DNA of 63,624 nucleotides, counting the filler, from Folioceros fuciformis (lineage: Eukaryota), in assembly GCA_049999805.1 (NCBI GenBank). It is 7 parts of 7 records of this genome, joined end to end, with 100 filler letters (N's around TTAATTAATTAA, not from the genome) between each part and the next. Parts side by side here need not be neighbours in the genome. Positions count along the whole stretch, not along the records: positions 48,194 to 54,054 come from JBNGIO010006241.1; 6 more parts are not named here. One strand, given 5' to 3'. The notes below the pieces were generated by a model. It searched no databases, was not told the origin of the DNA, and saw only the letters and a list, made by a program, of their open reading frames with translations. Positions 1 through 63,624 of this stretch are shown here, piece after piece (the first letter of the stretch is position 1; the number at the start of each line of letters is the position of its first letter). Both the position numbers and the translations under genes were made by a program.

Positions 1-957
1 TGCACAATCAAGTGAGGTTGGAAGGGCTTATGAGCTTGGGAGAAGGACGTTGTAGTGGTGGTGAGGGTGTGCAGTCAGCGTGTGATGAAGTCAACAACCG
101 TATAGTCATGTCACAACCTCCTTGGGTAAGTGGGTGGGTAAGTGCCCATGTGTCGTGGAGGATAAAGCAATTATGGTGCTCTATGAAGGAGAAGTGGCGG
201 TTCTTGTACAAGGGGTACACGTTGGATCTGCAGGCGAGCAAAGAGCTAGACATGATGAACTCGTGGCATGTGCACTTGTCACACATAGCCTTCATGCCAA
301 CCATGATGCAGGAACCCATAATGTTCATCCACATGTGGAGAATCCACGCGATACCCTCTTGTCGCCCTCCTTGTCCAATAGGCAGGTGGCATTCGCCCTC
401 CTTGTCCAATAGGCAGGTGGCATAACTGCCCCCATAGCAACTCTGCCTCTTGGAAAGCCACCGTAGGTATGTGACTCGTTCTTACCTTGTGCAAATGCCT
501 TATTGTTAATTGTATATGAAGGAGAGGTAAATGCCTCCAACTCACATAAGCTGGAAACCAGAGCTACTTGTGCCCGCAATAGACGTACGGGCGGAGACAG
601 AGAATGAGCTCGAAGTGAGCTAGAGGCTAGGCACCTCCTGAGCTAGAGGCTAGGCACCTCCTGGGCAAAAACTGATACAAGTAGGGGCCGAGCCGGAGAA
701 TGAGCTCGAAGTGCGCTATAGGCTATGCACCATCCAGGCAAAAACCCTAACCCGTAGAGTGCCTAGTAGATGTAAGGTGAGGTGCAAGCTTGAGCCCCAT
801 AAGGGTATCCCCTACCCAAGCCCACGGGATTTCCCTGGGATTCTCTGCCCACGCCTATTAGTTTTGCATGTGCTTTGAGTGACAAGCATGGGCACTTGCG
901 CAAAAAACATGCCACCACTGCAAGCAAACAAATGTGCAAACACCATATGCATACATA

Positions 958-1217
958 TCTCCATTTGGCAATGAGCCCAAAATCTCCATTTGGCAATGAG
1001 CCTAAAACTCTCCATTTGGCAATGAGCCCAAAATTCTCCATTTGGCAATGAGCCTAAAATTCTCCATTTGGCACTGTGCCCAAAATTCTCCATTTGGAAA
1101 TGAGCCTAGAATTCTCCATTTGGAAATGAGCCTAGAATTCTCCATTTGGTAATGAGCCTAAAACTCGCCATTTGGCAATGAGCTTAAAATTCTCCATTTG
1201 GCAATGAGCCTAAAATT
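958..1217. repeat. Tandem minisatellite, about 10 copies of a 26-bp unit (CTCCATTTGGCAATGAGCCTAAAATT)
   Basis: Units start at 959, 984, 1010, 1036, 1062, 1088, 1114, 1140, 1166 and 1192, with few substitutions and no unique spacers. Confidence 0.95.
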
Positions 1218-1731
1218 TGTGGCCGTGCCAAAGGGGACATTGTACCCCGTGTATTTTTTAAAAACACACGGTGCACAATGACAGTAGGCCTTCGCTTTGG
1301 CATGCCATATTTATCTAGTAAATGCGTTATATATTCTCTGTGACGAATATACAATCCACACTTCGGGTGGATGGCCAACACAATGGCCGAACCCGCCGAG
1401 CAGCATCACTCTCCTTACATGCATGATATCTTCCGGCGCCCAGCTGTATATTAATACTGTTACATGAGGAGCCCCAGTGTACCATACAAGCGCTATACAT
1501 GCTACACAAGTGCGTTACAGCCACAAAGATGCTCAAAAAAGTTCTCTGCAGCAGAGCAACACCTTCCATGCGTCTTGCATCAGGTGGAAGAATCAGATAC
1601 AACAGAAACTCACTAGGCGATCCATTCAGATACAACAGAAACTCACCAGGTGATCCATTCAGATTTACAAGGCATCCACATACAGTACATAAATCTAGCG
1701 TTACATAATAAAAAAATCACAGTACCTAAGA

Positions 1732-4700
1732 TCAATTTTGCGACGTGGCTGAATACTCGAACAGAATACGATTATCCACTGATGGTATCGAACAGAACAA
1801 CAGCCGAAGCTTGCTGTTGAGCTGGTACAATAGGGTCCATTGTGTGGCCATCTCGGACTCCTTCAGTTGCCGGACCACAGAAGCCTGTTTCACCACATAT
1901 ACCAGTTTGAGCATATGCTTGAAGCTTAAACCAACATGGGCAGCTAGTATAACCTCTGGAAAAGGATACTCAGCTAATAATTACCTGCAAATGTTTCCCA
2001 AGCTGCACCTCCACTTCGGTACCGAAAGACAGGTTAGCAAGGGATTTGAAAGGGTCTGTAGTGGGATCTAAAGAAAGCAGATTTGGAATCTGAGGAGCCG
2101 ACACCAGCCGCCACCTGGCCTGCCCAAACTCTCCTTTCCCCTCTATCTTTGGCATGAGAGTCTCCACAGTCGCAGCAGCTAGCTTCTTGAAAGCAAGCTG
2201 GCCATCTCCCTCAAGAAGGGACTCTGCCAATTGACTCTCAAAAACTCTTGCAGCCTGTAGAACAAGCTACAACAACTATCAGTCACAGTTTTTGTATACA
2301 ACTTTTGACGTAATAAAAAAGAACTGGTAACCAAGTGCATGCCTCTATTCGAGTAAATGCGTCTTGCTCCCCTGAACGTGTGGACGTTATGACCAAATTA
2401 TCCTGCCAATTGCGGGCTCTGCCCTGTACCTTCAACTGCCAATCAGCTCCCACCAAAGCCAGATCCAGGCTGGGGTCTAAGCCTTGTTCTGGCTCAAATT
2501 TGGCACGGTTAGGATGATCCCGGTTGAGCCTAACCTGCTTGTGAAAAACGAGGGAAAATTGTCACACTTTCACCAGAACCACTAGACCCTCCATTTTCCA
2601 CCATCAGCACCCGAAGCTACCGCTTACCTGTGTAGCTACAAGGTTGACATCACCATTCTCAAATGTCAAAGTGCCTCTGGGCTTGATCCTTTGTGCATCC
2701 GCAAAACCGTTCAACTCGAGTTCGCCACTCACGGCGAAGTTTAGAATCAAAGGGTAAACCATGCGCAACTCAGGTCCAAGTTGCAGCTTGAGAGCCCTTA
2801 AACGCACAGCAATAGGCAGCTGGGCTCGATGATCATTCTCACTCACATCTTCATCATGACCTACACCAGGCGCTGCAAAACACTCATCCTGGTGTCAGGT
2901 TTGGTTCTGGGAAAAAGCCCCAGCAAAACAAAAGCTCACCCAAATGAGTGTGTTCAACCAAGGAAATGCCAGTCTAAACCCTACCAATTGGATTGCTTGC
3001 TACAGCCAAAACTGGACTGGTAGCACCCTTCTCTTGTGATAGGTACGCTTCTCCATGGCTAAGTTTGATTACTCCGTTTACTTCCGGCTCAACTAGTGAG
3101 CCCATGAGTCTGATCTGACTATCCACCTGTCCACTGTTACCACCAAGTGCGTCAGTACAACAAAGGTTCAAGGAACAGGGGATCATACTAATAGCAGACA
3201 ATTACCTGAAAGCATTTCTGGCACGCACTTCCAATGACTCAGCTTTCACTTCTATGGCGTCGTCAAAGCCAGGAGATTCAGCATTTTTGAACGGGAGTTT
3301 CCCTTTCACCTGCAAATGACCCCTTCTTCCAACCCTGCCCTCCAGCCCCTCAACGCAAAGTTGGTTACCCTTCACACTGATGGTGCCTCCCAAATTTGTT
3401 AGAGGTCTTGGGAGAACAGGAGAAGATATAGCAACCTTCTGAAAGGCTGCAACTCCATCAGCCACAGGCTGATTCACGGTACCCCTGACCTGGCCAATCA
3501 CACCTGCCTGGTGTCACTGCCGGACTTTTGACACCACACACACATCGTGCAGTTTCCTTTTGTTATAAATACTCCAATCTTACCTGCAGAATTGGACATA
3601 CAAGCACTTCAGGGGCGTACCTTCAATGTAATGTCGGCATTTCCCTGCAGCCAGTGAAGTCCTGGAGATATGGCTGTGAGCAGCATCATTCCACCATCTT
3701 TTACAGCTGCATCAACTTGGACAGCTCCAGTTTCCAAGAAGTTGTCATCTAACGCTTTCAAACTTTCAGCAAGACGAACTTCCCAACCTTCGTCTCCTCC
3801 TTTCTCCCTTGCCTCCCTTTTATCAGGTCCGTCCTCTTCTTCTCTATCCCGAATTCTCTCCCTTCCTCTACCCCTTGCCCTTCGGTGCTTCTCTGTTTGG
3901 ATCTCGTGATCCTTTTCCTCTTCATGCTCGTCGCCTCCACCGAGACCCATTGGTAGGCTGCCTCTGACACGAACATGCCCAGCGTGGGTGGCTGGTTCAA
4001 GAACTGCATTGAAAGCCAATCGACTGGCAGAAGTTATCGAAGCTGCAACCTCTGCACGTCCCAGGCTTACGCCGCCCACTGCTCCATCTAACAGCCTGAT
4101 TTGGACATCACACTGAGGCTTTGTCAAGTGACCCCTAAGATCCCCCTCCATGTACAGGATCCCCTTGAGGGGCGTATAAAGAGAACGAGGTGCTGTAGTG
4201 GGTAATGGTTCGGGAGCAGCTTGGAAGGCATGCAACAAAGGAGGAACAAGACCAATTGGGAAGTTCAAAACAGCGAAATGGAGATTTGGTTTTGGTCCAA
4301 GCAGCGTTCCATCTGCATGGAGAGTCGCAGCATCTTTTTGTATGAAGAAATTTTCAAGCCGCAAGCCATCATTGTTGCTGTAATCCCCAATCGCTATAAC
4401 TTTCTGGGTCTTGTAAGTGCCCCATTCCCAATCCTCTCCACGTAAATCAAAATCTGCCTGGAACATTGAAGGCTCAAGATCAGGGGTTAGATTGTATTTA
4501 TTGTGACTCTGAGAACTCCTCAAGTTTGCGGTTCTCACCAAAAGATCTCATCAAGTAGCATAAACAGGACCTCAATATCAATAGATAACATCCACAAAAG
4601 CCCAGAAACATACAGTGGTGTCGCCATTGCCGCCACCAGTAGCTTCTAAGGAGCCATGCCATTGCCCTTTCAACTCAGCTAGACCAGGCAATGGCATTGA

Positions 4701-7700
4701 CTCAGGTGCCAAATCCTCCGGTGCCGCAGAGACCTTGTTTCTTCGAATGTACTGCAGCATATGGTTGATTAGCTCAGCTTCCATTGAGACCGAGCTGCGG
4801 ACCAAGAGGTGGATCGCTAGATCAGCAACCAGACACCCTAAACCCACATACACACACACCTCAAGTTGCTGTTTCAAATCATCCGCAGAGAATCCTGCCT
4901 TTTGCACGCCTTGTAAAAAGAGCTCCTGTCTCAGGCAGCATGCATCCATAAGTAAACACCTGGGATAAAGGAGAACACGAGAGTAAACATGAAAAGCACT
5001 GGCAGGGAGCACAGCAGATGACGGCATACCTTAGACCTTGACACAACAGCTGGGTCACTGCTTCTGGAGAGTAAGCGCGCCACTGGCAGCATTTCAGAAA
5101 CTTCAGCTCTGGGAACATCAAGTCTGAGTCGCCACCGGCCCATTGCACTCATAAAACTTCCAAGCTGCCCACCCATCGCTTTCTCCCAAGTTCTGTCGTC
5201 CTCTCGTCCCTTATCAGCTGCCGTCCGAGGCCTAGGCAAAACATACTCACCTTGCAACTCATAACGGCTGTTAGCCTGTTCTAACACAGACTTCTCCAGT
5301 GTTACCTGAAAACGCCACAAAGCTTTGTTGACTTCTTCATTGTCATTCCACAGAGACTGTATGCTAACCACAGGAACAAATGCACTCTACCCACCACGTC
5401 TCCAGACCACCTAGCTGCAACATCCAAAGACTCCCCTTGCAACCCACTGCACCGAGGTCGTCTCACAGAGAGGCTCCCCTGTCCTCTTCTTTTCTGCAGA
5501 TTCAACGCCATATGTGCCTGATGCACATTACACAAGCAAGAGTGACAGCAAATGCCCATTAGACCTGGAGGAAGATCAGACTGAATTTTTTAAAATGGCG
5601 GCAGCTTTGCATAAGATTCCACAATGCTCGCCAATGCCATGGCCAGTGAACACAAAAGCACGAAAGTGTGGCATTGGAAATCTCATCCCCTTCCACTGAA
5701 CCATACCTTCGGCACAGCTCCACGCAATGACGCGATTTCCAGCTCATCTAGTGGCAAGTTTCTTATCTACAACCAAGACCATATTGATTACATACCCGCC
5801 ATCACATCTGGCTCTTCAGTCAATTCTCTATAATCCATACCTCCAACTTTGCTGACTGCTGTGGCCGATAAGTCAAACCCATATGCAACTGCCCCCGCTG
5901 AAGGGATAAAGACACCCCTTCCTTTGGGCTGTCTGGAGATTGCAGCCCAGTTCCATCTGTAGTTTGCAATCCTTCAGCAACTTGAATATTCAGATGCTCA
6001 TCAACCCTCCCAGCAGAAAGAAGCTGTTGTGTTGACATGGAAGTCAGGACTTACGACGGGATGTCAAAAATTGATTGCGCAATATATCAACTTCAATCGT
6101 CACTTACCTCAAAACTGCGAGGAGATATGTCTAAAGAGCCCACTAGATGAGGAGCGATAAGTAATTGATTGAGCTTCACTCCTGACATTGTAACATCTCC
6201 AACAAGCCTGGTGAACACATTTGCACTCTGCGGCTGATTTCCCATTTCCCCAGAGCCACTGGGCATAGTGCCTCCAGTTTGTGGCACGCGCCCTTGAAAT
6301 TTCACTTTGCCAGTGACCTTCATATGCACTCCTCCAGGAGATGCAGATGAGGGGAGGATGCTAGATGGAGCCAATCCCATGATATCAAAACCTCTAAATC
6401 TTGCGTCCAAATCTATGCCCTCAATGGTTGGTAAGACAGCAGGCCTAAATTCACGAGACTTGCGGGAACAGATTGGGGGATATAGGGTATGGATTTTCGA
6501 GAACAAATCAAAGGCAAAAGCAGATGAATTGATTGTGACGGCTTCGCGTGTCACACTTATTTCACCATGAGCGCCTTCCAGCGATCCCTGCGCCTTTGGT
6601 GTCTCCCATTTGACGTCAAAAGTCCTATTCACAAGTACAAGCTGAAGAGATGAATTCAACGAAAAAAATTCAAGAGATAAAGCTACAAGGCATAACAGTT
6701 CTCCCCAAAAAGATTTTCTTGCTGCGCAGAGAGACCAGGGCAAAGAGCTAGGGCGTACGGCATCAGAATGGAACCACGAATTTTGGCTTCTCCTTGCAAC
6801 GGACCAAAGCTTAAGGGGGTCATTTCCACACCCGCTGGTACATAATGCCGCAGCATTGCATCAGCACCAAAATGGCCTGAGCAGTCAATGCGGACAGCAT
6901 CAGCTTGCACCTCACCCTGTACCATGTGCAGTGAACACTGTCAGCTACTCTTACCATCACACATGCAATGCATTAGCCATCAACATGACACATAGGATAC
7001 TTCACTCATAAACAGGCTAGACTTCTATAGAACTTGACGTCCAGGTAGTCCCAATTGCACAAACCTCAGGACATATCCACATTGTTCCTGCTCCTCGGAT
7101 TTCCCCACCACCTACAGGGGTTACCCTGATTCCATACAAGTCAGCCACCTGCAAGCAACAAATGACCGCTTACATATGTACTGCAAACACATATACACCC
7201 ACAAACCCTCTAATTTGCAGCAACTACATGATACCACCAAACATTATCCGCTTATATTATAAGCTCCCATGGAAACATTGTTTCCAACAGTAATCAGGTT
7301 GTTCATACTCACGCAATCATCAGAGTTGAAGGTGAAACTTGCAAAAGCAGAAGAGATGGCTATTCGATCATATGCAGCTACTGCACCCTTTTCTCTGTCT
7401 AGCTTGACTGCTTCAGTAGCAACAGTCGGAGAAGTGTTGGCCGTTGAAGCAGTCTGATTCCCCACAGTTTCTGCCGTGCCCTCGAAAATCGGGGCATCCA
7501 ATGGGCCTCGACAGTATACCACTGCTTTCACTGCACCTGCCAGCTGCACCAAACCTTGTTACTGCCCTTTGAGAGCAGACACTGGAATTACCACATACCA
7601 GTGTTTCTAAGAATAAAATGTACAGCACGACCAGTCCTCTCTCAAGGTGCCAAGATGGCCCCTTCCAGAAAATCAAATGACGTACTGGATATGGAGGCGG

Positions 7701-10700
7701 TTGGGCATTCAGAGTTCTCATGAGAGAATTCACTTCAACCCCTGAGACCTGCCAAAAACCAGAAGCTCGAATGATTCACACACTGAGCGAGACAAGTATA
7801 CGAATACAAGGTAGATCTCCAGTCTAAGTCAAACAACAAAGCACAAACCAAAGGTCTGAAAACGTGGTAACACCTGACAGCTAAGTCGATACTCCCCATC
7901 TTCAGGGTTCAAGTCAAAGTCCCCAGAAACGCTTAGAGGCACAGAGCCGTAGAATCCTGAGGCGCTGTGAAAAAAGAGTCGCTGCCCCTGGAAGCATATG
8001 GTTCCCTCAACTCCCTGCAACCGAATTGAACAAAGGTTTTCACTACAAGTGATCCAACAAGACGGTTGTGAGCCGTGGGAGTAGAAGTGGTCAAAAACAC
8101 ACCTCAAATTCAGAAGGAGCCTCCCATATTCGGAAATCAAGACCAGTGACATCCACCCGTCCTCCAAAATTGGGGAAATTATCATGCTTTCCCATCCATA
8201 TATGCACCTAGACAAATCCGTGGAGTTCAGCAACAGCAGGTGGCAACCGTAATGCGTCATAGATATTCACACTACACTTGCTTGAAATATCAGGGATAAC
8301 ACAGACAAGTTGCATCTCACCTCCCCAGTGGCTCTTCCTTGTGCCCAGTCGATGGGAATCTCCAGAAGTCTTTCAAGCAGCTATCAACAGGATCACAGAA
8401 CACAAATTCCACGATTCTAAGAACTCAGGCACAAAATTAAGGTGTTGATGTTTGGAAAGGCCTCTTGCATGGAATGAACCCAACAAACCACACCACCAGC
8501 ACCTCAGACCCACCCACAACCAAGGGCATATGTTATCAGAGGTACTGACAGGTGCGAAGAGATGATGGCCTCTGACTTTGACATCCCAAGATTGATCCAT
8601 CAAATCAACTTCGACTTTCACCATGAGCTTTCCTCCATCACCACCTGCAGATTCTGTCTTCCATGTCCTTGGTCTGCCCGTTATATAAGCAATCACACGC
8701 TCATAGCCACTCCCAAGCTTCATATATCCATTGACTCCCTCTAATACTCTGCAACTAACCAAGTACCTCAGTGACATGAAATTCGAACACAGGTCATTCA
8801 GCTGCAACTAATGGATAAGCTGTGTCAAAGATGATGCAGGTGAAAGTGTGGACAACAGGTTCTGGGTTACAACCTTGCCTCCCCATCGCCATAAGCCAGC
8901 AGCATCAAATTTCCATCCTTGAAATGAATAGTCTCAAGTGCAACAGGTGACCATCCCTCCTCAATTTTCCTCTCCGACTGTGCCAGAATCCTTTTCGCCA
9001 TGAACCCCAGACCATGCACTTGTTGTTCAATAGGAACAAAAAGGCTATCACCATTCTCTTCATCCGGATACTTCGAAGCATGCTCTCCAACTTCTTCATC
9101 GCAACGTCTTTCCTGTCCCAGAGACCGCATAAGATTGGGGTTCCCTGCCACAGAGCCTGCTTCATGCCTGGTACTCCCAACAAGTGGATGCTCGTCGTCA
9201 CCATGCGGGACAAACTTCTGATGCTGACCTTGATCTTGTCGATGAAAGAAGGATTTGGCTGCTGCTGCACTGTGACTAAGATTCTTTTTCTGCAAGTCTG
9301 CTTTAGACGGCGGTTTAAAACTCTCCTGGGACCACCTCTTCAAGAGCACTCTCCGCACAGGTCTCAGGACCTGCTCACTTATCCACCGGCTTCCTGCTCG
9401 TAAAGGTGACCGTGATGTCACCTCAACATGCGAACTGGTACTACCAGCCTCCTTCTGTGCTCCATTTTCATCCCCCAACTTCTCCCGAAAATCCGTGGAA
9501 TCAGAAGCACTCGTCAAGTTCTCCGCTTTTGTGATCGGGTACCGATCTTCCAAGAAACCTCTATTTTTCACATTCTGAACTTCAACCTGGTCACGGGAAG
9601 ACCCTACGAGTCTTACTTTATCATCATCCGAACACCCTACACTACAAGGATCAGGTCTACGGGCTACGATGGAAAGCCCTCGTTGATCAAAGGGTGATGC
9701 TGCAGCCGCATCAACATTCACATCAAATGCCGGTCCAGCTGTGTGCAGATCCTGTGACCGCTCATTCACCCTATCAAGCTCCAATGCATTAGCTCGACCC
9801 CTCTTCTTTTCGTCGAGTAGATGATGAACTTTGACGAAAGTTTTGTCGAGTAGACCAACCGGTCTTTCAGCTTTACCTGCAGCGTTCTCACCCAGTTGAT
9901 CCACTGGTCTAGCACACTCACGCACAAAATACCCTTGCTCCGCAGCTCTCCTAGCAGCCATGTTTCTATCAATAGCCAGCCTTTGAGCAGTTTGCTCTCT
10001 AGCTAGTCTCCTACACTGAGTTCTGGCATCAATTCCTGGGTCGGAACTATGCCTAGAGATTTTTTTCTCTACCACGCTGGGGATTCCAAGCCACGACCAG
10101 TCCTCCTTCTGAGCAACCAACAGGCTAGGTTCAGTGAGAACTGCATCGACCACAAGCTGCCCCCTCTGAAGACTTGCAAAGGGCCTGATCTTGATCTCCA
10201 CATCGGGAAGCTCTCCACATGAGAACTCTTCCCCATGTGTGCTCACAGAAGACGGCCCCATCTTGAAGCCCAAGGGGGTAAGACCAGCCACCCTCCCAAG
10301 CACGACTTCCCTCTGTAGATGAGCCCCGACCATAACAGCCAGCGACGGTATCACATTCGTGTCCAGATAATCCTGAGCTTTGGCTTGCCCGTACAGCAAT
10401 CCCCCGCCCACCAACAGAATCGCAGCAACCCATATCGAGCTCGTGAACAGCTTGCTCACGAGACGATAGAACCTGCGCGACCCCAGCAGCTTCCCAGAAA
10501 CCTTGGGATCCCGCGAATTCCGCAGCCATTTGCCCGAATGCTTGAAGAGCGACACAATAGCCCTCCGCTTCCGCCGAGNNNNNNNNNNNNNNNNNNNNNN
10601 NNNNNNNNNNNNNNNNNNNNNNNNNNNNNNNNNNNNNNNNNNNNNNNNNNNNNNNNNNNNNNNNNNNNNNNNNNNNNNGTTCTGATCCTTGGGAGAATGC

Positions 10701-10864
10701 GACGACTGCAACTTAGCTCGGATGGGAAGCCTGCAAGCGGAGTTGAACCCCAAGCTGCTTCCCGGAAGCTGCTTCTCCACCAGCACCGGGTGGCCATGCC
10801 ATGCAGTGGAGACGGAGCAAGAATCCACCTTCCAGGAGCCGATAGAAGAAGTGATCACTTGCAT
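1732..10864 (-). CDS. TIC236: Chloroplast inner-membrane translocon protein TIC236 (EMB2410, TamB homolog), multi-exon
   Basis: Likely ATG at 10864, transit-peptide-like N-terminus and TM segment (IWVAAILLVGGGLLYG). Conserved blocks: EFSCGELPDVEIKIRPFASL, FDLRGEDWEWGTY, LQLGPELRMVYPLILNFAVSGELELNG, KLAAATVETLMPKIEGKGEFGQARWRLV. C-terminus RILFEYSATSQN. Many GT-AG introns; 100-N gap at 10579-10678 in exon 1. Confidence 0.93.
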
Positions 10865-13054
10865 CCTGCTGCTGGGGCGGGGACTGCTACTGGCCCATGC
10901 TGCCTGGACCTGATGGAGCTCAAGAAGCGAGGCCAATTGCAACCCTAAGGCTAGCCCCGACCACCGGCCGGTTGTCGATGGGGCCAACAAGCACACCCTT
11001 CAGCACAGCTCCTTGCTGGGCAAACCTAGAGGTGCTGGTTCCTCCATCGTGGGAGGTGAGAGGCATTTTCTTTCCCCTTCAAAATTATGTACCTTCAAAG
11101 CTGCTGGCTATGGCACAACAACATTTGCGTGCTTCCAAGAAGCGAAGAAGAGTTCCTGAGCCTGGCCGTGGCGAGCACCATACTAACTCGCTGCAGGATC
11201 CTTCAAACGCGCTTCAGGGAAGGCCAGGACAGCAGGGAACAGCTGGGGGTGCCACACTTCAAGGCATCCGACTTCCAACGCGACACAAACTCCTCCTCCT
11301 CCCACACAGTGCGTGTCCCCCCGCCCCCCACTCTCAGCCTTGCCACAAGCACATGAACAAGCCCTGCGTGCGCCTCAGATTTTTCAAATTAGCAAATTCG
11401 AACCATTTTGTCCGGGTTTTGTGCCAGTATTGTATGTGGCTTTCCCTTGCCTTGCCGCCAATCCCGCTGGCCAGCGGGAATGGTTCTTCCAGAATTTGTA
11501 TGGATTTTAAAAGCCTACATACATCCAAGACGTCTAAACGAGTTTAGAAAAGTTAACTTGACAAGTGGTAGGGCCATCAGCAAGTTGTAAGTGACTCGAC
11601 TCGTGAGGGGCACATCAAACATCCAGTTCAGCTCGTCACCTTCCCCGTGGCACACAAAAGTAGACAGTCTCTGGAAGCTACACTCACAACGCCGTTATCC
11701 ATCACACCCACAGCGTGCCTTGCTTGTCGATCATATCGACTTTGTTACCTCCGCCCGATCTTCAAAGACGCTCGAGGGAGCTTTAACTTGCGCTTGCGCA
11801 TCTACAACAAGGAAGGTGGTGTGAGAGAAATCACGTCAAACTCTCTTGTAACGTGTGGACCATCCGTTGGACACTCCGATGCATACAAAACCTGGGAAGA
11901 AGTCTTCGCAGAACGCGAACCTGTCATTTATCTCATCAGAATTCCATTCCACCACGTTCCGCATTCCTGGTGCAACGCCAACTCTCTCAACCTCGCCCAC
12001 GGATCACATGCATCGTTCTCTGCATGCGATATACAAAGGTCAAAATCATTTTCAAGCATACACAATCCACATTGCTCATAGCTATGGTGCCACCCGGTCT
12101 TTCTCTCTCACGAGTGCCTCAAATTTTGCACCACAAGATGATATGGCAAAGAAATCTATCTACAACTATTCAAGAAGTCGACCTCCTCTTCCACTCTGTC
12201 ACGCGCCTCCATTGTGTTGGCCATATCAAGAGATATGCAAGAGGGGAAGACTAGCCCAAGTCTTGGCGTTAGATAGGTCTTGGCAAAGGCCTTGACAAAC
12301 TTACAGAAACCCTTGTCATGATCCATAAATCTTCATTGCTTATCTGGGAAGGTTAAGCAACTTTCAACACTTTGTGTATGTGTCACATGTTCCAAAAGCT
12401 ATCACATATGTGTGAGCACCACCCAAACAAGATTCACCTCTTTGGGCAACAACATCAAGCCATCATAACTGGGCATAACTTCACAACTAAAACACCAAAC
12501 CAACCATGTTCACACTGTAAGTAACCAGGTAATGACCCGTTCCTCCTCCTATCTCTACAAGCTAGTCCATAGCAATGTTAGCTCCTACGCTGCTCCATCA
12601 AAGCTATGCCCTAATTTCTTCTCTGGCCATTACTTTCCTCCTCTCATCCACCCTTGGCCATGCACTCCTTCTTACACTTGCAATTGGCCTAGTTGTTAGT
12701 ATGTTGGACCCACTTTGATCGTGCATGACCGAGTCATAGTCCTGACTAGGGGTACTTCCTTCTTCAGTGATGACCTTTCCTTGTCAGTTCAATGATGACC
12801 TTACCTTGTAAGTCCAACAAATGGCTTGACGTGTAGCAGCGTAGGAGCTTACGCCATATTGCTAGGAACAATCAAGAGAGCTGATACATACATAGAATCA
12901 TGGAGAACAGAAGAAACCCAACCTAACTTAGTTATGAGGATTGGACCAAGTTCATACACTAAATGCATACTAGCTTGAAAAGACCCAACCTAAGGAATCG
13001 AAATCTCAAATTGAACAATATATTGTACTACACGCAAAACAAAACTGGCATGGT

Positions 13055-13410
13055 GCTTCTTAGAGACTTGAAATCTTGAATTGAAAGAAGTGGCGTGGTG
13101 TACTAACATTTTGCTTCTCAGATACTTGAAATCTTGAATTGAAAGATGCTACGTACAAACTTGTTGCTTCTCAAAGATTTGACATATTCAATTGAAAGGG
13201 CTTTGGTGTGCTGCATGAGAAACAAAACTGACATGCTAGTTCCATGACAAAGCTGACACTCCGTGTTCCTATGTCAGAAAAGGGTTCGACAAACCTGACA
13301 CTCCAAAAAGGGTTCAGGGTTCCATAAAGTGCTAACGTACTAAAAGGAAAACTGACACGTTCGAAAAGGGTTGGATAAAGTGCTAATGTACTGGAAAAGG
13401 GATCGACCAA
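13055..13410. repeat. Degenerate short direct repeats in an intergenic region
   Basis: ACTTGAAATCTTGAATTGAAAGA occurs twice about 62 bp apart. AAA(A/G)CTGACAC...AAAAGGGTT and ATAAAGTGCTAA motifs recur between 13225 and 13400. Confidence 0.5.
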
Positions 13411-13936
13411 GTGTTGATGCAGTGAATGGAAAGATGACAGGCTATGGAATGGAAAAATGATATGTCTGGTTCCATATACAAAGAGTTGGATAAAGTACTA
13501 GAGTGCGCAGAATTGGGTAAAGAATGGAGTCTGGCTTTAGTTATGCACATCATCTAGTTAGGTTGGTGTACAATGCTCCGTGGAGAAGGAGTGGAAACCA
13601 AGCGCAAAGGCAGGTAACAATGGGGGCAATAATGTACATTGTGTAGGTATGTACTGTGAGTATCGAGTTACGTTGATTGGGAGGTTTTTCCGGTCCAATT
13701 TCCCTGAGGAAGGGGGCAAAAAGGAAGAAACCGTGAAGCTGCCCTAAGATCTTGTCCAGACCGGGGTTTGCGGTAGTAGGCATTGTGGACTTCTTCTGGC
13801 GGGGTGAGCCTTTGTGGCAGTCACTCAAGATTCAGATCCTTTTGCAGGCCGCAGGGTTTCTGCTGCCTGTGCTCAGCTGTGCTGCGCCTTTGCGAAGCGG
13901 AAGCTGCAGGCGCCTGGCCGCATACGGTGTGGGTGA

Positions 13937-15237
<1,301 letters not shown>

Positions 15238-15761
15238 GTCTTGTGCGAAAGATAGAGGCCCTTCTCCAAGACTCCTTAATAAATATCTCCCGTCGATTTG
15301 AGTCGTTAGAGTCACCTGACTGTACATCTTATTTACGGAGTTTATCCTCACCTTTTAGTGTCGACACTGCTTTGTGTCTTGTTGATCGGAACATGGATTT
15401 TATGAGGTATCCTGGATGGGTAGGGCATTTGGCTTTTTTCTGTGTGTCGCCTATCATCCGCGGTGTACCGAGTCCATGCTACCTACATAGTAGGAGTCCA
15501 GGAAGTACCATCACATTTCGAAATAATTTCGGAAGTGTACGGACGTTCGCCCCGCTCTAGGGCAAATGCCACGACCGTCACATCTCCTGGATCTGGCGGG
15601 AGCGTGTTCTGAGTTCTGGCTCCCTTCGAGTCGGTATTGTTCGCGTTAGCAATTGACTTTTGAGTGTCACTTAAACCAATATCGGATCCAAAAGCTGACT
15701 GAAGAGTTAGGGTTCTCCGCTTAACGCACCATCCCTCGTGTTGTGCTTTCTTTGCTTCACG

Positions 15762-16312
15762 ATGTCGCACAATCCTTCACATCTGATGCCCTCCGGTAAG
15801 ATTGGTGTTGCTTTTTGAATTGCATCTCACAGGGGATGCACATGTCTGTCAATTGGTATGTGATTGTAAGGGGGTGTGTGTGTTTGTCGGACGTTGCAGA
15901 GTTGATCGACAGATGCATAGGATCCAAGATTTGGGTGATAATGAAGGGCGACAAGGAGCTTGTGGGCACGCTGCGAGGGTTTGATGTGTACGTCAACATG
16001 GTGTTGGAGGACGTAACGGAATAGTATGTGAACTTGACGCTCCTCTGCTGCGTCCCTGGCTGGTTGAAGGAAATTCGGAGCTGCAGCTGACTATTTCGTC
16101 TTTGGATTACAGTGAGATCACACCGGAGGGACGTCGGATAACCAAGCTCGATCAGATCCTCCTGAACGGGAACAACATCGCCATCGTGAGTTCTACATTC
16201 CTGTATTTTCTATTCCTGGAAAGAGCGCTAGTTCTGACCTAACCTAGCACAACCTTACATAACCCGTTTGTCTTGTTCGATGTAGCTTGTTCCTGGCAGT
16301 GGACCGGAGTAA
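15762..16312 (+). CDS. LSM5: Sm-like protein LSm5, 4 exons
   Basis: Spliced product [85 protein letters not shown]. Confidence 0.96.
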
Positions 16313-16524
16313 CAGGAGTGGCTTTCATGAGGACACGCCGCTGCGGCCGTGACCATAATTGGACGCGGAAACGATGTGAGAGTTTGCTAGTAGGCACGCT
16401 GCTTATCCTGATCCGCTATGTGTTCAGTGGATGAGAAATCTCAACTCCTTCGTACCTCTCAATCGTTTCAAACTACCGATTTGATGAAAGTGGTGCACGC
16501 AAAAAAATTGTGTACTTTTATCTG

Positions 16525-18932
16525 TCAATTTGGAGAAAATGGTGGTCTTGCGTCCACATGAACGTGTCTTCCATACAACCACTGACCTAAAACGCTAGCA
16601 AAGAAGGCACCACTTAAACCTGCATCAGTAGTTAATCCGAACAGGATGACACCTTCGGATGCAATGACCGATGATGGGGCGTCTCCTGCCGTCAACTGCC
16701 AATCCGAGGCTGTTGAGAGGTTGGCTCCTGCTGCACTCACTTCGTAAAGGGACGTCTTCGGGAAACTAGATGCAAGCTGTAGCAATCACGACAGATGCAT
16801 CAAAGTCAGCCAAGGAGCGGCCTCTACGTTCAAACTAATACGCCGAAAGTTGCACTGCTCACCTCATCCAGTGCGGCCTTTCCGTTGATCCCCGAGACAT
16901 TGGCAACCACTGCTTTCAGTTTTGCACTGCCAACAAGCTGACAGAGACGGAGAGACATTCGTAGAGACACGGCAGTCATTAACCAGAATGCAATCTCAAT
17001 AAAATATACTAAGCAGTGCAGAAAGAAAACTCAATCTGCATGGCTTACTTTACGCTTTAGCCCTTCAGCAGCAGTTTGGACAGCCTGCTGGAGGCCTACG
17101 ACTTGCGCAGCCCAGCCCACCTTGATGGAGTTCTCGGGGGCGGCGAATAGTAGCACAGCAGCCCACTCCCCAAGCGATCCCTCCTTGCTCTCCAAGTTGG
17201 CCAGGCTGAGAAACCCGCCACCACCCAAGGTCATGACTCCCGAGAACGAAGGCAGCTCTTCCGGTAAGAGCTTGGTCAGCAAGGCTGCAGCATCTGCTGC
17301 TTTCACACCTGCATTCAAACGGAGACAGCTTTGCTTAGCTTCAAATGCACGAGGAACGTTGCCTCAGGAAGACGAAATGCCACATCCACTCATTTCAGTT
17401 GAAGCACTATTACCAGCTGGGATACGGCTCTGAGGAGGCCTGCTCAGGGAAAAGACAGACACGATTGCCAAAGGTCGTTTCAACGAGCTCAACGCTGCAC
17501 GGAAAGCAGCTTCGACGGCCTCCTGCTGAGACTTCCCAGTGGCAAACCCATGCCCAACCATAGTCCCATCTGTACCCTGGATGGCAGACTGGATAGTAGA
17601 TGCAACCGACTGGGCAGCACCTTCTAGCTGCTGCAGATACCTGCTCCTGCCAAACCAAAACCCCCGACCCGATCTCCCCGAGAGTTCAGGTTCCACGACC
17701 CGCACCTTCCTCCCTCCCTCCTGCACCGGCTGCTGCCTCCCCTTTGCAACCACCATCCCACATGCAACAACAATGCCGGACAGCAGAGCTGCAGCCTGGA
17801 AGATGGGATCATTTGGAAGCCCTCTCGCAACCCTCCACACGGACGACACCTGCGACGTTTTCTGGATCTCAAACTGAAGACAAAACACCACCAGCACAAA
17901 ATAACATCAGCCAGGCTACCCCTCTGTTCACTGCAACAGAACGGATCTGTGCTATCAAGCAAGACTGGGGGCTGTTTTCTACCTTGAAATGAACAACGAC
18001 TGGCAAGAAAGAGGCCTGAGCAAACGGTCAGAGCAAAGACAGGATCCTTCATTCTGTAGAACCACGGGACGGGACAATTCAGCTACTATGGCCTCAACTT
18101 CACATCATGGTGAGCAAAAGTGGCGACAGGGGCATCAGGCAAGTACATGTGATGGCTCATCTGGAGGCAGCAAAAGAATCTGGCCGACTCGAATCCGGTC
18201 CTCGTAATTCAGCTTGTTCACGGAAATCAACGCCTTGAGCTTCACTCCGTGCCTCGCAGCTATATCCGCAAGATAATCCCCAGGCTGGACCATATACTCC
18301 ACCTTAGCCTCCTCCAAGGGTTCCGAGCCTCGCGATTCGCCAGCCCCTACTCCCCTGCCGTTGATGCTCCCATCCTGGCCTTTTCCCGACGACTCAGCCG
18401 CAAGAAATGCGGCCCCGTCGTCCTGTCCCCGCTTGGCCACATCCAGCTCCGCCTCCGCTTGGGGCTCCGATTCCGCTTCCAGAGACTCCACAATCTCCAC
18501 AGAATGCCGGAGAGGGAGAGCTTCCCGGGGGTCTTCCACAAAGCCTGCTTTCGGCTTGGGTATGAGGATCACCTGCCGGGGAAACACCCGGTCCAGGTTC
18601 ACGCTCGGGTTGAGCGCCTGCAGATCCTGCACACGGACTCCAAGCCTTTCCGCCAGCTCCGACACCCACTCGCCTTCTTTCAGCCGATACTGCTGCGCCT
18701 CCTTCTCAGGCGCCGCCTTTGCCCGTTCCTTCTCCGACGCCCCCTTTCCCTGATCCTTTTCGTTTTGCCATTTCTTGATCCTTCTGACCACCAGCATAGC
18801 CCCCTCGCCTCCTGGCGCGGCTGAGACGCGTCTGGCAGCCACCACCTTGACGAGCGAAGAGGACTGTCCGTTCCGGATGGCTTTCATGCAGCTCGCGCCG
18901 GGGGCTTGCCAGGCCAGCACTGTGGCTTCCAT
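16525..18932 (-). CDS. ~621-aa protein: putative transit peptide, two LysM domains, a hydrophobic segment and a FIST-N-like C-terminal domain
   Basis: Six phase-compatible GT-AG exons: 18932-18147, 18015-17983, 17873-17414, 17308-17049, 16937-16863, 16776-16525. LysM motifs YRLKEGEWVSELAERLGV...LNP...QVILIP and YMVQPGDYLADIAARHGV...VN...GQILLLP. The FIST-like call is by eye. Confidence 0.75.
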
Positions 18933-19396
18933 GGCCGACAGGCTTGCTCGGCGGAAGCCAGCTCGAATAGCGAGCCGTCGGCTACCTTTGAAAGCGGATG
19001 ACACAAGACGACGCGCCAAACGTGGATTTCAAACCGGCCGCACCCTAAACTGTTAACGATGAAGCATGTAAATGACTCAAGGTGTTACCTTCCAAGGCCA
19101 TGAAGTGTTAACTTCCATCCACAGGAGAGGACAGCGAAGGATAATATTAACAATCACCATATGTCAGACATCCAGCTCTAGTGGGCTCTGAATTGGGAAC
19201 AGGAAGATTAAGCGACCTGAGAGCCTCCTTGTCTGAATGGCAAAATCTAAGTTCTAGGAAGATCTAGGGGCTACAGGATCCCGGACGGATGAGGATGGCC
19301 GCGGCATGGGAAGAATTTTGCAGACAAATTGAGTCCAACAGAGCAATCTTCAACAAGACGGTTTTTTGATACATGTTTTACAATACAATCCCCACA

Positions 19397-21652
19397 TCAG
19401 GAAGGCCCGAAGTAGAACAAGCATCCGTGACTTGAAGACTCTCGGATTAGGCTTCCACGGCATTTGCCTCTGGAAAATTGTATACCAGTTTCGCTGCGGC
19501 ATGTCGGACGGTCAAGTGAGGGAAGGAGAACACAAGAAAGTTGACCAAAAAGAGGAGGAAGGGAGANNNNNNNNNNNNNNNNNNNNNNNNNNNNNNNNNN
19601 NNNNNNNNNNNNNNNNNNNNNNNNNNNNNNNNNNNNNNNNNNNNNNNNNNNNNNNNNNNNNNNNNNAGGGTGGGCACCTTTCTTCGCTGGTCTGACGGCC
19701 GCTTGGGCAGCTTCTGCTGCAGCTTCGGCAGCTTCTGCCTCTTGCTCTGCAGCCTCAGCCTCTCTGGCGGCCAGCTCCGCTGCGGTCGCTGCAGCCTCTG
19801 CCTCCGCAACCGCCTGGGCAGCTGCTCTAGCAGCTTCCTGCGCATTTTTCATCCTGGCCCGGGCGAGATCAACATTCTTCTGGGCTTTCTTCACGCCGAA
19901 ATTCCCTCGCGCTTTCTTCGTAGCTTCCCGCGGAAATCTGGGGCTGTGTTTCAGCTCTGCGTCCGTATCGTGGCCCCGCATTGGCCGCAGCTTGGCAGGC
20001 TTTGCCCCATTTATTGATGGCGGTGATGTCTCACTGTTGCTGATTTTGTAATTCTGGCGCAACTGCCACAAACACGAGGGAGTTCACAGCATCAACATGT
20101 GCTTCCAACGCCCCCCTACTAAAAACTAGAGGGCACAAGCTCGTACGAAACGGTACCTTCACCAGCTTGCCTTCCGTGCTAAGCTGCTTCAACTTTGCTG
20201 TTAAAAGTCTCCGGAAGTTGGTGGGGACAGGATGATGCTCCTGCACATGAGCAAATACAAATTCATCGGTAAAAACAAGTTTAACACATGTGAAGGATCG
20301 ATCCGCCAGTACGAAATGGCTAGGGGCCAGGGGGAAACAGAGACACAACAGCAAGCATCTTGGACATTTGACGAGTATCTGGGTTAGAATGACGGACAAC
20401 GTTGACGCTGGTGATTGTTGAGCTCTAAGCTCTGGATGCCGGATGAGCGTTGGAGATGAATGTGCTCACCTCAATGTAAGTTGCAATGGCACCGGAGTTT
20501 GACCCGTTCCGATCGTTGGCAACTCTGATGGCCTCCATCACAAACTCATCAAATCTGGAACAATTGAGACACGTTCAATGAAGCTGAAATATTCCAAGTC
20601 AGCAGATGAGGTCCTCCACCACTGCTAGAGGTACTACCTCCATGGCATACTGAGGGGCAAAATAATAATAATAAAATAGTAATAACAGTTAATCCATACC
20701 TTGGTCCAAGGAGTTTCCCGGACATGAACTCAGGGTCTGCCAATATCATAGATTTGCCATCAGCCAATCCATCAGGACTGGCAAGGCCCAGAGGATTAGG
20801 ATCCTCAAGACCAAGGCTGAGCAAATCCGTTGCTGCTGTTATAGCAAGCGGTTTCGATGACCTGTCTCTGGATGCGTGACCATTGGAGCTCACACTCATG
20901 TTCCTCCATTTGTCCTGCGAAAGGAGAACAAAGAGGCAGCCATGTTAACCCATATCCCAGAACCTCCCCGCTGGCTGACATATTGAGGTTCAAGTCCAGC
21001 TCACTCAGAACATTGCCTGCTGACCAGCAACTGCTAGCCTCGTCCACAGATCGTCCAACCTAGACAACATGTTACACAAATTGCCAAGGAAGGAAACCCT
21101 AGATCGTCCATACAGCCAAACCTAAGGCAAGTCCCATCCCGGTGATATGTGGAATCGAGAGCACAAACCTAAGGCTAAGGAGCGACTACAAATATCAAGA
21201 AGCCAGAAGTTAGGGATTGTCATGGCGATGGTGAGTGGGGGAATATTAAAGATTTGGTATACACGCCCTAACTGTCACTCTAACTCCTAGGGAGGGCAGA
21301 GGCGGCACATTCCCGTGGCAGGAGTAGACATCTCCCGGTTTGAAGTGGTGCAACAGCAGCCCTAAGTAGGCCAAATCTTCCAACCTAATTGAGCTTGTGT
21401 GAAGCTGGCAGGCAATCTCGGACCGTGCTGCACATCTAACCCTAAGATTGGAATTGGTGAGGAAGCTGGAAACAGGGCAGGAGCAGGGCGAAGGTATTTC
21501 ACCTTAAGATCGACATTGGAGCGGGAGGTGAGAGAGGGGCCGAATTTGGCGTCTTTTTGTATGTGGCGCCACTTGCCAGGCCCGTACTTCTCCACACCCG
21601 CTCGCAGTGCAGCCTCCTCCTCCGGAGTCCATTTCTGCTTGGGAGCCCCCAT
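19397..21652 (-). CDS. TRB: Single-myb-histone / telomere repeat-binding factor (TRB/SMH family)
   Basis: Telobox Myb [31 protein letters not shown]...RSNVDLK|DKWRN, an H1/H5 globular domain ([32 protein letters not shown]) and an Ala/Glu-rich coiled coil. The 3' end is uncertain because of the N gap at 19567-19666. Confidence 0.92.
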
Positions 21653-21735
21653 GGAACCCTCCCCCCTAGCCCCCTACGCTCCGACTCTAGANNNNNNNNN
21701 NNNNNNNNNNNNNNNNNNNNNNNNNNNNNNNNNNN

Positions 21736-21747
21736 TTAATTAATTAA
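21736..21747. other. Artificial contig linker TTAATTAATTAA (also at 37576, 48138, 54099, 58553, 62138)
   Basis: Identical 12-mer with stops in all six frames, padded by N runs on both sides. Confidence 0.97.
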
Positions 21748-21865
21748 NNNNNNNNNNNNNNNNNNNNNNNNNNNNNNNNNNNNNNNNNNNNCAATTCCAA
21801 CCCCCTCTATTGAGGCTGTGAGGCGTTCCCTCACCTGGTTTCTTTTCTGCGCATCTTGGCCGCAG

Positions 21866-24800
21866 GAAAGTAAAATTCTCAAGTTCCTGGGGTTTATGTG
21901 GAATCCGCTGTCGTGGGTGATGGAAGCCGCTGCGATCATCGCCATTGGCGCTGCAAACGGAAGCGTAAGTGAGCGGGACGTGTTCTGGATGAAAACATTC
22001 TTGCGATTCATCTTAGCAAAGCTGATGCAGGAGCTGGCTTTGAGGATTGCAGGGCCAACCGCCGGATTGGCAGGATTTTGTAGGCATCATTATTTTGCTT
22101 GTCATCAACTCCACTATTTCTTTCATCGAGGAGAACAATGCGGGGAATGCCGCCGCGGCGCTCATGGCCCGTCTTGCTCCAAAAGCTAAAGTAGGAAGCA
22201 TGTTGCCACACACTGACCAGTGTGGTGCTATTTTAAGTTTATCTATTTCCGCCAATTTTGTTCACTGTTTTCTTGTGATTGGTTGGCTCGAAATTTGCTC
22301 TCATCTGCCCGTATGAGTGCAGGTGCTTCGCGATGGACGCTGGGGCGAGGTGGACGCCCAGATTCTCGTGCCTGGGGATATCATTAGCATCAAACTTGGC
22401 GACATTGTGCCTGCTGATGCACGTCTTCTCGAAGGCGATCCCCTCAAGATTGACCAGGTTACTTCCGCTTATGGGCTCCTTCCGCCCGAGTAATTCTTGT
22501 GATTGTGAAGAAAGATTGCTAGGGACACCATCATGATCGGCGTCACGAGTTGTTGTTGTTGTGACGCAGTCGGCTCTCACCGGTGAGTCTCTCCCCGTCA
22601 CGAAGAAGCCCGGGGATGAAGTGTACTCCGGATCCACCTGCAAGCAGGGTGAGATCGAAGGTGTTGTTATTGCCACTGGAGTCCACACCTTCTTTGGGAA
22701 GGCTGCCCATCTGGTGGATTCCACCAACCAAGTTGGACATTTCCAAAAGGTTTGGAACGCACCCCGCAAGCTTCCAGATGCTGGCCACCTTACTGATGAA
22801 CCAGCCCGCATCTCACACTGCTCCACGTGGCCTCTTGCTGCGCAGGTGCTCACGAGCATTGGAAGTTTCTGTATCATCTCCATTGTTATTGGCATTGTGG
22901 TGGAGGTCATCGTCATGTACCCTATTCAAAAGCGGGCTTACCGTGATGGCATCAATAACTTGCTGGTGCTCCTTATTGGAGGAATTCCCATTGCCATGCC
23001 CACTGTGTTGTCCGTCACCATGGCTATCGGGTCTCACAGTCTCTCTCAGCAGGTTGGAGTCCACGCAGACTACCTACCACTGTTTCGTTTAGCTCACTGC
23101 CAGCCCACATGCTAACTATGTATGGATGCATGTGCTGGCAGGGAGCTATCACAAAGCGTATGACAGCTATTGAGGAGATGGCTGGGATGGACGTACTCTG
23201 CAGTGACAAGACTGGGACGCTGACGCTTAACAAGCTTACTGTGGATAACAATCTAATTGAGGTCGGGAGTTCATCCGCAGTAGTTGCTTACCAAGGGGAG
23301 CTTTTGTCGGATATTCACCTCAAGTCTTGGCATTGTGTTTACTTCAGGTATTCGGGAAAGGGATCACCAGAGAGCAAGTGGTGTTGCTAGCAGCGAGAGC
23401 TTCACGAACAGAAAACCAGGACGCTATCGACGGTGCCATTGTCAACATGCTGGCCGATCCTAAGGAGGTAAGCTCCAAAGATTAGTAGAAACGTTCTTTC
23501 AGCTGTTTTGAAGGCGGAGCCCGTAGCTGAAGGAGACAATTTAAATACCCTGTGCAGGCACGTGCTGGCATTCAAGAGGTTCACTTTCTCCCTTTTAATC
23601 CCACGGACAAGCGTACTGCCATTACCTACATTGATTCTGAAGGGAAGTGGTGGAGAGCAAGCAAAGGAGCCCCAGAGCAGGTGCATTCTCAGCATTTGCA
23701 AGTCTGCTCAGCTCGTTGGCCGAAGCGTGTCTCGCCTACCGCTGCGTCTGACGCTGGTTACGCTCACGGTTTGGATGCAGATTCTGGAGCTAACTGCCAA
23801 CAAGAATGAAATCGCTTCCAAAGTTCACACTATTATTGATAATTTTGCAGAGCGTGGTCTGCGCTCCCTGGGTGTGGCTATGCAAGTAAGATGCCAGTCT
23901 TGTTGTTGATGTTGTTGTCCATCTGTGGCACGCGTCTCCTGAGTTTGGCGCGGGTGCACGATGCAGGAAGTACCGGACAAGAGCAAGGAGAGTGCGGGCG
24001 GTCCCTGGCAATTTTGCGGGCTGATGCCCCTCTTTGATCCGCCTCGTCACGACAGTGCTGAGACCATCAAGCGCGCTCTCAACCTTGGTGTGAACGTGAA
24101 GATGATCACAGGTGAGCTTGCTGTTCATGATGATACGTGGCAAGCTATTTGAATCAGTTTCTGATTGCGATCTGAGCTGCTTCTCGTCTTCTCATCAGGT
24201 GATCAGCTGGCTATTGCCAAAGAGACGGGAAGACGACTGGGAATGGGTTCTAACATGTACCCGTCCTCATCACTGTTGGGACAGCATAAGGATGCGTCAC
24301 TAGCGGCGTTGCCAGTGGAGGAGCTTATCGAGAAGGCTGATGGCTTTGCCGGAGTTTTTCCAGGTACTGGACTTGACAAAACCTGGCATTACCTGTCACA
24401 TTGCTCAACAAACGTTACCCATCTGATCAAGTTGTTCTGCCTCCAGAGCACAAGTACGAAATTGTGAAGAAGCTTCAGGAGATGAAGCACATATGTGGCA
24501 TGACTGGTGATGGAGTGAACGATGCCCCTGCGTTGAAGAAAGCAGACATTGGCATCGCCGTGGCAGATGCCACAGATGCCGCAAGGAGTGCTTCCGACAT
24601 TGTGCTTACTGAGCCTGGACTCAGTGTGATCATCAGTGCTGTGCTCACGAGCAGGGCCATCTTCCAAAGAATGAAAAACTACACGGTGAGGAGAATGCAC
24701 ACCCCAGCTACTGGTCGTTCTGCTGGGTTCCAGATAGCCGAGAAGGATCTGTTGCTGATTCTCTGATTCATGGGTTTTGTAGATCTACGCCGTTTCCATC

Positions 24801-26263
24801 ACCATCCGTATAGTGGTAAGATCATGCATCTCCTGCGACTTCTGCTTGATTTAGTGCACTCCAGATGAGCAAGTATATCACTTAACGCATATGCGATATC
24901 TGGTCTTGGCACAGCTTGGCTTTCTGCTTCTGGCACTCATCTGGAAGTTTGACTTCTCTCCGTTCATGGTGCTGATCATTGCCATTCTGAACGACGGTGA
25001 GACTCCGGGCGCTCTATGGACGTTATCGCTCCTTTGAAGAAGTTTTCCTCCAGCTTGCCTTGATCCTATCTGATATGATCTGCCATGTTTGGAGCTGGTT
25101 TAATCAGGTACCATTATGACTATCTCAAAAGATCGTGTTAAGCCGTCTCCCACCCCGGATAGCTGGAAACTCAAAGAGATTTTCGCCATCGGGGTTGTCT
25201 TGGGAACTTACATGGCCATCATGACTGTCGTCTTCTTCTATCTCATTCACGACACCAATTTCTTCCCCGTAAGTTTTCATGGGCCGTCCAATCGCTTGTC
25301 TATCACTGGAGAAATGACTCACTGAGTTGGGGCCTTGAATTCGTCGTGAAGAACGCCTTCGGAGTCAAGCACATCAGAGGCCGGAAGAGCATGGAGACGT
25401 CTGCAGTGTATCTGCAAGTGAGTATTGTCAGCCAGGCCCTCATTTTTGTCACCAGATCCCGGGGCCTGTCCTACTTTGAGCGGCCTGGCACTCTGCTTCT
25501 CGTCGCATTCGCTCTAGCTCAGCTGGTAAACCGTATAAACTTTCCCCCTTGGTGCTTGTGTATGTTGCGAACAGTTGAAGCATTTGTAACCAATACATAT
25601 CACGTCCTTCCTTCCTGTGCTGCAACAGATCGCCACAGTCCTGGCCGCCCATGCGGTGTGGGGATTTGCCGGAATTAGGGGAGTCGGCTGGGGGTGGGCT
25701 GGGGTAATCTGGCTCTACAGTATCATTTTCTACATACCTCTAGATTTCATCAAGATCTTTGTCCGCTACGTGCTGAGTGGTGCTGCATGGAACAACATGA
25801 TCGAGAGCAAGGTGATTTTTCCTGCCTGCCTTCAATCAACATTCCCGCTTAGATTTTCTGAAACAAGAACGATCCATCTGACTTCGGCTATCCTGGTGAT
25901 TGCAGACTGCTTTCACCACCCAGAAAGACTTCGGTAAGGAGGAACGCCAGGCTCAATGGGCTCTTGCTCAGCGGACGCTCCACGGACTGGGCCCACCAGA
26001 GACCAAGATGTCCACTGACCGCAGCACATTCCGGGAGTTGTCCGACATCGCGGAGCAAGCCAAACGGCGAGCTGAGATTGCGAGGTAACTCTCAGTTAGC
26101 AGTGTCTGTTGGCATGTTCTCTAAATTCGTCTCATCACCCTCTTTCAAAATGGTGTCTTCATTCAGGTTGAGAGAATTGCACACCCTGAAGGGACACGTC
26201 GAATCGGTGGTGAGGCTGAAGAATTTGGACATCTCAACCATCCAGCAGTCTTATACGGTGTAG
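21866..26263 (+). CDS. AHA: Plasma-membrane P3A H+-ATPase, penultimate-Thr type; 5' exon(s) cut off at the contig edge
   Basis: [61 protein letters not shown], and C-terminus [24 protein letters not shown]. Confidence 0.97.
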
Positions 26264-28141
26264 AGCATTTTGTGACAACATGGTCGAGCATTTTGTCATG
26301 ATAGATGTTGGGGGTGCTCATCCGTGTTGAGCATACCATGGAAACCTTTGGTATCTCTCAGCATGCAGCCTTCAAATTAGGCAAATAGGCACCAGACTCG
26401 GGTGGAGAAGTTGGCATTGTGAGTAGCTTTGTATTGTAGGAGACAGACTTATTTTTATCATATATGTCAGTGCAATCCACACTTCCACAGCTCAACTTAC
26501 AAATATGACTTCACACCAACTTGAAGCTTAGCTCCAACATACATTTCGTGCACAGCTACACAGTGTGAACAGCACTGCCACCTACACTTTACCAACCCAT
26601 GTACGTAAGGACATCCATCGACATCTGCGCCTTTTATATCACCTTTGCCGGAAGTATAAACAAGTGGCCTGGACTGCATACTTCGCCCCAAGCCAAGATT
26701 ACGGCCGTGATGCCACGTCATCAAGGACAACTTCTCCGGTCGTGGACCGGACATCCACCCTATTGTGCTTACACATGCCAACCTCCTACCCCATGCTCAA
26801 CCGCGCTCATCCACGGCCTTCCCATCTTGCAAGCCAGCATTAAGTGGAACCGCGAGCGTAATTGATCTGGTTCGGGTAATGAAGGGTAGCCATGACAGTG
26901 AGCCTGTGATTTTGCGAGACTCTAAATAAATCAGCGTGCGCCTTGGCCATCTCCGAGAACGAAGAAGTTTGCTGGAGACGAACGCCAAGCACTCCAGGAG
27001 ACAGCAGCGCAAACAACTTCTCTGAAGTGTCCAAAGGTCATCTCTGGTAGAAGTGCAGTGCACCAAGGACGGCCTGGTAAGGAACCACGACCTGGATGCC
27101 GAAACAAAGGACATGGTTACAACCATCTTCAGTAGCTTGTGTGGACACCACGCCAATGACCTTCGCGTCCAACGCAGAGCCCACTGGAAAGCAAACACCC
27201 CACCCCTACAGCCGTGGCGTGCACCAGGCTTCACTTGAAGTGTGAGCTGTCTCAAGCCCTCTACTCTCCCACCTAGGTGTTGTCTCTCGCAGACCAACCA
27301 GTTGTAATTCGTGAGCGTACATATCAATTTGCCTCAGCTACATACCCTGCCATCATGCCCTTGAGCAGCGCAATTCCTACGGCGGGATCATTGGGGTCGG
27401 AAGGCAAGACAACCCACCCGCTTTCACAACGGTTTCCTCAGCATACCTTCCATTGATCTCTACGAAGACTACCCCATCCCCATGGCTGCTTCTCTTGCTT
27501 CAAGGAAACCCTGCTCTGTAACAAGCCCTTGCCGCTATGTTCACGTGCTAGTTACCTCAAAGCAAGCTGAATGTCACACCTGGCAGGCTCTTCAGAATCA
27601 ATCCAGCGCTCCAGCAGACGCAGTGACGTCTCCAGACATATGCTTAGTCACGTCTTGGGTGATCCATGTATCACCGGGGTTTAGGAAACTACACAGACGA
27701 AGCTGTGCGTGGTGCCGCAAGCCTGCTGATGACTCACATGCATGAATCCGCTAGTCCTCGTACGAGAGTTCCACTGGCTTCAGTGAACGCGAACGTAGGG
27801 CCCTATGCTGTGGTGACTCGTAGGTTGCATCTTGAAACCACGCAATCACACTTAACATTTGATGTACGCTCACAACTTACAACTCGTTGGTCTGCTAGAC
27901 TGACTACCTAGGTGTACTATTAAAGCACTTTGACATCGATGCGGAGTGTCCACTATTAACAGGGATGCCACACTCTGAAGCAGAGATCTACTGGCCCAGC
28001 CGACGGACTCCAAACATGATTTGAGCCCGACTTGATGTGTAAAGCACAGCACAATATTCCTGCCAAGAAAGACCAGCCTCCCGTTAGAATGGACAGGAAA
28101 CGTACGTAATTCCACTTGACTGCTATTCAGCGAACACGGTT

Positions 28142-28958
28142 TCACTCACACAGAGGAACCAGCTTCCACTTCTGATTCTCCTGTTTGTTCCACTTGTAGA
28201 GAATGACCCTGTTGTGTTCCTTCACACCTCCGTGCTCTTTATCCGCATGATCTGCATCCAAGTTTAACTTTGTGTTATCCGCTGGCCTGATAGTCCTGTA
28301 CCCGTCCCCGAGATCATCACTCAGACTCCAAAGCGTGCTCTTGTCGACATCATCCTCACGGTAAGGAACAAGGGTCACCTGTTTCACAAGGCAGCAAAGC
28401 AACAGTAAGCTTAGAAGACTTCAGGTTTCATTCGCACTCATTTGTGCGACTGAAACAAGCCACGACTCTCAGATGGATCCTCGTGGACAAAAGCAAACCA
28501 CAGGAGTGTGATCCTTGTGCTCCTTTCCAACAGTGGTGTGTCGGAGCGCAAGGTGAGACGCCTTGTTGACAAGAACAAAGGTCGGATGACCCGAATCGTC
28601 CTTCAGCCTATCTCCCGGCGAATCATCCTTGTACCATTGCTGTCCAGCAGAAGTGCACATTGAAAATGAACTCCAGACAAATACAAAACAAAAAGCCCTG
28701 AACTGAAGTCGACCAACTGCGCACCTGGCTGGAATCGTGCTCACTGCCCTTGGACAGCACAACAGAGTCACCCTCCACAGTCAGGAGGTATCGGGGATCC
28801 GCCTTAGGGTAGATCTTGACCAGCTCCCCTTTGATCTCGTTCAGAGATGAAGGACGGGGATAGTGTGGAGCACGATGCGGCTCAGCAAAGTGAGGGGGCC
28901 CGGGAAACGGATGCGCCAATTGGTGTGGCACGTCATGAGGATGATGACCACCTCCCAT
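28142..28958 (-). CDS. Euonymus-related lectin (EUL; ricin-B-like, OSR40/EULS type) with a His/Pro-rich N-terminus
   Basis: Exons 28958-28725, 28639-28502 and 28378-28142 give QQWYKD...KDDSGHPTFVLVNKAS...LWSLSDDLGDGYRTIR...LNLDADHADKEHGGVKE...YKWNKQENQKWK. Confidence 0.88.
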
Positions 28959-29947
28959 GTTGCAAGACCTGTCAAACAGTTGGCCTCAAGTGCTCTCCCA
29001 ACACATGAGTTAGGAGAAGCAACAGGTCCGAGACACTTACCAGCGTCTTCTGTATGAAACAAAGGAACAGGGTTTCAAGCGGAGAAACCTTCAGCCCAGG
29101 CGATCTACAGATGGCGATGCAGGAGACAATTATGAGGTGCAGGGCAACTACTTTCCAATTTCCCTTGCAGGCACCGCCCACTGTGTTCTCACTAGTGCAT
29201 TGCCCAACGCGACAAGTACACGACAGGTGGCGTCACTTAGACTGGGACTCCTACGTAGCCCCCACACTTCAGCCCCTTAACTGAAGTGCTCATGGGCTTC
29301 GCTAACGGTGTACCTCTTTGTTAGTGCCTGAGCTCTTCAGATAACGGTCTCAGTCTTCACAGTGAGGAGGCTAGTGCCTTAACACAGGTGGGACCATTAC
29401 ACAGCATCAGACGAGAGAGACACGGGTAGCAGTACAGACACCGGACATCAAAATGCTCAGGGTAGCACATCCTCCCTGGTCGAATTGTTACATAAATTCA
29501 CAACAACCAAGGCGTCAAAATAGATCAGATAGCAGTCCATGGCACCTCATGATCCAGGCGTCGCTACAAAGCTGTGGTGTTCTATCCTGCAACAAACTTT
29601 GACCTTCTAAATGTTTTTCTTCTGGGGGCCTACTGTTCTTGCTACCCATTTGCCGAGAAAGTCAATATTTAGTGATGCACAAACATTAAGACGCTTGTGT
29701 CATCAGATAGGTCTATAATTAGACATATATGTCTGAACAGAAACACACCCAAGGAAATCGCAGCATGCGGCATCGTTGAGGAACCAAGTAGCTATGGTGT
29801 AGCATGCTAGAATTTCCTCCTTGTGCAATGGTGCCACATACCCTACTCATGCTGTACCATCCGCATTGATGTGTACTGCTAATGCCTCAACTTCCTGCAC
29901 CTTGTGATCTTCCCGCCGAAGGTGCACACTGACAGGAGGACTGCTCC

Positions 29948-32900
29948 TCAAGTCAAAAAGGACCAATTCATGTACATGAAAGCCACACATTGTGTGCTCT
30001 CATCATCGTCTAGGACCTTCCAAGCAACAGCCCTGTCATAAGTTGCAGGGCGTCCCATGCTTGAAAGTCGCACACCACCTGGGAGACATGCATACCCCTG
30101 CACACAAATGGGAAACGTCCACATATCATGATTCATTTGTCACAATTCCAGAATCTCATGAGAGATTTCATGCTCAGTACCTGCTGTATAATTTGGTTGA
30201 AGTCAGAGTAAAGAGTCTTTCGACCATTTTCATCCAGTGTCTTCTCCCAAGCTAAATCCAGCAGACCACCTGAAGTGATCTCCAACATTTCGAGGCCAGA
30301 CCGATTTGCGAATGAAAACTCTGGTAAGGTCTGCATACGTGTCACCCGTGTACTCAGTTCCTGACCGCCAGTACTCCGCCTTTTAAGAAAGGGGCCCAAT
30401 GCACACACCGATGATCATACCTTCCAGGAGCAACAGATGATTGCGTCGGCATGATGCCAAAAAGCTTTGAATAGAGCATCAGTGCTCACAGTCTCTGTCC
30501 TCACAAGATCCATGCCAAGGTTCAGTCTGCACCCAAAACCTTGTTAGACAGAAAATTCTAAAAGGCGAAACGTATCCACTGAGATGTGAAGTCACAGCAA
30601 CCTGTAGCTTTGAAGAATGCGACGAGCTAGCAACATGGCCTCCGGAGTCCCAGGCGCATGCCTAGGCGTCATTTGCGAGCCTACTCGTGCAGGTGCAAGA
30701 GCCATAGCAACTCTCTGCACAGAAGCCACGACTGTACGCACATATTGTCTGGCCATCGCTGCTACTGCATCACGGGTGTGCATCTCATAGGAGAACTGGA
30801 ATGCAATGGTCAGAACTGATCTAAGGTGGCAGCTGGATGCTCCACTGTCACCCACAAGACGGCTGGTTTCTGACCCTCCTTCAAGAGTAGATGCTAAATC
30901 CAATGTACGAGATAGACCATAGCCATCCTAACACACACAGAAACATACGTCAGATCGGCTGCTGTCTGTCATCCTCCAGCCAATAACAGCATCCAACCAA
31001 ACGCAAAACCTTTCATGGGATACGAAGCTTGCTGTAGCCGCTTACAATTAGACCGGTATCCAGAGGTATAACACGAAACCCGGATGGGAGAAGAGGAACG
31101 TCGTCCGAAACCGCTGCATCGACTGGAGCAAAGACGAGCTGGGCACATGCACCAACTGCATTTTCATCGATTCCACTGCAGAGCTGAAGAACGAAAAAAG
31201 GGTTAGGCTACCACATCACGAGGACAACTCGATACAGCTCGTGAATGCTAGTCAATCCAATTCACCTGGAGCAAAAATGTTTCCCTAGGCAGAACAGCGC
31301 CATCCTGAGCTGGACCGTGCGCCTCCAGCTTCACTACCTCCAAAAACTGCAGGGTATAGGCTTAGAGACGTGCAACTTGCAAACAGTGGACATGAATCGC
31401 CACTGCATTGTCAGGCAGGCTTCACTGATCTCACCTCTTCCTGCTCAACTGCGTGAGCTAGGGGCAGAGGAACCTGCCCACTGCAAAGGCTACCACGGCC
31501 TGAAGCACCGTATGTGCTTGTTTTCAATGCTGCAGCAGCATCAGCATCAATGTCGCAATCAGCCCATTCAGACCGATGCTCTCGGAGAAAACGAATCAAG
31601 AGGGCTGGAGGGACATTCTGCAATTCACAAACGGACGAAGTATCACATTAATCCAATGTTAAGCTGATGCCTGCCCCTGCCTCAACGACTCTTAAGGACA
31701 AAGCTTAACCAGCCTCCTCGTTACCTGCAGAAGCATGGACACTTTGGCACACAGTATGCCCCCACCAAGAGAGCAAAGTCTGTCCGTGGAGGTAGCCTGC
31801 GCTCCGAGGTGCTTTGAATGTGGGCTGGAGTTGAAGGCGACACTGACGTCATCTGTCCCATCTGTCACTATGGCATTCCATCCATCATCTGAGAATCCAT
31901 TCACTGCTTCGTTGAAGCCCCTGAATCAGTGTAGCTACGAAGGTTAGGAAAAGATCCAAGCCTAGAACATGACCTGAAAGGATTGAAAGGGCAGAAACAA
32001 TACCGGGCTATGCGCTGGCTTAAGGCGCGCAAGACGGCAGGCTGCTGTCCACTTCCGAGAGAAACATCAGATGCAGATTCAATCGCCAATCGGCGAAGAT
32101 GACGGAGTGCCTGTCAGCAGAAGGATGAATTAAGAAAAGATACGACGGTGCCAGGAGTGGAACATAAATGAAGTGCAGGTCAAGGCCGTGAGGGCCAGCA
32201 ACACTCACCCCAATAGTGGTTTTCTGGGCAAGAACCGCTGAAGACTCATAGAGAGGACGCAGAACCTCAGGCACACTCCAAGACTGCAACACAGGAGGAG
32301 GCATACAAAATTCAATGCCGGGGCCCAGCAGAATTTGACTGAGCAGGATAGACACACTAGTAAGACACTACACAAACCTCCAAATCAGCATGATCCACAA
32401 TATGTATGATACTCCCTCCGCCTTCACAGGGTCGGATCAAATATCCACTTGGTAACATTTCTGCCCTGACAAAATACTGAACAGGTGGCATGGTTGGCCC
32501 TCCTTGAGCTCCACTGAGGGAGCGCTCACATATCTGAATTCACGGCCAAGCAACCAGCTTGCGCTCAACATTTGCAGAGGAAGTGCACAGAGAGATGGAG
32601 GCCAGGCTGAACAGGGGTACGGCACCGAAATATACCACTAGGTTGCCATCTTCCAAGAAAGTTGTGTACCGGAGAGTACAGAAATCACGAGGTGGGGCAA
32701 GTGTCGTTGGTGCATACATCTGCAGAGAAGCTTATCAGCACCAGAATTTTGGAACCTAAAGAAGACAGGAGACTCAGAACAGCCTCTAGCCTTCAGGATG
32801 CTGAGAGAAGCGAATATAGTTACTTGTGATGTTAACTACCTGAGTGTAGATAAGCTCCACAGTCCCACCATTCCCAGTAGGAAATGCGCCCAGTACATCT

Positions 32901-34747
32901 AAGCGTCGACAATCCCTCAACCAAGAGGGACGGTCCTTTAATATCTCTGCGACCTGTTTCACAAGGAGAAAAGTTAATGTGTCAATTCTGCTCACAAGGT
33001 CGACAGCATCTTCCGCAACTTCACTTGTATGGTGATCGGGAGTCGTACCTTTGTGGGTTCAAGTCCCACAAGGCCGCAGGCTCTTGCAGCTATACCCGCA
33101 CCTCCATGCGAGATGGCTACAATTCCAACAGAATCCGGACCAGGCTGCATAACCACGAAAGTTGTTCGAGATCAGCAAGTAACAGACTCAGAACCAAATG
33201 AAGCAGGTTCTTGGAAACCTACCTTCATCCCAGGCATCTGGATCCAGTCCACTGCCGTTCCGGTGGCCTTAGCAAGAAACTCGGTGAGAGTCTCCTCAGC
33301 GATGGACAAAAGTCTGCACATGCCACGTATCAGAAAGGAGCTAACAGTAGAGCAGGGAGAAGTCATCCTACTGGCACCCGTTCAACTTACCCAGCAGGGC
33401 TTGCATCACGAGGGGGATGCTGGGGGGTTGGATGCTGCTGCAAGCCCCCCGTAACCGCCGATTCTGAGCTTGTATCTGTGGTCGTCATGGCCAACTGCGC
33501 ATGCCAAGTAACGTCAACGGCATTCTGAATTGTGGTGATTGCAACTGGAAAAAGGGGAAGCGACTACAGTAGCCACCACAAATTTCCGAGCCATTCGAAG
33601 AGAAAAGCTTACAACAAGTCAGGGAAACTACAACTGACCTGCTCCTGAGATCGGCGGGAGGGTTTCCCATTGCACTCAGATTTGACTATCTGCTGCTGCT
33701 GCTGACGCAGATACTGGTTTTCAATGGCCAGCTGGGAAGTGTGCTTGGTGAGGCGTTCGTTCTCCTCCATTAACAGCTTGTTGAGAGCTGTGAGCTTGGC
33801 ATTGACGCTAAGCAGTCGGGTGGCTTCCTTGCGCTGCTTTTCGCGGCATCTGCACGATGCCACCAGCAGGCAAGCACCTGTTAGTCAAGGACACTGTAGG
33901 CCACGACTTGGACACCGCAAGCAGATAACACCGTGGATTTCAAGTGAGCGACAGATGGAGCAGTAGTGCATCTCGTGAAAAAACTGCTGTCATAAGTGGC
34001 CAGGGTAGACGAGCTACAATGAACATTTCCACAAAGAGCATACAATAAGCATCCACAGGAAAGCCCAGACAGCAGAGGCTTGACAAGTTGCAGAAACAAG
34101 CAGAGAGCGCGAGAACGACCACAATCCACGACAGCAGGCGCAGCAGCGCAAAGTTCTGAGGGCTCTAGACCTGGTCTAACGGAAAAAAAGAAGGGGTGAA
34201 GGCCACCGATGGCAGCGTCACACATGTCAGGAATCCCCTGCAGCTGATATATGTTCATCCCTGCATGGCACCGTAAAACTTTGACGACAGCGAAGCAGGT
34301 GAGGTTCTTGACATGATACAAAGGCAAAGGGTAGGCAGCAATCGGTGCAGCGGGCAGCTGGGTGCAGGAAGGAGGCTGCGGACGATCTCTAGGCGCGTAG
34401 CTGGATGCGACAAGCAGAGAGAGGGAGAGGGTACAGTGGCTGACGCTAGCATGCAGTGCAAGCGTGCCACTTCCTTGTTCCCTCCCCCAATTTTGGTCAA
34501 GAGCGGGCGCGGTAGACTGCACTTACCGGCGATTTTGAAACCAGACTTTAATCTGCTTGGGCTCAATGTTGCCAAGGATGGGACAGTCCTTGATGAGCTG
34601 CTGGCGACGGATGGAGCTGGGTTTTGGACACTCGTTGTACACACGCTCCAGCGCTTCAACCTGTTCATTGGTGTAACGCACATACTTGCCTGTGGAATCC
34701 ATTCCGCTGTTGGCCCTGTAATCCTTGGGAGGTCTGCTCACAGCCAT
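29948..34747 (-). CDS. C3HDZ: Class III HD-ZIP transcription factor (HD, leucine zipper, START, MEKHLA), 18 exons
   Basis: GKYVRYTNEQVEALERVYNECPKPSSIRRQQLI...IKVWFQNRRCREKQRKE, START KATGTAVDWIQMPGMKPGPDS, ARQYVRTVVASVQRVAMAL, and MEKHLA end AVAWKVLDDDESTQCVAFMYMNWSFLT. Confidence 0.97.
33135..33233 (-). promoter_or_regulatory. miR165/166 target site split by an intron
   Basis: The spliced mRNA reads CTGGGATGAAG|CCTGGTCCGG across intron 33145-33222, the conserved HD-ZIP III miR166 site. Confidence 0.9.
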
Positions 34748-35849
34748 TCTTGGCGCAATGTATCCGCCGCGATTCCCAGGCTGCGTACCGCCAGTGCGAG
34801 TGCCAGTGACAGTCCGAGAGCCGATGCCTGCATATCCGTGCCAAGGTGCATCATCCCTTGGTAGCCGCTATCCTACGAGGTGGGACAGCTGCAGCTGCAG
34901 CTGCAAGTGCATGCATGAGAGGGCGGGGCAGGCCCCGTCCCCGTCCCGGTCCCCGCAGCCAGCATGTCGCTACTAGGTCAATAAGACGCGCAGGAGCAGG
35001 AGGCAGCAATGCACGGGTCGAGAGTGAACAAATTGGAGAGACGAGTCGGGGCGGCCAAGATTGTGCGTTTCAGCAGGGGCCCGAGTCCCCTAGCAGACAC
35101 GCATGAGGCCCTGCGGCGGTGAGACTAGCCATAAGAGAGCTCCATGCTGCTGCCCGAGTCTGCCAATCCAGGTCCCCGGTCAGAAGCAGCAACAGGCGAA
35201 ATTGCTTATCCGGCCAGCAGCAGCATCGAACAACAAATCCGGGAACAGCTTCAACCTCCCGGCAGGCGGACTGGGGCGAGGCTGGATCAGTTCCGCTAAA
35301 GGTTGCTGACTTCTACCGGCGGCAGATCACAACACACAGGCAGCAAAGGAAGGCAACAACAAGCCAAGCGCGTGTAAAGCCAGCAGCCACGGCTACAACT
35401 ACCAAAGCCCCCCGCACAGCACTGCCACAGGCCTTCCCACTCCAGACCCAGCAAAAGAAATGAAGGAGCAGCCCGTCCCGCCCCGCCCCAGCCCGCCCGG
35501 CCAGGCTCGAGCCGAGCCGACCTGACACCCGGCCACGCAAAGCAACAGAGTGCAGTGCAAGGCGAGGAAAAACGGGGGGAGAGTACACAATGCAGCAGCA
35601 ATTAAAGCAGAGCAGTGAGGCGCGCGAAGGTGGCACTGAAAGCGGGAGGCGCAGATGCGGGGTTGGCAGCGAGAGGCGATGGCGATGGAAGCACGGGACG
35701 GCTTCGCGTGGCTTACCTGGGCCTGGCAGCATCGGCAGTGGAGACGAGCAGCAGCGAGAAGGATGCGGAGGAGGAGGAGTGGGCGGGCGAAGGAAGGAAG
35801 AGAGGCGAGGGCGCAGGGCGCAGCAGGGCGAAGGACGTAGGCAAGCCAG

Positions 35850-35970
35850 GGGAGAGAAGAGGTGAAGAGAGCAGAGGAGGAGGAGGAGGAGGGAGAGGGA
35901 AAGGAGAGGAGAGCAGAAGGAGCAGCCCAGGGAGGAGGGGGGCAGGGGGGAGAGGGGGAAGGAGCGAGAG
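35850..35970 (-). repeat. CT-rich (GA on +) low-complexity tract, probable 5' leader/TSS region of C3HDZ
   Basis: GGA/GAG polypurine run; a minus-strand donor CAG|GTAAGC at ~35716 suggests a 5'UTR intron. Confidence 0.5.
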
Positions 35971-38900
35971 GATTGGCATGATTTTGAGTTAAAAGATTAA
36001 AAAGCGTGCGTGCAGGGAGGTTAACAGCGGCGTAACCGGCGTTAAGGAGGCAGTAATGGCGTGGGCGCGCTTTAGGAGTCGGACAAGGGACGGGGGCCCG
36101 GCCTGGCCCTGCCTGCCGGGGGATTAAATGAGAACGAGTTGCGGCAGCGGCAAAGGTCCGAAGACGTCCGGACTCCGGACTCCGGACGGGGTGTCGTTGG
36201 CTCTTAAACCAGCAAGGCCGGCTAACCTTGTGCTTGCGCAATTACGCAAATCGGGCTGCTTTGTTGCTAGGCGGAGGGCCCGGGCGAGGCGGGTCGGGCC
36301 GGGCCGGGGCTCGGCGAGGATAGATCCGATTCCCTGTCCGCTGCTGCCGTATGCAGTGTATGCATGCGGTATGCGGTATTACTCTGGCGTAAGTGCAGAG
36401 CTCCAGTAAATGTAAGCGAGATGCCATTCTTTCGCCTTTTTGTGCTTTTGCGGGCCGGGACGAGGGCCGTGACCGTGCATGGGGCTGCGCGCGCACTAGC
36501 TGCATACTGTATGTACATGGTGTGCACACGCTAGACAGAAGACAGCACAACACAGGTGGAGACGGCTCTGTGACAGACGACACGACAGAGCGCAGTCGTG
36601 GACAAGAGGCGAGAAAGGAAAAAGGAAGGGAGAATAGGCGAGGCAGTAAATGAGGGCGGCCACAATTCCGGGCTCAAGGCTCTTGTGCGCAGCCAATGAG
36701 GAAAAGGGGAACAAGGCCGCGGCCTCAGCCGAGGGCCCAGGCCCGATGGATACACCGTAACCCAAAATGGAAGCGGCAGCCGCAGAGCCGAGGCGGAATT
36801 CGGGCAACAGCGGCGGCCCCTTTTAAAAGCTCCTGCCTCGCTCGCTCGCACTGTGACGAGTCTGTCGTTTGCCAGGCTTCGTTTTGGGGCCAGTTGCGCA
36901 CTGCACACCTGCTGTTTCGCCTTTTTCTCTTGTTGTTTTTTGGACTGGCTTTTCATCCTTTCCAGCCGGGGCCCGGGTTGAAAGGAAAGATGTTGGGATG
37001 TGTGTTGCGTACATATATCGAGGCAGTAGAAGAAGAAGGAGAACGGATTTCCTTCACCAGATTTAGTTTTTAATGATTTATACAAATCATGATATCTTTA
37101 CAGTACTTGCTCCCAAGGGCATCCTACCCTTTATACACCCTATCCAAGTAGCGATCGAAGCGCAGGAGGCATTTGGACACACATTCACTGCTCATTAAGC
37201 TGTTGAATCCGAGACCGTGAGGCCAAGAAACGCCCAGGCTCTTTCTTTTGTGCGCAATGCATGCCCCAAGTACTGTACATGCTGTATATGCCCATACACA
37301 CGTCTGCATTCACGGCCTGCATGGTTCATTGGCACACATCCATGGCTTCGCATCCATCCCTCCCTCCACTCCATTCAGTATGTATTCAATACAAAACCCT
37401 AGAGGAAGAGGCAATACTCGAGACGTGTCGACCACAACACCTCCAACTCCGCATCCAGTTCTGCTTTCACCTCCACCTCATCCTCCCCTCCTATCGTGCC
37501 GTCGGGAGTCGGGAGTCGGGAGTCGGGAGTCNNNNNNNNNNNNNNNNNNNNNNNNNNNNNNNNNNNNNNNNNNNNTTAATTAATTAANNNNNNNNNNNNN
37601 NNNNNNNNNNNNNNNNNNNNNNNNNNNNNNNGGATAACCGCAGATCTGGCTCTGAAGAGACCCCAAGGTTAGGTATCCGCGCTCGCGCAGACAGCACCTG
37701 GCAAAGAGACAGCAGATCACCACGCCATTCGCAAGCAGTTAACAGCAGGCTGGATGCAGCTGCAACAACGATTGGCGAGAAGCAGACGGGGATGCGCGCG
37801 TCATCAATGCACCCAGTCTCAGCTGCTGAGACAAAGGATCAGCAAGCTCGCAAGGCCGTGGCACGGTGGGGAATACCGAGAGCTAGATGAGAAAAGCTTA
37901 GAGCTACGAGCAGCAACGGAGACACAGTTGCGTGTCGGGGCATCGAATTGTTGCTGGCCGTGAGAAAAATTCGGTAGGGCTTGCCATGTGGCCGACTCTA
38001 AGCATATTCATAGCATCTACCACACCATACGAGGAGCCTCCCATACGAGGCTACGCAGTTGTCGTTGTATGTGATCATCAGCCAGCCACCCATATCATTT
38101 AGTAAACCGAGCCTTACAACGGGCAAGCTTTGTCCCCCATCCCAGCAGTGATCGAACTCTTCCCCTGCACCGTTCGAAGAACTTGATACATACACGCTGG
38201 AAGTCAAACATGAATTTGGACAGGGGCATTCTCTCTTCTGCAAGGTATGCCAATGTGCATGTGTGTGCATAGCCGTGAGAGTCAATTAGTCTGTTTCGAA
38301 AGCCGCTTGTGCCGATGTTAACCTTCTCCTTCTTGTGAAGGATGCATGACCGACTCTGTATACCGGCAGCGGCCATGCCTGAGCTGAGGAGCGTCTTGTA
38401 ACGCTCCGGGATCGTTTTCCATTCAGTAGTGCCTGACCTACTAGNNNNNNNNNNNNNNNNNNNNNNNNNNNNNNNNNNNNNNNNNNNNNNNNNNNNNNNN
38501 NNNNNNNNNNNNNNNNNNNNNNNNNNNNNNNNNNNNNNNNNNNNCTAGCGGACAGGCACATTGCCTGCCAGTTGATGGTGGAAGAAACCTAGTGCTGGCA
38601 CCTGGCAGATTTACCGGGCTGGAATTTCGGGGGATGGGGTTGTAGATTTTCAGCATGACAAAGAATGAATGAGGCTGCTTTCCATCTCAGAGATGTCAAT
38701 GGAAGCAGGATTTGTTCAAAGGGGTTTCGCTGCCACTCTGTCATGTGTCCCAACACACCCGGATTACTCAGCCGGTCTGTTTTCAGATTGGAAAGTTGCA
38801 GTCCTAGAAGGGCTTGAATGCACCCTGCCGCTGCCACTCCCGGGCAGCGGCGGCGAGTCCCCTCTGGCCCTGGGGTAAAGAGTGATTGGGCCGCGGCCAA

Positions 38901-38981
38901 GTGCAGAGCGAATTTGCCGGAAGAGTGTTTTCTGGCAGATCTGCCAAAGAGAATTAGGTGGTGGTCGATGTTGTTTGGCTT

Positions 38982-40931
38982 ATGCGTTGGTCAATGAGCA
39001 GAACTGGGCAGGGGTTGGCGGGACATTTGCACATTCCATCGTCGCAAAGGAGGCAAAGCTTTTCGGACTGGGTACACAGCACGACAAGAGCAGTTAGGTT
39101 TGAAGGGGCTGTGAAGGTTGGACCAGGTAGCAAACCAGTTGAGGAGGTTCAGACCAGTGAGAGTGTGGAAACATTAGACCTTCTGGTTCAGCAAGGCTCT
39201 TATGTTCCTGCCTCTCTCTTTTACTACATCCTGAGGAGATGCACTGCACAGAAAGATCTTACTGGTGGAAGGCGCGTTGATGGCGTTACTGTGAAATGCG
39301 GGTATGAGTCGAACCCATACTTGGCCAACCATATCATGCGCATGTATGCTTCTCATGGAAGGTTGCAGGAAGCAACTCAGGTGTTTATGAGGCTGAGTGC
39401 ACCAAGCACTCACATGTGGTTTTCTATTATTTTAGCTCACTCTGAACATAACCAGCCTGTGACAGCCATTGAGCTGTATAGACAGATGCTCGGGTCGACT
39501 GTGAAGCCCAACAACTACGTCTACGTGGCAGTTCTTAAGGCGTGTGCCAATGCACCGGATCTAGCCTCAGGGAAAGAGGTGCACGCTGATATCTTGGGTA
39601 ATGCAGTTAAGCCTGATATATTTGTAAGCAATTGCTTGGTGGACATGTATGCTACTTGTGGGAGCCTAGACGATGCACGGAGGGTGTTTGACAGCCTGCC
39701 GATGAAGGATGTGGTAACATGGAACGCATTGATTTCTGGTTATGCTCAGCATGGACTTGGTCAAGAAGCACTTGCTCTGTACGCAAGTATGCAGCAAGAG
39801 GGCGTCAACCATGCAAATCGTGTCACATTTGTATCCCTTCTGAAAGCATGTAGCAGTGTTGGAGCCTTAGACCAGGGGAGACAGCTTCACTCCCACATTC
39901 AGCAACTAGGGTTGGAAGCTGATGTGGTGGTTGGCAGCAGCCTTGTGGACATGTACTCCAAATGTGGCAGCTTGGAGGATGCTTGGAAGGTCTTTGACAG
40001 GTTGCCTAAAAGGAATGTCGTGACATGGAATGCGCTGCTAAATGGCTGCTGTCACCATAATGACGGGGAAATGGCAATTCAATTTTTTGAGCAGATGCAG
40101 GAGAATGGAGTAGAGCCCAATGAAGCTACCTTTGTTTGTCTCCTCATGGCATGCAGTCATGAGGGCCTGGTAGATGAGGGCCAAGGCTACTTCAAGATGA
40201 TGGTGGAAGAGTACAACATTGTGCCTACTGGACATCACTATGCCTGCATGGTTGATCTTCTAGGACGATCAGGCCACCTCCGTGAGGCAGAAACAATGTT
40301 ACAGAGGCTGCCATCTGAAAACGAGGTCGTAGGTTGGACATCTTTGCTGAATGCCTGCAAGAGCTTCAGCGATGTGGAGCGTGCAAGGCGATGTTTTGAC
40401 CGTCTTACTCAACTAGAACCTCAGTACTCAGCCGCGTATGTGCTCTTGGCAAGTATGTATGCCAGTGCCAATATGTGGCAGGATGTAGACAGGATAGAGA
40501 GGCTAAGAAAGGTTGCAGGTGCCTCCAAGAAGCCGGCTAGGGCGTGGATTGAGGTCAACAGCAGGGTTCATGCATTCGTGGTGGGGGAGGAAAGGGATGA
40601 TACTTCTTCCAAGCTAAGGAGCATGAATCTGTGCTTGGAGGTAAACGGCCGAATCCTTGACTCCTCCTCGGAACCGAAGGAGGCTTCTGTCAGAGACAAG
40701 AACGATGCCCTATGTGGACATGCTGAGAAGCTAGCCCTGGCGTACGGTCTGCTGAACACCAAGGACGGCACAACTTTGATAGTCACCAAAAATCTTCGCA
40801 TGTGCAATGACTGTCATAACGGCACAAAGAGCATGTCAAGGATCGAACAGCGACAGATCATAGTTAGAGACGCACACCGTGTTCACCATTTTGTGAACGG
40901 CTGTTGTTCCTGTGGGGATCGGCATTATTGA
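38982..40931 (+). CDS. PLS-class PPR-E-DYW protein, DYW:KP 'DRH' variant (candidate U-to-C RNA editing factor)
   Basis: Intronless ORF with about 11 PLS motifs and E1/E2. KKPARAWIEV replaces the PG box, followed by HAEKLALAYG, CNDCH and C-terminus CSCGDRHY. First in-frame ATG is at 38982; the true start is uncertain. Confidence 0.92.
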   Translation: MRWSMSRTGQGLAGHLHIPSSQRRQSFSDWVHSTTRAVRFEGAVKVGPGSKPVEEVQTSESVETLDLLVQQGSYVPASLFYYILRRCTAQKDLTGGRRVDGVTVKCGYESNPYLANHIMRMYASHGRLQEATQVFMRLSAPSTHMWFSIILAHSEHNQPVTAIELYRQMLGSTVKPNNYVYVAVLKACANAPDLASGKEVHADILGNAVKPDIFVSNCLVDMYATCGSLDDARRVFDSLPMKDVVTWNALISGYAQHGLGQEALALYASMQQEGVNHANRVTFVSLLKACSSVGALDQGRQLHSHIQQLGLEADVVVGSSLVDMYSKCGSLEDAWKVFDRLPKRNVVTWNALLNGCCHHNDGEMAIQFFEQMQENGVEPNEATFVCLLMACSHEGLVDEGQGYFKMMVEEYNIVPTGHHYACMVDLLGRSGHLREAETMLQRLPSENEVVGWTSLLNACKSFSDVERARRCFDRLTQLEPQYSAAYVLLASMYASANMWQDVDRIERLRKVAGASKKPARAWIEVNSRVHAFVVGEERDDTSSKLRSMNLCLEVNGRILDSSSEPKEASVRDKNDALCGHAEKLALAYGLLNTKDGTTLIVTKNLRMCNDCHNGTKSMSRIEQRQIIVRDAHRVHHFVNGCCSCGDRHY

Positions 40932-41308
40932 CACCCTTCAAACTGAACCGAAGAGGCTTCTGCGTCTATGATGTTTTCCGTCTCCAAGGAATGTTCCACC
41001 CGTTAAACATTTCTTTGTCCACCAGTGTATAAAACTAATGAAAACGGCTTTAACTCGATACCTACCTTTGGCTAAACGGAAACCAGTCCCGATCCCCCAG
41101 CCTGCGAGGAAGTCCCGTCTCAGGAGCACGGTGGGAAGATCGTTAGGCTGTCATTCTTCTTCTTCTTCCATCTAGGAGTGCGATTCTACTGCCAGTGAAG
41201 GTCACCAAGGTTAGGCTGCTTGGATTCTCAACGGAACGTAAGAGTACCACGTCCAGAAAACGGTGACTACAGACAACAGTGAGCCTTGGTAAAGTTTCAA
41301 CTTTGAGC

Positions 41309-42234
41309 ATGGCGTTCTTCTGCCATCTGCTCCAATTCCTGGACGAGCGTGCAGGGCTCCAGCTCTTGTGGTTCTTGGGCACGGTTGTGCTGTTCCACAG
41401 CTCCGAGTTTCTGCTGGCGTTCGCCTTTCACGGTCGCCAGGTGACCATGGGCTGTAGGTTACTCTGTTCTGCTGCCCCCTTGTCGTGCTGCAACTTTTGA
41501 GAGGTAAGTGTGGGGGCTTGAAGGGACGCTGATTGGCTTTTGCCTACGGGATGGCAGCACTGCTTATTTCCCGCGAGTACCTTGTTGCTCTCGGGTGTGC
41601 GCTGGTTGAGCATGGGTTAGAGGGCTTCTTTTTTCCGAGGTTGAAGCATCTCGCCTGGGTGAGCTACTTGGGGCTAGCCTTGGTGCTCACGGGAGAGGTG
41701 ATTCGGAAGACTGCGATCCTTACTGCGCAGAGCAACTTCACCCACGACATTAAGCGGCATCGACGACATGACCATGAGCTTGTCACTTCTGGTATATACA
41801 GGCAATTACTCTGACATCCTGCACCTGTGGACTGGTTGTGACCATCAATGGAGCACTGTGGAGTGACAGCGTGCAGCAGTTTTGGAGCTCTTCCTCACAA
41901 CTCGAAGTGTTACAGGTTTGTTCGGCATCCAGGATACCTCGGGTTTTTCCTCTGGTCGATTGCAACTCAGTTGATGCTGATTAATCCTGTGTGCCTGGTG
42001 GCATACACGGCAGTCACATGGCGCTTCTTCGCAGCTCGGATTCCGTATCCTTTTCATGCTTCTATACTTGTTCAGGGTGATATGTGTGCAAGATAGACTA
42101 ACGTATGCGATCACAGCAAGAGAGATCTTGACTAGAACGTCAGATACGAGGAATGGTTGCTGCGTCGATTCTTCGGCTTAAGCTACGTGGAGTACTCCGG
42201 GAAAGTTCCATCAGGCATACCCTGGGTTGACTAA
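41309..42234 (+). CDS. ICMT: Isoprenylcysteine carboxyl methyltransferase (STE14/ICMT), 4 exons
   Basis: Exons 41309-41453, 41558-41801, 41916-42044 and 42144-42234 give FHSSEF...SLLISREY...SNFTHDI...HELVTSGIYRFVRHPGYLGFFLWS...RIPYEEWLLRRFFG...YSGKVPSGIPWVD. Confidence 0.93.
42045..42143 (+). other. U12-type (minor spliceosome) GT-AG intron
   Basis: 5' splice site GTATCCTTTT; branch-point-like TCTTGAC 11 nt upstream of the 3' splice junction; splicing restores RIP|YEE. Confidence 0.8.
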
Positions 42235-43152
42235 CACTTCGTCTACCCCGACATGACAGCCTGGCTCATTCACTCTGGCTGCATGCTTTCATCTCTCGCT
42301 GTCTGAGGTACTAGCCTTGCAAGGATCTGTCCTTCCAAGCCTGGCCACTAGAGGTCCAAGGTATCCCTGGGCCTCGTAGGTTTGTCCCCTACACAGAATC
42401 CAGATCCAAGTTGCCACATCCACTCGTGTTTAGCCTGCATCGTGAGGTACTGTCCTCCTTCTTAGCTCTTCTTGAGAGCAAGCCCACAGAATCCATTGTC
42501 TCGGTGAAATACTGCTGAAGAGCTATGGGTGATCTTGCACTTGTCTCTGGCATATTTGTACCAGGGGAAGTGGAAACAGCCCAGTAGATATGGTATTGAA
42601 TCCTTGGTTTCCTTTCCAGAGATGGATCCAAGCACTGCTGGCTGCCGGAAGGAATAGCGACATCATGGTCCCTATTTAAGTCGACACTCTGGAAGTTTGC
42701 TTGCGTCGAGAGTTTCGATCAATCTGATGCGCATTACGGGGGCTGCCGTTATGGTTAACCCAGTCATCCCGGGCCTTCTAAAGGACTGTCTAGAGTGCTA
42801 AGCGCAAGAGGCCACAGACGCAGACACGAGACTCTGTTGATGCATGGTTGATTGTCATCTCGTCAGCTATCTTCCACATGTATGATGCAAACGCTGACGT
42901 ACAATGGAAACCGAGGCGACAGACCAACGAGTTCAATTGAAGCAATATTCGATAGCCCTGAACCGAAATTGCGCACTCATCTGAAACGCTGAAGAAAGAA
43001 TCATCCTCTGGGAAGGACAGATGACAGCCTATTGGCTGCAGAATTAGTTGCATCCTGCGTAAACTCCGCACTCCGAAAAAATACAGAACAATTTGTCATC
43101 CGCATATACCCAAGACCTACTCCACAACTCATCAGAGACAAAACTGTAGCCC

Positions 43153-44021
<869 letters not shown>

Positions 44022-45687
44022 AGCTGCCGCCTGCAACTCCCGGCAGCCGCCGACGTCGTACGAGACTAAGGCGACGGGCAAGAAGAAATGTCAAGGGTTT
44101 CCAAAGTAACTATATAGTATGGCTCAACGAGGATATGAGAAACTGGGCTAGCAAAATATTCTAAATTAAGAAAAGAGAAAATAGGTGAACTCCATGTCTA
44201 TCAACCATTCTCTTCTCTTTCCCAGCCCCAGAAGGTTTGAGGAATGACCACGGTCGACTCGGTTCGAAGGGCGGATAAGACTTCTTCCATAAGAACTTTG
44301 GACACTAATAGGTATGGCATATCAAATTGGCGCAGAAAGTTGCTTGTCGTTTTTCTTTCCAAAATATATCTGATCTTTTCCTCTTTTGTGCAAAAACAAA
44401 CAAAGCCAATCAAACAAACCCCATTTCCAAAGGCGGCATCGCATAACACCAAGCACATTGTCCTCATTGCTCACCAAGCACATTGTCCTCATTGCTTGCT
44501 TCGCTCTTGGCTCGTTGTTTCAAGTTTATGGTGCGGTATGATGAACTTCGGTGCAGCCATTCAATCTCCCAAACTCTGGGTGAGGTTGGGCGAATGCATG
44601 GGTGTAGACTCAATCTTAGGGCAATGGAAACTGCTTATGCACCTTTTCAGTCAGTTGTAATTAGTGCTCCAACTGAGCGAGATGATGTCTTGTTGTTACG
44701 CATCTTACTTCCAATACTTGTCTCTACTAATTATGGGATATAGGCCTCTATGTTTGTCTGAGACGTCAGCAAAGAATAGCAACATAGAAGCAATTTAATG
44801 GATGGGTGGAATGATAAAATCGCTTACTTTTAGGGCACTCTTCACTAGGGCACCTAGAATTGAATATTTTATTTTATTTATTCTTAATGCACTAAGGAGT
44901 TTCCTTAAGTATCTATTTAGTTATTCAGTTGATTATAACAACTTTGTCTATACAAAGGCATGTACTTTCTATTATGAATGCAACACATATTGCTAGAGCA
45001 ACAGCATGATTCTCACCATAGAAGGAATCGACAAGAAGAGTTATCTTGAATGAAAAAAGACAAAAGGATAATAATCTAAACCATTAGTGTGAAAATCTCC
45101 ATTTAGACAAGTCCTTGTAAGTAGGGATCATCTGCCAAATCATGACAAACAAATGAGTTTTAAGCATCGTTGTGGTTCTTTCTAGAAAAATATCACAAAC
45201 CACTAGCCTCAAATACTGGGCATTATGTTGTGGAACTTGTGTGTGGTGTCTTGAATTTTGATGATTTTGTGGAGGAATTTGTACATGGCACCTTAAATTT
45301 TACCAATTATGCGTAGGAACTCATGTGTGGCGCCTTACATTTGTAGATAGCACTATGGAATGTAGATGGTATATCAAATCTTTAAGTCATTGCAAAAACT
45401 CAATTTTCCTATAAATAATTTATCACATGATCATAAGCCTTGTGCATCATACACAATCAATATGTGAATGTGTTTAGGGTTACAAAGAAAATACAAAACT
45501 AATAAAATTACCAAAAGAATCATACGAAACTAGTAACATTACTAAGCTCATTACAGAGAAAATACTAAGCTATCAAATGCTTGCTGCAAGGACCCTAAAA
45601 CCCAAAACCTTAAACTATCTAAACCCTGCGTTAAAAAGCTTTTAGATTAAACATCCTTAAATGATTTTAAGAATCTTAGAATCTTAA

Positions 45688-47693
45688 TTAAACTAAGATA
45701 CTGTTTGTATCTATCGCACAATTACTAAAAGCTGTAGAAGGTTCTATAAAGGTTCCTTGAAGAAAATCTCTAGCCGCAGAACGAAACATATCAACTGTCA
45801 TCATTGGAACATGATTGTAACATCCTGCTAAGTTGTCCACGCAACCTTGTACTCCTGTTACACATTAAAGATGAAAGTTAATTTTTTTGTTGGACTGCAA
45901 ATCAAATAAATCCACTCAATATGCTTTTGAATGTATGTTACATGTCAAAAACAAATTCATGATTTTTTATAGAGTATGTAAAATAAATAAATAAATAATC
46001 TACAACAATATATGTACCATTGCTTGCGGAGCCGAACATTGCAATCTGCACAAACATACTATAATCGGCATATATGAAGCTCATGTTGGCATTTGAAGCT
46101 CGAAAGTTATTTACTAGTATTCTTAGTTGGTGATTATGAGCATCCACTATTGTATTTAGTGGTTGGATGCAATTATCCGAATAAGGGTGAAATGGAATGG
46201 TGTTTTGTGAAGAGCCTTCGGCTTCATTTGAAACATTTCTTGAAGTTCTTTTTGCTAATTCAGAACATCCAAGTGGTGGAATATTGATGAACATGAAGTT
46301 TGTCACATTGCCAGATCGAATAAGTGTCTGCACATAGCCACGTAAAAAACAAAATTAAAAAAAAGATTTAATATGCGGTAAGAACTTAAATAATTATGAA
46401 TATATTATACCATAAACCCTAAAATATAGAAATTTAAGTACCTCCACACCAAGTTGAATTCTACTAATGACTTCATCCACCAATGTTGTTCCTATGTGTA
46501 ATTGAGACGTGTTGGAATAAAAATATGCTCTAATATAATCATTTGCTCCAATACCAAAAATATACAATCCATTTGTCATGTCTTCATTGCTTGGTAAGAT
46601 TGGGTTGCTACAAATCTCTACAATACATAAAAAATTGAGAATGAAGAGAAATAACATATAAATATGCACAAACAAACAAATATGATTTTTCTATACATTA
46701 CCTTGAGAAGCAAGAACATTTTGTCTAAATTCGGACCACCAATACATTTCGGTACCAAGGGAGTAAAGAGACCCATTCACAATGGCTGTGGCTCCGGAAA
46801 ATGCAAAATTTGCTCCACTTTTAAAATTTGGTCGAGACACATTCGTAAATGGATGAGGAGGCAAAAGACCAAAACCTTGTGCTGAACCCACAATAATCAA
46901 AACATTAATATGTGTCTCATCCACTTTAATGATTATATTACCGAAAGAAATTAAAAAAAATGAACAATAATTCTTTCCTAAGAAGTCAATGATACGACGT
47001 TGATCATGTGTTGCTTGCACATTTGTTTCGTACGCCTCATTGAATCCATTAGAATAAGAGGCGTCTAAAGCTAATTTATTGCCACTATCCAATAGNNNNN
47101 NNNNNNNNNNNNNNNNNNNNNNNNNNNNNNNNNNNNNNNNNNNNNNNNNNNNNNNNNNNNNNNNNNNNNNNNNNNNNNNNNNNNNNNNNNNNNNNATCAA
47201 AACATTAATATGTGTCTCATTCACTTTAATGATTATATTACCAAAAGATTTTTTTTTTTAAAGAACAATAATTCTTACCTAAGAAGTCGATGATACGACG
47301 TTGATCGTGTGTTGCTTGCACATTCGTTTCGAACGCCTCATTGAATCCAGTAGAATAAGAGGCATCTAGAGCTAATTTATTGCCACTATCCACTAGTGAA
47401 TCTCCGAATCCAAATAATGCAGGGTAACATAACTTTGTTCCCATGGTTGTAGTTTTTTTGAAACTTCTAACATTTTGATCAAATGCTTGATTAGGGAAAC
47501 CAAAGAAACGTATAATCTTGACATTTCCTTCGTAAGAAGAGTTATAGTTTTCATTACTTTTAACTCCCTTACTATTCCCTTTGTGGGAGGAATTATAACT
47601 GGAGTAATTTTGAGTCAAACATATCAATATTGATATAACAAAAGCTAAAATAAATAGATTTCGTAACATCTTTCCACGAATTGTTATTGTCAT
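45688..47693 (-). CDS. GDSL esterase/lipase-like protein with a divergent block V; the model may span two tandem paralogs across a gap
   Basis: Signal/anchor peptide, CYPALFGFGDSLVDSGN, GANFAFSGAT, LYIFGIGANDY, NIPPLGC, and last exon ...FLQGTFIEP. AT-rich; N gap at 47096-47195 is flanked by diverged duplicate sequence. Confidence 0.8.
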
Positions 47694-48193
47694 ATTTAAA
47701 ATCTGCAAAACAAAACAAAACAAATCCAATCACTTTGAATTTAACTACCATTTTTAATTCGTAGCCATATAATAACTAAGATAAACTTATCTAGAATCTT
47801 AAGGCACAACCCATGTGAAAATCTGAGGAATTTTATCTATACCGATTTTATCAAAAGTGATAAATTAAAGTGAAATGTTCACAAGAATTCGATTCAAAAT
47901 CTTTTACTACACTCATTATAGAGGGATGATAGATGGAGAAAACTAAACCTACAAATGATTATCGACAAAACAATTAGAACGTTCTCAAAGTTGTAAGAAA
48001 AGGATAATATGTCATAACTAAATAATTAGCATGTTCACAAAGACAAAAGAAGTGGATAATATGTTGCAACTAAATAGTTAACACCTTCACGCANNNNNNN
48101 NNNNNNNNNNNNNNNNNNNNNNNNNNNNNNNNNNNNNTTAATTAATTAANNNNNNNNNNNNNNNNNNNNNNNNNNNNNNNNNNNNNNNNNNNN

Positions 48194-50785
48194 GGCTCCA
48201 GGAGGAGCAGTGTAAGGAGCCCAGCTCTTCCTCTTCCGCGAAAATGTACCGGCGTCAATGTGTTGTCCAATGATGGTCGTCGCCAGGAGCAGGAGCAGGA
48301 GCAGGAGCGCTTGTGGCAACAATTCTTTCTGGAGCCTACCATGTGGTGGGACAACAGACGAGATAAGAAGAGCTCCCGTTCGCCTGACTTCCGGCGGAAG
48401 GGGTCCGGTGAGGTGCTGTGGTTAAACAGCATGTTTAAGCCAGCTTGGGTTGATGATCAGCTCGTTTCCTTGGATATGCAGATGAGTCATGGTGTCTCAC
48501 CTTCCGCGTCCTGCTCTCCGGATAGGCCTGAAACTGGGACGCGTGCAGGACCGGAAATGGGCATCGTTACGGCTGTAAGCGTGAGCACGTTATGCCAGCA
48601 TGGGAAGCATTTGGAGGCCGTTGGAGCCCTGGAATGTCTGGCGCAGACAGATTCTGGTATTCCTCAGTCTCTGCTTTACACTGTGCTGAAACTGTGTACA
48701 GCTAAGAAGGATATGGCTGTGGGGCGACGAGTTCATGAGCTCGCAGTCAAACTCGGGCACGAGTCGGATGCTTTCTTGGGAAACCATATCTTGCGCATGT
48801 ATGCAAGTGGAGGTAGTCTGCAGGAGGCCATGGATGTGTTCACCAGGGTGGGCAACCCAGATGCCTTCATGTGGTTTTCCATTATATCTGGTTATGCGAA
48901 GCACGGGAAACCTAAGGAAGCCATACACCTGTACCATGAGATGCGTAGGTCAGGAGTGGAGGTGACTGGTCGCGTCTTTGTAGCTGCCCTTCAAGCATGC
49001 ACATTTGCTGCCGACTTGGAATCTGGCAGAAAAGTGCACGGTGATGTGTTGCACAGTGGCATTCCCATTAATTTGTTTGTTGGGAATTGCCTGGTCGGCA
49101 TGTATGCGAAATGTGGTGAACTGAAAGATGCACGCCAGGTTTTTGATAGCATGCCCACAAGGGATGTGGTGACATGGACGGCGATGATTGCGGGGTATAC
49201 CGAGCAAGGGCTCGGACATGAGGCGCTTGTTCTCTATGGACAAATGGAGCAGGAGGGGCTGATTTTGGCTAACCATATTACCTTTGCCTGCCTTCTGAAG
49301 GCCTGTGCAAGCACTGGTGCCTTACAGGTTGGCAGGCAGCTGCACTCACACATTGTGGAAAGCGGAGTGCTGGACGACGTTGTGTTGGGTACCTGCCTGG
49401 TGGACATGTATGCCAAGTGTGGTGAACTGGAAGATGCACGCCAGGTGTTTAACAGCATGGCCACAAAGGATGTGGTGACATGGAATGCCCTGATATCTGG
49501 GTATGCTAAATGTGGGGAACTGAAAGACGCACGTCAAGTTTTTGAGAGCATGAGTACGAAGAATGTGGTGACATGGAATGCCCTGATAGCTGGGTATGCA
49601 GAGCAAGAGCTTGGACATGAGGCACTTCTTCTGCATGGACAAATGGAGGAGGAGGGTCTGATTCTAGCTAACCATGTGACTTTTGCCTGCCTTCTGAAGG
49701 CCTGTGGAAGCACTGGTGCCTTACACAAGGGGAGGCAGCTGCACTTACAGATCGTGGAAAGGGGACTGCTGGATAGCGTAGTGTTGGGCAACTGCCTGGT
49801 GGACATGTATGCAAAATGTGGTGGTCTGGAAGATGCACGCCAGGTTTTTGACAGTATGAACTCAAAGGATGTGGTGACATGGACCTCCCTGATATCTGGC
49901 TATGGCACTTGTGATGATGGTCACAAGGCACTAGCTTGTTTTGAGGAGATGTTAGTTGCTGGTATTCAGCCTAATGATACAACTTTTACTTGCCTTTTGG
50001 TAGCATGCAGTCATGAGGGACTGGTTGACGAGGGTCGCAGCTACTTCTATTCCATGGCTGAACTGCATGGCATCAAGCCTACTATGGAGCATTACACATG
50101 CATGATTGATCTGCTTGGTCGTGCAGGCCATTTGCATGAGGCTGAGGACATGTTATTGTCATGTCAGGGCCAAAACGATATCGTGGGGTTGATGTGTTTG
50201 CTGAATGCGTGCAAAATTCATGGGGACATACAGAGGGCGATATGGTGCTTTGAAAGCATTGTTAGGCTGGACCCCCAGCAGGCGCCCGCATATGTGCTTA
50301 TGGCCAATACGTTCGCAGATGCAGGCAGGTGGACCGACGTAGACAGGATTGAAACACAGAGAAGGTTAGCAGGAGCCAACAAGAAACCTGCAGTGGCAAC
50401 AATTGAGGTGAAAAAGGAGGTACACAGATTCGTGGTGGGAGAAACGGGAGAGGATATTGCGCTCAAGGTAGAGAGCACAAATGCACGTTTGAAGCAGGAG
50501 GGAGGCCACGTGCCTCACACAAAGTTGGTGTTGAAGCCAATTTCTGAGAAGGACAAGGAAGACATGCTTTGTGGGCATGCCGAGAAGCTGGCTCTGGCGT
50601 TTGGTCTCTTGAACACTCCGAGTGGAATACCTCTGGTGGTAACGAAGAATCTGCGCATGTGCAGCGACTGCCACAGTTCCACGGAGATCATGTCAAGGCT
50701 TGAACATAGAGACATTGTTGTGAGGGATGGGTTCCGTGTCCATCGTTTCGCCGATGGTTGTTGCAGTTGTAAGGGTCGACCGTGA
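48194..50785 (+). CDS. PLS-class PPR-E-DYW protein, DYW:KP 'GRP' variant, with an N-terminal OSB-type PDF motif; open at the contig start
   Basis: PDF motif LWQQFFLEPTMWWDNRRDKKSSRSPDFRRKGSGEVLWL, about 15 PLS/SS motifs, KKPAVATIEV, HAEKLALAFG, CSDCH and C-terminus CSCKGRP. Confidence 0.93.
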   Translation, partial: GSRRSSVRSPALPLPRKCTGVNVLSNDGRRQEQEQEQERLWQQFFLEPTMWWDNRRDKKSSRSPDFRRKGSGEVLWLNSMFKPAWVDDQLVSLDMQMSHGVSPSASCSPDRPETGTRAGPEMGIVTAVSVSTLCQHGKHLEAVGALECLAQTDSGIPQSLLYTVLKLCTAKKDMAVGRRVHELAVKLGHESDAFLGNHILRMYASGGSLQEAMDVFTRVGNPDAFMWFSIISGYAKHGKPKEAIHLYHEMRRSGVEVTGRVFVAALQACTFAADLESGRKVHGDVLHSGIPINLFVGNCLVGMYAKCGELKDARQVFDSMPTRDVVTWTAMIAGYTEQGLGHEALVLYGQMEQEGLILANHITFACLLKACASTGALQVGRQLHSHIVESGVLDDVVLGTCLVDMYAKCGELEDARQVFNSMATKDVVTWNALISGYAKCGELKDARQVFESMSTKNVVTWNALIAGYAEQELGHEALLLHGQMEEEGLILANHVTFACLLKACGSTGALHKGRQLHLQIVERGLLDSVVLGNCLVDMYAKCGGLEDARQVFDSMNSKDVVTWTSLISGYGTCDDGHKALACFEEMLVAGIQPNDTTFTCLLVACSHEGLVDEGRSYFYSMAELHGIKPTMEHYTCMIDLLGRAGHLHEAEDMLLSCQGQNDIVGLMCLLNACKIHGDIQRAIWCFESIVRLDPQQAPAYVLMANTFADAGRWTDVDRIETQRRLAGANKKPAVATIEVKKEVHRFVVGETGEDIALKVESTNARLKQEGGHVPHTKLVLKPISEKDKEDMLCGHAEKLALAFGLLNTPSGIPLVVTKNLRMCSDCHSSTEIMSRLEHRDIVVRDGFRVHRFADGCCSCKGRP

Positions 50786-52149
50786 GACTAATGGAAGATT
50801 ACCCTGTGGTCAACTGTACACCTAGGGGAGGGTATGTTGCCTTTTGTTTTGGGTGTAAATGTGCTCGTGTAGAAGACAACCGTTTGGCTTTTTCCTCTAC
50901 TTGGACCGATAATGATGTGCTGCGCAGACGCTTTGGAATTCCACAACGCGATAAGCTGGCCATGTCATCAACAGGTTCTCCTTGTTATCCACGGATCTCG
51001 ACCCCTGATGGACATAACATTACCAGGGGGTCAAAAGAGGAATACATGCTTCTGGAATTCGCAATCCAAAGCCTATCACACACGCACGCCACTTCGATGG
51101 CGTTGTCTCCATGTCCTGTACCCATTACCAAGTACAATATTGCTTCTTTTTCTCAGAAGAGCATCTCTGACGAGAGAGAGAAGAGCATCAAGATGTGGGC
51201 ACGAACTCAATATATGCAAAATCCCCCCCCCCATGGCTACAAGCGTCTGCAAAAGCAACTCCGGGCATGGATACGAAAGTCCTCGCAACGTGGGTGCGAG
51301 CGTAACCTCCCAGCTGAAAGTCCTCCACAAAGTGGGTGCGAGCGACTGCATAAGCAACCTCCCAGAATTGCCTGTTTCACACAAGCAACAGAAGTTCAAT
51401 TTGAATCAAACTATCAAAGAGCTTATAATATGGTTTTATACAAGCTATATAAATTGAATTTGTTGAGTATATTTTGCAAGTTGTTAACACACTGAATCTA
51501 ACGCAAGAAGACTTCAAGATAGATACAAATGTTAGCAACTTAGCTTGACACATTTCATTAACTACTAGAAGGTTGACAAGAGTAGTAGTATTTGCATCCA
51601 AGGAGTTAGTTCTAAACTTTTTCGATAAGACCTTCAATGAACTTTTGACTAACTGTATGCACTTATTTGCATCGCTAGGATAAAATTTAGTACTAAATAG
51701 ACAGTAAGCATACAACATACAAAGATCAAGAAACTTATTATTCTTACATCAACAATAACCAAAGAATATTTGTTAGCATTAGCAATGCAAGAACTTAGTT
51801 CGCTTACAAACAAAGTAATCATATATTATAAAATCCTGCAGCCAAGGACCATATGCCGTTCCTTGGGCTACGCCTTGCTAATCTAAATCACATCACACGT
51901 CTTGCTTGCACATATTCACAACATTGGTATTTGCAATGAGTATGATAGCAATAACTAGTATCCAAGTTGGAGCCACCATCAATCACACCATGGGTCACTT
52001 TGTATCTCTTGAATGTAACTTACCATCTTTGGAGTGTATAAAAGCAACATTAGACAAAAGTAAGATAACCATAATTAAAGACCCACCGATTGTTGGACCC
52101 ATAGCGATGTTAAATGAAAGAAGGAACTTTCGTGACTTGAGTTGTTAAT

Positions 52150-52800
52150 ACTTGGCATACATAAATCGGCCCATCAAGGGGCACCTCGTTGTCACCCATG
52201 ATGCATCTAGGGTGTCATATTCTCAATGGGCTAGGGAATGTAGGTTTCTTCAATACAAGGTTTATCCATATACTTCGTAGACGCATACCTTTTTTTCACT
52301 AGCCTAAAGAGGGAAATTGGCTTGAATCACTCATGATTTCACTTAGAGTTGACCTTTTTCTCACAAGGGAAAACAAGTTTGTGTTGTTGATACGGTTATC
52401 ACAAAATCCATTACGCATTCGATTTACAAGCGTATCATCATTAACTCCTTGGATGGATGGTGGTGAAGGGTTGTGCAAATGCTAAAGTCTATAAATATTT
52501 TTCCTATAGGTTAGGCATGTTTTCATTCCTTTGCTCTAAAGACCCATGGGCCATCAGCAAAGACTTTAGGTTAGGCATGTTTTCATCCCCTTGCTCTAAA
52601 GACTCGTGGGCCATCAACAAAGACTTTTCAAGGTTCATTAATGAGTGCGCAAAGGTGTATCATAGTCATAGGATTGGAGTTCTTCCTCTTTCTTCAATCG
52701 TGGCCTTCTTTTGATAGTGCATATCCATTGCTTTGCGAAGAGTATTAGCCATTGCGGCCTCTAGAACAACAACACACTGCAGATCAAGCAGCTCAAGCAA
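52150..52800 (+). mobile_element. Degenerate 3' remnant of an RLE-type (CRE-like) non-LTR retrotransposon
   Basis: Frameshifted motifs THD, LRVDL...VVDTVIT (PD-D/ExK-like), AKVYKY and ...ISIALRRVLA. Includes a ~60-bp tandem duplication at 52508-52627. Recognised by eye. Confidence 0.45.
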
Positions 52801-53265
52801 CTTGGTTGGCACGGGTGGTAGGGTGGTAGGGCAAGCCTTGTGTTATTTCGACATTTCTTGGGCACCAATGATAGATAGGCCTTGTGGTATTTTCACATTT
52901 CTTGGCATCGGTGGTAGGTGGGCCTTGTGTTATTTCATATCTCAACATTTTAGGAGAATAGATGATTTTGAGATGATATTCCTAACGGGCTCCTACCGTT
53001 GCAGCCTTTGGCCTTGTCCGGTTTCTCCTTCCCAGAGTTCGAGTAGACCGGATTTTACATCTTGTTTTCAATAATAAAAAATAATCCCTTTCTCTCCACT
53101 GGTGTTAATGGTCCAAATCGTCGGACCCCAAAAGTTGGTCTTCTCTCCCGAGGTGCCCAAGTGGCTGCCGTGTGCACCGCCTCGGGAGAGTGGTGTGGTC
53201 ACAGTCAGTCCGTCGGTCTGCACGCCGTGGTTCGTCGGTACGCTAGCATTTTCCCCCAGTGAACG

Positions 53266-54054
53266 ATGGCCGCAACAGATTCTCTGTGTACAGGGATTCT
53301 ACGAGGAGCCCCCGCTCACCTAATCACAGGGAGTCAAGCCCCAGCAAACCACCAAGCCTTCAGATGCTGCAGTGTAAGGAGCCCAGTTAATCCACCTCCG
53401 AGAAAATGTTGGGATGGGGACGACCTCTTCGGGGATGGTCGTCGCCAGAAGCAGGAGCAAGAGCACTTGTGGCAACAATTTTTTCTGGACCCAACCATGT
53501 GGTGGGACAACAGACGAGATAAGAAGAGCTCCCGTTTGCCTGACTTCCGTCGTAAGGGGTCCGGTGAGGAGCTGTGGCTAGACAGCATGTCCAAGCCAGC
53601 TTGGGTTGATGAGCAGCTCTTGTCTTTGGATATGCAGATGGGTCACGGTTACTCTCCTTCCAAGTCCAGCTCTCCGGAGAATCCTGAACCTGGGAGCCGT
53701 GTAGCAAGGGAAATGGGCTCCAGGAGGAGCAGTGTAAGGAGCCCAGCTCTTCCTCTTCCGCGAAAATGTACCGGCGTCAATGTGTTGTCCAATGATGGTC
53801 GTCGCCAGGAGCAGGAGCAGGAGCAGGAGCGCTTGTGGCAACAATTCTTTCTGGAGCCTACCATGTGGTGGGACAACAGACGAGATAAGAAGAGCTCCCG
53901 TTCGCCTGACTTCCGGCGGAAGGGGTCCGGTGAGGTGCTGTGGTTAAACAGCATGTTTAAGCCAGCTTGGGTTGATGATCAGCTCGTTTCCTTGGATATG
54001 CAGATGAGTCATGGTGTCTCACCTTCCGCGTCCTGCTCTCCGGATAGGCCTGAA
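53266..54054 (+). CDS. 5' part of the PDF-PPR-GRP gene (or next tandem copy): targeting-peptide-like leader plus two PDF motifs; truncated by the contig end
   Basis: ATG at 53266; two 120-aa repeats each with WWDNR...PDFRRK...LWL...PAWV. 53716-54054 is identical to 48194-48532. Confidence 0.88.
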
Positions 54055-54715
54055 NNNNNNNNNNNNNNNNNNNNNNNNNNNNNNNNNNNNNNNNNNNNTT
54101 AATTAATTAANNNNNNNNNNNNNNNNNNNNNNNNNNNNNNNNNNNNNNNNNNNNATTTCAGAATTTAATTGTTTTTACATATAGATATTGTTTACGAGTA
54201 CAAACTAGTTTAAAACTAGTGCACTCTGTCCAAGTTCAGTATTTCTTTTGGGTACGTCACGTTTGCAACACCCGTTCCATTAAAAATGGATATGGGGTAG
54301 TAAAAGTACACATACAAGAATTTTAGAAAACAATCAGGAACTTGCGTTTACGTCTTACTTTATAGTAATTAATAAAAAATTTGTATTACACATTCATTCA
54401 AATTAACACCTTTTTTTGTTGACCGGGCATGTACTTAAAAAGATTTTAAGTGTTGTAAATTTCCATCATAAATCTTAGGACATGATTGATGCAATTCATT
54501 TCTTCAACACATATATTCATATTCCTTTGTTAAAAAGTATTCTTAAAGTAAGGAAAACATATACTTCTTTAAGAGTGCAACTATTTTCAAAAAATGTAAG
54601 TGGAATCAAGCATGCACATTTCTTTTCCATCTAAACCTCAAGAAGGAGAGAGATGTGTCACGGTTTTACTTTGAGAATCCCACCCCCTCCAAGATTAATA
54701 TTAGAAGTTTATGCA

Positions 54716-55730
54716 AGCCTGCAAGGGATGAGGCCTATGTTGCACCCCTTCCAGAATTTATATTTTTCATGTTGTTGCAGGGGGTGAGGCATATGCCTTG
54801 TCCCCTCCAGAGTTCATATTTTTCATGTTGTTGTAGGGGGTGAATCATATGCCTTGCCCCCTCCAGATTCTTTATTCCCCATGTTGTTGTAGGGGATGAT
54901 CCGATGAGGCATACGTCCCACCTCCAATTTAGTATTTATATTTTGAATGTTCAATACCATAAGTAGTGATGCGGTTTAGCTCTATTGATGCTTTACTCGG
55001 TTTTGGCATGTGACAGCTTCTTTTTTGTTGATTTTGTTTGAGCCCAGTTTATACTGTATATGCATTAGGAATACATTTTCAAAATAAACTCGAGGTGATT
55101 GGATCAACTTTGTTTTTTTAATGTAATACTAACTGGGAAAACAGGTTTTTTATGGAATTATTTCTAATCATTGATTCATTATCTTTTACAACACATAAAT
55201 TGATTGTTCATCTTCTGTGCACTATTATGTGCATGAAACAACAAATGAGAATTAGTTCATTGAGCTAGTATTATATTAATCTAAATTTTAATCATAAAAT
55301 TGGAAGCTTTAATCTTTTTTTAAAAGTAAACCACATATGTAACACACCCTTCAAATTAAATATTATATTTTATACCATCTTTGGAATGATTTGGGGATTG
55401 ATTTTACAAAAATGGTATGCCAACTATGTCTGTGACAACCTAGAAAAATACCTTTAGGATTTAGAGGTATTTGTTAACTTTGCATGCAGTTCGTATTCAG
55501 AGAAAAAATTATATATGTCACAGAACGGATGCTATTGAAGACGATATTCAGAAGTTGATCCGAACACCTCAACATGAGGTTTACCATATGCCTTTTACCT
55601 TGCATCAACATTCAAAGTATATACTTTAGAGTTTAAAATTGAGGTGGTGCGTTCGCCTCATTCATACAACAATAATCAGAATATGAACAGTGCTTGAGGT
55701 GGAGCATATGCCTCACCCTTTCAACTACAT
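54716..55730. repeat. AT-rich element with inverted arrays of ~56-bp subterminal-type repeats (non-autonomous DNA transposon-like)
   Basis: About 4 forward units (GGGTGAGGCATATGCC...CCTCCA) at 54716-54925 and about 3 reverse-complement units at 55575-55725. Confidence 0.55.
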
Positions 55731-56765
55731 TCAAATTCTAAACACGGTTTACGTATGAAAATACACGTGAAAGGTTTGTGAATCCATGCCTTACAGCTCG
55801 TCAAATTTTAATAAATGATTAAATATGGTGAAAGGAGATAAATTGACACGGTCCACCTAATTGGTTTGTAAGGAGACAAAACACAACTCATTAATTAGAA
55901 AGCGGACTTGTATTTTATTCATAAAATAATATGCATATGTTGTAACGCCTTCATAAATTAAAAATAAAATAGAAACATACCATTACATTGGACAAAGTGT
56001 ATGTTACATCTGTTGATTACGATTGTATAATTTGTTAATTGTATTTATAAAGAAGTATAAATTATTGGCTATAATCATTGAAGGTGATTGAATAAAATTT
56101 TCAAAATAATCTCCACAATGAAGTGGGTGCGCCTATACCCATTTCGAACGGTATTTTACAATAAAATAAAAAATAATAGCACTTCGTTGGATTCTTTATG
56201 TTACCACGATTTAGAAAGAAAATTGCAAAAGGTTTAGGGTGTAGTAGGTGCTCTCGAGTACATCTGGAAAATAATCAATCCCCACACAAATCTATTACAG
56301 AGATGACAGTATGGTAAATACGCAAACACCGATTCCACTTTGAAGCAAGGTTTGTCATAACTATCTTTATTAGTTTGTAGGATACTGCATTCCACAAGTT
56401 TTTAGAATGCATTTTGGATATAGTTTAGGGTCTTCAACCAACGAACATTGAAAATGCCATTACAATTACCGACATCATAACTATTAAAAAATTTAACCAA
56501 TGACCATTACAATATTTTATAGAAATAAAAGACCCTCTAATCTCTACTTACATTCAAGCATGATTTGCAAAATTGGGGTTTGCCTTTCTTTTCTTGGCCT
56601 TGAATATATTATAAAAGCATATGTCCTTAATTGGACTTACAACAAGGAGACCAAAAATAGGCTCACTATACATTGGAAAATTACTACCTCAACAAAAATC
56701 AATCAAAATAGCCTATGAACAAACCGCAACACTACAAACACTTCATCCCAAATCCAAACACTAGT

Positions 56766-58346
56766 CTAAGCACCAACATGTGGCCGAAGACTCTTATGTG
56801 GCAACGGCCAATTCAATGGCGAATGCATCAATCGGTTTGTGATTTTTGCAAGTGTTCGCCGAGCTGAAACGTCCTCGTCACACAATTGCTCCAAGCTCAA
56901 GTGAAAGAACATGTTCATTTGATCGTAGCTGTATGATCGCTCATGGTCCTCCTCCTTAAATTGCATGTCGAAGTACTCTTGACTAAGGTCCCTCCCGGCA
57001 ATGCGCAAGGCTAGCTTCCCAATTGCATATGTCTCGCTTTGAAAATTGTGACGAGGCTTGCTCTCGAACTGCACATCTCGAACACTCCCTGGTGGTGGAG
57101 GGAAGTAATACAACTCTGGAGCCACCCACCAACGACCGTTGAGGGGGGATCTCTCCACATCTCGAGCCGCCACGGTGGACGCCCAATATGGACTTTCCCT
57201 TGGGAATGCCGAATTCGACGACAAAGCCCAATCGCAAACTCCAATGTATACATGCTCGGGTTGAAACTCGGGTTCGAAATGCAGCAAAATGTTGTCTGGT
57301 GAGAGATCGTTGTGCAAGACGTGGCTTTGATGGATGTTGTTCATGATATTCAACAACGTCCATGCTAACTGTGTCCGCTGCTTGCGAAACAACGCCACTT
57401 GCCGCGCTCGGTCGTATGAATTTGGCTTGAACTTTGGATCGTTGCGGAGCTCCCAAGTAAAGGCGGATTCCAATGGATCTTCTCCATACTTGTTGTCATC
57501 TTGTAGAATGCTTCGAATGGTCCCACCGTTCCACCAAAGGGTGAATCCCTCTTCTTTGTTGTGATGCACAGCAATCCACTTGATGCAACCACGATGGGGA
57601 GATCGAACAGCCAATGCCTCCGCATTAAATAGGGCGGTCTTCTCAGCGGCGGGCATATTCCGTGCCACCTTGCTAGCCAACATCATGAATCGCGGGAAGT
57701 TGGGATCATTCTGGATGTGACACTTTTGTACGACCCCAAAGCCCCCTGTATACGATTCGTCCAAGTATTGCACAACTGCAGTGTCTGCCAAATATATGAG
57801 TTGATCCCCTCGAAACTTCAATTGTGTTTCAGAGAGATGTTGGCCTCCCCGCGACTTCCAACGACGAGTGTCCTCATGCCACTGCTTCAGTTTTGCCTTG
57901 GTCTCCTCGTACTCAGCGGAGTTTTTTATTGCCTCCTCTCGAGCAAATCGCTCCACAAGTTGGTCCGCATTCCACATAGCATCGTTGATGCGGTCCTCCT
58001 CCCACCTCGTATATCCACTCTTCATCATTTGGTCGCGCCATTTGTCGGTGTCAACAACCTTGTTGATTAACTCCTTCATATCCCTTGCAAAGGCAGCCTT
58101 GCCAACCTCAACTGTGTGTTGGAGATATGCAAGGGAAAAAAATGACATTGGATGCTCCATGAAAAATTTGTAAATTTCACGAAGCACCTCGTCACGGCAT
58201 TCCCTGTCTGGCTTGCCTTCCTCGTTTGTGTGGGCTTGGGATCCTCCATATCGAGGTCCTTCCAATTTTTTCTTCAACCCACGGTTCCGTTTCCCTGCAC
58301 GCTTCCTTTTCCCTGCCTCAGCAGCTCCTGAGGGTCCACCTTCCAT
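56766..58346 (-). CDS. Intronless atypical non-RD protein kinase (~526 aa) with a basic NLS-like N-terminus
   Basis: G-loop YTGGFGVV, subdomain II Lys in LASKV, catalytic loop HNDLSPDNILL, DWA in place of DFG, and WWVAPEL. ATG at 58346. Confidence 0.8.
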   Translation of the reverse strand: MEGGPSGAAEAGKRKRAGKRNRGLKKKLEGPRYGGSQAHTNEEGKPDRECRDEVLREIYKFFMEHPMSFFSLAYLQHTVEVGKAAFARDMKELINKVVDTDKWRDQMMKSGYTRWEEDRINDAMWNADQLVERFAREEAIKNSAEYEETKAKLKQWHEDTRRWKSRGGQHLSETQLKFRGDQLIYLADTAVVQYLDESYTGGFGVVQKCHIQNDPNFPRFMMLASKVARNMPAAEKTALFNAEALAVRSPHRGCIKWIAVHHNKEEGFTLWWNGGTIRSILQDDNKYGEDPLESAFTWELRNDPKFKPNSYDRARQVALFRKQRTQLAWTLLNIMNNIHQSHVLHNDLSPDNILLHFEPEFQPEHVYIGVCDWALSSNSAFPRESPYWASTVAARDVERSPLNGRWWVAPELYYFPPPPGSVRDVQFESKPRHNFQSETYAIGKLALRIAGRDLSQEYFDMQFKEEDHERSYSYDQMNMFFHLSLEQLCDEDVSARRTLAKITNRLMHSPLNWPLPHKSLRPHVGA

Positions 58347-58608
58347 TTTTAAAAGAACTTCAACTTTTTGCAAAAAATTGCAAGAAATCACCCCCTGCAA
58401 ATAATAGTGGACCCCCACCCTCAACCTCGGGATTCAGTCCACCACTTAAACCGTGAAGTCTAAGTTCTCTGGTGAACCACTCAACCAAGGGAAGGTGGAG
58501 GTAAGGAANNNNNNNNNNNNNNNNNNNNNNNNNNNNNNNNNNNNNNNNNNNNTTAATTAATTAANNNNNNNNNNNNNNNNNNNNNNNNNNNNNNNNNNNN
58601 NNNNNNNN

Positions 58609-61600
58609 TGACTATAGCCTTTAGCAACTAACCTGGCCTTATAACGTCCAACACTACCATCGGTGTTCAACTTCTTCTTGAAAACCCATTTGCAAGCAAC
58701 AGGCTTGCGGCCCTTGGGTAAATCAACTAATTTCCAGGTTTTGTTGGCTATAAGGGAATCATACTCAGACTTGATAGCCTTTTGCCAGTGTTCAGCTTCA
58801 GGACCACAAATGGCTTCCTTATAAGTGGCTGGTTCAAAAGTATCAAAGGTCTTATCTAAAACTAAACCAGCTACAAAAGGTGGCTCAGACCATTCACTAC
58901 GAGGTGGTCTATAGCGTGTAGATCTACGCAAAACTGGCTCAGGTGTAGGCTCAACTGGATCAGGTGTGGGCTTAGGATCAGACGAAGGGGGGTCAGAATC
59001 AAAAGTAACAACAACATTATCAACTTCCAAGGGTTCAACAAAGGAGGGAACTGCAGAAGACTCATCTGGTGGAGAAGATTCAGGTGCTGGAGAAGCACTA
59101 GGAAGAGGAGCTTGTGCATGTGAACCGGATGTTGTAGCCCCTCCTGGAGCCGAGGAAGGTGAACTGGAAACATCATCAGTATAAAAAATAGAGACATCAG
59201 CATCAGCATCAGCATCAGCATCAGTGTTGTAATCAGCCAAGTCATCCACTCCATGAATAGAAACAGTAGAATCAAAAGAAGTAGGATCCAAAGCAGCTTC
59301 ATGACGTCGGAGAAGAGCATTCTCATGAAAAACAACACTCCAAGAAATGAAAACTTGCCGAGTACTTGGATCAAAAAGCTTATATCCCTTTACCTCGTCC
59401 GAATAACCAATGAAAATGCGGCGAACAGCTTTAGGATCAAGCTTACTTCGAAGTGCAGAAGGGATTAAGGCATATGCTGGTGCTCCAAAAATACGTAGAT
59501 GAGTGATTCGTGGCTTCTTCCCAGTCCAGCGCTCATAAGGGGTAACCAAGCCAAGCTCCTTCGTAGGCAACCTGTTCTGCACATAATTAGCTGCCATAAG
59601 GGCTTCAGCCCAATATCCCCTAATGAGGCCTGCAAATGCCAAGCTGGACAGTGTAGCCTCTTGAAGGGTCCTATTCTTGCGTTCAGCGAAAGCATTCTGA
59701 GCTGGAGTATAAGGAACTGTAAATTGATGAAGAACTCCCTCTCCTAGAACCCTAAACCCTAAACCCTAAAATTATGTGAAGGCATTACTTATATACTCAC
59801 CTCCATTATCAGTCCTGAGAATTTTCAGCTGATGACCTGTCTGACGCTGAGCAGAAGCTAAATACGTCTGAAAACATGACAAGGCTTCGCTCTTATGTGC
59901 AAGAACAAAAACTGTGCAATAGCGGCTCCATTCATCAATAAAAGTGATGAAATATGATGCTCCACCAAAAGACATGGTGGACATGGGGCCACATATGTCA
60001 CTATGAACAATGTGAAGGAGACTGATAGCTCTTGATAAGTTTTGGTCTCTAAAAGGTTGTGAAATTGCCTTGCTCAATTGATAAGAATCACAAAAGGCTC
60101 TATTATCAAAAGAGAAAGACAAAGGATCTCTAAAAACTGAGTTATTGACCAAAGTGGAAAGCCTATTAAAATTCATATGCCCTAATCGGCAATGCCAAAG
60201 CTGAGTGGGGGAGAGACCAGAAGCTTGGGTAACATTAGCAGTTGCAAGTGAACTATTCAAAGTTCTAACATTGAGAAGGTACAAATCATGAAAAGGTGTC
60301 CCTATAAATAGGTTAGATCCAATACTATTGCTAATGATAGAACAACCTGTATTGTCAAAGCAAACTCTACAAGAGTGCTCCTCTGTGAGCTTCATAACTG
60401 ACATGAGAGTCTTTGTCATGGATGGGACAAACAACACACCTAAGATGGTGAGGGATGAATTGTCAGGGAGCTGTATCTTGACTAATCTTGTACCCTTAAT
60501 GGATAAACCACTGTCATCACCCAAAAGAACAAATTGGTGATGATCTGGAGTAGAGTAAAAAACAGTGAAAGCATTCCTATCAAAACAGATGTGGCTGGTT
60601 GCCCCCGAGTTGAGGAACCACATGTCATTTTGGATCTGGACAGAAGATAAGCAAACTGCTAAGATGGAGGGTGGCTTGGGCATACCTTTAGATGTGGCTA
60701 CATTGGATGCTGGAATGGAACTTGCACTTTCCTTCCTGGGCTCACCAGGCCTTTTCTTCCTACAATCCTTCTCAAAATGACCAGGAATCTTGCACCAGTT
60801 GCACGTGAAAGTATGTCTTTGAAGGTTGGGCTGCCGAGAGGTTGAAGATCCTCCTCGTGTTGAGCCCCCACGTCCTCTGCCACGATTGCCTCCACGTCCT
60901 CTTGAAGCAAACAAAACTCTGCTGCCTTGCTGCATAGTAGGCTTTGACTTGTGAAGGCTCCTTCGGCGTTCTTCAGCAATCAAAGCTCCAAATACCTGCT
61001 CCAATGTTACATTGGCACCAGGTCCAATTGCTTGAAGAGTAGCATTCTAAGAACTGATAAACTGAGAATAACTATCAGGCAGAGATGCTAAAAAGGAAAC
61101 AGCTGCTTGAAACTCAGTGAAAGTTGTCCCACAATATGCAAGGGTCGCACGAGCTGTGCGAAACTTATTGATATAAGACTCAACAGTCTCATTATCCGTC
61201 ATACGAATATTGAAAAAATTCCAATGCGCCAAAACAAGGGAAACAGAACTCTTATCTCTATAGATGAGTTGGAAGTTGTTCCAAACTGCAGCTGAGGTAT
61301 CAGCGTCCATGGTATGCGGCATCATGTTCCTGTCAAGGGATGCCAAAAGGATTGACCGGGCTCTCATGTCCTTCCTTTGCCATGCAAGAATATCAGCAGC
61401 ATTTGCATTGTTGGGCTGTGCCACTGGTTTTGGTTCTGTCTTGTCCACGACGGACATGAGCTCATGCTCCTCCAAAATCTGGGTCAGCCTCATGGCCCAA
61501 ATGTGGTTATCATTACCATTGAAGCGATCCTTGTCCTTGAACTCAATCTTCAAGGAACCTGGGGTGATCGCCATAGCTTGCGCAAGGTGTTGACAGGAGG

Positions 61601-61757
61601 CACTAGTTGTTGAAATGTGCTGGCTCCTAAATGTGCAGCTTGTGCAGTGGAAATTCCAACTCCACCAGCAGGATAGCCTGCCGCGCTTGCAAGGGTGCTT
61701 GCAAAACCAGCAGGGTTGCCTCCTGCAGGAGAGGGAACACCAGATGGGTTGCCCCAA
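58609..61757 (-). mobile_element. Ty1/copia LTR-retrotransposon gag-pol, inactivated; RT truncated by the contig end
   Basis: Gag FNGNDNHIWAMR, knuckle CNWCKIPGHFEKDC, protease WFLNSGAT (D to N), LWHCRLGH, integrase HSDICGP/RTDNGGEY/AERKNRTL, and RT start CKWVFKKK...YKARLVAKGYS. One frame with stops at ~61047, ~59772 and ~59766. Confidence 0.95.
59748..59770. repeat. Interstitial plant telomere repeats (CCCTAAA)3 inside the copia integrase
   Basis: AACCCTAAACCCTAAACCCTAAA lies between GGEYISNAFT and GEGVLHQFTVPYTP. Confidence 0.85.
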
Positions 61758-62193
61758 AACCTTCTCAAAAGCTCAAAAGGAGACGCTGCTTGCTACTCAT
61801 CGATGCAAGTTGTGGAATCGACAACAGGGGAAGCGGGTTCCTCCTGCAAATCCAATCTGCCAAGGTCCACATCTTCGCCTTCATTAAATTCGCCAGACGC
61901 TGATGATGGCGAACCTGACTGCATGTCCAATTTTCAAACATTAAGAACGGGGCACGCGTGGGCGTCCCGGTGAGAAAAGCCTAGCCAAATGCACACGCTT
62001 CTCCTCTTCAGTTGGAGTAGACAGAAAAAATAATTGTTGAATTCCAGTTAGAAGAATAGAGAGAAAATCTTGTAAATCATGGATCTGGTGAGANNNNNNN
62101 NNNNNNNNNNNNNNNNNNNNNNNNNNNNNNNNNNNNNTTAATTAATTAANNNNNNNNNNNNNNNNNNNNNNNNNNNNNNNNNNNNNNNNNNNN

Positions 62194-63470
62194 TTTTCTT
62201 CATGCTAGGTACATGTAAAACACCCAGCAATGTGATGTGTGCCCCACCTTTCATAGGGAATGAGACATCACCATATCCAGCAATTGCGAGTCCGCTGTCG
62301 TCTCCAAGTAGCACAAACTGACTAGTTGGTGCTGGCTTGTAACTGATAAATCTGTCTTGAGAGATACAGATATGGTGTGTGGCACCGGAGTCCAAAAACC
62401 ACATACTTGTATCAGCTTGTGTAAGAGATAAACATACAGCAAGGATGGTTGGTGGCTTGGAGGCAGTCTGTGAAGAGCTGCTCTGCCCATGAGTCACCAT
62501 ATTCGTCTCGGCACCAGGTATTGCTTCACGGCGAGGCTCTCCAGCTCGCTTCTTTCTAGATTCACTTTCGAAATGACCTGGAATTCTGCACCAGTGATAG
62601 GTGCCCCTCTTTTTATGTCCAGGTGTATAAGAGATTGGTGCAGGATAGGGTCTTCCCCTTCCTCGACCACGTCCTCTCCCCACGTCCACGCTGGGTGTAG
62701 AGGATATGTGAACTATGTTGCTGCTGACCTCGTCCATTAGCAACCCTGCTGGATTCCTCCTCCAGCAGTGCACCGACCACTTGTGCAAAAGTGATGTTAG
62801 CACCTGCCTAGTTAACAAAATTGGTTTGTGTAGTAACAAAAGCTCTGTAGCTGTGTGGCAGGGATGTGAGAAGGACTGTTATAGCCTTCGTTTCGGTCAA
62901 TACATCACCGCCGGAAGCAAGCTTAGCACGTAAGCTGCGAAATCTATGTAAGTGGTGCTCCACACTATCACTTTCCTTCATCCGTAGGCCATAGAATTGT
63001 CTGGTTGCGTTTATAAGTGTAGCCCCGTCCTTTGCGGCAAACATGTCTTTAAATAAACTCCGGACTGCTGCAGACGTCGTCTGCCCTTGAGTATGTTGTA
63101 TCATGTTCCTATCAAGAGCTGATAGGATTATACTCCATGCTCTTTTATCCTGCTTTTCCCAAGCCTTTATTTTTGCATCTATGCCTTTAGGATTTGCTAA
63201 TGCTGGATTTGTACTCTTTCCAGTGACAACATCCATGAGGTCGTGCTCTTCAAAGATTGCTTTCATTCGAAGCTCCCAGATTGGGTAATCTGAGCCATTA
63301 AACCGGTCCTTATCTTTCATATCCAGCCTGAAAGTGGTGTTGTTAATGGTTGTGTTGGTACCCATGATTGGAGGTTGAGGTGGAGGAGGTGTTAATGTAA
63401 AACGAGGTGCTTTTGGCCTAGGATACCTATGTGGTGGTGACCACATGCAGCTACGGTACTGACACTTCAT
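62194..63470 (-). mobile_element. Second Ty1/copia element (gag-protease part), frameshifted, related to the first
   Basis: KDKDRFNGSDYPIWELRM, LLTSLPHSY, frameshift near 62810, degenerate knuckle YHWCRIPGHFESES and WFLDSGATHHIC. Confidence 0.92.
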
Positions 63471-63624
63471 AACCTATCTTAAAAATTTCTAGAGAATTGA
63501 GGATTCTGAATCCTGACCGAACATTGCGGCCAAGGACCCTAATATGTGATCTGTTGGCTCAGGTACTATCTTCAAAGCAATTGATGGATCACAACAAGAG
63601 ATGTCAGGCTTTAGAGAAGAAGGA

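Follow-up and report, generated by a model that had tools for sequence, protein, structure and literature searches.

PDF motifs of the OSB kind ahead of a predicted PPR-DYW:KP editing factor of the GRP subgroup in Folioceros fuciformis

The PDF motif is known as the ssDNA-binding part of OSB1, and the PDF of AtOSB1 is reported to be sufficient for ssDNA binding (PMC6963530, PMC4166229). AtOSB1 and AtOSB2 favour ssDNA over dsDNA or RNA (reviewed in PMC4166229), and AtOSB2 has been reported to be tetrameric (PMC6963530). In PPR editing factors, according to the available text of PMC10482289, the last PPR falls at −4 relative to the edited base, and heterologous editing assays routinely delete N-termini and still obtain functional proteins. 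For the DYW:KP type, the available text of PMC9478123 places the DRH and GRP subgroups in hornworts and describes GRP consensus-designed proteins reaching about 22–26% U-to-C editing in E. coli. In PMC11845758, Lys88 is reported as the catalytic lysine for U-to-C activity. Knowledge of natural U-to-C editing factors is still limited, and designer editors consist of the PPR array and DYW domain alone. Here, we describe a gene in a 63,624-nt stretch of Folioceros fuciformis DNA (hereafter the window, filler between its seven parts included) in which the PDF motif and the DYW:KP type meet in one predicted protein.

Gene structure and the overlapping scaffold ends

The gene occupies one of several small scaffolds in the window (48194–54054, 5861 bp, plus strand, with N44-TTAATTAATTAA-N44 linkers on both sides), exactly the stretch singled out by the first-pass annotation; all coding features lie on the plus strand. 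Within this scaffold the gene is circularly permuted with a 5522-bp period, such that its 3′ part comes before its 5′ part. A 339-bp terminal overlap that encodes the inter-PDF linker and PDF2 is present at the scaffold start (48194–48532, open from the scaffold edge) and again at the scaffold end (53716–54054), with 100% identity and in the same frame. Joining 53266–54054 to 48533–50785 yields 3042 nt, an uninterrupted run of 1013 codons closed by a stop codon, and the join through an identical overlap that had been claimed for this scaffold is borne out at 339/339 nt and 1013 aa. From the end overlap we infer that the 5′ and 3′ parts belong together. On 48194–50785 alone, without any join, a single PDF motif precedes 16 PLS-type PPR motifs, which are followed by E1/E2 and a DYW domain; the fusion of one PDF to a PPR-DYW protein is thus present on contiguous DNA, independent of the join.

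The second PDF does depend on the join, and the two-PDF form is unproven because none of the Logan contigs from four sequencing runs spans the 339-bp overlap, the edges of which are bridged singly (53590–53793; 48426–48651 or –48696). Most likely, the scaffold ends are identical because the gene is present in tandem or because an assembly cycle was left untrimmed, and under either the real gene would have two PDFs. We consider it rather unlikely that the join is artefactual, i.e., that leader-PDF1-PDF2 and PDF2-PPR-DYW derive from two paralogues or tandem copies sharing 339 identical bases, in which case the true editing factor may carry one PDF or another N-terminus. Such an origin would suit the position of the overlap precisely at the scaffold ends, its lack of a crossing contig, the plentiful PPR paralogues that fragment contigs (many joints and loose ends) and the single PDF of the nearest GRP relative (P0126), but it sits poorly with the complete identity, the maintained frame and the separate bridging of each overlap edge. 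Single gene models with two or three PDFs before the PPR array also exist among the relatives, which makes the two-PDF join plausible, and PDF2 is contiguous with PPR-DYW in either case.

Taken through the join, the locus appears to be a nuclear gene, intact and free of introns, whose product would be a PLS-class PPR editing factor targeted to an organelle. An in-frame TGA (53260–53262) stands just 5′ of the ATG at 53266, which opens a leader of ~57 aa (53266–53436), a presumed organelle-targeting peptide as judged from its composition. PDF motif 1 (aa 59–124; 53440–53637) and PDF motif 2 (aa 180–246; 53803–54003) follow, the latter repeated at 48281–48481, where it is contiguous with the PPR array. 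The array (48575–50179) was delimited from Pfam PPR families, internal repeats and motif boundaries and comprises 16 PLS-type motifs, a count that, like the boundaries, is a segmentation by eye made without a PPR-specific tool. Motif lengths run 31-34-31-35-35-31-35-36-31-31-35-36-31-35-36-32, the tenth motif (49472–49564) being a 31-aa chimera with a P start and an S end; the array repeats internally at 306- and 93-nt spacing, and Pfam matches on 48194–50785 include PPR (2.1e-76) and PPR_2 (7e-75). The E1 and E2 motifs (50180–50386; PF20431 E_motif, 2.3e-12, with motif boundaries) and the DYW domain with the stop codon (50387–50785; PF14432, 4.6e-33) complete the coding region. A P/L/S array, E1/E2 and a DYW domain with HAE and CSDCH mark the product as a PLS-class PPR-DYW protein. 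The overall order, i.e., leader, PDF, a further PDF where the join holds, PPR array, E1, E2 and DYW:KP of the GRP subgroup, agrees with the first-pass annotation except that the PPR-like motifs number 16 and not about 15.

Alignment of the DYW domain with eight PG-type domains, one DRH-type domain and one other GRP-type domain confirmed the proposed KP type and GRP ending. Specifically, the domain has a KKPA box (KP-type, not the PG box), HAE, CSDCH, LRMC (with Met), Glu at the position of the PG-type Lys and a terminal GRP, features as named in the available text of PMC9478123. A second KP gene in the window, of the DRH type (38958–40931), is without a PDF.

In the permuted scaffold, a non-coding spacer of ~2.5 kb (50786–53265), with only short ORFs and no recognised family, separates the stop codon from the start that follows. 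Sequencing run X3 leaves ~50957–53093 uncovered, a stretch with coverage in DNA runs X1 and X2; as X3 comes from a single study and its library type is guessed to be RNA, this gap is not taken as evidence of transcription, and among the listed sequencing runs none is recorded as RNA. Run X4 (organism B) contributed nothing beyond short paralogue-like pieces and numerous false joints.

PDF homology and PDF-PPR proteins in other plants

Both PDF motifs score far above chance on an OSB-only PDF HMM built from 180 PDF instances of 80 SSB-bearing proteins (78.6 bits for PDF1, positions 4–68 of 69; 81.6 bits for PDF2, or 79.1 bits within the 48194–50785 piece), and the proposal that they are PDF motifs of the OSB kind is upheld. 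A phmmer search that used the N-terminal 263 aa as query recovered 609 representatives (E ≤ 1e-3). An SSB-like domain is present in 80 of the 150 best PDF matches, and in 79 of these 80 it precedes the PDF; Pfam SSB was found in 7/10 sampled matches (E ≤ 0.01), and among the names that matches bear in their source records are OSB1, OSB2, OSB3 and “organellar single-stranded DNA binding protein 3.” Neither motif has lost any of the invariant PDF residues. Between the PDF1 and PDF2 cores dN/dS is ~0.28, a comparison that excludes the linker part, which a 2-aa indel puts out of register. AF2 predicts a confident small fold for the PDF (pLDDT >90 over motif 2), for which neither a sequence search of the PDB nor Foldseek against the PDB returned a relative and the ESM Atlas gave no usable match. 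Pfam found no domain in the N-terminal 263 aa. Word-index protein searches with the N-terminal piece (lengths 144–461 aa) and with residues 1–115 of the 863-aa piece gave no match; this is a limit of sensitivity and not an absence, because the exhaustive search finds PDF relatives. At the level of sequence, these modules are homologous to OSB PDFs. The gene itself is not an OSB, because it lacks an OB-fold/SSB-like domain: Pfam SSB is absent from the gene pieces at E ≤ 0.1, and a six-frame scan of the scaffold with an OSB-derived SSB profile gives no match at E ≤ 10.

PDF-PPR proteins make up 11 of the 150 best PDF matches, and PPR domains occur in 21/22 profile-search matches. Their sources are lycophytes, ferns and mosses (Diphasiastrum, where they are common, Selaginella, Adiantum, Ceratopteris, Pteridium, Sphagnum and Ceratodon), with at least 19 such proteins listed for one lycophyte. 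These relatives carry one to three PDFs N-terminal of the PPR array, in the same domain order, and share 28–51% identity with the PPR-DYW part of the window gene. Nine of the listed fusions have a canonical DYW end (P0140 and eight from the profile search) and others stop at the E motif; besides the window gene, only P0126 among those listed has a GRP end, and its PDF is degenerate (48 bits, with the P-D-F triplet lost). A tree of 359 PDF instances (68 columns) did not resolve, and PPR-linked PDFs require nine changes on it. By sequence, the gene belongs to a widespread PDF-PPR class of non-seed land plants. With PDF-PPR proteins so widespread, nine of them canonical in their DYW ends, and with the DRH-type KP gene of the window PDF-free, the idea that the fusion is peculiar to a U-to-C factor is not sustained. 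It had also been thought uncharacterised: a literature search, made without Gerke et al. (2020), Gutmann et al. (2020) and Zaegel et al. (2006), found no description of PDF-PPR proteins, but the fusion itself is not unique, as many database proteins contain it.

A possible single-strand clamp beside the PPR array

We hypothesize, with a probability of roughly 0.55, that the gene encodes an editing factor in which the PDFs act as a clamp on single-stranded nucleic acid 5′ of the PPR footprint. In this model, the PPR array would read ~16 nt upstream of the target uridine and the DYW:KP domain would convert that U to C. The PPR N-terminus would lie on the 5′ side of the footprint because the last PPR is at −4 from the edited base, and the N-terminal PDFs could there grip single-stranded nucleic acid independently of sequence, adding affinity or keeping the RNA unfolded. 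N-terminal modules are not generally needed for catalysis, since N-terminally truncated factors still edit in heterologous assays.

Alternatively, the PDFs may act as they do in OSBs, binding organellar ssDNA and anchoring the editing factor at nucleoids or at transcription bubbles, such that editing would be coupled to transcription or DNA metabolism. The reported sufficiency of the AtOSB1 PDF for ssDNA binding (PMC6963530, PMC4166229) favours this reading, as does the fact that the window PDFs score on the OSB-only profile as well as OSB PDFs; because AtOSB1 and AtOSB2 prefer ssDNA (PMC4166229), an RNA clamp fits less well on this point than a DNA tether. However, PPR editing factors work on RNA, the PDFs stand in line with an RNA-binding array, at its 5′ end, and the size of the PDF-PPR family in a single lycophyte better suits a per-target RNA role, and we regard tethering to DNA as possible but doubtful. 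It is quite improbable that PDFs in the PPR context have given up nucleic-acid binding to serve as a protein–protein or oligomerisation module, to cap the PPR solenoid or to persist as a decaying remnant. The reported AtOSB2 tetramer (PMC6963530) and the degenerate PDF of P0126 are consistent with such a role, but both window PDFs retain all invariant residues at ~80 bits under constrained evolution, and the module has been kept across mosses, lycophytes and ferns.

One might tentatively go further and see in PDF-PPR proteins an old, overlooked subclass of plant organelle RNA-editing factors with a built-in single-strand grip that either keeps RNA open on the 5′ side of the target or links editing to the nucleoid. 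If so, the PDF module may take over a task that in seed plants falls to separate helper proteins and, as a module shared with dinoflagellate poly-PDF proteins, would be a general single-strand binder beyond green plants. Dozens of editing-type PPR proteins carry this conserved, putatively nucleic-acid-binding module at the N-terminus, and variation in how efficiently they edit or how well they reach their targets could stem from it. The range of the PDF motif extends past OSB proteins, which is relevant to family surveys that call OSBs by PDF.

Comparison with OSB, DYW:KP and PDF-PPR proteins

Like the OSB family, the window gene has a PDF motif of ~50–65 aa in single or several copies and is probably organelle-targeted. 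Unlike OSBs, it is without an OB-fold/SSB-like domain, and its PDFs are N-terminal (C-terminal in OSBs) and joined to an RNA-binding array and a deaminase-like domain. With GRP-subgroup DYW:KP proteins, as described in the available text of PMC9478123, it shares the PLS array, E1/E2, KKPA, HAE, LRMC, Glu for Lys and the GRP end; in contrast to them it has one or two N-terminal PDFs, of which the available portions of the KP literature make no mention. In domain order (one to three PDFs, then a PLS PPR array) it resembles uncharacterised database proteins such as Selaginella XP_024517303 (P0128), Diphasiastrum KAJ7231026 (P0117), Adiantum KAI5076972 (P0081), Ceratopteris KAH7429238 (P0137), Sphagnum CAM6033764 (P0140) and a Ceratodon “DYW domain-containing protein” (P0215). 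Most database PDF-PPR proteins, however, end in a canonical DYW domain (PG type) or an E motif, whereas the DYW domain that closes the window gene is of the KP type, GRP subgroup.

Gene structure on a permuted scaffold

The window (1–63624) is made of at least seven scaffolds (21.7, 15.7, 10.5, 5.9, 4.4, 3.5 and 1.4 kb) with linkers of the form N44-TTAATTAATTAA-N44, and 100-N gaps also occur within scaffolds. Because the scaffolds are merely concatenated, genes that are adjacent in the window need not be genomic neighbours. The gene-bearing coordinates 48194–54054 are exactly one scaffold (5861 bp), whose bases 48194–48532 and 53716–54054 are identical over all 339 positions, so that the scaffold is a circularly permuted view of a 5522-bp unit. 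The 3′ two-thirds of the gene (48194–50785) are open at the scaffold edge, and its 5′ end (start codon ATG at 53266, with an in-frame TGA upstream) is open into the scaffold end, with a spacer of ~2.5 kb between the two parts.

The contiguous stretch 48194–50785 (863 codons) encodes the second of two PDF motifs, a PPR array, E1/E2 and a DYW domain with no join needed, so the PDF–PPR–DYW fusion reported by the first-pass annotation is confirmed independently of how the scaffold ends are joined. Its intronless ~1013-aa open reading frame is also arithmetically sound: the overlap contains no mismatch and keeps the frame, and joining through it yields 3042 nt, i.e., 1013 codons plus a stop with zero internal stops. 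The identical ends are most simply read as a tandem copy or as an assembly cycle left untrimmed. Among contigs of four sequencing runs, each overlap edge is bridged separately (53590–53793 on one side; 48426–48651 or 48426–48696 on the other) and no contig crosses the whole 339 bp, since contigs are interrupted by PPR paralogues and a CAGGAG repeat. That the joined gene is instead a chimera of two paralogues seems unlikely to us, as two or three PDFs before a PPR array are known in single gene models (database proteins P0006, P0056, P0194, P0195, P0197 and P0199).

Several other features lie in the window. Copia-type LTR retrotransposon frames (gag, integrase and the start of RVT_2; 58557–61772 and 62138–62878, both minus strand) are split across scaffold joins. 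At 46896–47396, repeats 93–96% identical and 300–301 nt apart flank a 100-N gap (47096–47195) and look like a gap edge duplicated by the assembly. Short tandem repeats (54720–54887, 3 × 56 nt; 52504–52623, 2 × 60 nt) lie in AT-rich non-coding DNA, and minus-strand open frames at 18135–19028 and 56766–58433, with a LysM domain and weak protein-kinase matches, probably represent exons of ordinary plant genes.

PPR array and DYW domain

Sixteen PPR-like motifs (48575–50179; delimited by eye) follow a P-L-S rhythm. A chimeric 31-aa motif at 49472–49564 (plus strand), with a P-like start and an S-like end, is flanked by two near-identical PLS triplets (repeat spacings 306 and 93 nt) and fits the odd 93-nt spacing; it looks like a scar of unequal recombination within the array. 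E1, E2 and a DYW domain of ~132 aa follow. Aligned with eight canonical domains ending in DYW, this domain has KKPA for PG, HAE for HSE, LRMC for LRVC/LRIC, a shorter stretch after the box, Glu for Lys and a GRP terminus. These differences are those named for DYW:KP domains of the GRP subgroup—one of two hornwort subgroups, with DRH—in PMC9478123, which lists Met replacing Val, and Glu replacing K103 in GRP proteins. The C-terminus had thus been correctly read as DYW:KP ending in GRP. A second PPR-E-DYW gene on another scaffold (38958–40931, plus strand) is a KP type of the DRH kind (HAE, LRMC, ending in GDRHY) in which the PDF motif is absent. That both subgroups occur suggests that the DNA comes from a hornwort.

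OSB-type PDF motifs at the N-terminus

For the N-terminal motif of the fusion gene, Pfam holds no model and a sequence search of the PDB gave no relative. When 1.84 billion representatives were searched exhaustively with phmmer, the N-terminal piece of 263 aa matched 609 proteins at E ≤ 1e-3 (163 at E ≤ 1e-10). Among the best 150 of these 609, an SSB-like domain, called with a profile made from four Pfam-confirmed examples, is present in 80 and lies N-terminal of the PDF motif in 79 of those; 11 are PPR proteins, and the 59 with neither are mostly short fragments or poly-motif proteins. Source names of matches include “protein OSB1, mitochondrial-like” and “protein OSB2, chloroplastic-like” (Populus), “Protein OSB3, chloroplastic/mitochondrial” (Anthurium) and “organellar single-stranded DNA binding protein 3” (Euphorbia). 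Against a profile made solely from the 180 motif instances found in the 80 SSB-bearing proteins, PDF1 (aa 59–124; 53440–53637) scores 78.6 bits and PDF2 (aa 180–246; 53803–54003) 81.6 bits, across positions 3/4–68 of 69; this test is not fully independent, as the OSB set was fetched with the gene's own sequence. Names and architecture nevertheless identify the profile proteins as OSBs. By sequence, this is the PDF motif that reviews describe for OSBs (PMC6963530, PMC4166229 and PMC6451138), and its first-pass identification was right. Neither Pfam nor a scan of every frame of scaffold 48194–54054 with the OSB-derived SSB profile detected an OB-fold/SSB-like domain, which rules out the gene as an OSB.

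In an alignment of 44 sequences, six columns are invariant and thirteen nearly so; all of them hold aromatic, basic or proline residues and fall in the pattern W..FF..P..WWDNR..K..PDF.K....LW....P.W, which both copies keep. The PDF1 and PDF2 cores share 87.6% DNA and 82% protein identity, with dN/dS ~0.28, an estimate based on only 10.5 synonymous and 14.5 non-synonymous differences. With the same alignment, AlphaFold2 predicts a long helix, three short strands and a second helix (pLDDT > 90 for residues ~31–95 of a 113-aa piece), and Foldseek finds nothing like this predicted fold in the PDB.

PDF motifs also occur in other contexts. Dinoflagellate proteins P0003 and P0005 (Effrenium voratum and Cladocopium) carry many in tandem (9 and 7 matched stretches); the motif is said to be restricted to green plants (review PMC4166229). 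Angiosperm gene models P0050, P0002, P0200 and P0196 comprise a Coptis kinesin, a 13-stretch Kingdonia protein, a Kingdonia PPR+SSB+PDF protein and a Cuscuta Ty3-capsid+SSB+PDF protein, some of which may be merged gene models.

The PDF–PPR class and its possible role

Of the best 150 of 609 matches, the 11 that are PPR proteins come from Selaginella, Diphasiastrum, Ceratopteris and Sphagnum (one each), Adiantum and Pteridium (two each) and unnamed sources (three). A second, profile search of proteins of 843–2405 aa, which scored the 8000 candidates sharing most words, gave 22 matches, 21 with PPR Pfam domains: 19 belong to Diphasiastrum complanatum, one to the moss Ceratodon and one to Kingdonia, the last also carrying an SSB domain and perhaps a merged gene model. 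These proteins bear 1–3 PDFs N-terminal of the PPR array; an additional PDF in P0198 (679–736) suggests two merged genes. All eight DYW-bearing proteins of this search end in canonical DYW, as does the Sphagnum fusion, and these nine listed fusions give no support to the special link to U-to-C editing that had been proposed. The sole listed relative with a GRP end, P0126 (753 aa; 50.6% identity over the PPR–DYW part), has a single, degenerate PDF. The fusion is therefore not rare: PDF–PPR proteins form a PLS PPR class present in bryophytes, lycophytes and ferns without a link to the KP type, and the window gene is a GRP-type example.

The first-pass view that this architecture was uncharacterised holds within our literature search, which gave no paper connecting the PDF motif with PPR proteins, although a passing mention may exist elsewhere. 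The main text of a 2026 survey of 182 OSB genes (PMC13393729) contains “PPR,” “pentatricopeptide” and “fusion” zero times, and public databases label PDF–PPR proteins “hypothetical” or generic PPR proteins. Heterologous editing assays usually remove the N-terminus (PMC10482289, methods), which may be why the modules went unnoticed, and which implies that catalysis itself does not require N-terminal modules.

We propose that the protein would be imported into an organelle, where its 16 PPR motifs would recognise one or a few sites and its DYW domain would convert U to C at them; GRP-type DYW:KP consensus domains turn U into C, two such designer proteins reaching ~26 and 22% in E. coli (PMC9478123). 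As the C-terminal PPR motif sits at −4 of the edited base, the N-terminus lies on the 5′ side (PMC10482289), and the PDFs would additionally grip a single strand, regardless of its sequence, 5′ of the PPR footprint. We prefer RNA as the strand that would be gripped. The main rival is nucleoid DNA: in PMC6963530 and PMC4166229, the AtOSB1 PDF motif is reported sufficient for ssDNA binding and OSBs favour ssDNA over RNA.
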